A DNA stretch of 64,000 nucleotides from Escherichia coli (GTDB taxonomy: Bacteria > Pseudomonadota > Gammaproteobacteria > Enterobacterales > Enterobacteriaceae), in NCBI RefSeq assembly GCF_001677475.2, contig NZ_CP015229.1; one strand, given 5' to 3'. The position numbers were made by a program, and so were the translations under genes. The notes under the pieces were generated by a model. That model was given only the letters and a program-made list of their open reading frames with translations. It had not been told where the DNA came from and did no database searches. How positions within the stretch are numbered: the stretch's first letter is position 1; each line of letters starts with the position of its first letter. Positions 1 through 64,000 of the stretch are shown one piece after another.

Positions 1-67
1 TTATTGTAAAAGTGGGGGTATTGCATAGCAGGGTCAAGTCTGACATTCCCGAGTAATTTGGTCAACT

Positions 68-94
68 ATTTACTTGACTGATTTAGTCAGGTAT
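68..94 (-). promoter_or_regulatory. IscR type-1-like operator motif in the presumed iscR promoter region (iscR lies beyond the window start)
   Basis: Minus-strand read ATACCTGACTAAATCAGTCAAGTAAAT fits the IscR type-1 consensus ATASYYGACTRWWWYAGTCRRSTAT; located downstream of the trmJ stop. Confidence 0.4.
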
Positions 95-127
95 TTAACC
101 TTCAGTGCCATTTTACTATCGCGGTAT

Positions 128-228
128 TTGTACCCATTGTCGGATGCGGCGTGAACGCTTTATCCGACCTGAGGCTCTGTGCACTGCAGGCCTGATAAGA
201 CGCGTTAAGCGTCGCATCAGGCAACCAC
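128..228. repeat. REP (repetitive extragenic palindromic) units
   Basis: GC-rich imperfect palindromes of the CGGATGCGGCGTGAACGC / GCCTGATGCGACGC type immediately 3' of trmJ. Confidence 0.5.
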
Positions 229-230
229 TA

Positions 231-971
231 TTATTCGGCCTTATTACCTTTATTCTGCTGCTCTATAGAAGCCAGAATCCCGCGCAGGATATTCAATTCC
301 TGGCTTTCCGGGCGCGCACGGGTAAACAGACGGCGCAATTTATTCATCACCTGCCCCGGATGGTTTTCACGAATAAAACCGGTTGCCAGCAGCGTTTGTT
401 CCAGATGACCATAAAAACGCTCCAGATCATCGACCAGCGGATACGGCGTCTCTTCATGCTCGACCTGCTCACCATTTTCCTGAGTTGCCAGCCAGGCCAT
501 GCGCACTTCATAGGCAATAACCTGAACCGCCATCGCCAGATTCAGCGAACTGTATTCCGGGTTAGCGGCAATCGCGACATGATAATGGCATTTCTGCAAC
601 TCTTCATTGGTCAAGCCGACGCGCTCGCGACCAAAAACCAGCGCCACCGGGGTATTTGCCGCTTCAGCGACGCTTTTCAGACCGCATTCGCGCGGGTCGA
701 GCATCGGCCACGGCAGCGTGCGGGAGCGTGCGCTGGTGCCCACCACCAGGCTACAACCGGCTAACGCTTCGTCGAGCGTATCGACGATGTGAGCATTACC
801 AATCACATCGCTGGCCCCTGCTGCCAAGGCAATCGCCTGGGAGTCAGGTTTCACCAGTGGATTAACCAGCCACAGATTGGTTAATCCCATTGTTTTCATG
901 GCACGGGCAACAGAACCCATATTGCCGGTGTGTGACGTCTCCACCAGCACAATTCGAATATTTTGCAGCAT
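231..971 (-). CDS. trmJ: tRNA (cytidine/uridine-2'-O-)-methyltransferase TrmJ (SpoU/TrmH family)
   Basis: 246-aa ORF recognised as TrmJ; position upstream of suhB matches K-12 gene order. Confidence 0.9.
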
Positions 972-1089
972 TGTCTTTCTTCGTCTAAAGATTATTCGCG
1001 CATCTTATCATAAAACGAAGACAGATGCCGATCTCGCTGCTATACTCTGCGCCGTTTTCCCGTTCTTTAACATCCAGTGAGAGAGACCG

Positions 1090-1893
1090 ATGCATCCGAT
1101 GCTGAACATCGCCGTGCGCGCAGCGCGCAAGGCGGGTAATTTAATTGCCAAAAACTATGAAACCCCGGACGCTGTAGAAGCGAGCCAGAAAGGCAGTAAC
1201 GACTTCGTGACCAACGTAGATAAAGCTGCCGAAGCGGTGATTATCGACACGATTCGTAAATCTTACCCACAGCACACCATCATCACCGAAGAAAGCGGTG
1301 AACTTGAAGGTACTGATCAGGATGTTCAATGGGTTATCGATCCACTGGATGGCACTACCAACTTTATCAAACGTCTGCCGCACTTCGCGGTATCTATCGC
1401 CGTTCGTATCAAAGGCCGCACTGAAGTTGCTGTGGTTTACGATCCTATGCGTAACGAACTGTTCACCGCCACTCGCGGTCAGGGCGCACAGCTGAACGGC
1501 TACCGTCTGCGCGGCAGCACCGCTCGCGATCTCGACGGTACTATTCTGGCGACCGGCTTCCCGTTCAAAGCAAAACAGTACGCCACCACCTACATCAACA
1601 TCGTCGGCAAACTGTTCAACGAATGTGCAGACTTCCGTCGTACCGGTTCTGCGGCGCTGGATCTGGCTTACGTTGCTGCGGGTCGCGTTGACGGTTTCTT
1701 TGAAATCGGTCTGCGTCCGTGGGATTTCGCGGCAGGCGAGCTGCTGGTTCGTGAAGCGGGCGGCATCGTCAGCGACTTCACCGGTGGTCATAACTACATG
1801 CTGACCGGTAACATCGTTGCTGGTAACCCGCGCGTTGTTAAAGCCATGCTGGCGAACATGCGTGACGAGTTAAGCGACGCCCTGAAGCGTTAA
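1090..1893 (+). CDS. suhB: Inositol monophosphatase SuhB
   Basis: 267-aa ORF with IMPase motifs (DPLDGT, WDFAAG). Confidence 0.93.
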   Translation: MHPMLNIAVRAARKAGNLIAKNYETPDAVEASQKGSNDFVTNVDKAAEAVIIDTIRKSYPQHTIITEESGELEGTDQDVQWVIDPLDGTTNFIKRLPHFAVSIAVRIKGRTEVAVVYDPMRNELFTATRGQGAQLNGYRLRGSTARDLDGTILATGFPFKAKQYATTYINIVGKLFNECADFRRTGSAALDLAYVAAGRVDGFFEIGLRPWDFAAGELLVREAGGIVSDFTGGHNYMLTGNIVAGNPRVVKAMLANMRDELSDALKR

Positions 1894-2037
1894 TGACTCT
1901 GGCGGGTGATGTCACTCACCCGCCCTCGCCTTTCAGGCGCTATTCCGAAATACTTCCTCACCGCTTTACTTTCTTTCGCCACTCTCCCACCATCTTTCCC
2001 CGATTAATGGATGATAAAGAAGTCGCAAGGAAAGGTT

Positions 2038-2892
2038 ATGGCGCTGCCAGTGAACAAACGCGTTCTCAAAATTCTGTTTATTCTCTTTGTTGTTGCCTTC
2101 TGCATTTATTTAATACCGCGCATCGCCATCAATTTTTTCTATTACCCTGACGACAAAATCTACGGTCCCGAACCCTGGTCGGCGGAATCCGTCGAATTTA
2201 CGGCTAAGGACGGTACTCATCTGCAAGGCTGGTTTATCCCTTCTTCGACGGGCCCTGCTGATAACGCCATTGCTACCATTATTCATGCTCACGGCAATGC
2301 CGGAAATATGTCCGCCCACTGGCCGCTGGTCAGTTGGTTACCCGAACGTAATTTCAATGTTTTTATGTTTGATTATCGTGGATTCGGTAAATCAAAAGGA
2401 AAACCTTCTCAGGCAGGGTTATTAGACGATACGCAAAGTGCCATCAATGTGGCGCGCCATCGCAGTGATGTAAACCCACAACTGCTGGTGCTGTTCGGGC
2501 AGAGTATTGGCGGGGCGAATATTCTTGATGTTATTGGTCAGGGTGATCGTGAAGGCATACGTGCGGTGATCCTCGACTCCACATTTGCCTCTTATGCGAC
2601 CATCGCCAACCAGATGATCCCCGGCAGTGGCTACTTACTTGATGAGAGTTACAGCGGCGAAAATTACATCGCCAGCGTCAGCCCGATCCCGCTTTTACTG
2701 ATTCACGGTAAAGCTGATCACGTTATCCCATGGCAGCACAGCGAAAAGTTGTATAGCCAGGCAAAAGAGCCAAAACGGTTGATCCTAATCCCTGATGGCG
2801 AACACATTGATGCTTTTTCCGATCGTCACGGCGATGTTTATCGCGAACAGATGGTGGATTTTATCCTTAGCGCGTTGAATCCGCAGAACTAA
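2038..2892 (+). CDS. yfhR: Alpha/beta-hydrolase (S9 peptidase-like) membrane-anchored protein YfhR
   Basis: ORF 2011..2892 trimmed to the internal Met (MALPVNKR...) giving 284 aa; N-terminal TM helix and GQSIGG nucleophile elbow. Confidence 0.8.
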   Translation: MALPVNKRVLKILFILFVVAFCIYLIPRIAINFFYYPDDKIYGPEPWSAESVEFTAKDGTHLQGWFIPSSTGPADNAIATIIHAHGNAGNMSAHWPLVSWLPERNFNVFMFDYRGFGKSKGKPSQAGLLDDTQSAINVARHRSDVNPQLLVLFGQSIGGANILDVIGQGDREGIRAVILDSTFASYATIANQMIPGSGYLLDESYSGENYIASVSPIPLLLIHGKADHVIPWQHSEKLYSQAKEPKRLILIPDGEHIDAFSDRHGDVYREQMVDFILSALNPQN

Positions 2893-3082
2893 CCCATGAT
2901 CGCTAGCACGATAATCATTCACAAAACCACCTTAAGACATGCTAATCCACTGGTCAGAACAGTTTAAGATGAGAAAAATTCTGTGACGCTTGCCAACATT
3001 TCTGATGATTAGCATTCCCTTCGCCATTTCCCTGAGCAAACTTTAGCTATTCTTATCAATTATGCTTATGGGAGATCTACAG

Positions 3083-4363
3083 ATGATGCCTACGCTTGCT
3101 CCACCATCTGTCCTTTCGGCTCCCCAGCGCCGCTGCCAGATCTTGCTGACACTCTTTCAGCCGGGGTTGACCGCCACCACGGCAACTTTCAGCGAGCTTA
3201 ATGGTGTGGATGATGATATTGCCAGTCTTGATATCAGCGAAACAGGACGGGAGATCCTGCGCTATCATCAACTCACACTGACTACTGGTTATGACGGTAG
3301 CTACCGGGTTGAAGGTACAGTGCTTAACCAACGTTTGTGTTTATTTCACTGGCTACGACGTGGTTTCCGTCTGTGTCCGTCATTTATTACCAGCCATTTC
3401 ACCCCCGCCCTGAAGAGTGAACTGAAGCGGCGCGGAATTGCGCGTAACTTTTACGACGATACCAATCTACAAGCGTTAGTGAATCTCTGCTCCCGACGGC
3501 TGCAAAAACGCTTTGAAACGCGCGATATTCATTTCCTGTGTCTGTATCTGCAATATTGTTTGCTGCAACACCACGCTGGAATTACGCCTCAGTTTAATCC
3601 GCTCCAACGTCGCTGGGCGGAATCCTGCCTTGAATTTCAGGTAGCGCAGGAAATTGGACGCCACTGGCAGCGTCGGGCGCTCCAGCCTGTACCGCCTGAT
3701 GAGCCACTGTTTATGGCATTACTTTTTTCCATGTTGCGGGTTCCCGATCCACTGCGGGATGCGCATCAGCGGGACAGACAACTGCGTAAGTCTATCAAAC
3801 GTCTGGTAAACCACTTTCGTGAGCTGGGAAATGTTAGTTTTTATGATGAACAGGGGTTATACGATCAGCTTTATACCCACCTCGCCCAGGCGTTAAATCG
3901 CAGTTTGTTTGCCATCGGTATTGATAACACCCTGCCGGAAGAGTTCGCCCGCCTGTATCCACGCCTGGTGCGCACCACCCGCGCGGCGCTGGCCGGATTT
4001 GAAAGTGAATACGGCGTCCATCTTTCTGATGAGGAAAGCGGTCTGGTCGCGGTGATTTTTGGTGCCTGGCTAATGCAGGAAAACGACCTGCATGAGAAAC
4101 AGATTATTCTACTGACCGGGAATGATAGCGAGCGAGAAGCGCAGATTGAGCAGCAGCTACGCGAACTAACGTTACTGCCGCTCAACATTAAACATATGTC
4201 GGTAAAGGCATTTTTGCAGACAGGCGCTCCGCGCGACGCGGCACTGATTATTGCGCCTTATACCATGCCGTTACCGCTCTTTTCACCACCGCTGATCTAT
4301 ACGGACCTGACGCTGACAACACATCAACAGGAGCAGATCCGCAAAATGCTCGAATCAGCATGA
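3083..4363 (+). CDS. csiE: Stationary-phase-inducible protein CsiE
   Basis: ORF 3062..4363 trimmed to MMPTLAPP... (426 aa); recognised as CsiE; 3' end overlaps convergent hcaT. Confidence 0.8.
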   Translation: MMPTLAPPSVLSAPQRRCQILLTLFQPGLTATTATFSELNGVDDDIASLDISETGREILRYHQLTLTTGYDGSYRVEGTVLNQRLCLFHWLRRGFRLCPSFITSHFTPALKSELKRRGIARNFYDDTNLQALVNLCSRRLQKRFETRDIHFLCLYLQYCLLQHHAGITPQFNPLQRRWAESCLEFQVAQEIGRHWQRRALQPVPPDEPLFMALLFSMLRVPDPLRDAHQRDRQLRKSIKRLVNHFRELGNVSFYDEQGLYDQLYTHLAQALNRSLFAIGIDNTLPEEFARLYPRLVRTTRAALAGFESEYGVHLSDEESGLVAVIFGAWLMQENDLHEKQIILLTGNDSEREAQIEQQLRELTLLPLNIKHMSVKAFLQTGAPRDAALIIAPYTMPLPLFSPPLIYTDLTLTTHQQEQIRKMLESA

Positions 4364-5494
4364 GGGAACAACTTTCGGGCGCAAAAACATTGCCGGAAGC
4401 GCCACCAGCGCCATCACCCAGAACACGCCGTGCCCCAGATATTGATACAGGAAACCGGCGAAAACGGTCATGATCGCAATACTGCCGCCCATCGCGACGG
4501 CAGAGTAAACCGCCTGTAAACGGATGACTTCGCTACCCTGGCGAGCGGCAATATAGCGCATGGCGGCCAGGTGGCAGACCGTGAAGGTGCCGCAATGCAG
4601 AATTTGCACCACTATCAACCACGGCAACGCCGTCGTTGCTCCCATAATGCCCCAGCGCACTACGCCGCAAATCGCCGAGATCAACAGCATATCGCGTGCA
4701 CTACAACGGCGGAAAAGTTTATTACTCAGCGCAAAGATAATGACTTCCGCCACTACGCCCAGCGACCACAAATAGCCCACCGCCGAGGCCGAGTAGCCAG
4801 CAGCCTGCCAGTAAATGGCGCTAAAACCGTAATAGGCCGCATGCGCCCCCTGCAATAAACAAACGCAGGCCAGAAAGCGCCAGTTCTGGCGAACCAGCGC
4901 CAACCACGCAGACCAACCGGTGCTCTCCTGCTGGCGGCTTGCCCCTTGTGGCTGAATCGTCGGACGGATGAGAAAGCCGAGCAGCATGGATGCCACGCCC
5001 AACGTTAACAGCGCGAGGATCACCCGATAATCAAACATAGTGACCAGTTTACCCGTCAACGCCGAGCCAATGACAAACGCCACCGAGCCCCACAATCGCA
5101 CTTTGCCGTAATCAAGCGGGAACTGCTTTTGCCACGTATTCGCCAGTGCATCGGTCAACGGTACCAGCGGTGAGAAAAAGAGGTTAAAGCCAATCATCAC
5201 CAGCATCAGCCACGCTACGTGCGCCCCCGCCCAGAATGCGACAGCAAAGAGAAGTGTCAGCAGTGCCAGCACGCGCAAGGCGGAAATCAGGCGAGAAGGA
5301 TCGCTGACGCGGGGCGCGATGAGCAAACTCCCGAGAAAACGGGCAACCAGACCTGCCCCCAATAACAGGCCGATGGTTTCTGGCGTTAAACCAATCCCCT
5401 TAAGCCAGACGCTCCAGAAAGGTAGAAAAATGCCGTAACTAAAAAAGTATGTGAAATAGCCGAGCGCCAACCAGCGCGTGGATTGCAAAACCAT
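4355..5494 (-). CDS. hcaT: MFS transporter HcaT (putative 3-phenylpropionate transporter)
   Basis: 379-aa polytopic membrane ORF recognised as HcaT; adjacent to hcaR. Confidence 0.85.
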   Translation of the reverse strand: MVLQSTRWLALGYFTYFFSYGIFLPFWSVWLKGIGLTPETIGLLLGAGLVARFLGSLLIAPRVSDPSRLISALRVLALLTLLFAVAFWAGAHVAWLMLVMIGFNLFFSPLVPLTDALANTWQKQFPLDYGKVRLWGSVAFVIGSALTGKLVTMFDYRVILALLTLGVASMLLGFLIRPTIQPQGASRQQESTGWSAWLALVRQNWRFLACVCLLQGAHAAYYGFSAIYWQAAGYSASAVGYLWSLGVVAEVIIFALSNKLFRRCSARDMLLISAICGVVRWGIMGATTALPWLIVVQILHCGTFTVCHLAAMRYIAARQGSEVIRLQAVYSAVAMGGSIAIMTVFAGFLYQYLGHGVFWVMALVALPAMFLRPKVVPSC

Positions 5495-5653
5495 GAGTCC
5501 CTCCCGTCAGGAGGCGTTAGTCTGGGGTTAATCGAATGTTGGTGCAAGTTGAAAAATAAGAATATTCGAGCCTGCTTCCCGATGTCTGTAACACCAGTTC
5601 ACAAGCACTAAAAAACTGCGATCCGCGACGCATGTTGCAAAAATAATGCGTAA

Positions 5654-6544
5654 TTATGCCGTTACGCTTGCCAAACGTTCCTGCACAATGGCGATGAAAT
5701 CGCGTAATGCCGGCTTCATCTCCCCTTTCTTCCACGCCATCAGTAAAGCAATGGAAGGCACATTTCCGGCAATGGGACGAAAAACAACCTGCCCGGTATT
5801 AAAATTATTCATATAACCGGGTATCAAAGTGACGCCCAGCCCCATGCCCACCAGATTCATGGTCACCAGAATATTCGTTGCCACCTGGACGACATTTGGC
5901 TGGCTGTTTTCTTGTGCAAACCACGCTTTAACGATCGGCGCAAGCGAACCGGAATACGCTGGATCAGTACTGACGAAATTCACGCCATCCAGTTGAGCGG
6001 CGGTGATCTCTTTTTCATGTGCTAAAGGGTGATCAACCGGTAACACCACCACTAATGGTTCGTCAAAAAGCTCCAGATAATCAATCTCCGGGCTATAAAC
6101 AGGATGGCGCATTAAGCCGACGTCGAGTTCACCACGGCGAATTTTTTCCTCCTGTTGCGTGGTGATTAAACTCACCAGCTCAATCAAGGTGTCTGGCTGT
6201 CTGAGACGAAACATCGGTAATACTTTTGGCAGTAAATTCACTTCCGCCGATGGTACAAAGCCAATGGTTAATTGTCTGTCTTCCTGAACAATTTTCCGCG
6301 CCCGTAATTTGGCATTTTCCGCTTGTTCGAGGATTGCCAGCGCGTCCTGGAGAAAACATTCTCCCGCCGCCGTCAACGCGACTTTGCGCTTATCCCTCAC
6401 CAGTAACGGAACACCGACACAGTTTTCAAGATCGCGGATCTGGCTGCTTAACGAAGGCTGTGAGGTATGCAGTTTTTCCGCCGCACGGGTAAAGTTCAGT
6501 GCCTGCGCCACTGCGACGAAATAGCGTAAATGCCGTAGTTCCAT
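5654..6544 (-). CDS. hcaR: LysR-family activator HcaR
   Basis: ORF trimmed to MELRHLRYFVAVA... (296 aa, canonical LysR HTH start); divergent from hcaE. Confidence 0.85.
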   Translation of the reverse strand: MELRHLRYFVAVAQALNFTRAAEKLHTSQPSLSSQIRDLENCVGVPLLVRDKRKVALTAAGECFLQDALAILEQAENAKLRARKIVQEDRQLTIGFVPSAEVNLLPKVLPMFRLRQPDTLIELVSLITTQQEEKIRRGELDVGLMRHPVYSPEIDYLELFDEPLVVVLPVDHPLAHEKEITAAQLDGVNFVSTDPAYSGSLAPIVKAWFAQENSQPNVVQVATNILVTMNLVGMGLGVTLIPGYMNNFNTGQVVFRPIAGNVPSIALLMAWKKGEMKPALRDFIAIVQERLASVTA

Positions 6545-6643
6545 CACCTTCCCCTTGTTATCGAAAAAACGTCTCAGCTGGTAGAAATTAACTATTTCAC
6601 ATATTAGCAACCAACCAGCAACATCCTTATGGCACAAAAATAG

Positions 6644-8555
<1,912 letters not shown>

Positions 8556-8556
<1 letters not shown>

Positions 8557-8876
8557 TGAATCGAATTTATGCGTGTCCCGTTGCGGATGTGCCGGAGGGT
8601 GAGGCTCTCCGGATCGATACCTCGCCCGTCATCGCCCTGTTCAACGTAGGCGGCGAGTTTTATGCCATTAACGATCGTTGCAGCCATGGTAATGCGTCGA
8701 TGTCAGAAGGGTATCTGGAAGATGACGCCACGGTGGAGTGCCCGCTGCACGCCGCCAGTTTTTGCCTGAAAACGGGGAAAGCGTTATGCCTGCCCGCCAC
8801 CGATCCGCTAACCACTTATCCAGTACACGTTGAAGGTGGTGACATCTTCATCGACTTACCGGAGGCGCAGCCATGA
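8556..8876 (+). CDS. hcaC: Rieske ferredoxin of 3-phenylpropionate dioxygenase
   Basis: 106 aa; [11 protein letters not shown]...CPLH Rieske motif. Confidence 0.9.
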
Positions 8877-9685
8877 GCGATCTGCATAACGAGTCCATCT
8901 TTATTACCGGCGGCGGATCGGGATTAGGCCTGGCGCTGGTCGAGCGATTTATCGAAGAAGGCGCGCAGGTTGCCACGCTGGAACTGTCGGCGGCAAAATT
9001 CGCCAGTCTGCGTCAGCGATTTGGCGAACATATTCTGGCGGTGGAAGGTAACGTGACCTGCTATGCCGATTATCAACGCGCGGTCGATCAGATCCTGACT
9101 CGTTCTGGCAAGCTGGATTGTTTTATCGGCAATGCGGGCATCTGGGATCACAATGCCTCACTAGTTAATACTCCCGCAGAGACGCTCGAAACCGGCTTCC
9201 ACGAGCTGTTTAACGTCAACGTACTCGGTTACCTGCTGGGCGCAAAAGCCTGCGCTCCGGCGTTAATCGCCAGTGAAGGCAGCATGATTTTCACACTGTC
9301 AAATGCCGCCTGGTATCCCGGCGGCGGTGGCCCGCTGTACACCGCCAGTAAACATGCCGCAACCGGACTTATTCGCCAACTGGCTTATGAACTGGCACCG
9401 AAAGTGCGGGTGAATGGCGTCGGCCCGTGTGGTATGGCCAGCGACCTGCGCGGCCCACAGGCGCTCGGGCAAAGTGAAACCTCGATAATGCAGTCTCTGA
9501 CGCCGGAGAAAATTGCTGCCATTTTACCGCTGCAATTTTTCCCGCAACCGGCGGATTTTACGGGTCCGTATGTGATGTTGGCATCGCGGCGCAATAATCG
9601 CGCATTAAGCGGTGTGATGATCAACGCTGATGCGGGTTTAGCGATTCGCGGCATTCGCCACGTAGCGGCTGGGCTGGATCTTTAA
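8873..9685 (+). CDS. hcaB: Cis-dihydrodiol dehydrogenase (SDR family)
   Basis: 270 aa; TGGGSGLG Rossmann motif; overlaps hcaC stop. Confidence 0.9.
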
Positions 9686-10897
<1,212 letters not shown>

Positions 10898-10993
10898 CCA
10901 GGATAATTAGCGAATATCTCAATGCCTGGGGCGTGGCGAGGTGCAAGAGTGTGTATTACGTTTAAATCACATTATCTTGCAAAGGGATTGGTT

Positions 10994-11416
10994 ATGAACT
11001 CACTACGTTATTTTGATTTTGGAGCTGCCCGCCCCGTTTTGTTATTAATTGCCCGTATCGCCGTGGTCTTAATTTTCATTATTTTTGGTTTTCCCAAAAT
11101 GATGGGCTTTGACGGTACGGTCCAATATATGGCCTCGCTGGGCGCGCCGATGCCGATGCTGGCAGCGATTATTGCGGTAGTTATGGAAGTGCCCGCCGCG
11201 ATATTAATCGTGCTTGGCTTTTTCACCCGTCCGCTGGCGGTGCTGTTTATTTTCTACACGCTGGGTACGGCGGTGATTGGTCACCATTACTGGGATATGA
11301 CCGGCGATGCGGTTGGGCCAAATATGATTAATTTCTGGAAGAATGTCAGTATCGCTGGCGCATTCCTGCTGTTGGCAATTACCGGGCCGGGGGCAATTTC
11401 TCTCGATCGGCGTTAG
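10994..11416 (+). CDS. yphA: DoxX-family inner-membrane protein YphA
   Basis: ORF 10922..11416 trimmed to MNSLRYF... (140 aa); strongly hydrophobic. Confidence 0.75.
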
Positions 11417-11419
11417 GAA

Positions 11420-11456
11420 AGATGCCGGATGCGGCGTGAACGCCTGATCCGGCATT
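11420..11456. repeat. REP element
   Basis: GATGCCGGATGCGGCGTGAACGCCTGATCCGGCAT palindrome between convergent yphA and yphB. Confidence 0.5.
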
Positions 11457-11463
11457 TTATAAA

Positions 11464-12336
11464 TTACAGTAACGCAACCCGCAACGACATCTCTGAAGTT
11501 GTTGATTCCCCTGGTGCAAGCGCAATGAGATCACCCCCTTCCGGGCGATGATGGTCATCCGGCGCATGGCTCATCGGTTCCAGACAGAAGAAATCAAACG
11601 CATATCCTTTATCAAACGCCGGGTCGGAAACAAAGATGAAATAACATGGTGCAGGTGGCGTCGTTTCCATGATGATGGCATAACCCTCCTGCGGCTGCTC
11701 GATGCGGGCCTGACCACTCCATCCGGCAAAGCCATTGTTTACCCACTGGCGCGGCAACGGCGCGAGCTGGTTGAAATCCAGCTCCTGCGGTAGCTGCTCG
11801 CAAAACTCACCCGCCAGCCACTGCTCCTGCTCCCGCCAGTAACCGCTCGCCTGCGCCTGAATCCGCGTTTGTGGTGACAACGGAAAATAAGGATGCCAGC
11901 CGGTACCAAATGGTAGCGTCTCTGCCCCTTGATTGGTGACAGAGAGCGTCACCGTCAGCGTATCTGCCGTTAAATGAAACGCCTGACTTACCCGATAGTG
12001 ATAAACACCGCTGCGATGTTCATACACCAGACACAAGCTATCTTCGCTGCGCGAGACACATTGCCACTGCCCCAGCCAGCCGTCGCCGTGCAGATAGTGC
12101 GCATCCCACTCAACATTCGGTTGCAGTTGATACTCACGCCCCTGCCAGACAAAACGATTGCCGCTCACCCGGTTTGCAAACGGCACCAGCGGAAAACAGG
12201 AGGCATCGGTTGCCACACCGCTTTTTTTACCAGGACGTAAGAGCGGCGTCGTATCACGCCAGAAACCTTCGATGACACCGCCCTGGTCAGAGACATCCAG
12301 CTTTAGCGGTCCGTGAGATAAGGTATAGATGGTCAT
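11464..12336 (-). CDS. yphB: Aldose 1-epimerase-family protein YphB
   Basis: 290-aa ORF recognised as YphB (mutarotase-like). Confidence 0.85.
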   Translation of the reverse strand: MTIYTLSHGPLKLDVSDQGGVIEGFWRDTTPLLRPGKKSGVATDASCFPLVPFANRVSGNRFVWQGREYQLQPNVEWDAHYLHGDGWLGQWQCVSRSEDSLCLVYEHRSGVYHYRVSQAFHLTADTLTVTLSVTNQGAETLPFGTGWHPYFPLSPQTRIQAQASGYWREQEQWLAGEFCEQLPQELDFNQLAPLPRQWVNNGFAGWSGQARIEQPQEGYAIIMETTPPAPCYFIFVSDPAFDKGYAFDFFCLEPMSHAPDDHHRPEGGDLIALAPGESTTSEMSLRVALL

Positions 12337-12347
12337 CCGCTAACTCC

Positions 12348-13409
12348 TTAATCCGGGAAGTTAATCACAACTTTCCCGCATTTGCCGCTCGCCATCAGCG
12401 CATAGGCATCACCTGCCTGTTCCAGCGAGAAGCGATGGGTAATGGCGTTACGCGGCCACAGTTTCCAGTCCGTCAGATCATGGGCGCATTTTTCCATATG
12501 GAACAGACTGGTCACCCAGGAGCCGATAATCCGCCGTTGATGGTGCATCAGATCGGCGCTGACCTCGAACTCCACTTTTCCGGTTTCTCCGATGTAAACC
12601 ACCCGTCCCCAGTCAGCGGTGGATCGCAGTGCCAGCAAGCGACCTGCGGCATTACCAGAACAATCGAGCGCAACATCCGCGCCACCGTGGGTGAGTTCGG
12701 CGATAATCTGCGGCAGACCTTCGGTGGTTGCTAAATAGCCGTGATCCATCACCCCTAACTGTTTTGCCATCGCCAGACGTTCCGGCAGCATATCAACGCC
12801 GATGATCCGTTTTGCACCGCGACCTTTCGCCAGCATCATCGCCATCATGCCGACTGGCCCCAGACCGACCACCAGCACGTTATCACTGCCGGAAACTTCG
12901 CCGCGCAAAATTCCTTCATACGCTGTACCAACGCCGCAACTGATAAACGCACCATCTTCGTAGCTCAGCGCATCCGGCAGGAGGATCAGATCTTTTTCTT
13001 CCGCCAGCAAGTATTCGGCATGACCGCCGTCACGCTGCCAGCCGTAAGCCGCTTTTCCTTCGCCAGTACAAGAAATAGGAAAACCGCGACGGCAGTTCGG
13101 GCAAAAACCACAGCCAGAAATGTGATACACCAGCACGCGGTCGCCCTCTTTAAAATGGCGGCAGCCTTGCCCCATCGCCACAATCTGCCCGCACGGTTCA
13201 TGACCGTTGATAAATCCCTGGTATAACGGTTTATCGGGTGCCGCTGCCGTGGCACGGTGTTGATGATAGATATAGTGGACATCACTTCCGCAAATCCCGG
13301 AGGATTTCATTTTGATCAGTACCTGGTTAATCCCCGGCGTCGGCACCGCAACTTCCCGCAGATCGACGGTCGAATTTCCTGGTAAATAAGCTGCCAGCAT
13401 CGTTTTCAT
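12348..13409 (-). CDS. yphC: Zn-dependent alcohol/polyol dehydrogenase (MDR family) YphC
   Basis: ORF trimmed to MKTMLAAY... (353 aa); GHEPCG zinc motif and GLGPVG NAD motif. Confidence 0.85.
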   Translation of the reverse strand: MKTMLAAYLPGNSTVDLREVAVPTPGINQVLIKMKSSGICGSDVHYIYHQHRATAAAPDKPLYQGFINGHEPCGQIVAMGQGCRHFKEGDRVLVYHISGCGFCPNCRRGFPISCTGEGKAAYGWQRDGGHAEYLLAEEKDLILLPDALSYEDGAFISCGVGTAYEGILRGEVSGSDNVLVVGLGPVGMMAMMLAKGRGAKRIIGVDMLPERLAMAKQLGVMDHGYLATTEGLPQIIAELTHGGADVALDCSGNAAGRLLALRSTADWGRVVYIGETGKVEFEVSADLMHHQRRIIGSWVTSLFHMEKCAHDLTDWKLWPRNAITHRFSLEQAGDAYALMASGKCGKVVINFPD

Positions 13410-13474
13410 AAATCCCTCATTAACAATACGATTAATTTTCATCCCTGCCGCACCCGCGCCAGGGGCGTTAAGGT

Positions 13475-14473
13475 TTAGCGTTTCGCTTTACTGCTACGCT
13501 GGGTCAGCAAGATATTCGCCAGCACCGCCACCACGATGATGACGCCGCGCACCACCTGCTGGAAAAAGGAGTTAATCCCTAGCAGCACCAGACCGTTACC
13601 GATTAGCGTAATCACCAACACACCAAGCAATGTACCAAACAGGGAACCGCGACCGCCGGAAAGTGCCGTACCACCGACCACGACCGCGGCGATGACGTCA
13701 AACTCCAGACCGTTTGCGGCACCTGCGTTACCGGAACCGAGGCGCGCCGCCAACAAAATGCCGGTCACCGCTGCTAATAATCCCGAAAGGGTAAAAATAA
13801 GAATGCGTACCCGACGAACGTTAATACCGCACAACTGCGCCGCCGTGGCATTACCGCCAACAGCAAAAACCGAGCGCCCGAAGGCGGTTTTGCGGCTAAT
13901 GAACACAAACAGCGCAAATAACACCATCATGATCAGCGCGGATACCGGCACACCGAGAAATTGTCCCCCCAGCCAGTCCAGCACTTCGTTTTCGTCAATC
14001 GGCACTGGCAAGGCGTTCGTCATAAACAGCCCCATTCCGCGCAGGGCGCTCCATAAACCCAGCGTGGCAACAAAACTTGGCACGTTAAACACGCCGCGCA
14101 GCACCCCGGCGAGCGTTCCCATCAGCGCGCCTAACAGCAACACCAGCAGACAAGCAATCGCCAGCGGAACTTCAAATTGCAGCAAAAATGCCAGGCACAC
14201 CGAGACAAAAGCCACCATCGGTCCAACGCTGACATCAATTTCACCGGAGATAATAATCAGCGTCATCGCCCAGGCGGCGATCCCGATGGTGGCGGCATCG
14301 CGCAGCACGTTCATCTGGTTATTCAATGAGATAAAGCCAGGCGCGTTCAGAGAGAAGACCAGATAAAGAATGGCAATCACCACCAGCAAACCGATCTCAT
14401 TAATATGGCGACTGACAAATTGTTTGAGCGAGACGCTCTTGCCCTGCGGCAATGGTAATGACGAAGCAGACAT
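13475..14473 (-). CDS. yphD: Sugar ABC transporter permease YphD
   Basis: 332-aa polytopic ORF, RbsC-like. Confidence 0.88.
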   Translation of the reverse strand: MSASSLPLPQGKSVSLKQFVSRHINEIGLLVVIAILYLVFSLNAPGFISLNNQMNVLRDAATIGIAAWAMTLIIISGEIDVSVGPMVAFVSVCLAFLLQFEVPLAIACLLVLLLGALMGTLAGVLRGVFNVPSFVATLGLWSALRGMGLFMTNALPVPIDENEVLDWLGGQFLGVPVSALIMMVLFALFVFISRKTAFGRSVFAVGGNATAAQLCGINVRRVRILIFTLSGLLAAVTGILLAARLGSGNAGAANGLEFDVIAAVVVGGTALSGGRGSLFGTLLGVLVITLIGNGLVLLGINSFFQQVVRGVIIVVAVLANILLTQRSSKAKR

Positions 14474-14497
14474 CTTCAGGTTCCTCGGTAAAATTCA

Positions 14498-16009
14498 TCA
14501 GTGCACAGACAGAATGGCGGACATCAGCTCATCCACATTGACCGGCGAGTGAAACTCCTGCGAGAACGTACCGTGCTGTAATAACAGGATGCGGTCACAC
14601 ACCAGCGGCAACTCCTCCACTTCACTGGAGATAAACACCACGCTTTTTCCTTCGGCAGCCAGCTCGCGGACAATACGATAAATCTGCTGTTTGGCTTCGA
14701 TATCGACGCCACGCGTTGGCTCGTCGAGCAACAAAATCTGGCTGGCGGCATAGACCCAACGACCGATCACCACTTTTTGCTGATTGCCGCCAGAAAGCGT
14801 GCCGATGGGCGTTTCGCTACTGGCGGCCTTGACCGTCATCCGCTGCATCACCTCTTCGGTCAGGCGGCGGATGGTGGACCATTGCAGCACGCCGTTGGCG
14901 CTGATTTTTTGCCGATTGGTCAGCACTGTATTTTCGTCAACGCCCAGCCAGGGAATGATCCCCGCTTCTTTGCGGTTTTCTGGCGTATAGCCAATGCCGC
15001 GTTTCAGCATGTCGCCGTAATCGGGGTGCGTGATTTTCTCGCCGTTGATAACAATTTCGCCCTGTTCATACGCTTCCAGCCCAACTATGGCTTTCAACAA
15101 TTCACTGCGCCCTGCCCCCAGCAGGCCAGCAATGCCGAGCACTTCGCCACGACGGAGCGTAAAGCTGATATCCTCCAGCTTGGGCTTATGGCGTAATGCA
15201 CGGACTTCCAGCACGGCCTGATCGACAATTTCCTGAGGGGAAACCGGCGCAATATCAACGTGATCGCGCCCGAGCATCAGCGACACAATATGATGCGTGG
15301 AGGTGTTTTCGAGCATCACATCGCCCGCCACCTGACCATCGCGCATAACGGTGGCACAGGAGGCAATGCGGCGAATTTCTTCCATCCGGTGGCTGACATA
15401 AATCACCGCCACGCCCAGTGCCGACATCTTTTTCACCGCACTGATCACCAGTTCAACTTCTGCACTGGCAAGCGAGCTGGTGGGTTCATCAAGAATGACC
15501 ACGCGCGGCTCGCCCTTCATCACCCGTGCAATTTCCACCAGTTGCTTTTGCGCCGGGCTTAGCGTTGAAACAAGTTGTTCAGGACTAACGTCAACGCCCA
15601 GCGCCTGTAAGCAACGTTGGGCATCCTGCGCCATTTGCAGGTAATCAATCATGCCGTTGCGGCGAGGCCACCGACCGAGGCAGAGGTTTTCCGCCACCGT
15701 TAGTCCCTCCACCAGACTTAACTCCTGATAAACCGCACGAACCCCCAGTTCAGCGGCACGGCGAGTCAACGTAGCTTCGTCACCTTCCAGTCGCGTCTCG
15801 CCAATCCAGATATCACCGCTGTCCGGACGTTCGCTACCGGTAAGCATTCGAATGAGGGTCGATTTGCCCGCGCCGTTTTTACCTAACAGCGCGCGAACTT
15901 CGCCTTTATTGAGCGTAAAGTTAACGTTATCCAGCGCAACGACGCCGGGATAACGCTTATTTCCTGCCACCATTTTTGCTACCGGGACTGCCTCTGTTGC
16001 CGTGAACAT
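14498..16009 (-). CDS. yphE: Sugar ABC transporter ATP-binding protein YphE (duplicated NBD)
   Basis: 503 aa; Walker A GKNGAGKST and signature LSGGNQQK. Confidence 0.9.
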   Translation of the reverse strand: MFTATEAVPVAKMVAGNKRYPGVVALDNVNFTLNKGEVRALLGKNGAGKSTLIRMLTGSERPDSGDIWIGETRLEGDEATLTRRAAELGVRAVYQELSLVEGLTVAENLCLGRWPRRNGMIDYLQMAQDAQRCLQALGVDVSPEQLVSTLSPAQKQLVEIARVMKGEPRVVILDEPTSSLASAEVELVISAVKKMSALGVAVIYVSHRMEEIRRIASCATVMRDGQVAGDVMLENTSTHHIVSLMLGRDHVDIAPVSPQEIVDQAVLEVRALRHKPKLEDISFTLRRGEVLGIAGLLGAGRSELLKAIVGLEAYEQGEIVINGEKITHPDYGDMLKRGIGYTPENRKEAGIIPWLGVDENTVLTNRQKISANGVLQWSTIRRLTEEVMQRMTVKAASSETPIGTLSGGNQQKVVIGRWVYAASQILLLDEPTRGVDIEAKQQIYRIVRELAAEGKSVVFISSEVEELPLVCDRILLLQHGTFSQEFHSPVNVDELMSAILSVH

Positions 16010-16031
16010 AGGAACCTCTGCGAATCAGCTA

Positions 16032-17015
16032 TTAGGGCAGACCATCAACGTGCGTTGCCAGCCACTGTTTACCGTCTTCCGTTTTGGTATAGAGATCGAT
16101 AGGCACCTGAATCACTTTGTCACCGTCGGCTTGTTTATTGATAACCTTCAATGTTTGCGCAAAAACAGCATTGCCCATTTTCTTACCGGAAATATCCACC
16201 ACCGCTTTCAGCACCTGGTTATTTTCCAGTTCCTGAGCAATTTCAGTCGTCATATCCGAACCGAAAACAGCAATTTTTCCGGCCTGATTTTGATTGCGTA
16301 CCGCTTTTACCGCGCCGAGTGTCGCACCGCCCGATTCCCCCATAATGGCGTTGAGATCCGGCGTGGAGATAATCAGTTTTTCACCAACGGAAATCGCTTT
16401 ATCTAAAACAGTCCCTTCCTGATTAGCGACAATTTGCGCGCCGGGAACCCGGGCTTTTAATACTTCTTCAAACCCTTTACGTCGTTGCACACAAACTTCA
16501 AAGGCTTCGCAATTGATGACGGCAATTTTCGGCTGGTCAATTTTGTTGGCAATAAAATAATCGGCGGCAGCGTTACCCAGTTTTTTACCAAATTCCAGCG
16601 GATCGCCGACCAGATACGCCGAGACATATTTATCGACACCCTTTTGATTAATACAGGTGTTGTAGCAAATCACCGGAATACCCGCTTCACTGGCGCGACG
16701 AACGGTACGGCTACTGCCATTTTCAGACACTGCCGATAAAATAATGGCATTGACATTACGCGCCACAAGGGTATCAACAAAGGTACTTTCTTTCGAAATA
16801 TCGCCCTGGGCGTTAGTTTCTATTAACTGAACCTGTACTGAAGAATCTTTTGCTGCATCCTGAACACCCTGACGCACACCGGCATAATATCCCTGAGTAT
16901 CAAGGTATATTGCACCAATGGTCATTTCTTTATCCGCAGCCCTGGCAAATAGTGCGCTACCTAATAGCGTAGCCATTAATAATAGATTACGGGTTGTTCT
17001 CATTTTTTTAGGCAT
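16032..17015 (-). CDS. yphF: Periplasmic sugar-binding protein YphF
   Basis: 327 aa with N-terminal signal peptide; RbsB-like fold. Confidence 0.88.
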   Translation of the reverse strand: MPKKMRTTRNLLLMATLLGSALFARAADKEMTIGAIYLDTQGYYAGVRQGVQDAAKDSSVQVQLIETNAQGDISKESTFVDTLVARNVNAIILSAVSENGSSRTVRRASEAGIPVICYNTCINQKGVDKYVSAYLVGDPLEFGKKLGNAAADYFIANKIDQPKIAVINCEAFEVCVQRRKGFEEVLKARVPGAQIVANQEGTVLDKAISVGEKLIISTPDLNAIMGESGGATLGAVKAVRNQNQAGKIAVFGSDMTTEIAQELENNQVLKAVVDISGKKMGNAVFAQTLKVINKQADGDKVIQVPIDLYTKTEDGKQWLATHVDGLP

Positions 17016-17111
17016 AGTGTCTCCTGTAGGGTTTTTATTAACAACGGCTTATTCTAATTATTTTGTGATGAGCGGCAGCGCGTGCCGCTCAAATATTACA
17101 GTTAATAGGGT

Positions 17112-20100
17112 TTAGTGAACGGAGTTAAAAATAAAAGGCATCACGGTGGTGAATAATGCCGCTTTCGGCCAGGCCGGATTAATCGCCGTCAATTCAGCGC
17201 GAACAGATTCATATTGCGCAATCTCCCCTAATCCCGCTGCCGCCAGCATCGCCACCATCAGGCATTTTTCTTTATGCTGCTGTTGTAAATCGCCATACAG
17301 CGACAATAAATCAGGTTGTGAAACAGCGAAGAAATCCGCTTCGATACTGGTTTTCGCCATCTCTTGCGCCCACTGTTTCATTTCACTAAACAGTTGCTGT
17401 GCAGTTTGCTTTTCACCCAGCAGTCGCAGCGCCATCCCTTGCCAGAAGAGATAATCAACTGGCTGATCGTTGTAATAACTGTGGATATTGATGGTGCGAT
17501 CGCCGGTCGCCGCCAGGCGTAAACAACGCGTCGCTTCAGTTTCATCGCCCTGCGCGTTGGCGCATATTGCCAGCCAGAACCAGATGTCGTTATCAGTTTG
17601 CCCCGGTAAACGGCCTTCGCTTAAATTCTCCGGATAATGCAGCGCGGCATGAAGCAGTTCACTGGCCTGCTGCGGCTCTCTGGCATCAAGATGCTGCCAG
17701 GCGCGTAATAACTGGTTGAGGATAAACTGGCTGGTGACCTTCCCTTCCCCACCTTCCCACGGGTGGAATTTGCGCGTGGCGAGAATGTCCGCCGCTTTGT
17801 TTGCCTGACCGGTGAGATGCCACAAATTGAGCAGTTCTGCGGTCATGTCGTCGCGTTTCAGCGCAATTTCCAGATTATTTTCCAGACGCGCCAGTCGTTT
17901 CTCCGGTGTGGCTCCGCTTAACTTATCCAGCAAATCCCGTTCGAAAAGCAGACGTGCATCCTGCGGCGCAAGCTGATAAGCATTATCAAGATAACGCGCG
18001 GCCAGCTCATAATCGTGTTGCTTATTCCACGCATGGATCGCTAATCCGCGCCAGCCGTCGGCAAACTCCGGCGACATCTCTACGCAACGTTGCCATAAAG
18101 TAATGGCTTTGTTGTAGCTGCGCTTGTTGTAGTAGAAGCAGGCCAGTAAATGACGGGCAAACCAGCACTCTTCAATACTCTCCAGCGCCGCCACTTCTTC
18201 CAGCGTATTCGGGAAACGGACAAACTGTGGGAAGACATCAATGGCTTTTGTGACCAGTTCGCCGCGTTCAGCTTTCGGCAGCAAGCTGGCTTGCAAGTAA
18301 AGCGGCAGCGTGCGCTGGCAGTCCAGTGCGTTCAGCATCTCTGCCGCCAGGGTGGGCATTCCCCAGTTAATCAGTTGCCCGGCGGTCATCAGGGCGTTAA
18401 CGTCGCGTCCCTGACACAGACCGCGCCACTGCGTGAGAGCTGATTCGCTACGACCATCGAACCAGTTCAGCCTCCACAGAGTGGCGTTCAGCGGATAATC
18501 GCGCAGCAGTTTCTCGCGCTGCAAACGCGCGTTGTCCTGACGACCACTTAACACCAGCAGCAGATTATGCAGGCAAAGCACTTCCTGATTGGTTGGGCAG
18601 GCGCGAAGACTTTGTTGGCAAAAATCCAGACCAGCATCGAAGTGACCATTACGCGCCGCCAGTCGTGCCAGACCATAATAGCCGCCTGCTTTACTATTGC
18701 CGCTCCAGACCGCACGCCAGAAATCCTCTTCGGCTTGTTGATATTGTCCCTGACGTTCGTAAGCACTGGCGCGAATCAAACTCGCCTGTCCGCACTGCGG
18801 ATTTTTGTTCAGCGCATGTGCGCGTTTCAGCGCCTGAGTGGCATACGCCACCGCTTGCGGGAAATCTGCGCGGTTATATTCCAGCATCGCCAGCGCCAGA
18901 TTACAGCGATAATCCAGCGGATCCAGCGCCACGCCGCGCAGGTAGTAATCGAACGGTGAACGGCTGGCGTGATGATATTGCTCCAGATGCTGACCGATAA
19001 ACCAGGCTTCATCTGTACTGGTAATGTCTTGTGCTGCCAGTGGCGCTTTGGCGACGTCCGGCAACGGCAACTCTTGCGGCTGATGTTCCTGATAACTCAG
19101 TACAATATTGCCATCCGCATCGGAAAGTTCGATGGTCATTCTGTCCGGATCAATACCGTGCAATACCCCCTGGATGGCGGTCGCTGGCGTCAGGGCAACG
19201 GCATCATCAAGTAACGCTTCGCGCTTGCCTATTTCACGGATCGCCAGTCGGTATCCGTTCAACGGGGAGATGGCATACAGCCCCCACTCAATTCCCCGCT
19301 CGCTACGCTGTAATTTAATTACCGCATCGCGGGAGGCGTTTTGCACCATGCCTAAAGAATGGTAAGGCAGGAAATACTGCTCAAAACCCTTCTCTTCGTA
19401 AGCATCAAGCCAGGTAAAATCGGGCTGGTTATCGGCAAAAATGCCGGTCATCAGCTCGATATACGGACCGTTATTGTCGGTCAGACTCTTATCCCACGCC
19501 TGGCCAAATTCACTGTGTCCCCAGCTCCACTGTTTTTTACCCGGCGCAATGTGGTGGTTGGCAACGTGTAATAAACCGCCATCTTCATCGTGACACCACG
19601 CGCCAACAAAATCGTACTGCGATTTTTCTGCCATATATGAGGTAGGAACAGGCACGTTTTTATAACGCGAAATGTCCACTCCAGCGGAGTAGTCCACTTT
19701 GTAGTAAGTGCCGGTGGCGATGGGGAAAGCGGAGACGGCCCGTTTGCCGTGATCAAAGACCGCCGTTACATCCGGTGGGAACACGCTTTGATGTCCTTCA
19801 CCCCCTTTCACTGCCGGGTTGGCCCACCACAAGAAATGACGCGGCGTGGCGTTGCCGTTATAGACGCGGCTGGCAATTTCCAGTGCCGCCCGGTCAGGGC
19901 GCAAGGTGAAACCTGTCATCACCTGTAAACCGTGCATCGGCTCCGTTTCGCCGACCCACACGGTTTGTGCGCCGTCTTCATGGGCTTCGAGGGTGAAATC
20001 GACGGGCATAAAGGTGGTCGGGCGATGGTGTTGCGGCCAGTTAAACTCAATCCCGCCGGAGATCCACGGCCCCAGCAGCCCCACCAGCGCCGGTTTAATG

Positions 20101-20393
20101 ACTTCATTATGATAGACAAAATCGCGCTGTTTCACTTTATCCCACGCGCGATGCACCCGACCGCCCAGCTCCGGCAGGATCATCACTTTGATGTAGTCGT
20201 TTTCCAGCCACACCGCCTGCCAGGATTTCAGGGTTTTCTGCTCGCTCAGCGTATCGGTCACGCCGTAGGGATAAACCGCGCCGGACGATCCCTGATAAAC
20301 GCGATTTTCCAGGAACATAGGATGTATATCCTGCGGCCCGGTTTCATAGGTCGGGATCTCAACGCGCTCTTGCCACACTTTTACTGGAGTCAT
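17112..20393 (-). CDS. yphG: Large TPR-repeat protein YphG, function unknown
   Basis: ORF 17112..20486 (1124 aa) trimmed to MTPVKVWQ... (1093 aa); multiple TPR-like repeats in the C-terminal two-thirds. Confidence 0.8.
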   Translation of the reverse strand: MTPVKVWQERVEIPTYETGPQDIHPMFLENRVYQGSSGAVYPYGVTDTLSEQKTLKSWQAVWLENDYIKVMILPELGGRVHRAWDKVKQRDFVYHNEVIKPALVGLLGPWISGGIEFNWPQHHRPTTFMPVDFTLEAHEDGAQTVWVGETEPMHGLQVMTGFTLRPDRAALEIASRVYNGNATPRHFLWWANPAVKGGEGHQSVFPPDVTAVFDHGKRAVSAFPIATGTYYKVDYSAGVDISRYKNVPVPTSYMAEKSQYDFVGAWCHDEDGGLLHVANHHIAPGKKQWSWGHSEFGQAWDKSLTDNNGPYIELMTGIFADNQPDFTWLDAYEEKGFEQYFLPYHSLGMVQNASRDAVIKLQRSERGIEWGLYAISPLNGYRLAIREIGKREALLDDAVALTPATAIQGVLHGIDPDRMTIELSDADGNIVLSYQEHQPQELPLPDVAKAPLAAQDITSTDEAWFIGQHLEQYHHASRSPFDYYLRGVALDPLDYRCNLALAMLEYNRADFPQAVAYATQALKRAHALNKNPQCGQASLIRASAYERQGQYQQAEEDFWRAVWSGNSKAGGYYGLARLAARNGHFDAGLDFCQQSLRACPTNQEVLCLHNLLLVLSGRQDNARLQREKLLRDYPLNATLWRLNWFDGRSESALTQWRGLCQGRDVNALMTAGQLINWGMPTLAAEMLNALDCQRTLPLYLQASLLPKAERGELVTKAIDVFPQFVRFPNTLEEVAALESIEECWFARHLLACFYYNKRSYNKAITLWQRCVEMSPEFADGWRGLAIHAWNKQHDYELAARYLDNAYQLAPQDARLLFERDLLDKLSGATPEKRLARLENNLEIALKRDDMTAELLNLWHLTGQANKAADILATRKFHPWEGGEGKVTSQFILNQLLRAWQHLDAREPQQASELLHAALHYPENLSEGRLPGQTDNDIWFWLAICANAQGDETEATRCLRLAATGDRTINIHSYYNDQPVDYLFWQGMALRLLGEKQTAQQLFSEMKQWAQEMAKTSIEADFFAVSQPDLLSLYGDLQQQHKEKCLMVAMLAAAGLGEIAQYESVRAELTAINPAWPKAALFTTVMPFIFNSVH

Positions 20394-20510
20394 GGTGCCC
20401 TCAATATTAACAAGACATACTGAATTAAAAGATTTGTGGCAGTGTATTGAACAATCTGGCAATGTTTTCGCGGAATAATCACGCAATTAACTAAACAAGG
20501 TTTAGTAAAG

Positions 20511-21704
20511 ATGAGAGCCTGCATTAACAATCAACAGATCCGCCACCATAACAAATGCGTGATTCTGGAACTGCTGTACCGGCAAAAGCGCGCCAATAAA
20601 TCAACGCTGGCCCGGCTGGCGCAAATTTCGATTCCGGCGGTCAGTAATATTTTGCAGGAGCTGGAAAACGAAAAACGGGTGGTGAATATCGATGATGAAA
20701 GCCAGACGCGCGGGCATAGTAGCGGTACATGGCTGATTGCGCCGGAAGGTGACTGGACGCTGTGTCTGAACGTGACGCCCACCAGTATTGAGTGTCAGGT
20801 TGCTAATGCTTGTTTAAGTCCGAAAGGTGAATTTGAGTATTTACAGATTGATGCACCGACGCCGCAGGCGCTGCTGTCCGAAATCGAAAAATGCTGGCAT
20901 CGCCACCGTAAATTGTGGCCGGGTCGTACCATCAATCTGGCGCTGGCAATCCACGGTCAGGTTGATCCAGTGACCGGTGTGTCGCAAACCATGCCGCAAG
21001 CGCCGTGGACAACGCCGGTTGAGGTAAAGTATCTGCTGGAAGAGAAGCTCGGCATTCGGGTGATGGTCGATAATGACTGCGTGATGCTGGCGCTGGCGGA
21101 GAAATGGCAAAATAATTCGCAGGGCCGGGATTTCTGCGTGATCAACGTTGATTACGGCATTGGCTCGTCGTTCGTGATTAACGAGCAAATTTATCGCGGC
21201 AGTTTGTATGGTAGCGGACAGATTGGTCACACCATCGTTAACCCGGATGGCGTCGTCTGCGACTGCGGACGTTATGGCTGCCTGGAAACCGTCGCCTCGT
21301 TAAGCGCATTAAAAAAACAGGCGCGGGTATGGCTAAAATCACAACCGGTTAATACTCAGCTTGATCCTGAAAAACTGACTACCGCGCAGTTAATCGCTGC
21401 CTGGCAGAGTGGAGAACCGTGGATCACCAGTTGGGTTGATCGCTCTGCCAACGCCATTGGTTTGAGTCTGTATAACTTCCTCAACATCCTCAATATTAAT
21501 CAGATTTGGTTGTACGGTCGCAGTTGTGCCTTTGGTGAGCACTGGCTTAATACCATTATTCGCCAGACGGGATTTAACCCGTTCGACCGCGACGAAGGAC
21601 CGAGCGTGAAAGCAACGCAAATTGGCTTCGGGCAATTAAGCCGCGCACAACAGGTGCTGGGGATTGGCTATTTGTATGTTGAGACGCAGTTACGACAGAT
21701 TTGA
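20511..21704 (+). CDS. yphH: ROK/NagC-family transcriptional regulator YphH
   Basis: 397 aa; N-terminal HTH plus ROK sugar-kinase-like domain with CxCGxxGC zinc motif; divergent from yphG. Confidence 0.85.
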   Translation: MRACINNQQIRHHNKCVILELLYRQKRANKSTLARLAQISIPAVSNILQELENEKRVVNIDDESQTRGHSSGTWLIAPEGDWTLCLNVTPTSIECQVANACLSPKGEFEYLQIDAPTPQALLSEIEKCWHRHRKLWPGRTINLALAIHGQVDPVTGVSQTMPQAPWTTPVEVKYLLEEKLGIRVMVDNDCVMLALAEKWQNNSQGRDFCVINVDYGIGSSFVINEQIYRGSLYGSGQIGHTIVNPDGVVCDCGRYGCLETVASLSALKKQARVWLKSQPVNTQLDPEKLTTAQLIAAWQSGEPWITSWVDRSANAIGLSLYNFLNILNINQIWLYGRSCAFGEHWLNTIIRQTGFNPFDRDEGPSVKATQIGFGQLSRAQQVLGIGYLYVETQLRQI

Positions 21705-21720
21705 TGGCGCGATAACGTAG

Positions 21721-21749
21721 AAAGGCTTCCCGAAGGAAGCCTTTTTTCA
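21721..21749 (+). terminator. Rho-independent terminator (yphH; shared 3' region with glyA)
   Basis: AAAGGCTTCC-CGAA-GGAAGCCTTTTTTC hairpin plus T-tract. Confidence 0.65.
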
Positions 21750-21767
21750 ACAGATTAACCGTTTCGC

Positions 21768-23021
21768 TTATGCGTAAACCGGGTAACGTGCGCAGATGTC
21801 GAGAACTTTACCTTTGATACGCTCGATAACGGCTTCATCATTGATGCTGTCCAGCACGTCACACATCCAGCCAGCCAGTTCTTTCGCTTCTGCTTCTTTG
21901 AAGCCGCGACGCGTAATCGCCGGAGTACCCACGCGAATACCGGAGGTCACAAACGGGCTCTTCGGATCGTTCGGTACGCTGTTTTTGTTGACGGTGATGT
22001 TAGCACGGCCCAGAGCGGCGTCTGCTTCTTTACCGGTCAGGTTTTTATCAACCAGATCAACCAGGAACAGGTGGTTATCAGTGCCGCCGGAAACCACTTT
22101 GTAGCCGCGTTCCAGGAACACTTCTACCATCGCTTTAGCGTTTTTAGCGACCTGCTGCTGGTAAGTTTTGAACTCAGGCTCCATCGCTTCTTTCAGAGCA
22201 ACCGCTTTACCGGCGATTACGTGCATCAAAGGACCGCCCTGACCACCAGGGAAAACGGCAGAGTTCAGTTTTTTGTACAGCTCTTCGCTACCACCTTTCG
22301 CCAGGATCAGACCGCCGCGCGGACCCGCCAGGGTTTTGTGAGTGGTGGTAGTAACAACGTGAGCATGAGGAACTGGGTTCGGGTAGACGCCAGCAGCAAC
22401 CAGGCCCGCAACGTGCGCCATATCAACGAACAGGTAAGCACCGATGCTGTCAGCGATTTCACGCATTTTCGCCCAGTCCACCACGCCGGAATATGCAGAG
22501 AAGCCACCGATAATCATTTTCGGTTTGTGTTCTTTGGCTTGTTTTTCCAGATCGGCGTAGTCGATATGACCGGTAGCATCGATACCGTAAGGAACGATGT
22601 TGTACAGTTTACCGGAGAAGTTAACCGGAGAACCGTGAGTCAGGTGACCGCCATGCGCCAGGTTCATACCCAGAACGGTATCACCTGGTTCCAGCAGCGC
22701 GGTGTAGACCGCAAAGTTAGCCTGGGAGCCGGAGTGCGGCTGGACGTTAGCGTAGTCAGCGCCGAACAGTTCTTTCGCACGATCGATCGCCAGTTGTTCA
22801 ACGATATCAACATACTCGCAACCGCCGTAGTAGCGTTTGCCCGGATAACCTTCAGCATATTTGTTGGTCAGCTGAGAACCCTGCGCCTGCATTACGCGCG
22901 GGCTGGTGTAGTTTTCGGAGGCGATCAGTTCGATGTGCTCTTCCTGACGTACTTTTTCCTGCTCCATAGCCTGCCACAGTTCGGCATCATAATCGGCAAT
23001 GTTCATTTCACGCTTTAACAT
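21768..23021 (-). CDS. glyA: Serine hydroxymethyltransferase
   Basis: ORF trimmed to [12 protein letters not shown]... (417 aa); PLP motif [16 protein letters not shown]. Confidence 0.95.
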
Positions 23022-23139
23022 CCGCATCTCCTGACTCAGCTAACAATAAAATTTTTGGCCTTTATAGGCGGTCCTGTTGGACAACGGCGAACAGTATAAC
23101 CGAATCATTGTGCGATAACAGGTCTTGACAAAGGAATTT

Positions 23140-23155
23140 ACGCAAACGATTACCT
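23140..23155. promoter_or_regulatory. PurR-box-like operator in glyA upstream region
   Basis: ACGCAAACGATTACCT resembles the PurR box ACGCAAACGTTTTCNT. Confidence 0.4.
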
Positions 23156-23299
23156 TCAGGCTGCGCAAGGCTTTGGAGAATAAAGAGCTTGCAACCGGAA
23201 ACGGATTTCTTTTCAGGTTTGTGATGCAAATTTTTCACTTCATCACATTCTTTCTGAAAAACACCAAAGAACCATTTACATTGCAGGGCGATTTTTTAT

Positions 23300-23332
23300 A
23301 AGATGCATTTGAGATACATCAATTAAGATGCA
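23300..23332. promoter_or_regulatory. Putative NsrR operator at the hmp promoter
   Basis: AT-rich imperfect inverted repeat AAGATGCATTT...AAGATGCA overlapping the hmp -10 region. Confidence 0.4.
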
Positions 23333-23348
23333 AAAAAAGGAAGACCAT

Positions 23349-24539
23349 ATGCTTGACGCTCAAACCATCGCTACAGTAAAAGCCACCATCCCTTTACTGG
23401 TGGAAACGGGGCCAAAGTTAACCGCCCATTTCTACGACCGTATGTTTACTCATAACCCAGAACTCAAAGAAATTTTTAACATGAGTAACCAGCGTAATGG
23501 CGATCAACGTGAAGCCCTGTTTAACGCCATTGCCGCCTACGCCAGTAATATTGAAAACCTGCCTGCGCTGCTGCCAGCCGTAGAAAAAATCGCTCAGAAG
23601 CACACCAGCTTCCAGATCAAACCGGAACAGTACAACATCGTCGGTGAACACCTGTTGGCGACCCTGGACGAAATGTTCAGCCCGGGGCAGGAAGTGCTGG
23701 ACGCGTGGGGTAAAGCCTATGGCGTACTGGCTAATGTATTTATCAATCGCGAGGCGGAAATCTATAACGAAAACGCCAGCAAAGCCGGTGGCTGGGAAGG
23801 TACTCGCGATTTCCGCATTGTGGCTAAAACACCGCGCAGCGCGCTTATCACCAGCTTCGAACTGGAGCCGGTCGACGGTGGCGCAGTGGCAGAATACCGT
23901 CCGGGGCAATATCTCGGCGTCTGGCTGAAGCCGGAAGGTTTCCCGCATCAGGAAATTCGTCAGTACTCTTTAACTCGCAAACCGGATGGCAAAGGCTATC
24001 GTATTGCGGTGAAACGCGAAGAGGGTGGGCAGGTATCCAACTGGCTGCACAATCACGCCAATGTTGGCGATGTCGTGAAACTGGTCGCTCCGGCAGGTGA
24101 TTTCTTTATGGCTGTGGCGGATGACACGCCGGTGACGTTAATCTCTGCTGGTGTCGGCCAGACGCCAATGCTGGCAATGCTCGACACACTGGCAAAAGCA
24201 GGCCACACAGCACAAGTGAACTGGTTCCATGCGGCAGAAAATGGCGATGTTCACGCCTTTGCCGATGAAGTTAAGGAACTGGGGCAGTCACTGCCGCGCT
24301 TTACCGCGCACACCTGGTATCGCCAGCCGAGCGAAGCCGATCGCGCTAAAGGTCAGTTTGATAGCGAAGGTCTGATGGATTTGAGCAAACTGGAAGGTAC
24401 GTTCAGCGATCCGACAATGCAGTTCTATCTCTGCGGCCCGGTTGGCTTCATGCAGTTTGCCGCGAAACAATTAGTGGACCTGGGCGTGAAACAGGAAAAC
24501 ATTCATTACGAATGCTTTGGCCCGCATAAGGTGCTGTGA
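23349..24539 (+). CDS. hmp: Flavohaemoglobin (NO dioxygenase)
   Basis: ORF trimmed to [10 protein letters not shown]... (396 aa); globin domain plus FAD/NAD reductase domain. Confidence 0.93.
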
Positions 24540-24544
24540 TTTGA

Positions 24545-24572
24545 TGTTGCCGGATGGAAACATCCGGCAACC
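24545..24572. terminator. Bidirectional hairpin terminator between convergent hmp and glnB
   Basis: GTTGCCGGATG-GAAA-CATCCGGCAAC perfect inverted repeat. Confidence 0.6.
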
Positions 24573-24583
24573 CTTGACGCGGT

Positions 24584-24958
<375 letters not shown>

Positions 24959-24982
24959 CTAAACGTAACACATAACGCCAAT

Positions 24983-26317
24983 TCATTCCTTGAAATCGTT
25001 TGCATCCAGCTCGTGTCGGGAAAGCAGTTTATAAAATTCTGTCCGGTTGCGCCCCGCCATTCTCGCCGCGTGGGTGACGTTGCCTTTGGTGATTTGCAGC
25101 AGCTTACGCAAATAATTGAGTTCAAACTGATTACGTGCCTCAACAAAGGTTGGCAGCGCCGTATTTTCACCCTCCAGCGCCTGCTCCACCAGCGCATCAC
25201 TAATCACCGGAGATGAGGTCAGCGCCACGCACTGTTCAATCACGTTGACCAACTGGCGCACATTACCCGGCCAGCTCGCGGTCATCAGGCGTTTCATCGC
25301 ATCGGTAGAGAATGCGCGGACAAACGGTTTATGTCGCTCTGCCGCCTGGCGCAACAGGTGATTTGCCAGTAGCGGAATGTCTTCTGTGCGCTCTGCCAGA
25401 GCCGGAATTTTCAGGCTGACAACGTTGAGGCGGTAATAGAGATCTTCACGGAATTCCCCGCGCGCCATCGCTTTTGGCAGGTCGCGGTGAGTGGCGGAAA
25501 TAATCCGCACGTCGATATCAATATCGCGGTTACTGCCCAGCGGGCGCACTTTACGCTCCTGCAACACGCGCAGCAGTTTGACCTGCAACGGTGTGGGCAT
25601 ATCGCCAATCTCATCGAGAAATAGCGTACCGCCTTCCGCCGCCTGGAATAAACCTTCGCGATTGCTGACAGCACCAGTAAACGCGCCACGCGCATGACCA
25701 AACAGCTCCGACTCCAGCAATTGCTCGGGCAATGCGCCACAGTTAATAGCAATAAATGGTTTGCTGTTGCGCGGGCTGGCGTTGTGGATAGCCTGGGCGA
25801 AAATCTCTTTCCCGGTGCCGCTCTGGCCATTAATCAGCACGCTGACGTCTGATTGCGCCACCAGCCGCGCCTGTTCCAGCAAACGCAGCATCAGCGGGCT
25901 GCGGGTGACAATCGCCTCGCGCCAGCGTTCGTCGGTAGCAGGCGCGGATTGTTCCAGCGCATCGTCAATTGCCTGATATAGCGCGTCTTTATCGACAGGC
26001 TTGGTGAGGAAACTAAAAACGCCCTGCTGTGTTGCAGCAACGGCATCGGGGATAGAACCATGCGCAGTAAGAATAATTACTGGCATTCCAGGCTGCACTT
26101 TCTGGATTTCAGCAAACAGCTGCATACCGTCCATTTCATCCATCCGCAGGTCGCTGATGACTAAATCTACTTTTTCGCGATTCAGTACCCGTAATCCTTC
26201 AGCGCCACTCTCCGCCGTGACCACGCTGTAGCCTTCGCTGGTCAGGCGCAGGCCAAGCAGTTTCAGCAATCCCGGATCGTCATCGACCAATAATAAATGC
26301 GCAGGTTTATGGCTCAT
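24983..26317 (-). CDS. glrR: Sigma54-dependent response regulator GlrR (YfhA/QseF)
   Basis: ORF trimmed to [14 protein letters not shown]... (444 aa); receiver domain, AAA+ sigma54-activator domain with GAFTGA, C-terminal HTH. Confidence 0.9.
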
Positions 26318-27020
26318 CAGGAGTGACCTCATCGGTGGATGGCGCGGGCTTTTCACCCTCGTGCGGCGTATCCGGCGAGAAATTTCCAGCCGGTTTGCGG
26401 GTCGAGAGCTGGCGTTCAATATCGGTCAGGTTTTCCAGCTTGCGGGTGGTGAGTTCCAGTTGCTGCTGTAGAACGTGATGTTGCTGGCGCAAAGTATCCA
26501 GCTCGCTGTCGCTGGACTGCTGGAGTTTGCTGTAGCGTTGGCGCTCTTCCGCCAGTTGCAGTTGCAGCGCCTGACCGTCGCGCCAGAGTTGATACAGTGG
26601 GCGAACCTGTGCCGGGATCTCGGTACTTAACACATCAATACGCGCGACCAGCTGGCGGCGCTCATACGGCGTAATTTTGGCATCGGCGAGCAAAATCCCT
26701 TGTTTAAAGGTATTTTGCCAGCTGCCGTCATCATATTGGCGGGCTTGCTGACGCGACTGCGCAGGCATTAAACGATCAGCACAATCCATCGCCCGCAGCC
26801 AGTAAAGCGGATTGGTTTCGGTTGATTTACCTTGCAGCGCCCAGATGTCGCTACATTCAGTTGAAAGATAGTCAGCCAGTTGATAAACCGGAATTTTTTC
26901 TTCTGCTGGCGTATCAATAGCTGGCTTATTGTGACTCTGCACGCAACCCAGCAATGCCAGACATGGCAGCCCTGCCAGCCATAGCCGTCGGGGCAATAAT
27001 CGTTGAAAAATGTGTCGCAT
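26307..27020 (-). CDS. qseG: Outer-membrane lipoprotein GlrP/QseG (YfhG)
   Basis: About 237 aa; signal peptide with lipobox LLGC; lies between glrK and glrR. Confidence 0.8.
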   Translation of the reverse strand: MRHIFQRLLPRRLWLAGLPCLALLGCVQSHNKPAIDTPAEEKIPVYQLADYLSTECSDIWALQGKSTETNPLYWLRAMDCADRLMPAQSRQQARQYDDGSWQNTFKQGILLADAKITPYERRQLVARIDVLSTEIPAQVRPLYQLWRDGQALQLQLAEERQRYSKLQQSSDSELDTLRQQHHVLQQQLELTTRKLENLTDIERQLSTRKPAGNFSPDTPHEGEKPAPSTDEVTPDEP

Positions 27021-27184
27021 ATTCACCAGACTTAAAGCCTATCCCAGTGGGCGTAGTTGTTGCAGACAGTTTGGACATGGACAGCGCGGAGAAACCGGAG
27101 CGTACACGTCGTACGTGAGGATTTCGAGCACTGCCCAGGGCCAAACTGACAAATAAAATAGCCTGATGGGATAGGCTGTTAGCA

Positions 27185-28612
27185 TTATTTCGTGTTTTTC
27201 GACGACGGCAATTCAATGCGGAAGCAAACGTCTTGCCCGCTCTCGTCGACCAGATACAGTTCCCCTTGCATACGGCGAATACAATCCCTGGCAATGCTTA
27301 ATCCCAGACCGCTGCCCTTCACCGCCCCTTTTCGCTGGTGGCTTCCCTGAAAAAAGGGTTCGAAGATCATGGCGCGTTCCTCTTGCGGAATGGGCGTGCC
27401 TGTATTGATGACATCAATATAAACCCGCGCACCATGTAAACTGCTACGAAGGCAAATGTTACCGGATTCAACCCCGTAGTGCACCGCATTGGAGTAAAGA
27501 TTATCCAGTACGCTCATCAGCAGCATTGGCTCCGCCAGGCAAGCTGTTGCTTTGAGATCGACGTCGGTATGCATCATTTTAGCCCGTGCGGGCAGGCTAT
27601 GAGCAGAAACCACTGTCTCCACCAGCGGTGCTAACTCAACATTCTCCAGTTCCACCGCACTGTCCGCCTGTTTACGGTTGTAATCAAGCAGTTGTTCGAT
27701 CAGTTTTTGCAAATTGCGGCTGCTGCTATCAAGAATGCTCACCACCTCTTTTTGCTCTGGCGTAAGCGTCCCGACAACCTGATCAGCCAGTAATTCAGTG
27801 CCCTCGCGCATACTCGCCAGTGGCGTTTTTAATTCATGAGATAAATGTCTTAAAAATTGATGGCGTTGGGATTCCAGCCATGACAGGCGCTCACTTAACC
27901 AAAGAATACGTTGCCCAACCGAGCGTAACTCGCTCGGTCCACTGAACGAAACGCTATTGCCCAGAGAACGCCCTTCCCCCAACCGGTTGATCATCCTCTC
28001 GATATTTTTCACCGGACCAATAATCATCCGCGTGAAAAGCAGTACCATTACCAGACTCACCAGAAATAGCACCAGCGATTGCCAACCAAAATATTGCCCA
28101 CGTTCGGCGATTTCACGCTGAAGTTGCTGCCCACGAGAGAACACCACTGTGCGCGTGGCCTGCACCATTTCGGTATTGGCACTGGCAAAGGCTTCAAGAC
28201 GCGCAGCGGCGGCAGCATCGGGACCACTGTTGTTACACTGAAGTTGAGCCAGATTGTTCAAATCCTGACGCAATGCCTGGTAAAGTTTATCGTCTGGCAG
28301 TACGCCTGCGTGGGCATCGAGCATTTCGCTGTAACGCTTGCGCTGGCTTTGATAAACCTTCGCAAGCGTAGGGTCATCCAGCACGCAATACTGACGGTAG
28401 CTACGCTCCATCTCAAGCGCCGCGTTGGTCATTGCTTCGCTGCGCCGGGCATCGATAAGCGTGGTGCGGTTGACCAGCGCCGCCTGGTCGCTAAGCGCAT
28501 TCAGGCTTTGCCAGGCTTGCCATGCCAGCACCAACAGGGGTAGCAGAATCAGCAAAAATGCCAGCATTACCAGTTGTCGTAATGAGCGGGGAAAAACGGG
28601 CCAGCGTTTCAA
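27185..28612 (-). CDS. glrK: Sensor histidine kinase GlrK (YfhK/QseE)
   Basis: ORF trimmed to a TTG start (LKRWPVF..., 475 aa); HAMP and HisKA (H-box HELKTPL) plus ATPase domain. Confidence 0.85.
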   Translation of the reverse strand: MKRWPVFPRSLRQLVMLAFLLILLPLLVLAWQAWQSLNALSDQAALVNRTTLIDARRSEAMTNAALEMERSYRQYCVLDDPTLAKVYQSQRKRYSEMLDAHAGVLPDDKLYQALRQDLNNLAQLQCNNSGPDAAAAARLEAFASANTEMVQATRTVVFSRGQQLQREIAERGQYFGWQSLVLFLVSLVMVLLFTRMIIGPVKNIERMINRLGEGRSLGNSVSFSGPSELRSVGQRILWLSERLSWLESQRHQFLRHLSHELKTPLASMREGTELLADQVVGTLTPEQKEVVSILDSSSRNLQKLIEQLLDYNRKQADSAVELENVELAPLVETVVSAHSLPARAKMMHTDVDLKATACLAEPMLLMSVLDNLYSNAVHYGVESGNICLRSSLHGARVYIDVINTGTPIPQEERAMIFEPFFQGSHQRKGAVKGSGLGLSIARDCIRRMQGELYLVDESGQDVCFRIELPSSKNTK

Positions 28613-28669
28613 GGTGTTACTCTCGTCAGACGCGAATAGCCTGATGCTAACCGAGGGGAAGTTCAGATA

Positions 28670-28853
28670 CAACAAAGCCGGGAATTACCCGGCTTTGTTA
28701 TGGAATAAGGCGGTGCCTAACTCGACGTTTCGCCCGATGGTTGATATAGCTACGCTGATATCAGAAGTTGGACGGCAGGCACCTTGTTGTGCGTCATTCG
28801 AATTTTATGTAGCACGTCCCGAAGGGGCTGACATAAGTCGGTGAATGAGCCAC
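28670..28853 (-). ncRNA. glmY: GlmY small RNA
   Basis: Minus-strand read AGUGGCUCAUUCACCGACUUAUGUCAGCCCCUUCGGGACGUGC... ending in terminator hairpin GCCGGGUAAUUCCCGGC plus U-tract; recognised as GlmY. Confidence 0.8.
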
Positions 28854-28865
28854 TGCTTACTATTA

Positions 28866-28881
28866 TGCAGTAACTGTGCCA
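28866..28881 (-). promoter_or_regulatory. Sigma54 (-24/-12) promoter of glmY
   Basis: Minus-strand TGGCAC-AGTTA-CTGCA about 12 nt upstream of the GlmY 5' end. Confidence 0.7.
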
Positions 28882-28970
28882 ATAAAGAAAATAGTTTGGT
28901 AACGTACTGATTATACGTTGTTTTGAGGGATTTATGGCTTCTTCGCTATTTGAATGTAAATCAGCCACTG

Positions 28971-28988
28971 TGTCGCTAAAAAGAGACA
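28971..28988. promoter_or_regulatory. GlrR-type binding site 1 (TGTC-N10-GACA)
   Basis: TGTCGCTAAAAAGAGACA. Confidence 0.6.
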
Positions 28989-29033
28989 ACTTAAGATAAA
29001 CTTATTAGATTACAATAAAATCAATCATTTAAG

Positions 29034-29051
29034 TGTCGCCAGAAAGCGACA
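29034..29051. promoter_or_regulatory. GlrR-type binding site 2 (TGTC-N10-GACA)
   Basis: TGTCGCCAGAAAGCGACA. Confidence 0.6.
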
Positions 29052-29066
29052 CGGTAAACCACCCAT

Positions 29067-29084
29067 TGTCGTGATTTACAGACA
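29067..29084. promoter_or_regulatory. GlrR-type binding site 3 (TGTC-N10-GACA)
   Basis: TGTCGTGATTTACAGACA. Confidence 0.6.
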
Positions 29085-29086
29085 CA

Positions 29087-29112
29087 AAAAAGCTCCCTGA
29101 GTTGGGAGCTTA
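29087..29112 (-). terminator. Rho-independent terminator of purL
   Basis: Minus-strand GCUCCCAACUCAGGGAGC followed by UUUUUU. Confidence 0.6.
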
Positions 29113-29117
29113 TAATA

Positions 29118-29165
29118 GCGGTTGGTATTTAATGCCGGATGCGGCGTGAATGCCTCATCCGGGCT
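29118..29165. repeat. REP element
   Basis: GCCGGATGCGGCGTGAATGCCTCATCCGGGC palindrome just 3' of purL. Confidence 0.5.
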
Positions 29166-29187
29166 GCAAAACCAATGGGCTGACGAC

Positions 29188-32100
29188 TTACCCCAACTGC
29201 TTACGTGCATTGCGGAAAATGCGCATCCATGGGCCATCCTCGCCCCAGTTTTCCGGATGCCAGGAGTTGCTGACAGTACGGAAAACACGTTCCGGGTGCG
29301 GCATCATAATGGTGACTCGACCGCTTTCAGTCGTGACCGCCGTAATACCGTTCGGAGAACCGTTCGGGTTAGCCGGGTAGGTTTCAGTGACTTTGCCGAA
29401 GTTATCGACATAGCGCAGTGCCACCAGCCCTTTGCTTTCCAGTGCCGCCAGATGCGCCGCATCACGCACTTCCACGCGCCCTTCACCATGAGAGACAGCA
29501 ATCGGCATTTGCGAGCCCACCATCCCCTGCAACAGCAGCGACGGGCTTTGGGTCACTTCAACCAGGCTGAAACGCGCTTCAAAGCGATCGGAGGTATTGC
29601 GCACAAAACGTGGCCACAACTCACTACCTGGGATCAGTTCACGCAGATTAGACATCATCTGGCAACCGTTACATACCCCCAGCGCCAGCGTTTGCGAACG
29701 GTGGAAGAAGGTTGCAAACTCATCGCGTACACGGTCATTGAACAGGATAGACTTCGCCCAACCTTCACCGGCACCCAGCACATCACCGTAGGAGAAACCA
29801 CCGCACGCGACCAGGGCGTGGAAATCCTCCAGTCCCGTGCGTCCAGTCAGCAGGTCGCTCATATGCACGTCGATAGCATCAAAGCCCGCACGGTGGAAAG
29901 CTGCCGCCATTTCAACATGCGAGTTCACGCCCTGCTCACGCAGTACGGCAACTTTCGGACGTGCGCCAGTGGCAATATACGGTGCTGCCACATCTTCGTT
30001 GATATCGAACGACAGTTTTACATTCAGGCCCGGATCGGCGTCGTTAGATTTCGCCTGATGCTCCTGATCGGCACACTCCGGGTTGTCACGCAGGCGCTGC
30101 ATCTGCCAGGTAGTTTCTGCCCACCAGACACGCAACGTAGTGCGGCTTTCGCTGAATACAGTCTGCCCGTTGGCGGTAATCACAAAACGGTCACCGGAAA
30201 CCGCCTGGCCAACATAATGGACGCAATCAGCAAGCCCATGCTTTGCCAGTACCGCTTCAACTGCTTCACGGTCAGCGGCTCGAACCTGAATCACCGCCCC
30301 CAGTTCTTCGTTAAACAGCGCCGCCAGGCGATCGTCACCCAGTGTGGCGATATTCGCTTCAATGCCGCAATGACCGGCAAACGCCATTTCCGCCAGCGTT
30401 ACCAGCAGGCCGCCATCAGAGCGGTCGTGATACGCCAGCAGCTTACGCTGTGCAACCAGCGCCTGAATCGCGTCATAGAAGCCTTTCAGTTGCGCGACGT
30501 CGCGTACATCTGCCGGTTTGTCGCCAAGCTGACGATAAACCTGCGCCAGCGCCGTTGCGCCCAGCGCGTTATTGCCTTTGCCCAAATCAATCAGCAGCAG
30601 TGCGTTATCTTCGGTAGAAAGCTGCGGCGTGATGGTGTGACGTACATCTTCCACGCGGGCAAATGCGGAAATCACCAGCGACAGCGGCGACGTCATTTCG
30701 CGCTCTTCGTTACCTTCCTGCCAGCGGGTTTTCATCGACATAGAGTCTTTACCCACCGGGATCGTCAGGCCCAGCGCCGGACAAAGCTCTTCGCCCACAG
30801 CTTTAACGGCTTCATACAGGCCCGCATCTTCGCCTGGATGACCTGCCGCTGCCATCCAGTTCGCGGAAAGTTTAATGCGTTTGATATCGCCAATCTGTGT
30901 TGCGGCAATATTGGTTAACGCTTCACCGACCGCCAGACGGGCAGATGCGGCGAAATCCAGCAGCGCAACCGGCGCACGCTCGCCAATTGCCATCGCTTCG
31001 CCGTAGTAGCTATCGAGGCTGGCGGTAGTGACCGCGCAGTTAGCGACCGGCACCTGCCACGGACCAACCATCTGATCGCGCGCCACCATGCCGGTTACGC
31101 TGCGGTCACCGATGGTCACCAGGAAAGTTTTCTCTGCCACAGTCGGCAGATGCAGTACGCGTTTCACCGCGTCAGCAATGGTGATCCCTTCACGGGCCAG
31201 CGCATCGCCCTTCGCTTTCAGCGTTTGTACATCGCGGGTCATTTTCGGCGTTTTACCAAGCAGCACGTCCAGCGGCAGATCGATTGGCTGATTATCAAAA
31301 TGACGATCGTGCAGAGAAAGATGCAGTTCTTCAGTCGCTTCACCAATCACCGCGTAGGGTGCGCGTTCACGCTTACACAGTTCGTCAAACAGCGGTAACT
31401 GATCGGCAGCAACCGCCAGCACGTAGCGTTCCTGGGATTCGTTACACCAGATTTCCAGCGGGCTCATGCCCGGTTCGTCGCTCAGAATATCGCGCAGTTC
31501 GAATTTACCGCCGCGCCCGCCGTCGCTCACCAGTTCCGGCATGGCGTTAGAAAGACCGCCTGCGCCAACGTCGTGGATAAACAGGATTGGGTTGGCATCA
31601 CCAAGCTGCCAGCAACGGTCGATCACTTCCTGGCAGCGACGCTCCATCTCCGGGTTGTCGCGCTGTACGGAAGCAAAGTCGAGGTCCGCATCAGACTGAC
31701 CAGATGCCATGGAAGACGCCGCGCCGCCGCCAAGACCGATGTTCATTGCCGGGCCGCCGAGAACGACCAGCTTCGCACCAACGTTGATCTCGCCTTTTTG
31801 TACGTGATCGGCGCGAATGTTGCCGATCCCACCCGCCAGCATGATCGGTTTGTGATAACCGCGCAGCTCTTCGCCATTGTGGCTGTTCACTTTTTCTTCA
31901 TAAGTACGGAAGTAGCCGTTCAGTGCCGGGCGACCAAATTCGTTGTTAAACGCCGCGCCGCCCAGCGGGCCTTCGGTCATGATGTCCAGCGCGGTGACAA
32001 TGCGCTCAGGCTTACCGAAATCTTCTTCCCACGGCTGTTCAAAGCCCGGAATACGCAAGTTGGATACGGAGAAACCGACCAGACCGGCTTTCGGCTTTGC

Positions 32101-33075
32101 GCCACGCCCGGTGGCACCTTCATCGCGGATTTCACCGCCGGAACCGGTCGCCGCGCCCGGCCACGGAGAAATCGCCGTCGGGTGGTTGTGGGTTTCGACT
32201 TTCATCAGAATATGCGCCGGTTCCTGATGGAAATCGTAGCGGCCCGTTTCGTGGTCAGCAAAGTAGCGGCCCACTTCAGACCCTTCCATGACGGCGGCGT
32301 TATCTTTATAAGCAGAGAGAACGTGATCCGGCGTAGTTTCGAAGGTGTTTTTGATCATCTTGAACAGCGATTTCGGCTGCTGTTCACCGTCGATAATCCA
32401 GTCGGCGTTAAAAATTTTGTGGCGGCAGTGCTCAGAGTTCGCCTGAGCGAACATATACAGCTCAATGTCGTTCGGGTTACGACCAAGCTTTGTGAAAGCA
32501 TCCTGCAGATAGTCGATTTCATCTTCCGCCAATGCCAGGCCAAGGCGCAGGTTAGCGTCGATTAGCGCCTGACGGCCCTGCCCCAGCAAATCTACGCTGG
32601 TGACCGGAGTCGGTTGATGGTGTGCAAACAGCTGCTCTGCATCATCTAAAGCAAAAAAGACCGTTTCCATCATGCGGTCGTGCAGTTCAGCGGTAACCTG
32701 CTGCCATTGTTCATTGGTCAGCGTACCGGCTTCTATATAGTAAGCCACGCCGCGCTCAAGGCGGTTAACCTGTTGCAGCCCGCAGTTATGGGCAATATCG
32801 GTCGCTTTCGAAGACCAGGGAGAGATGGTGCCAGGACGCGGGGTCACCAGCAGGAGTTTGCCTTGCGGGGCGTGGCTGGCGAGTGCCGGGCCATATTTCA
32901 GCAGGCGTTCAAGTTGTGCGTGCTCATCATCGTTTAACGGCGCATTGAGGTCAGCAAAATGGACATACTCGGCGTAAATATTGTGAACCGGGAGCCTGGC
33001 AGCCTGAAAACGTGCCAGCAGTTTGTTGATTCGGAATGCCGACAATGCAGGCGAACCACGCAGAATTTCCATCAT
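29188..33075 (-). CDS. purL: Phosphoribosylformylglycinamidine synthase
   Basis: ORF trimmed to [20 protein letters not shown]... (1295 aa); FGAM synthase with C-terminal glutaminase domain. Confidence 0.95.
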
Positions 33076-33152
33076 AAGTCTCTCGTCTTCTAAGCTTTCG
33101 GTGTACCCAAGGGGGGGGAAACGGGCGTCATTATAAAGAATCTGATGCGCTG

Positions 33153-33168
33153 ACGAAACCGTTTGCGT
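33153..33168. promoter_or_regulatory. PurR box upstream of purL
   Basis: ACGAAACCGTTTGCGT (reverse complement ACGCAAACGGTTTCGT) is a near-perfect 16-bp PurR palindrome. Confidence 0.55.
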
Positions 33169-33333
33169 GGAAATAAAATCACCATCGAGAATTAGCAACG
33201 CGTGCCGCCAATGGCTGTAATAAGTTGCCATCTGGCGCAGGTTTACGCAAAATGCCGCTCATTTATGAGTAAACCTTTCACTATTATTACGTTTTTTCAA
33301 GCTGGGACGCGCACGACACAGAGAATTAACTAA

Positions 33334-35435
<2,102 letters not shown>

Positions 35436-35447
35436 CTATGCTTTACT

Positions 35448-36083
35448 CTATTCCAGTTGCTGGAGTTCACCGCGCGGGGTTACTCGCCAACGATGCTGAC
35501 AGAAATAAAGCAGCGGGTTGTCCTGATTACTGTCGCTATAGCCACTGTACAACCGCAGTGGCGTGCCGATTTTACGCTCCAGTTGCGCGACCTTCTCATG
35601 CCCGAGGCAACGCATCGTCAATACCCAACCACCATAGCCACGCTGAATCTGACTGGCGATAAGATTAACCCGCGGCAGCCAGGGCGTATCGAAATAAACC
35701 GCTTCAACCAGCGGCTGCGGAGAGCCGGTAATCAACCAGATATCAGCATCGGAACTTAACAGGTAGGTGGTTAATCGCTCCTGAACCAGCGGAAAGGCGG
35801 TAACATTGTCACGAAACCAGCGTACGAAATCGGCCTGCAACGCCTGCAAACGCGCTTCATTGTGACCAAAAGTGCATCCCCACAGAAGCAGGCTCATCGG
35901 CCAGCGTGCCGCACGACCTTTTATCAATAACGCAATGGCTATGATCGGCAACAACGGCAGAACAAGTAACGCATTCAGCGGTTGGCGACGCAGTAAATAA
36001 CGCAAAAAACTGCCGAACATATCCTGCTGATGCAATGTTCCATCTAAGTCAAAAAACACCACACGACGCTCGTGAGTTGCCAA
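35448..36083 (-). CDS. pgpC: Phosphatidylglycerophosphatase C (HAD-like)
   Basis: 211 aa; DLDGTL HAD motif I near the N-terminus. Confidence 0.85.
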   Translation of the reverse strand: MATHERRVVFFDLDGTLHQQDMFGSFLRYLLRRQPLNALLVLPLLPIIAIALLIKGRAARWPMSLLLWGCTFGHNEARLQALQADFVRWFRDNVTAFPLVQERLTTYLLSSDADIWLITGSPQPLVEAVYFDTPWLPRVNLIASQIQRGYGGWVLTMRCLGHEKVAQLERKIGTPLRLYSGYSDSNQDNPLLYFCQHRWRVTPRGELQQLE

Positions 36084-36291
36084 ACCATACTCCTCTGGAC
36101 TGAAACATCCTGATTAATTTTCGCTACTACATAGCCTAACAGATAGATCATCACTTTTCCGGCAACAATCGACCGCATCATGGCTAACTGGAATTTTTAA
36201 TTCATGGCAATTAGCGGCAATGGAATATAAAATTCACTCGCGTGTGTCTCATATTGCCTGTTGTCGCCACTATTTCATCGCGAGGAAAGAT

Positions 36292-37140
36292 ATGAACGGC
36301 TTACTTCGTATCCGTCAGCGTTACCAGGGGCTTGCCCAAAGTGATAAAAAACTGGCGGATTATCTGCTGCTACAACCTGATACGGCGCGCCATTTAAGCT
36401 CTCAGCAACTGGCCAACGAAGCCGGAGTCAGTCAGTCCAGCGTCGTGAAGTTCGCGCAAAAACTCGGCTATAAAGGTTTCCCGGCGCTTAAGTTAGCGTT
36501 GAGTGAAGCGCTGGCAAGCCAGCCGGAATCTCCCTCCGTGCCCATTCATAACCAAATCCGCGGTGATGATCCGTTACGGCTGGTCGGCGAAAAACTGATT
36601 AAAGAAAATACTGCCGCTATGTACGCAACGCTAAACGTTAATAGTGAAGAGAAACTGCATGAATGCGTAACAATGTTGCGCTCTGCGCGGCGGATAATTC
36701 TGACCGGTATTGGCGCTTCGGGTCTGGTGGCGCAAAACTTTGCCTGGAAGCTGATGAAGATTGGCTTCAATGCTGCCGCAGTGCGCGATATGCATGCGCT
36801 ACTCGCTACAGTACAGGCGTCGTCCCCTGACGATCTGTTATTAGCCATTTCTTACACCGGTGTACGACGCGAGTTAAACCTGGCGGCAGATGAGATGCTG
36901 CGAGTGGGCGGAAAAGTGCTGGCGATTACCGGCTTTACTCCCAATGCCCTGCAACAGCGCGCTTCTCATTGCCTGTATACCATTGCCGAAGAACAAGCGA
37001 CAAACAGTGCTTCAATCTCTGCTTGTCACGCGCAGGGAATGTTAACGGATTTGCTGTTCATTGCGCTGATTCAGCAGGATCTGGAACTGGCACCAGAACG
37101 TATTCGTCATAGTGAAGCGCTGGTGAAAAAACTGGTCTGA
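36292..37140 (+). CDS. yfhH: RpiR/MurR-family transcriptional regulator (HTH plus SIS domain) YfhH
   Basis: ORF trimmed to MNGLLRIRQRY... (282 aa). Confidence 0.8.
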   Translation: MNGLLRIRQRYQGLAQSDKKLADYLLLQPDTARHLSSQQLANEAGVSQSSVVKFAQKLGYKGFPALKLALSEALASQPESPSVPIHNQIRGDDPLRLVGEKLIKENTAAMYATLNVNSEEKLHECVTMLRSARRIILTGIGASGLVAQNFAWKLMKIGFNAAAVRDMHALLATVQASSPDDLLLAISYTGVRRELNLAADEMLRVGGKVLAITGFTPNALQQRASHCLYTIAEEQATNSASISACHAQGMLTDLLFIALIQQDLELAPERIRHSEALVKKLV

Positions 37141-37159
37141 GTAAAGAATGCGCGTATAA

Positions 37160-37456
<297 letters not shown>

Positions 37457-37649
37457 TATTCTGCTCTGGAAGTAGAGTATTAATTATTTTACAGGAAAGC
37501 CTTAACGCCATTATATTTATTTAATTGATGACATTAGCATAATTATTCACAAAATGAATTTATATAATATCTGCCCAGACATTTATTTATAATTATTAAA
37601 GGCGCGCCTGGCTGGTTAACCTGACGCGCCTTAAGTACGTTTCCTTATG

Positions 37650-37730
37650 TTATAAGAACAGAAGGATCAGCTGTAAAACAGCAATGATGATTTTGATGAC
37701 CCGTTTAATAAGGTATCGGCAATCAGTCAT
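37650..37730 (-). CDS. shoB: Type I toxin ShoB (26-aa hydrophobic peptide)
   Basis: Hand translation of the minus strand: ATG ACT GAT TGC CGA TAC CTT ATT AAA CGG GTC ATC AAA ATC ATC ATT GCT GTT TTA CAG CTG ATC CTT CTG TTC TTA TAA = MTDCRYLIKRVIKIIIAVLQLILLFL*; below the ORF-track length cut-off. Confidence 0.75.
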   Translation of the reverse strand: MTDCRYLIKRVIKIIIAVLQLILLFL

Positions 37731-38052
37731 TCGTTTTTCCTTAAACAAGGAATGCAGCCGTTCAGATTAGCCCTTACATCTCCCCAAAACTGAACGTGCG
37801 AGTTATTGGAATCGAGTGCTGCACTCCACACCAGAGCTTTGACGACACCACTCGTTTCAATGGGGGAATTCAGTGGCATGGTGTAAAGCACAGCAAAATT
37901 GCCAATAACGAAACCGATTTTAATGTACTTATCAAAAAGCGGTCACGTTAATCTTTTCATCAATGTCGATTTCTTCGTAAAGGCTCGCGTTTTTTATGTC
38001 AGAGATTGCAAGTTGCTTGTACAGGTCAACTAAATTGATCCATAATCATTTC

Positions 38053-38128
38053 CGTTGGAATCGTGTGCTGCACAAAATTAAAGTTGTAAAGTGAAAACCC
38101 CCGTTCCTTACCAGTTCGGGGGTTTTAC
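38053..38128 (+). ncRNA. ohsC: Candidate OhsC antisense sRNA (antitoxin of shoB)
   Basis: Plus-strand TTGGAATCGTGTGCTGCAC (38055-38073) matches plus-strand 37806-37824 in the shoB 5' leader at 18 of 19 positions, so a plus-strand transcript would base-pair with the minus-strand shoB mRNA; CATAAT -10-like hexamer at 38041-38046; hairpin at 38094-38126. Boundaries inferred. Confidence 0.45.
38094..38126. terminator. Bidirectional terminator hairpin (acpS operon end and candidate ohsC end)
   Basis: AAAACCCCCG-loop-CGGGGGTTTT with A-tract and T-tract flanks. Confidence 0.6.
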
Positions 38129-38151
38129 TTTATAAAGAGAACGGTATTTTT

Positions 38152-38532
38152 TTAACTTTCAATAATTACCGTGGCACAAGCATAGTGGCGTTCATCTGCC
38201 AGCGTTACATGCATATTTACAACGCCGAGCTTTTCCGCCAGTTTTAATGCCTCACCCCATAGCCGTAGCCGTGGTTTGCCGAGCTCATCATTGAATACTT
38301 CAAATTGATTAAACGCCAGACCATTGCGGATCCCGGTGCCAAACGCTTTTGCCGCCGCTTCTTTCACAGCAAAACGCTTCGCCAGAAAACGCACCGGCTG
38401 GTGGTGCGTTTTCCAGATTGCCCATTCGTTATCGCTTAATACGCGGCGTGCCAGGCGTTCACCGGATCGGGCGATCACCGCTTCTATGCGAGCGATCTCC
38501 ACAATATCCGTACCTAAACCTAATATTGCCAT
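38152..38532 (-). CDS. acpS: Holo-[acyl-carrier-protein] synthase
   Basis: 126 aa, [19 protein letters not shown]... Confidence 0.93.
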
Positions 38533-39263
38533 TAGCCACGCGATTCCAGCATCAGACGCTTCATTTCTGCCACCGCATCTTTCAGTCCGGTCATCACTGC
38601 ACGACCAATAATGGCATGACCGATATTCAGTTCATGCATCTCAGGGATGGCAGCAATAGCTTTCACGTTGTGATAGGTCAGACCGTGACCAGCGTTAACT
38701 TTCAGACCGAGACTAGCGGCAAAGGTCGCGGCTTTGGCGATACGCGCCAGCTCTTGCGCCTGTTCGGCGTCAGTTTTGGCATCAGCATAGCAACCGGTGT
38801 GGATCTCGATAAACGGTGCGCCAACCTCTGCCGCAGCTTTGATCTGCTCTTCATCGGCGTCGATAAACAGAGAAACCTGGATCCCGGCCTCCGCCAGACG
38901 TTTACAGGCATCGCGCATTTTGTCACGCTGCCCTGCGACGTCCAGGCCGCCTTCGGTTGTTACTTCCTGACGCTTTTCCGGTACCAGACAGCAAAAATGT
39001 GGCTTCGTCTCAACGGCGATCGCCAGCATCTCTTCGGTCACCGCCATCTCCAGATTCATGCGGGTATCCAGCGTCTGCCGCAGGATACGCACGTCGCGGT
39101 CGGTAATGTGGCGGCGATCTTCACGTAAATGCACGGTAATGCCGTCCGCTCCCGCCTGCTCAGCAATAAACGCCGCCTGCACCGGATCCGGGTAAGCAGT
39201 ACCGCGTGCGTTACGCAGCGTTGCAATATGGTCAATGTTGACGCCTAACAGTAATTCAGCCAT
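38532..39263 (-). CDS. pdxJ: Pyridoxine 5'-phosphate synthase
   Basis: ORF trimmed to [21 protein letters not shown]... (243 aa). Confidence 0.93.
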
Positions 39264-39274
39264 GACAATCCTCA

Positions 39275-40003
39275 TCATTCATAATGTGTTTTCACCGTTC
39301 GCTTAGGCATAAACTGCCGGAACAGTTCCCTGCTCTTTAATGGTTTACCGCCAAGATACGGCTTAAGCGCCATGCGGGTAAAGCGTTTCGCGGCGCGTAG
39401 TGTGTCTGCGTCAGGAAATTCCCGCGCGTTTAACGCTTTTAACTGCCTTCCGGTGAACGTTTTATTGTCGATAACGACGCTTGCGATAAACCCTTTTTCT
39501 TCGCGATAACGATACGTCATGGTGTCATCTACCGGCTCGCCGCTACCCGCGCAATGGGTAAAATTGACGCCATAGCCCAGATGCCCGAGCAGTGCCAGTT
39601 CAAAGCGGCGCAGCGCGGGTTCTGGCGTACCAGTGGCACCTGCAAGTGACTGAATGCAGTGCAAGTAATCGAAAAAGAGTTCAGAGAAGCGCGTCTCGTA
39701 TTCCAGTACGCGGGAGAGAAGTTCGTTGATGTACAGACCGCTGTAAAGCGTGATACCGCTTAATGGCAGCGCCAGCGAGACAGCTTCAGCACTGCGCAGC
39801 GTTTTGACTTCGCCACGCCCGCCAAAACGTAGCAAGAGAGGGGTGAAAGGCTGTAATGCACCTTTCAGAGTAGAGCGTTTAGAGCGTGCGCCTTTGGCAA
39901 CCAGACGCACGCGACCCGATTCCTCCGTGAAGACGTCCAGCATCAGGCTGGTTTCGCTCCACGGGCGACTATGCAATACGAATGCGCGCTGCCAGCCTTC
40001 CAT
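39275..40003 (-). CDS. recO: DNA repair protein RecO
   Basis: 242 aa from [20 protein letters not shown]... Confidence 0.92.
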
Positions 40004-40134
40004 CATACTCGTCGCCTTTCAAGTTGCAGGTGCCTTGGCTGCACCCGTTCACCCTGGTCACTTACTTTAGTAAGCTCCCAGGGATTCACGGTCTTGCCGC
40101 CTTCCTGCACCTCGAAAGTCATAGAGTATGCTAA

Positions 40135-41747
<1,613 letters not shown>

Positions 41748-41945
41748 TCAGCACACGAAACAGACCTGATATACATGGCTCTGCTAACTGCTTCGCTGCA
41801 GTTTCAGTTTAGCGGTATATGGGGACCAACGCTGTTTCGTGTGCCGTGGCAACCTGGAGGTGCCAACCTTAAACTTCGGGGGAATATTCTATACACAACG
41901 ACGGGGGATGTCGTTAGCCACGGGAGATTTATCTCATAAATAATT

Positions 41946-41977
41946 CACGTTGTCGCCATAACGGCGACAACGTGAAC
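41946..41977. terminator. Perfect inverted repeat (lepB terminator in the rnc upstream region)
   Basis: CACGTTGTCGCC-ATAA-CGGCGACAACGTG, 14-bp arms. Confidence 0.5.
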
Positions 41978-41988
41978 GAAGATGGCTA

Positions 41989-42963
41989 TTAATGGATGCC
42001 GCCAATGCGACTTAAGCGCACACCTGTCGGCCATTCGCCTTCTTGCTTATCGAAGCTCATCCAGATAGCCGTTGCCCGACCGACCAGATTCGCTTCCGGC
42101 ACAAAGCCCCAGTAACGGCTGTCCGCGCTGTTGTCGCGGTTGTCGCCCATCATGAAGTATTGCCCCGGCGGTACAATCCAGGTTGCCAGTTGTTGCCCTG
42201 GCTGCTGGTAATACATCCCCACCTGATCCTGCGCAATCGGCACTGTCAGAATACGATGCGTCACATCACCCAGTGTCTCTTTACGCTCGGAAAGACGAAT
42301 TCCATTTTCTTTGGTTTCGTTTTTCGGCACTTCAAAGAATCCGCTGGTCGCTTCCCCACCATTACGGCGTGAGAAGGTCTGAACGAAATCGCTCGGTTCC
42401 ACGTTTGAGTAGGTGACCGGCAGCGCGTTTTCACACGCCTGGCCGGAACTGCATCCCGGTTGAATCGTCAGCTCTTTTGAGACCGGATCATAAGTGACTT
42501 TATCGCCCGGCAAACCCACCGCGCGCTTGATGTAATCAAGCTTTGGATCTTCCGGATATTTAAAGACCACGATATCGCCGCGTTTCGGATGACCGGTTTC
42601 GATCAGCGTTTTCTGGTAGATAGGATCTTTAATGCCATAAGCAAACTTCTCTACCAGAATAAAATCACCGATTAACAGAGTCGGCATCATCGAACCTGAC
42701 GGGATCTGGAACGGTTCATAAATAAACGAACGCACAATCAATACGATAGCCAGCACCGGAAAAACAGAAGCACCGGTTTCCAGCCAGCCAGGCTTCGGCG
42801 CAACTTTCTTCAGCGTTGCTTTATCCAGTGAGTCACCGGCAGCCGCCTGCGCCGCTGCCTGACGTTCCCGCCGTTTAGGTGCGAAAAAGAATTTATCCAC
42901 GCACCATAAAATGCCCGTCACCAGTGTGGCAATCACCAGAATCAGGGCAAACATATTCGCCAT
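41989..42963 (-). CDS. lepB: Signal peptidase I
   Basis: 324 aa; catalytic SGSMMPTL motif. Confidence 0.95.
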   Translation of the reverse strand: MANMFALILVIATLVTGILWCVDKFFFAPKRRERQAAAQAAAGDSLDKATLKKVAPKPGWLETGASVFPVLAIVLIVRSFIYEPFQIPSGSMMPTLLIGDFILVEKFAYGIKDPIYQKTLIETGHPKRGDIVVFKYPEDPKLDYIKRAVGLPGDKVTYDPVSKELTIQPGCSSGQACENALPVTYSNVEPSDFVQTFSRRNGGEATSGFFEVPKNETKENGIRLSERKETLGDVTHRILTVPIAQDQVGMYYQQPGQQLATWIVPPGQYFMMGDNRDNSADSRYWGFVPEANLVGRATAIWMSFDKQEGEWPTGVRLSRIGGIH

Positions 42964-42978
42964 GCCAACTCCTAAGGG

Positions 42979-44778
<1,800 letters not shown>

Positions 44779-44975
44779 AAAGTATGATTATTGTGCCTTA
44801 ATGCCCGGTTAACCAGGCTTTTAGAAGTCGCTGTTCTGAGCTTAACGTCTGTATTAATAGAAACGCCGCATTCTACACTACAACATTGAGGCGAGGAAAT
44901 GTTCATACCGTATGGATTGTGGTATCTGGAAACGTCCTCGCATTTGTTATGCAAAATGCAACAAAGCCAGTGAAA

Positions 44976-45455
44976 TCACTGGCTCGCGTCTTCCGAAGAT
45001 GTTTCAAATCGCACAAGGCCAGGCGGCAATGCCACGCTTAAGATGATCGGTTGCCATTCAGACCGGGCAGCAAACTTTCGAGAGCAGCCACGTGCAATCA
45101 GGAATCCACCAACGCCACCGAGAATCGCACCGCATAATGCTGCAATATCTGAAGCAAAGAGTAGCTGAAATAGTGAAGCGATGAGGAATAGTCCCACCAA
45201 CGGCGACATATAAACCAGTAATGCGGAGCTAAGCAGGCTGCCTTCGGCGATTCCTAATTCTACTTTTTGCCCCGGCACTAACGGCTCATCACAGGGTACG
45301 ACAATGGTATGCGTGGTTTGCGGGCCAAGTTTATTCAACACGCGGCTACCGCAACCGGCGCGTGAAGCGCAGCTGCTGCATGAGGCTTTAACATCACAAC
45401 TGACCAGCGCCTGCCCGTTTTGCCAGGAGACGACGGTAGCCCACTCTTTGATCAT
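44976..45455 (-). CDS. rseC: SoxR-reducing system protein RseC
   Basis: 159 aa. Confidence 0.9.
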   Translation of the reverse strand: MIKEWATVVSWQNGQALVSCDVKASCSSCASRAGCGSRVLNKLGPQTTHTIVVPCDEPLVPGQKVELGIAEGSLLSSALLVYMSPLVGLFLIASLFQLLFASDIAALCGAILGGVGGFLIARGCSRKFAARSEWQPIILSVALPPGLVRFETSSEDASQ

Positions 45456-46408
45456 TGCGCTGCCCCGAACTTAATATTCTCGGCAATGCGTTTCGCCGTT
45501 TGCGGCGGCAGTTCACCGACAATGGTGATTTCGGCGTTATCACGTACGCTTGTACTGACGGTTCTGCGTCCGGTGCGCAACATCTGATCGGTGCTCGATG
45601 GCGTAGCGCGGTTAACGTTTACCGAGAAGCTGAATAATCCGTCGGAATAGAGACGTGATTCGATAGGCATGTTGTCCATCGTCGGTAGCGGACGTCGACT
45701 ACTGGAAACTTCGCTAAAACCCTGTGGCAACCAGGTTGGCGTCCAGCTGAATTTAGCTTTTTCACCTACAGGAACAGAAAGCAACGGCGGCAAATTTGCC
45801 TTCGCCAGCGTCTGCATACTGCTGCTGATATCCTGATTGACGTTAAAAGCAATCACGCGAAATTGTTCCAGCGTTTCACCATCGCGATCAAGGAGATCAA
45901 CCCTCATCGGTAATTTCGATTCAGTGTCCATCCACACGATGTAGCTGTAGCGTGTACCATCTCGGGCAACCACGCGAATGACTTCGCAAAGACGATCAGC
46001 AATACGCGTGCGCCCGACGGAGATAAAGTCGTAGTAAGGAGAAAGGCGTTTGAAATCGGTATAGATGAGCGATGGCAGAGAATCAACAATGTAATCGCCA
46101 TTAAGCGTGAACGGTTCAAGTCCCGGTTCAAAATAGCTGATTTCATTGCCGCGCTGTACCACTTCCCGGCGCGGGCCATCCATTTGCAACAATTGTGCAA
46201 GAGGACGGTTATCGAGGCGTGCATGTCGATAACGCAGAGACTCAACACCCTGTTTATTGATGCTGATGAATGACAGCTCGTAATTCAGTGACTGACTGGC
46301 CAGGTTCATCTGCTGTAATAACGCCCCGGACGCGGGAGTGGCCGAGGCGTTAGCAGAGAATAACAGGCTACCTGTCACTAATGACATGGCAAACCAAAGT
46401 TGCTTCAT
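45452..46408 (-). CDS. rseB: Sigma-E regulatory protein RseB
   Basis: 318 aa with signal peptide. Confidence 0.92.
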   Translation of the reverse strand: MKQLWFAMSLVTGSLLFSANASATPASGALLQQMNLASQSLNYELSFISINKQGVESLRYRHARLDNRPLAQLLQMDGPRREVVQRGNEISYFEPGLEPFTLNGDYIVDSLPSLIYTDFKRLSPYYDFISVGRTRIADRLCEVIRVVARDGTRYSYIVWMDTESKLPMRVDLLDRDGETLEQFRVIAFNVNQDISSSMQTLAKANLPPLLSVPVGEKAKFSWTPTWLPQGFSEVSSSRRPLPTMDNMPIESRLYSDGLFSFSVNVNRATPSSTDQMLRTGRRTVSTSVRDNAEITIVGELPPQTAKRIAENIKFGAAQ

Positions 46409-47058
46409 TACTGCGATTGCGTTCCTAAAGTTTGAATTCCTGGCACCTGTACAGCGGCTTGCTGGGTTTGCGCCTGCTCAAACTGAAGCTGTTCAGAGTG
46501 GAGTCGGCGTTGCAGTTCGTAATCCTGCAACATTGCATTAATGCGACGACGCTGCTCCTGTACCTGCTGCTGTTGACCATTGTTTGCGGTCGCTTCAGAA
46601 GGTACTCCCAGGCTTACCGGGCTGGCTTTACCCATCATCGGCAGTGTATTAAATACCGGCGTTTCGGGCTGCTGGGACGTTTCAGATTGTCCATTATAGT
46701 GCTGGACGCCAACGATAACTGCAAGCGATACGCATGCGGCTACGCCCATTTGGGTAAGCTGTGCCGCCCACGGACGTACTTTCTGCCAGAATGGCATTTT
46801 CTGCCATTGATGCGGCGCAGGCTGGGCTTCCGGGATCAATGTCGCCGGTTGACGTACTGGCTCTTCTTCAATGGCGGCCATCACGCGTGAAGAGATATCG
46901 AAATGGAGCACCTCGGGAGTATCACCCCGCATTGAATCACGGATTAAGTGATAGCTTTCCCAGGTTTTCTGCATTTCTGGGTTATGAGCCAGTTCGTTAA
47001 GCAGCTCACTATCCAGCGTTTCGCCATCCATTAAAGCGGAAAGTTGTTCTTTCTGCAT
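46408..47058 (-). CDS. rseA: Anti-sigma-E factor RseA
   Basis: ORF trimmed to MQKEQLSALMDGETLD... (216 aa). Confidence 0.92.
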   Translation of the reverse strand: MQKEQLSALMDGETLDSELLNELAHNPEMQKTWESYHLIRDSMRGDTPEVLHFDISSRVMAAIEEEPVRQPATLIPEAQPAPHQWQKMPFWQKVRPWAAQLTQMGVAACVSLAVIVGVQHYNGQSETSQQPETPVFNTLPMMGKASPVSLGVPSEATANNGQQQQVQEQRRRINAMLQDYELQRRLHSEQLQFEQAQTQQAAVQVPGIQTLGTQSQ

Positions 47059-47090
47059 GCCTAATACCCTTATCCAGTATCCCGCTATCG

Positions 47091-47666
47091 TCAACGCCTG
47101 ATAAGCGGTTGAACTTTGTTATCAATAGCTTCCCTCGCTCGGAAGATACGTGAACGCACCGTACCTACCGGACAATCCATGATAGCGGCTATCTCTTCAT
47201 AGCTCAGGCCATCCAGCTCCCGCAAGGTTATTGCCATACGTAAATCTTCCGGGAGGGACTCAATAGTTCGGAAAACTATCTGTCTCAGTTCTTCTGACAA
47301 CATTAAGTTCTCAGGGTTCGAAATTTCTTTCAACGCGCCGCCACTTTCGAAGTTTTCAGCTTCAATGGCATCCACATCACTGGAAGGTGGACGACGCCCC
47401 TGAGCAACCAGGTAATTTTTCGCTGTATTTACAGCAATCCGATACAGCCATGTATAAAAAGCGCTATCTCCCCGGAACGAATCCAGCGCACGATAGGCTT
47501 TAATAAAAGCTTCTTGTACCACATCGGGAACATCACCCGACGGCACATAGCGGGAAACCAGACTCGCCACTTTATGCTGATAGCGCACTACCAGTAAGTT
47601 AAAGGCTTTCTGATCTCCCTTCTGGACCCGTTCAACCAGGACCTGGTCCGTTAACTGCTCGCTCAT
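47091..47666 (-). CDS. rpoE: ECF sigma factor sigma-E
   Basis: ORF trimmed to MSEQLTDQVLVERVQKGDQKAF... (191 aa). Start placed by reading frame; hand counting of the ATG in the printed sequence came out 1 nt lower. Confidence 0.92.
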   Translation of the reverse strand: MSEQLTDQVLVERVQKGDQKAFNLLVVRYQHKVASLVSRYVPSGDVPDVVQEAFIKAYRALDSFRGDSAFYTWLYRIAVNTAKNYLVAQGRRPPSSDVDAIEAENFESGGALKEISNPENLMLSEELRQIVFRTIESLPEDLRMAITLRELDGLSYEEIAAIMDCPVGTVRSRIFRAREAIDNKVQPLIRR

Positions 47667-47748
47667 CCGAGGTAAAGTCTCCCCAAACCAAATTTCCACG
47701 CGCTATCGAAACGCCACTCCATTAGCTGCAATTTGAGCAAGCAAAGGG

Positions 47749-47776
47749 TTAGAGTGTCTCGTTTTTGTAAAGTTCC
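47749..47776 (-). promoter_or_regulatory. Sigma-E-dependent rpoE promoter (P2-like)
   Basis: Minus-strand GGAACTT-N16-TCTAA, matching the sigma-E consensus, about 85 nt upstream of rpoE. Confidence 0.6.
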
Positions 47777-48064
47777 GTAACGCATCTGTTTTTGTTTGTC
47801 ATGCTGTAGACGGATCATTATCTATCATTATAAGTCTACAGAATCTGAACATCGCATTATCTGTGTAGAAATGCCCATTTAACTGCCTGAAGAGTAACCC
47901 AACGGCCTTTTTATTTCACCACCTAATCCTCCACCAGCCAGTAACTTCTCTTTTTCTCGCCGCCCTGAGTCAGCGTGTTTAGCCACTGTAACAAATATTA
48001 AAATAGCAGGTGTTTAATCGCACAACATGATGCTATGCTGACCAAACCGTGTTTAGTAAATTAA

Positions 48065-50418
<2,354 letters not shown>

Positions 50419-50549
50419 GAAAATAAAACCTTGCAGGAAAAACGGCGATAGCACCGGGTGAGAACAATACCCGAGAAGCGATATCCATACAAACAGATGA
50501 AGATTGCAGCCGTAACGTCTATAATCAGCGCCCCACACAGAGGTAGAAC

Positions 50550-51884
50550 ATGACTGTAACGACTTTTTCCGAACTTGAACTCGACGAAAGCCTGCTGGAA
50601 GCCCTCCAGGATAAAGGTTTCACTCGCCCGACCGCCATTCAGGCTGCCGCCATTCCGCCTGCGCTCGATGGCCGTGATGTACTCGGTTCTGCGCCGACAG
50701 GCACCGGTAAAACGGCGGCGTATCTGCTGCCAGCGTTGCAGCACCTGCTCGATTTCCCACGTAAGAAATCCGGTCCGCCGCGTATTTTGATCCTCACCCC
50801 AACTCGCGAGCTGGCGATGCAGGTGGCCGATCATGCCCGCGAACTGGCGAAACATACGCATCTGGATATTGCCACCATCACCGGCGGCGTAGCCTATATG
50901 AACCACGCGGAAGTGTTCAGCGAAAATCAGGACATCGTGGTCGCCACGACCGGACGTCTGCTGCAATACATAAAAGAAGAGAACTTCGATTGCCGCGCGG
51001 TTGAAACGCTGATCCTCGACGAAGCAGACCGTATGCTGGATATGGGCTTCGCTCAGGATATCGAACATATTGCTGGCGAAACGCGCTGGCGTAAACAGAC
51101 CCTGCTCTTTTCCGCAACGCTGGAAGGCGATGCGATTCAGGACTTTGCCGAGCGTCTGCTGGAAGATCCGGTGGAGGTTTCTGCCAATCCGTCCACCCGT
51201 GAGCGCAAAAAAATTCATCAGTGGTATTACCGCGCCGATGACCTGGAACATAAAACCGCATTGCTGGTGCATCTGTTAAAACAGCCGGAAGCGACCCGCT
51301 CAATTGTGTTTGTGCGTAAGCGTGAGCGTGTGCATGAGCTGGCAAACTGGCTGCGCGAAGCGGGTATCAACAACTGCTATCTCGAAGGTGAGATGGTACA
51401 GGGCAAGCGTAACGAAGCGATCAAGCGTTTGACCGAAGGTCGCGTAAACGTACTGGTTGCAACCGATGTTGCCGCGCGCGGTATCGACATTCCTGACGTC
51501 AGCCACGTCTTTAACTTCGATATGCCGCGCAGTGGCGATACTTATTTGCACCGTATCGGACGTACCGCGCGCGCCGGTCGTAAAGGCACCGCAATTTCGC
51601 TGGTAGAAGCCCATGACCATCTGCTGCTGGGCAAAGTTGGTCGCTATATTGAAGAGCCAATTAAAGCTCGTGTAATTGATGAGTTACGCCCGAAAACGCG
51701 TGCGCCAAGCGAAAAGCAGACCGGCAAGCCATCGAAGAAAGTACTGGCTAAACGTGCCGAGAAGAAAAAAGCTAAAGAGAAAGAGAAGCCGCGGGTGAAA
51801 AAACGCCATCGCGACACCAAAAATATTGGTAAGCGCCGTAAACCAAGCGGAACGGGCGTGCCACCGCAAACGACAGAAGAGTAA
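50550..51884 (+). CDS. srmB: DEAD-box RNA helicase SrmB
   Basis: 444 aa; motifs [17 protein letters not shown]. Confidence 0.93.
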
Positions 51885-51888
51885 TTTC

Positions 51889-51912
51889 AATGCCGGGTTT
51901 AAGCCCGGCATT
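51889..51912. terminator. Hairpin terminator between convergent srmB and yfiE
   Basis: ATGCCGGG-TTTAA-GCCCGGCAT followed by TTGTTTTT. Confidence 0.6.
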
Positions 51913-51916
51913 GTTT

Positions 51917-52798
51917 TTATCCCGGCAAAAAACACTCTTCAACACACTGAATAAAAGTGTGCATCGCCGGGCTAACCGCTTTTCCAGCATGGTGTGCGCA
52001 CATTGCTGTAATCGTCTGCGACTGTTCGCCAAAAGGCAATTCGATTAACTCGCCGCTCGCCAATTCTTTTGCTACCGCAAAGCGCGGCAGGTAGCTGACC
52101 CCGATATTCGCCGCGACACAACGCTTGATGCTTTCGATACTTATAAGCTCAATGGTGTTTTCCACCGTGATCCGCCGCTGTCGCAGCGTGCTCTCAAATA
52201 TCTGCCGGAAGACACATTGCGGTTCATTGATAATAAAACTACAGGCGTTATGTATTCCCGGCTCAGTAAAATCGACATCTTTAATTTGCGGTGAAGCCAC
52301 CAGCACCAGTGATTGTTCACCCAACTCTCGTCGGTTCAGAGCATCATCATTCCCTACGCGATAAAAGACGCCAACATCGGCCTCATCATTCAGTAGCGCA
52401 TCACGGATCACGTAACAGTTCAGAGACTGCAACGATAAACGCACTTTTGGTGCGCGTTGCCGAAAACGCTGCAACACCTGCGGCATTCGGTAAGAAAGCA
52501 ACGTTTCGCCTGAAACAACGCGTAGTTCCCCGTCCGGATCCGACTCTTTTTTGGCAGCCTCACGAAGGGTATCCATCACTCTGGTGAGTTCATAAATGTG
52601 CGGCAGCAGCTTTTTTCCTTCGCGGGTAAGGCACATTCGTCGACCAATTTTCTCAAATAACTGGACTGAGAACTCCTGCTCAAGCTGCTGAATATGAAAA
52701 GTCACCGTCGATTGTGTGCAGCACAATTTTTGCGAAGCTCGCAAGAAGGAACCCTCTTCCATCACGGTTTTAAGCGTAATAAAACGGCGCAGATCCAT
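51917..52798 (-). CDS. yfiE: LysR-family transcriptional regulator YfiE
   Basis: ORF trimmed to MDLRRFITLKTVMEEGSF... (293 aa); divergent from eamB. Confidence 0.8.
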   Translation of the reverse strand: MDLRRFITLKTVMEEGSFLRASQKLCCTQSTVTFHIQQLEQEFSVQLFEKIGRRMCLTREGKKLLPHIYELTRVMDTLREAAKKESDPDGELRVVSGETLLSYRMPQVLQRFRQRAPKVRLSLQSLNCYVIRDALLNDEADVGVFYRVGNDDALNRRELGEQSLVLVASPQIKDVDFTEPGIHNACSFIINEPQCVFRQIFESTLRQRRITVENTIELISIESIKRCVAANIGVSYLPRFAVAKELASGELIELPFGEQSQTITAMCAHHAGKAVSPAMHTFIQCVEECFLPG

Positions 52799-52900
52799 AA
52801 CCCCAAACCTATCGAAAATATCGAATTTAGAATGTAAAAACATTCATTTTTTTTAATGTTACGTGTCGGGTACTGTCTACCAAAACAGAGGAGATAACAA

Positions 52901-53488
52901 GTGACACCGACCCTTTTAAGTGCTTTTTGGACTTACACCCTGATTACCGCCATGACGCCAGGACCGAACAATATTCTCGCCCTTAGCTCAGCCACAACGC
53001 ACGGATTTCGTCAGAGTACTCGCGTGCTGGCAGGGATGAGTCTGGGATTTTTAATCGTCATGTTGCTATGCGCGGGAATTTCGTTTTCACTGGCTGTTAT
53101 CGACCCGGCAGCAGTGCATCTGTTGAGTTGGGCGGGGGCGGCATATATTGTCTGGCTGGCGTGGAAAATCGCTACCAGTCCAACAAAGGAAGATGGGCTT
53201 CAGACAAAACCAATCAGTTTTTGGGCCAGCTTTGCTTTGCAGTTTGTGAACGTCAAAATCATTTTGTATGGCATTACAGCACTGTCGACGTTTGTCCTGC
53301 CGCAAACGCAGGCGCTAAGCTGGATAATTGGCGTCAGCGTTTTGCTGGCGATGATTGGGACGTTTGGCAATGTGTGCTGGGCGCTGGCGGGGCACCTGTT
53401 TCAGCGATTGTTTCGCCAGTATGGTCGCCAGTTAAATATCGTGCTCGCGCTGCTGCTGGTCTATTGCGCGGTACGCATTTTCTATTAA
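52901..53488 (+). CDS. eamB: Cysteine/O-acetylserine exporter (RhtB/LysE family)
   Basis: 195-aa membrane protein recognised as EamB/YfiK. Confidence 0.85.
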   Translation: MTPTLLSAFWTYTLITAMTPGPNNILALSSATTHGFRQSTRVLAGMSLGFLIVMLLCAGISFSLAVIDPAAVHLLSWAGAAYIVWLAWKIATSPTKEDGLQTKPISFWASFALQFVNVKIILYGITALSTFVLPQTQALSWIIGVSVLLAMIGTFGNVCWALAGHLFQRLFRQYGRQLNIVLALLLVYCAVRIFY

Positions 53489-53490
53489 TG

Positions 53491-53522
53491 AAAAAAGCGG
53501 AAGAGGTCGCCCTCTTCCGCTT
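53491..53522 (-). terminator. Rho-independent terminator of grcA
   Basis: GCGGAAGAGG-TCGC-CCTCTTCCGC hairpin; U-tract on the minus strand. Confidence 0.65.
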
Positions 53523-53542
53523 AGTAACTTGCTACTTAAGCC

Positions 53543-53926
53543 TTACAGGCTTTCAGTAAAGGTACGAGCGATAACGTCGCGCTGCTGTTCCGGAGTCAGA
53601 GAGTTAAAGCGAACTGCATAACCGGATACACGGATGGTCAGCTGCGGATATTTTTCCGGATGCTTAACTGCATCTTCCAGAGTTTCACGACGCAGAACGT
53701 TTACGTTCAGGTGTTGACCACCTTCAACGCGAACTTCTGGTTTCACTTCTACTGGAACTTCACGGTACTCAATGTCACCCAGTTTGCTTACTGCAACCAC
53801 TTCGTCTTCTGCAAAACCTGCTTTCGCAACGATGCAACGCGCTTCGCCTTTTTCGCTGTCCAGCAGCCAGAAAGAGTTCAGCAGATCGTCGTTAGCGGCT
53901 TTAGTAATCTGGATACCTGTAATCAT
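53543..53926 (-). CDS. grcA: Autonomous glycyl radical cofactor GrcA (YfiD)
   Basis: ORF trimmed to [14 protein letters not shown]... (127 aa); C-terminal glycyl-radical motif RVSGYAV. Confidence 0.92.
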
Positions 53927-54033
53927 GTGATGCCTCCCCGGCAAAATTATTTGATTTGTTCAGCCTGTCGCGGCCAATTGGTAAAACCATTGTTGCTTGA
54001 GTGTATATATACTCCTCAAACACCCTTGAATCT

Positions 54034-54047
54034 TTGATTTAAATCAA
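54034..54047. promoter_or_regulatory. FNR binding site in the grcA promoter
   Basis: TTGAT-TTAA-ATCAA, a perfect match to the FNR consensus TTGAT-N4-ATCAA. Confidence 0.65.
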
Positions 54048-54230
54048 TAAAAACCACACATCAAGTATGGTCGCAAATGGATTTTATTGTTTTACATCAA
54101 CTTATGCAGGTGTGAATTTTTACCAATTTACATTTTTTTGCACTCGTTTAAGTCTAAAAAATGAGCATGATTTTGTTCTGTAGAAAGAAGCAGTTAAGCT
54201 AGGCGGATTGAAGATTCGCGGGAGAGCGAG

Positions 54231-54920
54231 ATGGCAAACGAATTAACCTGGCATGACGTGCTGGCTGAAGAGAAGCAACAACCCTATTTTCTTAATACCC
54301 TACAGACCGTCGCCAGCGAGCGGCAGTCCGGCGTCACTATCTATCCGCCACAAAAGGATGTCTTTAACGCGTTCCGCTTTACAGAGTTGGGTGACGTTAA
54401 AGTGGTGATTCTCGGCCAGGATCCTTATCACGGACCGGGACAGGCGCATGGTCTGGCATTTTCCGTTCGCCCCGGCATTGCGACACCGCCGTCACTGCTG
54501 AATATGTATAAAGAGCTGGAAAATACTATTCCCGGTTTCACCCGCCCTAATCATGGTTATCTTGAAAGCTGGGCGCGTCAGGGCGTTCTGCTACTCAATA
54601 CTGTGTTGACGGTTCGCGCAGGTCAGGCGCATTCCCACGCTAGCCTCGGCTGGGAGACCTTCACCGATACAGTCATCAGCCTGATCAACCAGCATCGCGA
54701 AGGCGTGGTGTTTTTGTTGTGGGGATCACATGCACAGAAGAAAGGGGCGATTATAGATAAGCAACGCCATCATGTACTGAAAGCACCGCATCCGTCACCG
54801 CTTTCGGCGCATCGTGGATTCTTTGGCTGTAACCATTTTGTGCTGGCAAATCAGTGGCTGGAACAACATGGCGAGACGCCGATTGACTGGATGCCAGTAT
54901 TACCGGCAGAGAGTGAGTAA
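54231..54920 (+). CDS. ung: Uracil-DNA glycosylase
   Basis: 229 aa; GQDPYH and HPSPLSA motifs. Confidence 0.95.
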
Positions 54921-54967
54921 ATTTGCGGGAAAACGCCGGATGGCAGAGTTACCACCCGGCTGATTTA

Positions 54968-56005
54968 TCAGGCTTTATTCTGACGCCACCATTCACCAAG
55001 TAAAACGCCGGTTGCGACAGAGATATTTAGCCCGGCAACGTTGCCAGTACCGTCAATCTTCACGCGCAAATCGTTCGGATCGCGTGCGGCATCCGGTAAC
55101 CCTTCATATTCCTGACCCAGCACCAGTACCATTTTCGCTGGCAGACTGGTTTTGAACAGCGGTTTCCCCTGCTCGCTGGAAGTGGTCACTACGGTGTAAC
55201 CTGCCTGACGGAAATCATCCAGCACGTTAACAATGTTGTCGCCAGTAATCGGCTGAACGTGCTCTGCGCCGCCTTCTGCGGTACGGATAGCCGCCCCCGA
55301 CTCCAGCAGTGCCGCATCCTGCACCACAACGCCTTTCACGCCGAAGTGCGCGCAGCTGCGCATCATGCCACCCAGGTTATGCGGGTTAGATTCGTTTTCC
55401 AGCGCCAGTACACAATCCTGCGCGCCTGCCTGGCTTACCCACTGCTGTACGGTTGTGCCGTTACGCTTTTTGATCAGGAAGCAAACACCACCGTGATGTT
55501 CCGTGCCTGACGCTTTTGTCAGTTCCGCTTCATCTACCACATGGTACGCTTTGCGGTTTGCCGCCATCCAGCGCAATGCTTCTTTAAAACGTGGCGTTAC
55601 GCTCTGGATAAACCAGGCGCGAACAATCGCTTCCGGACGGCTCTGGAACAGTGCCTGACATGCATTTTCGCCGTAAACGCGGGTTTCTTCCGCACGCTGA
55701 CGACGCAACACTTCCGGATCAATAAAACTTTTACCACTGATGCCACCGTGATCGGCCTTTTCCGGCGTCTCATCACCCGGCGCGCGGGAAACCGTGCGCC
55801 ACGGCGAATCTTCCCACTTGCGGTCACGGGGCTGACTCTGTTTGTCATCGCGGGCGGGGCGACGGCCACCGTCAGCACGAGATTTTCCTGGACGCCCGCC
55901 CCCTTTCCCGGTACGCGGGTTGTGGGTACGTTTATCAGAATCATCATCACTGCGGACATACATCACTTTGACCTTGCCGCTTTTACCTTTCATTTCATCG
56001 TTCAT
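54968..56005 (-). CDS. yfiF: SpoU/TrmH-family RNA 2'-O-methyltransferase with basic N-terminal extension (YfiF)
   Basis: ORF trimmed to [14 protein letters not shown]... (345 aa); N-terminal Arg/Lys/Gly/Asp-rich low-complexity region followed by a SpoU methylase domain. Confidence 0.8.
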
Positions 56006-56211
56006 GCTTTTCTCCACCAGCGCTGCGCGAAGCGCGCAGATTACCCGAAGTCCGCGCGGTTCGCCATGATTTCGTACCAAAGCCTGCGACTATCATACCT
56101 ATTGAATAAAACAGATTGTTGTCTGGAACAATGTCCCCGATAATATGTAACATATTAGAAACATACCGGCGTCGTTGCCGATAAGTCTCCTTACTCATCC
56201 CGAGGTTAGTT

Positions 56212-56631
56212 ATGAATACCGTTTGTACCCATTGTCAGGCCATCAATCGCATTCCCGACGATCGGATCGAAGATGCGGCAAAATGCGGACGCTGCGGTCA
56301 CGACTTGTTTGACGGAGAGGTGATTAATGCGACCGGTGAAACGCTCGACAAATTGCTGAAAGATGATCTACCAGTGGTGATCGACTTCTGGGCACCGTGG
56401 TGCGGCCCCTGCCGTAATTTCGCACCAATTTTTGAAGATGTCGCGCAAGAGCGTAGCGGTAAAGTGCGCTTTGTGAAAGTGAATACCGAAGCTGAACGTG
56501 AATTGAGCAGTCGCTTTGGAATTCGTAGTATACCGACGATCATGATTTTCAAAAACGGTCAGGTTGTCGACATGCTTAATGGCGCAGTACCGAAAGCGCC
56601 GTTCGACAGCTGGCTGAACGAATCTCTTTAA
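56212..56631 (+). CDS. trxC: Thioredoxin 2
   Basis: 139 aa; N-terminal CxxC...CxxC zinc finger and WCGPC active site. Confidence 0.93.
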
Positions 56632-56638
56632 TCTTACC

Positions 56639-56664
56639 GGGGCGCATCTTGTGCCCCGTTTTCT
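56639..56664 (+). terminator. Rho-independent terminator of trxC
   Basis: GGGGCGCA-TCTT-GTGCCCC followed by GTTTTCT. Confidence 0.6.
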
Positions 56665-56699
56665 CCTCTGCGACAATGGCGTTTTTTCGACGCTCTCTT

Positions 56700-57398
56700 A
56701 TGACCGAAAATGCTGTTCTCCAGTTACGCGCCGAGCGTATTGCGCGCGCAACACGTCCTTTTCTTGCCCGCGGTAATCGCGTTCGTCGCTGCCAACGCTG
56801 CCTTTTACCAGAGAAATTATGTCTCTGTTCGACAATTACCCCAGCACAAGCAAAAAGTCGCTTCTGTTTGCTGATGTTCGACACCGAGCCAATGAAGCCC
56901 AGTAATACCGGGCGTCTGATTGCTGATATTTTGCCTGATACCGTTGCGTTTCAATGGTCGCGTACCGAACCCTCGCTAGATTTGCTGGATCTGGTACAAA
57001 ACCCGGACTATCAGCCAATGGTGGTCTTTCCCGCCTCGTATGCTGATGAGCAACGGGAAGTGATCTTCACACCACCTGCCGGTAAGCCTCCGCTATTTAT
57101 CATGCTCGATGGTACCTGGCCTGAAGCTCGCAAGATGTTTCGTAAAAGTCCGTATCTGGATAATCTTCCCGTCATTTCCATCGATCTTTCCCGGCTTTCT
57201 GCCTATCGCCTGCGTGAAGCCCAGGCTGAAGGCCAATATTGTACTGCCGAGGTAGCCATCGCACTGTTAGATATGGCCGGCGATACTGGGGCGGCGGCAG
57301 GTTTAGGCGAGCACTTCACCCGCTTTAAAACGCGCTATCTGGCAGGAAAAACGCAACATCTGGGTAGCATCACAGCAGAACAGTTAGAAAGCGTTTAA
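56700..57398 (+). CDS. tapT: DTW-domain protein YfiP (tRNA-uridine aminocarboxypropyltransferase TapT)
   Basis: ORF trimmed to MTENAVLQLRAE... (232 aa); CQRCLLPEKLCLC Cys cluster and DGTW motif. Confidence 0.8.
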   Translation: MTENAVLQLRAERIARATRPFLARGNRVRRCQRCLLPEKLCLCSTITPAQAKSRFCLLMFDTEPMKPSNTGRLIADILPDTVAFQWSRTEPSLDLLDLVQNPDYQPMVVFPASYADEQREVIFTPPAGKPPLFIMLDGTWPEARKMFRKSPYLDNLPVISIDLSRLSAYRLREAQAEGQYCTAEVAIALLDMAGDTGAAAGLGEHFTRFKTRYLAGKTQHLGSITAEQLESV

Positions 57399-57429
57399 AA
57401 TCATTCGGTCACTTCTGCGGGAGACCGGT

Positions 57430-60090
57430 ATGAGTCAGCGAGGACTGGAAGCATTACTGCGACCAAAATCGATTGCGGTAATTGGCGCATCGATGAAACC
57501 CAATCGCGCAGGTTACCTGATGATGCGTAACCTGCTGGCGGGAGGCTTTAACGGACCGGTACTCCCGGTGACGCCAGCCTGGAAAGCGGTGTTGGGTGTG
57601 TTGGCCTGGCCGGATATTGCCAGCTTGCCCTTTACACCCGACCTTGCGGTTTTATGTACCAATGCCAGCCGTAATCTTGCTCTTCTGGAAGAGCTCGGCG
57701 AGAAAGGCTGTAAAACCTGCATTATTCTTTCCGCCCCGGCATCGCAACACGAAGATCTCCGCGCCTGCGCCCTGCGCCATAACATGCGCCTGCTAGGACC
57801 AAACAGTCTGGGCTTACTGGCTCCCTGGCAGGGTCTGAATGCCAGCTTTTCGCCTGTGCCGATTAAACGCGGCAAACTGGCGTTTATTTCGCAATCGGCT
57901 GCCGTCTCCAACACCATCCTCGACTGGGCGCAACAGCGTGAGATGGGCTTTTCCTACTTTATTGCGCTCGGCGACAGCCTGGATATCGACGTTGATGAAT
58001 TGCTCGACTATCTGGCGCGCGACAGTAAAACCAGCGCCATCCTGCTCTATCTCGAACAGTTAAGCGACGCGCGACGCTTTGTTTCGGCGGCCCGTAGTGC
58101 CTCTCGCAATAAACCGATTCTGGTGATTAAAAGCGGACGTAGCCCGGCGGCTCAACGTCTGTTGAACACCACGGCAGGAATGGATCCGGCGTGGGATGCA
58201 GCTATTCAGCGTGCCGGTTTGTTGCGGGTACAGGATACTCACGAGCTGTTTTCGGCGGTGGAAACCCTCAGCCATATGCGCCCGCTGCGTGGCGACCGGC
58301 TGATGATTATCAGCAACGGTGCTGCGCCTGCCGCGCTGGCGCTGGATGCCTTATGGTCACGCAATGGCAAGCTGGCAACGCTAAGCGAAGAAACCTGCCA
58401 GAAACTGCGCGATGCACTGCCAGAACATGTGGCAATCTCTAACCCGCTCGATCTACGCGATGACGCCAGCAGTGAGCACTATATTAAAACGCTGGATATT
58501 CTGCTCCACAGCCAGGATTTTGACGCGCTGATGGTTATTCATTCGCCCAGCGCCGCAGCGCCCGCAACAGAAAGTGCGCAAGCATTAATTGAAGCGGTAA
58601 AGCATCATCCCCGCAGCAAGTATGTTTCTCTACTGACGAACTGGTGCGGCGAGCACTCCTCGCAAGAGGCACGACGATTATTCAGTGAAGCCGGGCTGCC
58701 GACCTATCGCACGCCGGAAGGAACCATCACTGCTTTTATGCATATGGTGGAGTACCGGCGTAATCAGAAGCAACTACGCGAAACGCCGGCGTTGCCCAGC
58801 AATCTGACCTCTAATACCGCAGAAGCGCATCTTCTGTTGCAACAGGCGATTGCCGAAGGGGCTACGTCGCTCGATACCCATGAAGTTCAGCCCATCCTGC
58901 AAGCGTATGGCATGAACACGCTCCCCACCTGGATTGCCAGCGATAGCACCGAAGCGGTGCATATTGCCGAACAGATTGGTTATCCGGTGGCGCTGAAATT
59001 GCGTTCGCCGGATATTCCACATAAATCGGAAGTTCAGGGCGTCATGCTCTACCTGCGTACAGCCAATGAAGTCCAGCAAGCGGCAAACGCCATTTTCGAT
59101 CGCGTAAAAATGGCCTGGCCGCAGGCGCGGGTCCACGGCCTGTTGGTGCAAAGTATGGCTAACCGTGCTGGCGCTCAGGAGTTGCGGGTTGTGGTTGAGC
59201 ACGATCCGGTTTTCGGGCCGTTGATCATGCTGGGCGAAGGCGGTGTGGAGTGGCGTCCTGAAGATCAAGCCGTCGTCGCGTTACCACCGCTGAACATGAA
59301 CCTGGCCCGCTATCTGGTTATTCAGGGGATCAAAAGTAAAAAGATTCGTGCGCGCAGTGCGCTACGCCCCTTGGATGTTGCAGGCTTGAGCCAGCTTCTG
59401 GTACAGGTTTCCAACTTGATTGTCGATTGTCCGGAAATTCAACGGCTGGATATTCATCCTTTGCTGGCTTCTGGCAGTGAATTTACCGCGCTGGATGTCA
59501 CGCTGGATATCGCGCCGTTTGAAGGTGATAACGAGAGCCGGCTGGCTGTGCGCCCTTATCCGCATCAGCTGGAAGAATGGGTAGAATTGAAAAACGGTGA
59601 ACGCTGCTTGTTCCGCCCGATTTTGCCAGAAGATGAGCCACAGCTTCAGCAATTCATTTCGCGAGTCACCAAAGAAGATCTTTATTACCGCTACTTTAGC
59701 GAGATCAACGAATTTACCCATGAAGATTTAGCCAACATGACGCAGATCGACTACGATCGGGAAATGGCTTTTGTGGCGGTACGACGTATTGATCAAACGG
59801 AAGAGATCCTCGGCGTCACGCGTGCGATTTCCGATCCTGATAACATCGATGCCGAATTTGCTGTACTGGTTCGCTCGGATCTCAAAGGGTTAGGCTTAGG
59901 TCGACGCTTAATGGAAAAGTTGATTACCTATACGCGAGATCACGGACTACAACGTCTGAATGGTATTACGATGCCAAACAATCGTGGCATGGTGGCGCTA
60001 GCCCGCAAGCTCGGGTTTAACGTTGATATCCAGCTCGAAGAGGGGATCGTTGGGCTTACGCTAAATCTTGCCCAGCGCGAGGAATCATGA
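57430..60090 (+). CDS. patZ: Protein lysine acetyltransferase PatZ/Pka (YfiQ)
   Basis: 886 aa; N-terminal NDP-forming acyl-CoA synthetase-like region fused to a C-terminal GNAT domain. Confidence 0.9.
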   Translation: MSQRGLEALLRPKSIAVIGASMKPNRAGYLMMRNLLAGGFNGPVLPVTPAWKAVLGVLAWPDIASLPFTPDLAVLCTNASRNLALLEELGEKGCKTCIILSAPASQHEDLRACALRHNMRLLGPNSLGLLAPWQGLNASFSPVPIKRGKLAFISQSAAVSNTILDWAQQREMGFSYFIALGDSLDIDVDELLDYLARDSKTSAILLYLEQLSDARRFVSAARSASRNKPILVIKSGRSPAAQRLLNTTAGMDPAWDAAIQRAGLLRVQDTHELFSAVETLSHMRPLRGDRLMIISNGAAPAALALDALWSRNGKLATLSEETCQKLRDALPEHVAISNPLDLRDDASSEHYIKTLDILLHSQDFDALMVIHSPSAAAPATESAQALIEAVKHHPRSKYVSLLTNWCGEHSSQEARRLFSEAGLPTYRTPEGTITAFMHMVEYRRNQKQLRETPALPSNLTSNTAEAHLLLQQAIAEGATSLDTHEVQPILQAYGMNTLPTWIASDSTEAVHIAEQIGYPVALKLRSPDIPHKSEVQGVMLYLRTANEVQQAANAIFDRVKMAWPQARVHGLLVQSMANRAGAQELRVVVEHDPVFGPLIMLGEGGVEWRPEDQAVVALPPLNMNLARYLVIQGIKSKKIRARSALRPLDVAGLSQLLVQVSNLIVDCPEIQRLDIHPLLASGSEFTALDVTLDIAPFEGDNESRLAVRPYPHQLEEWVELKNGERCLFRPILPEDEPQLQQFISRVTKEDLYYRYFSEINEFTHEDLANMTQIDYDREMAFVAVRRIDQTEEILGVTRAISDPDNIDAEFAVLVRSDLKGLGLGRRLMEKLITYTRDHGLQRLNGITMPNNRGMVALARKLGFNVDIQLEEGIVGLTLNLAQREES

Positions 60091-60203
60091 GTAAGGTACT
60101 GGAAATGTTGACCACTTAATCGGGACTGGTGTTATTATTGCCCGCTTATGTCGTCTGCATTGCACAGAGGACCCTTCAATGAACAGAGAAGAAATGCACT
60201 GTG

Positions 60204-61559
60204 ATGTTGTCAAAATTTAAGCGTAATAAACATCAACAACACCTTGCCCAACTACCCAAGATTTCTCAATCAGTTGATGATGTCGATTTCTTTTACGCTC
60301 CCGCCGACTTCCGGGAGACGCTGCTGGAAAAAATAGCCAGCGCGAAGCAGCGCATTTGCATTGTCGCCCTGTATCTCGAACAGGATGACGGTGGCAAAGG
60401 CATTCTGAACGCGTTGTATGAGGCTAAAAGGCAGCGTCCGGAACTGGATGTGCGGGTGCTGGTCGACTGGCATCGTGCACAACGTGGACGCATTGGCGCT
60501 GCGGCATCTAACACTAACGCTGACTGGTACTGCCGCATGGCGCAGGAAAATCCGGGCGTAGATGTTCCGGTTTATGGCGTTCCAATCAATACCCGTGAAG
60601 CTCTTGGTGTTCTGCACTTTAAAGGCTTTATCATCGACGATAGCGTACTTTATAGCGGTGCCAGCCTGAACGATGTTTACCTGCATCAGCACGATAAATA
60701 TCGCTACGACCGTTATCATCTGATCCGTAACCGTAAGATGTCAGACATTATGTTTGAATGGGTTACACAGAATATTATGAATGGCCGCGGCGTTAATCGT
60801 CTGGATGATGTTAATCGGCCAAAAAGCCCGGAAATCAAGAACGATATTCGTCTGTTCCGCCAGGAGCTGCGTGATGCCGCTTATCATTTCCAGGGCGATG
60901 CCGACAACGATCAGCTTTCCGTAACGCCGCTAGTGGGGCTGGGGAAATCGAGTCTGTTGAACAAGACCATTTTCCATCTTATGCCTTGTGCCGAGCAGAA
61001 ACTAACCATCTGCACACCATATTTCAACCTGCCTGCAATCCTTGTGCGCAATATCATCCAGTTGCTGCGCGAAGGGAAAAAGGTCGAAATTATTGTTGGT
61101 GATAAAACCGCGAACGACTTCTACATTCCGGAAGATGAACCTTTCAAGATAATTGGCGCATTGCCTTATCTCTATGAGATCAATCTGCGTCGTTTCCTGA
61201 GCCGTTTGCAGTATTACGTCAATACTGACCAGCTAGTGGTTCGGTTATGGAAAGATGACGACAACACCTATCACCTGAAAGGGATGTGGGTTGATGATAA
61301 GTGGATGTTGATCACCGGTAATAACCTGAACCCGCGCGCCTGGCGTCTGGATCTGGAAAACGCCATTTTGATCCACGATCCGCAACTTGAGCTTGCACCA
61401 CAGCGAGAGAAAGAACTGGAGCTGATCCGCGAGCATACCACCATCGTTAAGCACTATCGCGATCTGCAAAGTATTGCCGATTATCCGGTGAAGGTTCGTA
61501 AACTCATCCGCCGTTTGCGCCGTATCCGCATCGACCGATTAATTAGCCGCATCCTGTAA
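60204..61559 (+). CDS. pssA: CDP-diacylglycerol--serine O-phosphatidyltransferase
   Basis: 451 aa from the ATG at 60204 (track ORF begins at an upstream in-frame GTG); two PLD-type HKD motifs. Confidence 0.92.
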   Translation: MLSKFKRNKHQQHLAQLPKISQSVDDVDFFYAPADFRETLLEKIASAKQRICIVALYLEQDDGGKGILNALYEAKRQRPELDVRVLVDWHRAQRGRIGAAASNTNADWYCRMAQENPGVDVPVYGVPINTREALGVLHFKGFIIDDSVLYSGASLNDVYLHQHDKYRYDRYHLIRNRKMSDIMFEWVTQNIMNGRGVNRLDDVNRPKSPEIKNDIRLFRQELRDAAYHFQGDADNDQLSVTPLVGLGKSSLLNKTIFHLMPCAEQKLTICTPYFNLPAILVRNIIQLLREGKKVEIIVGDKTANDFYIPEDEPFKIIGALPYLYEINLRRFLSRLQYYVNTDQLVVRLWKDDDNTYHLKGMWVDDKWMLITGNNLNPRAWRLDLENAILIHDPQLELAPQREKELELIREHTTIVKHYRDLQSIADYPVKVRKLIRRLRRIRIDRLISRIL

Positions 61560-61563
61560 TCAC

Positions 61564-61592
61564 AACCCCGTCCTGTACGGGGTTTGTTTTTT
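61564..61592 (+). terminator. Rho-independent terminator of pssA
   Basis: AACCCCGTCCTGTACGGGGTT followed by TGTTTTTT. Confidence 0.7.
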
Positions 61593-61604
61593 GGAGGCCA
61601 CGTT

Positions 61605-61928
61605 TTGCGTATTCTTTTTGTCTGTTCGATATTGTTACTTTCTGGATGCAGCCATATGGCTAACGATAGCTGGAGCGGGCAGGATAAAGCTCAACACTTT
61701 ATCGCTTCGGCGATGCTTTCCGCCGCCGGAAATGAATATTCACAGCATCAGGGGATGAGCCGGGATCGCAGTGCCATGTTTGGAATGATGTTCTCTATCA
61801 GTCTGGGGGCGTCAAAAGAGCTTTGGGATAGCCGCCCGGAAGGGAGCGGCTGGAGCTGGAAGGATTTGGCCTGGGATGTCGCCGGTGCAACTACTGGCTA
61901 TACCGTCTGGCAGTTGGCGCATAATTAA
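61605..61928 (+). CDS. yfiM: Lipoprotein YfiM
   Basis: Signal peptide with lipobox LLSGC; start placed at the TTG 7 nt after GGAGG (107 aa). Start uncertain; the track ORF begins at 61584. Confidence 0.7.
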
Positions 61929-63223
61929 AGGCGCATCCCCTTCCCTTTGCGATGTAGCATCAAAGAAACCAGAAACGCCACCACGGCCATCAAGGTCACA
62001 TACCAGAAGAAGGCTGTTTCCATTCCTATTGATTTCAGCGACAACGCTACATACTCTGCTGAGCCACCAAATATAGCATTGGCGACCGCATATGACAGAC
62101 CAACGCCTAATGCGCGAACCTGTGCCGGGAACATCTCATCCTTCAGTATTCCACTGATTGAAGTATAAAAACTCACTATCAGCAGGGCACACATCACCAG
62201 ACCAAAAGCGGCATAAGGCGAGGAAACGTTTTGCAATGCTGAGAGAATAGGAACGGTAAAAATGGCTGCCAGCGAACCGAAACATAACATTGAGGTACGG
62301 CGACCAATCTTATCCGACAGCGCGCCAATGAGTGGTTGAATAAGCATGAACACAAACAATGCGGCAGTCATAATGCCACTCGCCACGTTGGCATGCATTC
62401 CCGCAGTATTTACCAGATACTTCTGCATATAAGTGGTGAAGGTATAGAAACAAAGGGAGCCCGCAGCGGTAAAACCGAGAACCATGATGAATGCACGGCG
62501 ATTGCGCCATAATCCTTTCAGAGATCCAGCTTCTTTTAAAGCGCGTGTTTCTTGTTGTGAAGTTTCATCTAACTGACGACGTAACCACAATGCCACAACC
62601 GCTAACACAGCTCCTAACGCGAAAGGAATACGCCATCCCCACTCTCTGAGTGCAGCGTCTTCCATGGTGTGTTGTAAAACCACGACAACCAGTAGGGCTA
62701 GCAGTTGTCCGCCGATCAACGTCACATACTGAAATGATGCGTAAAAACCTTTGCGCCCTTCAACGGCAACTTCACTCATATAGGTGGCGCTGGTGCCATA
62801 TTCTCCGCCAACGGATAATCCCTGAAATAAACGCGCGAGAAGCAATAATGCCGGAGCCCACGTACCGATTGTTTCATAACCAGGCAAACAGGCGATTACC
62901 AGTGAGCCGAAACACATCATACACACCGATAGCAGCATCGATTTTTTGCGACCATGTTTATCGGCTATGCGGCCAAATAGCCAACCGCCTATTGGGCGCA
63001 TCAGGAATCCCGCAGCAAAAACACCTGCTGTTTGCAGTAGTTGAGTCGTCGTGTTCCCGGAAGGGAAGAAGATGTGGGCGAAGTAGAGTGAACAGAACGA
63101 GTAGACATAGAAATCGAACCACTCGACCAGATTACCTGAAGAGGCCCCCACAATTGCCCAAATGCGGCGACGAGTATCACTACTTGTCAGTTTGCTGTCT
63201 GCCGTTACAGTACTTTCAGCCAT
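61925..63223 (-). CDS. kgtP: Alpha-ketoglutarate:H+ symporter (MFS)
   Basis: ORF trimmed to [16 protein letters not shown]... (432 aa); 12-TM MFS transporter. Confidence 0.92.
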
Positions 63224-63490
63224 GCCATTATGTCTCCTGCCGTAATCCGATGCTTTTGTCGGTCGCTGTTGTTTATTTTTTTTGGTAAAGAAAATGTTAT
63301 ACATTTGTTGCGCATCATTATGCAACCTTAACCATGAATTTAGTTAGCAGGAAAATGGTTATTGAGGATCTTAACGATAGATTTCTGGTAAGGAGGAAGT
63401 ATGGAAGTGGGCAATTTGGGGAAGCCGTATTCGCTGTTGAATCTGGCTTATGTGGGAGTATAAGACGCGCAGCGTCGCATCAGGCATTTT

Positions 63491-63546
63491 TTTCTGCGCC
63501 AATGCAAAAAGGCCCAGTCTTTCGACTGAGCCTTTCGTTTTATTTG
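63491..63546 (-). terminator. Distal rRNA-operon terminator with a 5S 3'-end remnant
   Basis: Minus-strand AACUGCCAGGCAUCAAAUAAAACGAAAGGCUCAGUCGAAAGACUGGGCCUUUUUGCAUU: a copy of the last nucleotides of 5S rRNA plus a T1-like hairpin. Confidence 0.6.
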
Positions 63547-63667
63547 ATGCCTGGCAGTTTATGGCGGGCGTCCTGCCCGCCACCCTCCGGGCCGTTGCTT
63601 CGCAACGTTCAAATCCGCTCCCGGCGGATTTGTCCTACTCAGGAGAGCGTTCACCGACAAACAACAG

Positions 63668-63712
63668 ATAAAACGAAAGGCCCAGTCTTTCGACTGAGCC
63701 TTTCGTTTTATT
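63668..63712 (-). terminator. Proximal rRNA-operon terminator (T1-like)
   Basis: Minus-strand AAAACGAAAGGCUCAGUCGAAAGACUGGGCCUUUCGUUUUAU immediately 3' of the 5S rRNA. Confidence 0.7.
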
Positions 63713-63714
63713 TG

Positions 63715-63834
63715 ATGCCTGGCAGTTCCCTACTCTCGCATGGGGAGACCCCACACTACCATCGGCGCTACGGCGTTTCACTTCTGAGTTCGGCATGGGG
63801 TCAGGTGGGACCACCGCGCTACGGCCGCCAGGCA
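63715..63834 (-). rRNA. rrfG: 5S ribosomal RNA
   Basis: Minus-strand read UGCCUGGCGGCCGUAGCGCGGUGGUCCCACCUGACCCCAUGCCGAACUCAGAAGUGAAACGCCGUAGCGCCGAUGGUAGUGUGGGGUCUCCCCAUGCGAGAGUAGGGAACUGCCAGGCAU is the 120-nt E. coli 5S sequence; operon identity (rrnG) inferred from kgtP adjacency. Confidence 0.9.
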
Positions 63835-63931
63835 AATTCTGTTTTATCAACACGTCATGTTCTGACCTGTCGATTTAATCTGTATCAGGCTGAAAATCTT
63901 CTCTCATCCGCCAAAACAGCTTCGGCGTTGT

Positions 63932-64000
63932 AAGGTTAAGCCTCACGGTTCATTAGTACCGGTTAGCTCAACGCATCGCTGCGCTTACACACCCGGCCTA
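63932..64000 (-). rRNA. rrlG: 23S ribosomal RNA, 3' end (truncated by the window edge)
   Basis: Minus-strand ...UAGGCCGGGUGUGUAAGCGCAGCGAUGCGUUGAGCUAACCGGUACUAAUGAACCGUGAGGCUUAACCUU matches the 23S 3' terminus. Confidence 0.8.

Follow-up and report, generated by a model that had tools for sequence, protein, structure and literature searches.

The region between the divergent grcA (yfiD) and ung genes in this stretch of Escherichia coli DNA (64,000 nucleotides, analysed as a whole and called the window below) is, with a probability of about 0.95, the grcA promoter with the tandem FNR architecture described for K-12: a perfect FNR palindrome (FNR I) centred at −40.5 and a weaker FNR site (FNR II) centred at −93.5. 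An earlier note on this DNA had placed a perfect FNR palindrome at 54034–54047 and assigned it to the grcA promoter. The location proved exact and the attribution correct, and both its identification of grcA and its assignment of the palindrome to FNR agree with the published account of the promoter. Its second, weaker FNR element, near 53950–53966, was misplaced. The second FNR site is 54087–54100, which the note had missed, and the correction moves the site from +43.5 in the leader to −93.5 upstream. For E. coli, all of this is already known: the promoter, its two sites and where they lie, and the peak of expression under microaerobic conditions were published in 1998–2001. The site sequences, positions, spacing, identity with K-12, and conservation given here were seen in this analysis; that FNR binds, activates, and represses here and that expression peaks microaerobically is taken from the literature, the primary papers being known to us through later ones. 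The features of the locus are listed in Table 1.

Table 1. Features of the grcA locus (window coordinates; positions relative to +1 refer to grcA)
Feature	Position	Strand	Description and basis
Terminator-like hairpin	53495–53522	−	12-bp stem with 7 GC pairs, then a T run; consensus scan only
grcA (yfiD) coding sequence	53543–53926	−	127 aa plus stop, ATG at 53926; open reading frame list and E. coli/K-12 annotation
grcA 5′ UTR	53927–54000	−	74 nt; from the derived +1
Shine-Dalgarno sequence GGGGAGG (plus-strand CCTCCCC)	53933–53939	−	Conservation 0.84 in 42 Enterobacteriaceae sequences
Lone TTGAT half-site (53951–53955), not an FNR site	53951–53964	strandless	+37 to +50, 5′ UTR
PdhR box, AATTGGTAAAACCATTG	53976–53992	strandless	+9 to +25; pyruvate-relieved repression
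Predicted ArcA region	53979–54010	strandless	−10 to +22; three direct-repeat elements
grcA +1	54000	−	Arithmetic from published coordinates; probably good to ±1–2 nt
−10 element TATATA (sense)	54006–54011	−	Read from sequence; block conservation 0.86
FNR I, TTGATTTAAATCAA	54034–54047	strandless	0 mismatches; centre 54040.5 = −40.5; class II activating site
FNR II, TTGTTTTACATCAA	54087–54100	strandless	1 mismatch; centre 54093.5 = −93.5; weaker upstream site, lowers expression when occupied
ung (uracil-DNA glycosylase)	54231–54920	+	Divergent neighbour, bounds the intergenic region; open reading frame list and annotation

The grcA locus in the window

The 1 kb of the window around grcA was up to 99.9% identical to E. 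coli chromosomes, and the annotation eamB, grcA, ung was present in 5,425 of 5,426 complete E. coli genomes. The divergent grcA–ung intergenic region (53927–54230) is 304 bp long and has a GC-content of 37%. Comparison with K-12 strain MG1655 (locus L081) revealed complete identity from inside grcA to position 54107, a segment that includes both FNR sites; the differences found were at 54108 and 54117, upstream of FNR II, and at 54220 and 54236, near the start of ung. Because the two sequences are the same across both FNR sites, the experiments published for K-12 are directly applicable to the window. Downstream of grcA, between the convergent eamB and grcA genes, there is a strong terminator-like hairpin (Table 1) that is probably the grcA terminator. 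The GrcA protein is an autonomous glycyl-radical cofactor that takes the place of the glycyl-radical domain of pyruvate formate-lyase after oxygen has cleaved it (PMC8683613).

Two FNR sites upstream of grcA

The window was searched for FNR sites with up to two mismatches over the 10 core positions of TTGAT-N4-ATCAA. FNR I was the sole exact match in the 64 kb. Since 0.09 exact matches were expected in the window and at least one was present in 9 of 100 shuffled windows, the count of one perfect palindrome, taken alone, is weak evidence and not significant. We regard FNR I as more than a chance match because it lies upstream of grcA, has a partner site, is conserved, and is backed by published experiments. 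FNR II was one of only four sites in the window with a single mismatch to the consensus. The centres of the two sites are exactly 53 bp apart, or about five helical turns, which places them on the same helical face; this spacing equals the published gap between −40.5 and −93.5. The position of FNR II falls in the zone from −85 to −95 that belongs to the yfiD-type tandem architecture.

Genome-wide binding data cover both sites. Myers et al. (2013) reported yfiD as directly FNR-activated, with a site at −40.5 and a ChIP peak, and their supplement lists TTGATTTAAATCAA at 2,714,579 (PWM score 17.25 bits) and TTGTTTTACATCAA at 2,714,632 (13.87 bits), both beneath an FNR ChIP peak; the ChIP-seq peak at 2,714,605–607 corresponds to window positions 54060–54062, between FNR I and FNR II (PMC3688515). 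The yfiD/ung region was also an FNR target by ChIP-chip (Grainger 2007). FNR I is contained in the yfiD-P1 oligonucleotide, and primer m097, which turns TTGATgtaaAACAA into TTTATgtaaAAAAA and so mutates the G of each half-site, produced the 'FNR II' mutant yfiD-m (PMC10208419). The target of m097 is the reverse complement of window positions 54087–54100, which pins FNR II to that location. From site quality, that is, a perfect site versus one with a mismatch and the higher versus the lower of the two PWM scores, we infer that FNR I would have the greater affinity for FNR.

Three other one-mismatch FNR-like sites lie elsewhere in the window. That at 23309–23322 (TTGAGATACATCAA) directly follows a −10-like box (TATAAGAT) and precedes the ATG (23349) of an open reading frame starting MLDAQT (hmp, flavohaemoglobin) by 26 bp; this position would fit the FNR repressor site known at the hmp promoter. 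The remaining two are at 16138–16151 (TTGATAACCTTCAA) and 46257–46270 (TTGATGCTGATGAA).

Transcription start, promoter core, and other regulators

No report of the grcA start site was found in our literature search, and +1 was taken from three independent sets of published coordinates. Its placement at 54000 follows from the FNR I centre at −40.5, the ArcA site at −10/+22, and a coordinate offset of 2,660,545 that was fixed by the site sequences. The σ70 ChIP peak in the supplement of Myers et al. (2013), at 2,714,546, is window position 54001 (PMC3688515). The sense-strand base at the literature +1 is a T, an uncommon base at which to start transcription; thus, +1 may be off by 1–2 nt.

The hexamer TATATA is separated from FNR I by 22 bp, and there is no −35 hexamer because FNR I occupies the −35 position. 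With FNR I centred at −40.5 relative to the literature +1, the −35 replaced, and a spacing of 22 bp to the −10, the geometry is that of a class II promoter. A generic σ70 scan of 53400–54400 found no complete promoter; because a missing match is expected for an activator-dependent class II promoter lacking a −35, this result was not counted against the promoter.

Two other regulators have sites around the start of transcription. With a conservation of 0.95 in the Enterobacteriaceae, the PdhR box exceeded every other block of the intergenic region, and the PdhR gSELEX table of Anzai et al. (2020) lists AATTGGTaaaACCAtTg, located at window positions 53976–53992, for grcA/ung, with a 12/14 match and a strong peak (PMC7660256). 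The supplement of Park et al. (2013) gives an ArcA site, TGGTAAAACCATTGTTGCTTGAGTGTATATAT, at 2,714,524–2,714,555 (−10/+22), together with an ArcA ChIP peak at ung/yfiD (PMC3798270). The early transcribed region from 53976 to 54010 is crowded, with the PdhR box overlapping the predicted ArcA repeats. A PdhR-like half-site is also present at 54113–54128 (near −120), farther upstream than FNR II; of its sense-strand sequence, AATTGGTAAAAATTCA, the AATTGGT half alone matches, and the region is poorly conserved (0.41).

An Rfam scan of 53400–54400 (E at most 1) gave only two chance-level matches, to a plant miRNA family and to SorY; both were far below their gathering scores and were rejected, so that the leader has no known RNA element. 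Between the FNR sites, centred near −62, there is an imperfect inverted repeat, ACCACA-N7-TATGGT (54053–54071), and perfect versions of it occur in other E. coli strains (ACCACA...TGTGGT and ACCACAT-ATCGA-ATGTGGT). The scan also flagged this repeat as a terminator-like hairpin (minus strand, 54072–54052), which was dismissed on the grounds that its stem is weak (3 GC pairs) and that no upstream gene is there to be terminated; it is polymorphic in E. coli and poorly conserved across genera, and we take it to be a chance or unexplained inverted repeat.

Conservation of the tandem sites in the Enterobacterales

One genome per species was used, giving 80 grcA loci. For each, the 320 nt upstream of the gene were searched, and sites with at most two mismatches were scored as FNR-like. 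A pair of FNR-like sites 52–53 bp apart was present in 61 of the 65 Enterobacterales loci, from Escherichia to Yersinia, Serratia, Dickeya, Pectobacterium, Erwinia, Hafnia, and Edwardsiella; control segments of the same loci contained FNR-like pairs in 0 of 74 cases. The proximal site was usually the better of the two in the Enterobacterales. The only exceptions to the 52–53 bp pair were three Pantoea loci (L048, L063, and L069), which have a single FNR-like site of the TTGAC-N4-GTCAA type with no distal partner, and Plesiomonas (L075), in which the two sites are 44 bp apart.

Among 42 Enterobacteriaceae sequences, conservation was 0.94 for FNR I and 0.94 for FNR II versus 0.61 for the spacer between them. 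Among E. coli strains, the 75-bp segment that holds the two FNR sites varies by up to about 7%; in the divergent strains sampled, all of the substitutions were outside both 14-mers, with the spacer being variable. Conservation in the relatives of E. coli indicates that the tandem architecture is under selection.

A different layout in the Pasteurellaceae

Seven Pasteurellaceae loci (L044, L047, L051, L052, L054, L059, and L065) have tandem FNR-like sites 42–44 bp apart, about 85–140 nt before the ATG, which is at 1201 in these loci, and in all seven the better site, which is often perfect, is the upstream one. An extended −10-like box, TTGATAAAAT, was conserved in 13 of the 15 Pasteurellaceae loci. 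If the conserved TGATAAAAT box (TAAAAT) is the −10, the strong sites would lie at about −89 to −93 and the weak sites at about −46 to −49; we offer these positions as a lead. Whether the grcA tandem is an ancient selected trait that was re-spaced between lineages is a matter on which we lean toward doubt, although the idea deserves mention as a tentative one.

Alternative explanations

The shuffling results and the AT-richness of the intergenic DNA are both compatible with the palindrome being a chance occurrence without function, but it is conserved together with a partner at fixed spacing in nearly all of the Enterobacterales loci, and FNR ChIP peaks and mutational data have been published for the identical K-12 sequence. 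Those data already refute a chance origin, to which we attach virtually no credence. A second possibility is that the sites mainly serve the divergent ung gene rather than grcA. They do lie in a shared divergent region, with FNR II 137 bp from the ung ATG; in genome-wide FNR studies, however, the peak is attributed to yfiD, with the site at −40.5, and it is yfiD, not ung, that is listed as FNR-activated (PMC3688515). The best −10-like hexamer in the ung direction, as read from the sequence, would put FNR II near −47.5, which is non-canonical, whereas the spacing from FNR I to the −10 fits grcA exactly. With both the FNR regulon tables and the geometry against it, we judge ung very unlikely to be the regulated gene. 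To our knowledge, ung has no role in the FNR circuit.

The layout proposed in the earlier note would make the TTGAT-containing element at 53950–53966 a functional second FNR site acting with the palindrome, for example as a downstream roadblock. The pentamer is present at 53951–53955 and is slightly better conserved (0.75) than its surroundings, but the other half-site is wholly mismatched. The best FNR alignment within 53935–53975, at 53951–53964 (TTGATTTGTTCAGC), differs from the consensus at 5 of the 10 core positions; five or fewer mismatches are found at 5,205 of the roughly 64,000 window positions (about 8%), and TTGAT/ATCAA pentamers occur at 3.3 per kb in the window. This alignment was absent from the matches to the FNR consensus with at most two mismatches in the 64 kb. 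Conservation of the 17-bp element was 0.59 in the same 42 Enterobacteriaceae sequences, which is the background level of the inter-site spacer and far from that of the true FNR sites. The earlier note had itself named class I or class II geometry as decisive for its sites; being downstream of the start, in the 5′ UTR, the element is compatible with neither. The PWM matches given for yfiD/ung by Myers et al. (2013) are only the two upstream sites (PMC3688515), and promoter fragments of 129 bp and 78 bp, which stop near 53984 and so exclude the element, keep the FNR II-dependent behaviour (PMC10208419). We therefore rejected 53951–53964 as a third FNR site on its mismatch count and conservation, and we consider it extremely improbable that it is the functional partner of the palindrome. 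The idea that two FNR sites lead to non-monotonic control by oxygen survives and matches the literature, where it was already known; the element to which it had been attached does not.

Oxygen response and proposed mechanism

The tandem of FNR I and FNR II has a published oxygen response. Green, Baldwin and Richardson (1998) announce in their title that yfiD is downregulated by FNR occupancy at −93.5, and the title of Marshall et al. (2001) reads 'A novel promoter architecture for microaerobic activation by the anaerobic transcription factor FNR'. Start mapping, fnr-dependence tests, and site-mutation experiments of the kind proposed in the earlier note were done in 1998–2001 and again in 2023. 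The wild-type yfiD promoter has higher activity under microaerobic than under fully anaerobic conditions (PMC10208419, citing Marshall 2001), and mutation or deletion of FNR II results in much stronger anaerobic expression (PMC10208419). The yfiD transcript increases 7- to 12-fold on a shift from anaerobic to microaerobic conditions, and its regulators are given as ArcA (+), FNR (+/−), and PdhR (−) (PMC3181329). Occupancy of the activating site does not prevent downregulation from the upstream site, and in model promoters repression is strong when the upstream site is between −85 and −95 (PMC11264516). Suppression by upstream-bound FNR has been summarized twice, and the way in which the upstream dimer interferes is described there as unknown (PMC3445967, PMC11264516).

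These observations are consistent with the following sequence of events. As oxygen falls, active FNR dimers would first fill the perfect, high-affinity site at −40.5, which overlaps the −35 position and from which FNR activates as a class II activator. In full anaerobiosis, the larger amount of active FNR would also fill the weaker site five helical turns upstream, and the upstream dimer would then lower activation by the downstream dimer. Expression thus peaks under microaerobic conditions, when oxygen damages pyruvate formate-lyase and the GrcA spare part is needed. PdhR and ArcA, with sites at +9 to +25 and −10 to +22, add pyruvate and redox inputs.

Comparison with known systems

The promoter was confirmed genome-wide in 2007 and 2013 and is already in use as an engineering part (2023), and our results change nothing for E. 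coli. The only new material is comparative, namely the breadth of the 52–53 bp pair and the differing layout in the Pasteurellaceae. The Pasteurellaceae spacing is a minor lead for studies of repression by upstream-bound FNR; if the layouts do give different oxygen-response curves, they would constitute a natural experiment on position-dependent FNR repression. In the Enterobacterales a strong proximal site is combined with a weak distal one at 52–53 bp, whereas in many Pasteurellaceae the distance is 42–44 bp and the distal site is the stronger, and Pantoea has one site.

The closest known system is the K-12 yfiD (grcA) promoter itself, with FNR I at −40.5 and FNR II at −93.5: the locus, the site sequences, and the 53-bp spacing are the same, and the regulatory core has no differences. 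With the single-site class II promoters near −41.5, such as narG, dmsA, and nirB (Myers 2013), the grcA promoter shares a TTGAT-N4-ATCAA site over the −35 position, the lack of a −35 hexamer, and FNR dependence. In contrast to those promoters, grcA has a second, weaker site between −85 and −95, which results in a microaerobic peak instead of a monotonic anaerobic switch. Position-dependent interference of an upstream dimer with activation by the promoter-proximal dimer is shared with tandem repression in the CRP family, described for FNR at melR-derived promoters (Barnard, Green and Busby 2003) and for CRP (Lee and Busby 2012; PMC3445967). At CRP promoters of that tandem type, repression acts through the αCTD (PMC3445967).

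Follow-up and report, generated by a model that had tools for sequence, protein, structure and literature searches.

The closest described counterpart of YfiF is RlmB (YjfH), the 23S rRNA Gm2251 2'-O-methyltransferase of Escherichia coli (PDB 1GZ0), where an L30e-like domain is followed by a SPOUT domain, an order that YfiF shares. RlmB is both its top sequence match (1GZ0, E 2.7e-19, over YfiF residues 108-342) and its top fold match, and the catalytic N/R/E/N residues are common to the two proteins. RlmB, however, has no counterpart of YfiF residues 1-107. The same two-domain fold is present in RlmR (Thermus, Um2552), YsgA (Bacillus), TSR/NHR (A1067) and AviRb, which Foldseek aligned with YfiF at a probability of 1.00, with TM-scores of 0.7-0.8 on the target and sequence identities of 16-21%. 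The common target of these enzymes is 23S rRNA, and this favours rRNA as the likely substrate class of YfiF. The protein itself has been described as a paralogous lineage, born of a duplication within Gammaproteobacteria, in a study that already noted its N-terminal extension (Tkaczuk et al., 2007, PMC1829167). A disordered, charged tail in YfiF is thus known, and the observation, as the earlier note on this DNA worded it, adds nothing to that study or to current annotation. Its value is that of a pointer to a known open question rather than that of a discovery: YfiF is among the last SPOUT methyltransferases of E. coli without a known substrate, LasT being another.

By OOPS and iCLIP, YfiF was identified in 2024 as an RNA-binding protein in vivo, with rRNA, tRNA and ncRNAs as targets (PMC11066096); the iCLIP construct was a tagged protein made from a plasmid-borne, arabinose-induced ORF, and this over-expression may broaden the apparent binding. 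A crosslink motif, AACCUUUACW, has been reported as well, in 23S rRNA. According to the same work, deletion of yfiF slows growth, reportedly the most among the uncharacterised RNA-binding proteins tested, and the protein interacts physically with Rne, Rnr, RluC and PhoL (PMC11066096). Methylation of rRNA or tRNA by YfiF is put forward there only as a hypothesis, in line with the earlier note's remark that the substrate is not obvious, and we found in that article no mention of the tail or of disorder. YfiF also co-purifies with ribosomal proteins and rRNA-modification enzymes (PMC3384335), and a list of RNase E partners enriched in large crosslinked particles includes it alongside deaD, srmB, rhlB and rluB (PMC13106914). 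[quoted passage not shown]

The yfiF locus and the folded body of its product

The DNA studied here is a stretch of 64,000 nucleotides from E. coli (contig NZ_CP015229.1), hereafter the window. The yfiF coding sequence occupies 54968..56005 on the minus strand, 345 codons and a stop (ATG 56005-56003, TGA 54970-54968), and a check of the ORF translation found the coordinates given by the earlier note to be exact. Its naming of the gene as yfiF, coding for a SpoU/SPOUT enzyme, agrees with the Pfam domains, with the NCBIfam YfiF equivalog and with E. coli annotation. In 5425 of the 5426 complete E. coli genomes, the match at the DNA level is to yfiF, annotated 'tRNA/rRNA methyltransferase' and flanked by ung and trxC; these neighbours, trxC divergent and ung convergent, are constant in the window, in E. 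coli genomes and in six other genera. The equivalog model NF008117 / PRK10864 (YfiF) is matched at 667.6 bits for a cut-off of 267, with protein residues 1-345 lying on profile positions 1-344 of 344, N-terminal extension included. By contrast, the scores against the RlmB equivalogs TIGR00186 and NF008386 fall below their cut-offs (117.8 versus 160.15 bits and 92 versus 366 bits, respectively), so that YfiF is an RlmB-like paralog of RlmB and not RlmB itself, so far seen only in Gammaproteobacteria. A 200-aa antisense ORF at 55541..56143 on the plus strand was rejected, as the codon-position pattern of substitutions fits the minus-strand yfiF frame.

Two domains make up the body of the protein. 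Residues 110-181 (55463..55678, minus strand) form the L30e-like RNA 2'-O-ribose methyltransferase substrate-binding domain (SpoU_sub_bind, Pfam PF08032, 55.8 bits for a cut-off of 22.8), and residues 199-336 (54998..55411, minus strand) the SPOUT catalytic domain (SpoU_methylase, Pfam PF00588, 110.3 bits for a cut-off of 29.7), which places the protein in the SpoU/TrmH family. In an AlphaFold2 model built on a 92-sequence alignment, residues 108-345 have a pLDDT above 90, rising above 95 in the L30e-like domain, where dN/dS is as low as 0.031; it is 0.13 in the catalytic domain. When this model was submitted to Foldseek, the top matches were all SPOUT methyltransferases, at a probability of 1.00 and with RlmB, RlmR, NHR/TSR and YsgA as the best of them, pointing to a SPOUT-like alpha/beta fold.

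N210, R216, E299 and N327 of YfiF are invariant across 16 genera and, in the alignment with 1GZ0, fall on the HNLG..R, GxEGEG and LNVS motifs of RlmB. Their counterparts there we take to be N108, R114, E198 and N226. That YfiF keeps the conserved catalytic and SAM-pocket residues of 2'-O-methyltransferases had been recognized before (PMC1829167). With all four RlmB-type catalytic residues intact, YfiF is most likely an active, dimeric, SAM-dependent RNA ribose 2'-O-methyltransferase. Its orthologs in Orbales have Q where E. coli has E299, a hint that catalysis may not be the function conserved throughout the family.

A tail in three parts, predicted to be disordered

Residues 1 to about 107 lie outside every Pfam domain and every solved structure. 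Submitted alone, residues 1-108 gave zero matches to Pfam or to PDB chains at E<=10, and the tail is therefore not a known domain. Its composition over residues 1-107 (R 14%, D 12%, G 12%, K 10%, with 15 hydrophobic residues only) is the Arg/Lys/Gly/Asp-rich one that had been read from the sequence. The disorder check was also run: residues 1-95 are modelled at a pLDDT of about 50 and without secondary structure in the same AlphaFold2 run, and the tail is predicted to be intrinsically disordered, as the earlier note had thought. When the 50 non-overlapping ORFs of the window that reach 150 aa are compared, the most hydrophilic 80-aa stretch is the one in this tail: its mean Kyte-Doolittle value is -1.96 (window median -0.70), and 10% of its residues are hydrophobic and 45% charged.

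Two adjectives of the initial description, 'highly basic' and 'low-complexity', hold for the centre of the tail and not for the whole of it. Taken together, residues 1-107 are a polyampholyte (26 K/R, 20 D/E, net +6); the strongly basic part is residues 25-63 only (14 K/R, 4 D/E), between slightly acidic flanks. Since a net charge of +6 is modest and the flanks are slightly acidic, any electrostatic tethering would depend on this 39-residue core. Low complexity is likewise confined to the central linker, at residues 38 to about 66, while the sequence on either side of it (residues 1-37 and 67-107) consists of conserved motifs; sequence entropy is 3.81 bits for the whole tail versus 4.10 for the body.

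The three parts evolve in distinct ways, as seen in 81 species of Enterobacteriaceae. This set comes from a genome-collection scan with alignment of the N-terminal half, where the best 80 of 461 relatives, all of them Enterobacteriaceae, were used, and the statistics on the linker and on the leader described below hold for that family. Motif 1 (residues 1-37, 55895..56005, minus strand) is short and predicted to be disordered, at a pLDDT of about 50. It has many residues invariant across 16 genera, a dN/dS of 0.089 and a mean pairwise amino acid identity of 93% versus 70% identity at third codon positions in the 81 species; its core, K-V-[KR]-[VI]-M-Y-V / K-P-T-V-F-Y, is kept in the orthologs of Sodalis, Symbiopectobacterium and Orbales. 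The basic linker (residues 38-66, 55808..55894, minus strand) is variable, with a dN/dS of 0.26 and in-frame indels. Between the end of NPRTGKG and SPW, it spans 31 to 62 aa in the 81 Enterobacteriaceae species, the longer forms arising by expansion of RKRDD / DRPR repeats, and its composition is R 29%, D 17% and G 15.5%. Despite this twofold change in length, the net charge of the linker stays between +3 and +6 and that of the whole tail between +6 and +9. Motif 2 and the helix that precedes the folded body (residues 67-107, 55685..55807, minus strand) show a dN/dS of 0.055 and 92% amino acid identity versus 57% at third positions, and SPW and YGENAC are spaced 44 aa apart without exception in the 81 species. 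AlphaFold2 places the helix at residues 97-106, abutting the L30e-like domain, and its motif QR.[DE]E..[IV]YG is also seen in distant tailed homologs. Both motifs are thus more constrained than the catalytic domain (dN/dS 0.089 and 0.055 versus 0.13), and the AlphaFold2 model has no intramolecular docking of either.

A tail is also a mark of the clade: the 150 closest relatives include 97 full-length cluster representatives, and 54 of these have a tail of at least 40 aa, nearly always net positive. The tails of distant homologs, 40-369 aa long, are non-homologous to that of YfiF, and the tailed relatives that bear a name are few and all from Gammaproteobacteria. A net positive charge of the tail has been kept in evolution, modest as it is and confined to the core.

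Translation start and upstream leader

The raw ORF is open upstream as far as a TTG at 56080, so that the start is not readable from the ORF alone, and it contains two in-frame internal methionine codons, M5 and M15. One might then suppose that the annotated N-terminus is an artefact, translation beginning at Met15 or beyond the tail, with the basic region not in the protein. We give this almost no credence, as comparative data already contradict it. In the 81 species, 8 of the 12 codons from 3 to 14 differ at their third position and only 3 of the 12 at their first or second, and residues 6-14, upstream of Met15, show little or no variation across 16 genera, while M5 lacks conservation (L, M, F and I occur there). 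All 81 species have a GGAG at 6-7 nt from the ATG and, upstream, an in-frame stop; one-nucleotide indels just before M1 disrupt the frame, and the NCBIfam equivalog spans residues 1-345. Because the flanks of the tail are conserved at the protein level, as their low dN/dS indicates, comparison of sequences places the beginning of yfiF translation at the annotated ATG, and the tail is translated. The earlier note had named a translation start downstream of the basic region as what would count against its own reading; the pattern in codons 3-14 and the dN/dS of 0.089 for residues 1-37 speak against such a start.

Directly upstream of the start codon, a block of about 45 nt (ACTTCGGGTAATCTGCGCGCTTCGCGCAGCGCTGGTGGAGAAAAGC, 56006..56051, minus strand) hardly varies within Enterobacteriaceae; in E. 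coli genomes it occurs once and carries no annotation. Its mean pairwise nucleotide identity in the 81 species is 0.90 versus 0.57-0.70 at neighbouring third codon positions. It contains the GGAG Shine-Dalgarno sequence (56012-56015, minus strand), a GC palindrome (56023-56039, minus strand) and a GGTAATCT box. An Rfam search of 55800-56300 at permissive E-values returned only a chance snoRNA match (E 2.4), so that the leader does not correspond to an RNA family already described. A conserved hairpin was considered and found unsupported: folding of the leader RNA from E. coli and four other lineages gave z-scores from -0.71 to +0.75, none significant, and where the 5' arm of the palindrome varies between G and T, the other arm shows no compensation. 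A consensus promoter scan of 54800-56300 returned zero sigma-70-like sites at the thresholds used. Reading by hand, one may guess at a candidate promoter with a -35 TGGCKA, a 17 nt spacer, a -10 TAATCT and a GC-rich discriminator, each hexamer matching at 3 of 6 positions. The accessible part of the supplement text of PMC11066096 gives no positions for the iCLIP crosslinks of YfiF to its 'own mRNA', and since the ORF used there was plasmid-borne, those data say nothing on the native leader.

What the tail may do, and how YfiF compares with known systems

The identity of the gene, its architecture, the intact catalytic residues, the translation and predicted disorder of the tail and the pattern of its conservation are directly supported; from these we infer RNA tethering by the tail, docking of its motifs and the class of the substrate. 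Put together, YfiF would be an RlmB-paralog methyltransferase with a translated, disordered, three-part tail serving these ends, a reading that we hold to be probable on balance. In this scheme, the basic linker would attract large RNAs electrostatically and without specificity (pre-ribosomal particles, tRNA and abundant ncRNAs, for instance); motifs 1 and 2 might fold upon binding a specific RNA surface or a protein partner, thus positioning the enzyme; and the L30e-like and SPOUT domains would then choose the nucleotide. The L30e-like domain is as obvious an RNA-binding module as the tail. The most probable class of substrate is the rRNA of 50S particles under assembly, given the known targets of the closest relatives and the reported co-purification with ribosomal proteins. 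To our knowledge, all known Nm sites of E. coli rRNA and tRNA already have their enzymes (RsmI, RlmB, RlmM, RlmE, TrmH, TrmJ and TrmL). With no orphan Nm site left, modification by YfiF may be conditional or sub-stoichiometric, or YfiF may be mainly an assembly factor.

Other roles for the tail have to be weighed against tethering. It could serve mainly for protein-protein contacts or for partitioning into condensates, for example with the RNase E degradosome or with helicases such as SrmB and DeaD, the motifs docking and the linker acting as a spacer. Two short, highly conserved stretches in a disordered region are what one expects of linear docking motifs, the net charge of the mixed-charge R/D linker is maintained, and both the reported contacts of YfiF (PMC11066096) and its place among RNase E interactors (PMC13106914) would fit. 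Yet these interactions were seen in large-scale screens, where RNA could be the bridge between the partners, and no partner motif is known. We see this as a minority view that still carries appreciable weight; it is compatible with RNA binding, and both could hold. The tail might otherwise be a tolerated, largely functionless appendage, junk disorder produced by repeat expansion. The linker does grow and shrink by RKRDD / DRPR repeats, its dN/dS exceeds that of every other part of the gene, and the tails of distant homologs are unrelated; but the constraint on motifs 1 and 2 exceeds that on the catalytic domain, the spacing from SPW to the domain is fixed, the charge of the linker is held while its length doubles, and tails persist in more than half of the representatives examined, all of which makes such an appendage very unlikely. 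Less probable still is that the tail binds DNA or the nucleoid, YfiF acting in the timing of chromosome replication and not on RNA. Basic disordered tails bind any polyanion, and the replication effect of 2021, as cited in PMC11066096, would be accounted for; however, the body has the canonical fold of an RNA 2'-O-methyltransferase, together with an L30e-like domain for RNA binding, YfiF was recovered by the RNA-dependent OOPS and iCLIP (PMC11066096), and replication phenotypes are commonly indirect, resulting from translation or growth defects.

A more elaborate scenario would have the two Enterobacterales-specific motifs and the charge-conserved R/D/G linker act as a bipartite docking device recruiting YfiF to a specific pre-50S or degradosome-associated particle, with the leader as an operator for autoregulation by YfiF or for growth-rate or stringent control. 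We think this rather unlikely. If true, it would make YfiF a regulated ribosome-biogenesis factor with conditional methylation, explaining the absence of an orphan Nm site. Identifying the part of YfiF that finds the target is the practical way to its substrate, and the motif-linker-motif layout of the tail lends itself to concrete truncation and point-mutant designs.

The mitochondrial RlmB-like proteins MRM1/Pet56 and MRM3/RNMTL1 match the YfiF model in Foldseek, within assembly intermediates of the mitoribosome large subunit. Their substrates are known, for instance Gm at the P-loop. A search with the tail of YfiF alone gave no relative among solved structures. The extensions of eukaryotic MRM1 and MRM3 include organelle-targeting sequences. 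Within the window, TrmJ (231..971, minus strand, 246 aa) is a SPOUT 2'-O-methyltransferase like YfiF, but it belongs to the TrmJ/YjtD subfamily and has no N-terminal tail, in agreement with the contrast to compact TrmJ drawn in the earlier note. SrmB, from the same window, is a parallel in design: it too is an enzyme of ribosome biogenesis and RNA handling that carries a K/R-rich, hydrophilic, non-domain extension, and its C-terminus is the second most hydrophilic 80-aa stretch there. The two are not homologous; the tail of SrmB is C-terminal and Lys-rich, and that of YfiF N-terminal and rich in Arg, Asp and Gly.

The yfiF locus and its folded body

The yfiF reading frame (window 54968..56005, minus strand; 345 codons and a TGA stop) lies between ung and trxC, as it does in complete E. 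coli genomes, where its DNA is present once each in 5425 of 5426 and is annotated as 'yfiF: tRNA/rRNA methyltransferase'. That annotation, a Pfam match to SpoU_methylase (residues 199-336) and a match of the NCBIfam YfiF equivalog model over the whole length (667.6 bits, cut-off 267) bear out the earlier note's call of a YfiF-type SpoU methyltransferase. The Pfam domain SpoU_sub_bind, L30e-like, occupies residues 110-181. The nearest solved structure by sequence is that of the E. coli 23S rRNA Gm2251 methyltransferase RlmB (1GZ0, E 2.7e-19), which aligns with residues 108-342 and has no counterpart of residues 1-107; both NCBIfam models for the RlmB equivalog score YfiF under their cut-offs. 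An AlphaFold2 model built on 92 homologs gives residues 108-345 a pLDDT >90. Residues N210, R216, E299 and N327 line up with the RlmB catalytic motifs and are invariant in an alignment of 16 enterobacterial genera; all residues characteristic of 2'-O-methyltransferases had been found conserved in YfiF (Tkaczuk et al., PMC1829167). The commonest E. coli YfiF differs from that of the window by a single residue, V for A160. None of the 5426 complete E. coli genomes exceeds 98.7% nucleotide identity with window 54900..56250, and residues 1-200 have 100% matches in two genomes labelled 'Escherichia sp.'. The source is therefore an Escherichia, perhaps of a slightly divergent lineage and not a typical E. 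coli.

A translated tail of two motifs and a linker

The tail, residues 1-107, is a feature that the compact TrmJ (231..971, minus strand, 246 aa) lacks, a contrast already drawn in the earlier note. Used as sole query, residues 1-108 drew no match from either Pfam or the PDB. The tail is the most hydrophilic 80-aa stretch among 50 long ORFs of the window, and the disorder expected of it is predicted: in the AlphaFold2 model residues 1-95 have a pLDDT of about 50 and lack secondary structure, with a helix at residues 97-106. It had also been described as highly basic and of low complexity. A composition rich in R, D, G and K is confirmed (R 14%, D 12%, G 12%, K 10%, with 15 hydrophobic residues), but the strong basicity belongs to a core, residues 25-63, where 14 K/R face 4 D/E (net +10, counted); residues 1-24 and 64-107 count net -1 and -3, so that the whole tail, with 26 K/R against 20 D/E, reaches only net +6.

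Nor is the tail uniform. Alignments of 16 genera and of 81 Enterobacteriaceae species (from the best 80 of 461 relatives) divide it into two motifs separated by a linker. Motif 1 (residues 1-37) keeps a mean pairwise amino acid identity of 93% with third codon positions at 70%, and motif 2 (residues 67-107) 92% with third positions at 57%. Their dN/dS values, calculated over seven genera, are 0.089 and 0.055, as compared with 0.031 for the L30e-like domain (residues 108-190) and 0.13 for the SPOUT domain (residues 191-345); judged by these substitution rates, the motifs are constrained at least as much as the catalytic domain. SPW and YGENAC stand exactly 44 residues apart in every one of the 81 species. 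The linker (residues 38-66, window 55808..55894, minus strand; dN/dS 0.26) follows a different track, with in-frame indels that make it 31-62 aa long when counted from the end of NPRTGKG to SPW. Across the 81 species (loci L011-L090) it is composed of 29% R, 17% D and 15.5% G, is shortest in E. coli, and doubles from 31 to 62 aa by expansion of RKRDD / DRPR repeats. As its length doubles while its net charge stays between +3 and +6, selection on the linker suggests itself as acting on bulk charge, not on sequence.

A translation start downstream of the basic region would remove the tail, and the comparative data speak against it. In the 81 species, codons 3-14, which precede the internal Met15, vary at the third position in 8 of 12 codons and at the first or second in only 3 of 12. 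Met5 is unconserved in this set, and all 81 species have a GGAG 6-7 nt 5' of Met1 and an in-frame stop upstream of it. These stops, together with one-nucleotide indels that break the frame immediately 5' of the ATG, make the extension proposed by an ORF finder to a TTG at 56080 non-coding. A 200-aa ORF that overlaps the leader and the first third of yfiF on the opposite strand (55541..56143, plus strand) is most likely spurious, substitutions tracking the yfiF frame.

Among cluster representatives, an exhaustive search with HMMER yielded 355 proteins at E<=1e-30; of the best 150 of these, 97 appear full-length, and in 54 of the 97 the N-terminal tail measures 40 aa or more (maximum 369 aa) and is almost always net positive and 30-58% charged. 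Within the same best 150, motif 1 is common to E. coli and only seven clusters, the named ones being Symbiopectobacterium, Sodalis and Zophobihabitans (Orbales). The remaining tails, often made of R/D/G/P repeats, cannot be aligned with that of E. coli. The few named distant homologs (Pseudoalteromonas, Corallincola and one MAG) are all Gammaproteobacteria, in agreement with the rlmB duplication proposed within this class (Tkaczuk et al., PMC1829167). Three Orbales-type orthologs (P0157, P0164 and P0175; locus L009 1501-2826) retain the N-terminal K-P-T-V-F-Y and SPW motifs and have FQQ(V/I)N where E. coli has GQEYEG; since Q there replaces E299, catalysis may not be kept throughout the family.

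A conserved leader and its neighbourhood

Immediately 5' of the yfiF ATG, a 45-nt block (56006..56051, minus strand), ACTTCGGGTAATCTGCGCGCTTCGCGCAGCGCTGGTGGAGAAAAGC, is nearly invariant, far above the conservation of neutral sites: its mean pairwise identity in the 81 species is 0.90, against 0.57-0.70 at adjacent third codon positions. It occurs once in E. coli genomes, where it carries no annotation. Its GGTAATCT box is kept in Symbiopectobacterium and Sodalis, appears as TGTAATCT in one further contig and is missing from the Orbales ortholog. No Rfam family matched the leader, its fold stability had no significance, and a G/T polymorphism in its palindrome is uncompensated, with no covariation. 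Read by eye, the block may hold a weak promoter whose discriminator is GC-rich; it may also be a leader operator. In the trxC-proximal part of the trxC-yfiF intergenic region, at 56090..56211, seven genera share the blocks ATGTTTC..ATGTTACATATTATC and ATAG-type repeats, which we take to be probably the OxyR-regulated trxC promoter with its OxyR site. About 3 kb from yfiF lies the gene of SrmB, a DEAD-box helicase of 50S assembly (50550..51884, plus strand); its C-terminal 80 or so residues form a Lys-rich basic tail, the second most hydrophilic stretch of the window, making it a second ribosome-biogenesis enzyme there with a basic tail, in this case beyond the helicase core.

Proposed role of the tail and likely substrates

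To our knowledge, all known 2'-O-methyl sites of E. coli rRNA and tRNA are already assigned to enzymes, and YfiF therefore stays an orphan. The substrate, which the earlier note found not obvious, is likewise not reported in the literature matching a full-text search for 'YfiF'. Both this question and the N-terminal extension were already in the literature, the extension since 2007 (Tkaczuk et al., PMC1829167); the present analysis adds the fine structure of the tail, evidence of its translation and selection, and the conserved leader. Deletion of yfiF caused the strongest growth defect of the uncharacterised RNA-binding proteins tested in a study where methylation of rRNA or tRNA is the authors' hypothesis only, where iCLIP used a tagged, plasmid-borne, arabinose-induced YfiF, and where the tail and its disorder go unmentioned (PMC11066096). 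YfiF is recovered there as an RNA-binding protein, with rRNA, tRNA and ncRNAs as its iCLIP targets. Earlier data mining lists YfiF with proteins that co-purify with ribosomal proteins and with enzymes that modify rRNA (PMC3384335), and proteomics of 2026 counts it with those partners of RNase E that are enriched in large particles (PMC13106914).

On the most likely reading, YfiF works on large RNAs as a dimeric ribose methyltransferase of the SPOUT type or as an assembly factor, with assembling 50S particles as the most probable target. The basic, charge-conserved linker of the disordered tail would provide non-specific electrostatic capture, motifs 1 and 2 would fold upon binding and bring specific positioning, after which the choice of nucleotide would fall to the two folded domains, L30e-like and SPOUT. 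The data establish the identity of the gene, its domain layout, the intact catalytic residues, the translation and predicted disorder of the tail and its pattern of conservation. The binding role previously read into the tail is a reasonable inference, and the partner of the motifs may be RNA or protein. The main rival has motifs 1 and 2 docking a protein partner, the degradosome or a helicase for example, and it fits the same data. As for the substrate class, rRNA would be in keeping with the nearest relatives of the folded body. The top Foldseek matches of the YfiF model are RlmB, together with RlmR, YsgA, TSR/NHR and AviRb, which are L30e-SPOUT 2'-O-methyltransferases of 23S rRNA, and MRM-type enzymes, which sit within mitoribosome assembly intermediates.

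Follow-up and report, generated by a model that had tools for sequence, protein, structure and literature searches.

The window analysed here, a 64-kb stretch of Escherichia coli DNA, runs out within a ribosomal RNA operon whose 5S gene is followed by a hairpin, a spacer, a second copy of the 5S terminus and another hairpin. Does such a repeat record the loss of a second 5S gene, or does it belong to an element of another kind? The comparisons presented below indicate that the region is very probably the rrnG-equivalent 3' end with a complete rrB-type cassette of the tRNA-linked repeat (TLR) family lying between two intrinsic terminators.

The operon end and its repeated parts

On its minus strand the window closes with 290 nt of an rRNA operon, the 23S gene of which runs past the window end, and the 5S gene is matched by the Rfam family RF00001 with 92.8 bits at 63717-63832 (-). 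The gene order rrlG-rrfG-kgtP-yfiM-pssA reproduces the synteny of K-12 rrnG, with both flanks matching, and by its neighbours kgtP, yfiM and pssA the locus is the rrnG equivalent. Two window segments, taken from the flanking genes, show about 97.7% identity to the nearest among 5426 complete E. coli genomes. The terminators insulate kgtP, the next gene downstream, from rrn transcription. A palindromic element directly behind the distal terminator, REP-like by the REP consensus, is common to the distal flanks of K-12 rrnG and rrnA; in Rfam it finds only a chance-level match to naRNA4 (13.6 bits, E = 5.8). Neither ARAGORN nor Rfam revealed a distal tRNA gene or remnant of the sort found in rrnC, rrnD and rrnH: the former reported no tRNA gene in 63300-64000 or in the whole window, and the latter no tRNA match at E-values up to 10 in 63380-63730. 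The weak small RNA matches that Rfam returned for the same interval (MicC, BSnc120 and STnc40) are driven by hairpins. The parts of the region are listed in Table 1.

Table 1. Features of the rrnG-equivalent operon end and its surroundings (window coordinates)
Feature	Position	Strand	Basis
5S rRNA gene of the rrnG-equivalent operon	63715-63834	-	mature ends read from the sequence
Proximal copy of the 52-nt repeat (last 13 nt of 5S, CAAAT, AAAACGAAAGGCTCAGTCGAAAGACTGGGCCTTT)	63676-63727	-	repeat and pattern searches
Terminator T1 (20-bp stem, GAAA loop, interrupted U-tract UUUCGUUUUAU)	63668-63711	-	terminator scan
Predicted long read-through RNA, 173 nt, from 5S+4 to 3 nt past the distal 18-mer	63539-63711	-	analogy with RrB
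TLR body, rrB-type small RNA sequence with five GGA motifs	63560-63667	-	identity to K-12 rrnB
18-nt TLR hallmark repeat AACTGCCAGGCATCAAAT	63542-63559	-	pattern search and sequence comparison
Distal terminator T1'	63506-63541	-	sequence reading, pattern search and comparison
REP-like palindromic element directly 3' of T1'	63458-63485	-	sequence comparison
kgtP (alpha-ketoglutarate permease), next downstream gene	61925-63223	-	ORF and annotation under matches

A repeat search revealed an exact 52-nt direct repeat on the minus strand (63508-63559 and 63676-63727), in which the final 13 nt of 5S are followed by CAAAT and then by a 34-nt terminator core. The preliminary description had reported a hairpin sequence occurring twice downstream of the 5S gene, with a short exact copy of the 5S 3' terminus ahead of the distal hairpin, and both observations hold. 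The 31-mer AAAACGAAAGGCTCAGTCGAAAGACTGGGCC has exactly two sites in the 64-kb window (63511-63541 and 63679-63709 on the minus strand; 0.00 matches expected in shuffles), which belong to two tandem intrinsic terminators. The 13-mer AACTGCCAGGCAT, absent from shuffled sequence, likewise has exactly two sites in the window, at 63715-63727 (-), where it is the true 5S 3' end, and at 63547-63559 (-), where it is the copy. The spacing had been put at about 180 bp; measured from start to start it is 168 bp. The two pieces had also been described as separate, and although each is indeed repeated exactly, they form one contiguous block of 52 nt. Nested in this block is the 18-mer AACTGCCAGGCATCAAAT (63710-63727 and 63542-63559, minus strand), which consists of the copied 5S 3' end and 5 nt bearing the RNase E site of 5S 3' maturation. 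The order of parts is thus 5S, T1, a 116-nt structured spacer, the 18-nt copy of the 5S end including CAAAT, the second hairpin and a U5 tract.

The two copies part directly after GGGCCTTT, the proximal one continuing with CGTTTTATCTG and the distal one with TTGCATTGG, and owing to this divergence the proximal stem measures 20 bp and the distal stem about 13 bp. T1 is identical to K-12 rrnB T1, folds at -33.9 kcal/mol (z = -9.5) and places the long hairpin AAAACGAAAGGCTCAGTCGAAAGACTGGGCCTTTCGTTTT directly after 5S, as in the rrnB-type dual terminator. The distal terminator, here called T1', combines the T1 5' flank and core hairpin GGCTCAGTC-GAAA-GACTGGGCC with a T2-type U5 tract and the flank TTTTTGCATTGG; it is without the lower part of the T1 stem. 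In predicted stability T1' matches T2 and not T1, its fold of -23.2 kcal/mol standing against predicted values of -24.1 for K-12 rrnG T2, -22.7 for rrnB T2 and -33.9 for T1. A simple terminator scan that flagged T1 left T1' unflagged, probably since the maximal stem takes up three of the five U residues of the U-tract.

The distal terminator of K-12 rrnA, rrnB and rrnD is T2, that is, the hairpin GGCCATCC-N4-GGATGGCC followed by U5. The window does not have the hairpin GGCCATCCTGACGGATGGCC with its U5 after the 18-nt repeat; in its place stands GGCTCAGTCGAAAGACTGGGCC, with the T1 core, and the likeness to T2 is confined to the position of the distal terminator, its U5 tract and the GC(A/G)TT flank. 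From GGGCCTTT onward the sequence is of the T2 type (TTTTTGCATTGGCGCAG, then the REP-like element) and equals the distal flank of K-12 rrnG and rrnA. It is the T1-type distal hairpin together with its 5' flank that extends the repeat to 52 nt, as against 18 nt.

The TLR cassette and its predicted read-through RNA

The window region was compared with the 3' ends of all seven K-12 rrn operons. The interval from 5S+1 to the second CAAAT (63542-63714) is identical to the T1-rrB interval of K-12 rrnB in 173 of 173 nt, differs from K-12 rrnA at one position (172/173) and from the interval following rrfF in K-12 rrnD at six (167/173). The same score of 167/173 (96.5%) is obtained with a contig of another genus, L014, whose mobB-mobA-srkA-dsbA coding flank shows about 77% identity to E. 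coli. The rrA, rrB and rrF sequences were placed in the TLR family by Stenum et al. in 2021 (PMC8144298). According to the literature cited there, this family was first described by Egan and Landy in 1978, the catalogue of Rudd (1999) comprises 22 copies at ten K-12 loci, and rrn dual terminators have been described since 1981. The hallmark of a TLR is that the element closes with 18-19 nt copied from the 3' end of the stable RNA before it (PMC8144298). The TLR sequences that we compared differ at no more than 6 of 173 positions, and for conservation of structure we rely on the same study, which finds the sequence and the predicted structure preserved across 12 or more enterobacterial genera and includes a LocARNA analysis of 30 species (PMC8144298).

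The features of the family are found in the window. TLRs lie directly downstream of a tRNA or rRNA gene in the same operon; here the cassette starts 1 nt after 5S, and no promoter-like site was found in a scan between the two. The last 18-19 bp of a TLR equal the 3' end of the upstream stable RNA, and in the window this identity reaches 52 nt. Homology extends to the described members at rrnB, rrnA, rrnD and rttR. The spacer core GAACGTTGCGAAGCAACGGCCCGGAGGGTGGCGGGCAG aligns with tyrT-linked rttR with a score of 29, the maximum in shuffles being 26, and none of 2000 shuffles reaches it. The RtT family (RF00391), whose model is built on tyrT-type repeats, is the only Rfam family touching the rttR-like stretch of the spacer, and its match at 63585-63628 (-) stays below the gathering score (17 bits, E = 0.81, against 45). 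The TLR body contains predicted hairpins at 63615-63627, 63593-63607 and 63563-63581 (-); fold z-scores are -3.3 for the body after T1, with three to four hairpins in the spacer, and -10.7 for the whole region with both terminators.

Like rttR downstream of tyrV, the window element shares a transcript with the stable RNA gene directly 5' of it and has the core CGTTGC..GCAACG-rCCCGrAGGG followed by a GC hairpin. It repeats the end of 5S and not that of a tRNA; its likeness to rttR is confined to about 40 nt, and it has one TLR copy, while the tyrT locus holds several in tandem. The closest relative is the T1-rrB-T2 end of K-12 rrnB, alike in all 173 nt, in the order of parts and in the predicted RNase E sites. 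That cassette adjoins murB, however, whereas the window cassette at rrnG adjoins kgtP, and it has the T2 distal hairpin GGCCATCCTGACGGATGGCC with an 18-nt repeat, in contrast to the T1-core hairpin GGCTCAGTCGAAAGACTGGGCC and 52-nt repeat of the window. The rrnB T1T2 pair is the classic terminator of cloning vectors. Judged by its sequence, the window cassette is a fourth sort of copy of the known TLR/rrB element, at a locus where K-12 has none; what is new is its presence at rrnG relative to K-12 and the rare allele of the distal hairpin, while the kind of feature is already known.

In K-12, RrA, RrB and RrF are made by read-through of T1 (PMC8144298). S1 mapping of the 173-nt RrB put its 5' terminus at the RNase E site located 3 nt downstream of 5S and its 3' terminus 3 nt beyond the repeated 18-mer; RNAs of 173 and about 115 nt were detected, the short form with a half-life of about 2.5 min, and RrA, RrB and RrF bind Hfq and CsrA in vitro (PMC8144298). 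The efficiency of rrnB T1 is given as 87% and that of T2 as 100% (Orosz 1991, as cited in PMC8144298). Deletion or overexpression of rrA, rrB and rrF gave modest, partly paradoxical phenotypes (PMC8144298), so that a regulatory role of the RNA is no more than putative.

Read-through, processing and binding of Hfq and CsrA are expected in the window by analogy with the identical K-12 sequence. If T1 is as leaky as in rrnB (about 87% efficient), roughly one transcript in eight would go on into the cassette. The repeated 18-mer would recreate the RNase E site of 5S 3' maturation, and a recreated site implies a second RNase E cut after the distal repeat, besides the one at 5S+3. Cleavage at 5S+3 and past the distal 18-mer would free an RNA of about 173 nt, which would then be trimmed to about 115 nt. 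This short-lived RNA would, by the K-12 analogy, bind Hfq and CsrA, with a level that follows rRNA transcription, and T1' would end the remaining transcripts before kgtP.

Alleles of the operon end and competing explanations

The K-12 rrnG operon has neither T1 nor TLR, and a T2-type hairpin directly follows its 5S gene. A TLR adjoining kgtP is found in only 10 of 5426 complete E. coli genomes; given these few carriers and its absence from K-12, the cassette is dispensable at the rrnG locus. One of these carriers, strain T2, has a T1-TLR-T2 arrangement at rrnG, that is, the cassette with a T2 distal hairpin. The window shares with K-12 rrnG and with rrnG of strain T2 the chromosomal position and the downstream flank GCATTGGCGCAGAAAAAAATGCCTGATGCG (REP-like) before kgtP; it differs from K-12, which is without T1 and TLR, and from strain T2, which keeps the T2 hairpin where the window has T1'. 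In E. coli EC28, rrnG ends in a single T1-core terminator directly after 5S, within the same kgtP-proximal haplotype as in the window, and single T1-core terminators directly after 5S also occur in Enterobacter and Raoultella.

Distal hairpins with the T2 core were found in K-12 rrnA, rrnB and rrnD, in rrnG of strain T2 and in rrnE of BLR(DE3). Distal hairpins with the T1 core are present elsewhere: with U5, after T1, TLR and 18-mer, at rrnB of AR_0061 and three other E. coli genomes; at rrnE of SE11, N3 and at least 12 others, O103/O121 strains among them; and in L014, a human-gut metagenome contig, at the locus equivalent to rrnA in another genus. A TLR lies at rrnE in both BLR(DE3) and SE11, while K-12 rrnE is without one. 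The alleles of AR_0061, SE11, N3 and L014 resemble that of the window in having T1, TLR, 18-mer and a hairpin of the form GGC[C/T]C[A/G]GTC-GRAA-GACTGGGCC; the tail behind it is TTTTTGC (U5) in the E. coli alleles and TTTTGTTTTTG in L014. In these other T1-core alleles the distal and proximal hairpins differ at two or more positions, or the 5' flank is of the T2 type (TAAGCAGAAGG), whereas the window allele, at rrnG, has two copies that agree in all 52 nt.

The exact distal junction (TLR, identical T1 core and GCATTGG flank) had no contiguous match in the 5426 complete E. coli genomes. Among GTDB representatives the 29-mer of hairpin plus TTTTTGC had three matches, all in single terminators directly after 5S in Enterobacter and Raoultella, and metagenome contigs yielded one match, of related but different architecture (L014). 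A search for a single hybrid rrnG terminator, with the window minus its 168 bp as the query, gave no exact match and brought up the EC28 allele. In K-12 rrnD, rrfF and the end of the TLR carry the same G-to-A variant of the 18-mer, which indicates that the two 18-mer copies are coupled, by function or by conversion. At the level of sequence, rrn 3' ends are mosaics of an 18-mer, a T1- or T2-core hairpin and a locus-specific flank, with or without a T1+TLR unit.

Against this background the origin proposed in the preliminary description can be judged. There the region was seen as a 5S-plus-terminator unit partly duplicated and then decayed; in its full form this reading takes the whole unit to have been duplicated in tandem, the second 5S gene to have degenerated and the spacer to be a 5S pseudogene, left as a neutral scar of rearrangement. 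The exact repeat does take in the 5S terminus, its period of 168 nt is close to the sum of 5S (120 nt) and T1 (about 47 nt), the start of the sequence behind T1 (UGUUUGUCGG) resembles the 5S 5' end (UGCCUGGCGG) and pairs with the 5S' fragment in the MFE fold, and a genuine 5S duplication exists in K-12 rrnD (rrfD-thrV-rrfF). The body of the spacer tells otherwise. In a gapless alignment set at the 168-nt period, over the 107 positions before the shared 13-mer, spacer and 5S agree at 30, the shuffle mean being 29.0 (p = 0.45); on neither strand do the local alignment scores between them exceed the shuffle mean, and Rfam gives no second RF00001 match at E <= 10. Pairing between the 5' and 3' parts of the spacer is no better than in shuffles, 22% of which are at least as stable. 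The 116-nt spacer is therefore unlike 5S, with no 5S-body homology beyond the terminal 13 nt, and it is strongly conserved (173/173 with K-12 rrnB, 167/173 across genera), while in its core it matches an element unrelated to 5S, the tyrT TLR, which closes with the 3' end of tRNA-Tyr. In rrnD, too, 5S sequence is repeated downstream of 5S in one operon, but rrfF is a full, functional 5S gene, whereas the window repeats just 13 nt. Since the duplicated 3' end is a conserved hallmark of TLRs, it is no relic of a decayed 5S copy; the pseudo-5S reading is rejected as largely refuted, and we regard it as very unlikely. A related idea, that the terminal helix of the TLR mimics helix I of 5S, was also discarded: the helix is present in the MFE fold, but its duplex energy of -9.8 kcal/mol is equalled by 22% of shuffles. 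An analogous 10-bp helix is predicted in rttR, the whole fold of which is not better than shuffles (z = -1.1).

A plainer account, to which we give a small but real chance, is that the region is only a fail-safe double terminator that halts heavy rrn transcription before kgtP, TLRs being passive repeats, the spacer RNA having no function and its conservation reflecting concerted evolution among rrn operons. T1 alone passes about 13% of transcripts and T2 stops about 100% (Orosz 1991, as cited in PMC8144298), deleting or overexpressing rrA/B/F has modest effects that do not agree with one another (PMC8144298), the presence of the cassette varies by operon and strain, which is compatible with dispensability, and single terminators suffice at rrnG of both EC28 and K-12. 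A mere back-up terminator, however, needs neither a conserved 116-nt spacer nor an 18-nt processing repeat, which in rrnD covaries with the 5S allele beside it. At least 12 genera have kept both the sequence and the predicted structure (PMC8144298), the unit retains 96.5% identity next to coding flanks of about 77%, and defined processed RNAs with specific Hfq and CsrA binding have been shown in K-12 (PMC8144298). Least probable of all is that the T1-type distal hairpin and the 52-nt repeat are an assembly artefact, produced by mis-joined reads from rrn ends. Such ends are multi-copy, near-identical and often confused by assemblers; the exact junction was not found in the 5426 E. coli genomes, the GTDB representatives or the metagenome contigs, and the sole independent contig with an identical KgtP (Logan) begins inside the repeat and so tells nothing about the junction. 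Yet the combination of T1, TLR and a T1-core hairpin with U5 recurs at rrnB and at rrnE of independent complete genomes as well as on a metagenome contig of another genus, the junction sequence is free of anomaly, and both flanks are syntenic with rrnG-kgtP. It is the existence of these independent parallels that makes an artefact unlikely.

Origin of the allele and its significance

How the rrB-type cassette came to stand before a T1-type hairpin at rrnG is a separate question. The preliminary description saw the footprint of a past rearrangement. This stands in so far as the 52-nt identity suggests recombination or gene conversion between terminator modules; it does not stand for the repeated 5S end, which is a conserved hallmark of TLRs and no relic. 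The T1' allele most likely arose through recombination or gene conversion between interchangeable rrn terminator modules, as the comparison of alleles suggests, with the 18-nt repeat of the 5S end serving as homology for the exchange. By one possible route, T1 and TLR from an rrnB-like donor would have joined a resident single T1-core terminator, such as that of EC28 rrnG, via the 18-nt repeat; by another, a T2 hairpin 168 bp downstream would have been converted by T1.

A bolder proposal, which we offer tentatively and consider less probable than not, is that the T1+TLR unit is a cassette mobilised by recombination, in which the 18-mer is both an RNase E signal and a portable homology handle. 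With such a handle the unit could be pasted before any terminator that follows a 5S gene, or excised again. If true, this would explain the patchy spread of the unit over rrnA, B, D, E and G among strains as well as its near-identity across lineages and genera, and the perfect 52-nt repeat of the window would mark a very recent conversion or insertion at rrnG. An allele with such a repeat should then lose the cassette at measurable frequency, and this loss would lead to cell-to-cell heterogeneity in an rRNA-coupled RNA that binds CsrA and Hfq.

For basic biology as such the locus carries little weight, dual terminators, the repeated 5S terminus and the inter-terminator RNA (2021) having already been described. 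It adds that the rrB-type cassette and the distal terminator are polymorphic modules, the former found at locus A, B, D, E or G and the latter with a T1 or T2 core, and this polymorphism qualifies the textbook claim that dual terminators are present in three of seven operons. In strength of conservation the unit is about on a level with rRNA (96.5% identity, against 77% for its neighbours), which argues for a functional spacer. A copy of the 3' end of a stable RNA downstream of its gene signals a TLR and no decayed gene. The natural T1-TLR-T1' allele offers a ready-made test of how the identity of the second terminator bears on the output of RrB-type RNA.

Divergence and RNA gene content of the window

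At positions 61000-63500 and 30000-34000, no genome among 5426 complete E. coli genomes exceeds about 97.7% identity to the window, and nearly all of them fall in the 95-99% band. On sequence identity, the window seems to derive from an Escherichia lineage lying beyond the sampled diversity of E. coli. The search for tRNA genes across the 64 kb found none. The remaining RNA families in the window, listed as Rfam matches exceeding the gathering score (GlmY, OhsC, rncO, and AsrC), are all ordinary at such an E. coli chromosomal region.

Positions of the RNA families, the antisense ORF, and the additional Raoultella hairpins
Feature	Location	Strand	Basis or remark
GlmY	window 28707-28854	-	Rfam, over gathering score
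OhsC	window 38054-38131	+	Rfam, over gathering score
rncO	window 41663-41877	-	Rfam, over gathering score
AsrC	window 44660-45491	+	Rfam, over gathering score
YfiS-like ORF, 20 codons, MEVGNLGKPYSLLNLAYVGV	window 63401-63463	+	18/20 residues shared with YfiS, an annotated small protein of K-12
Raoultella opposite-strand hairpin	L010, ~1225-1270		
Raoultella opposite-strand hairpin	L011, ~405-445		

Antisense ORF and strandedness of the distal terminator

The intergenic region between kgtP and the 5S gene holds the YfiS-like ORF in antisense, overlapping the REP-like element, and its transcript would meet the distal terminator hairpin (T1') head-on. When read on the + strand, T1' is likewise a hairpin, followed by UUUCGUUUUAUUU, which makes a role as a bidirectional terminator possible. 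Both Raoultella loci have a second hairpin about 150 bp 3' of the 5S terminator; it lies on the opposite strand and has the near-identical core GGGCCCAGTCTTCGACTGGGCCC. It may be the terminator of a convergent gene, made from the same module.

Terminator and repeat alleles at other rrn operons

In rrnB of E. coli AR_0061 (locus positions 311-352), the loop of the proximal terminator (T1) is TTTC, not GAAA, on a perfect GGCCCAGTC/GACTGGGCC stem. The appearance is that of a near-palindromic hairpin that has undergone flipping, or repair against its own complementary sequence. At rrnE, strains BLR(DE3), SE11, and N3 carry T1, the tRNA-linked repeat (TLR), the distal terminator, and REP, followed directly by yjaB, whereas K-12 has a different single terminator and then yjaA instead of yjaB; judged from these arrangements, the rrnE 3' end is the site of a replacement polymorphism. 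In K-12 rrnD, the G-to-A variant CTGCCAGACATCAAAT of the 18-nt repeat is present at the end of both rrfF, the second 5S gene, and the adjacent TLR, indicating that the two copies co-vary within the operon.

Predicted pairing of stable-RNA 3' ends with terminator flanks and TLRs

The last 13 nt of the 5S gene can pair with sequence just 3' of T1, within 35-nt arms that are 80% complementary (window 63653-63726, - strand), and GCATTGGCGCAG, downstream of T1', can pair with the copied 5S 3' terminus (5S' fragment; window 63490-63560, - strand). Hence, both terminators are embedded in longer imperfect hairpins that include 5S-end sequence. The tyrT TLR copies of K-12 (tyrT-tyrV-rttR, L013, locus 380-1340, - strand) carry GGGGAAGGAU, for which the predicted fold shows perfect pairing with AUCCUUCCCC, the repeated 3' end of tRNA-Tyr. 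The equivalent of this tyrT-type terminal helix in the rrn TLR is without statistical support. The predicted tyrT pairing suggests that a terminal helix formed with the duplicated 3' end may be a general trait of TLRs.
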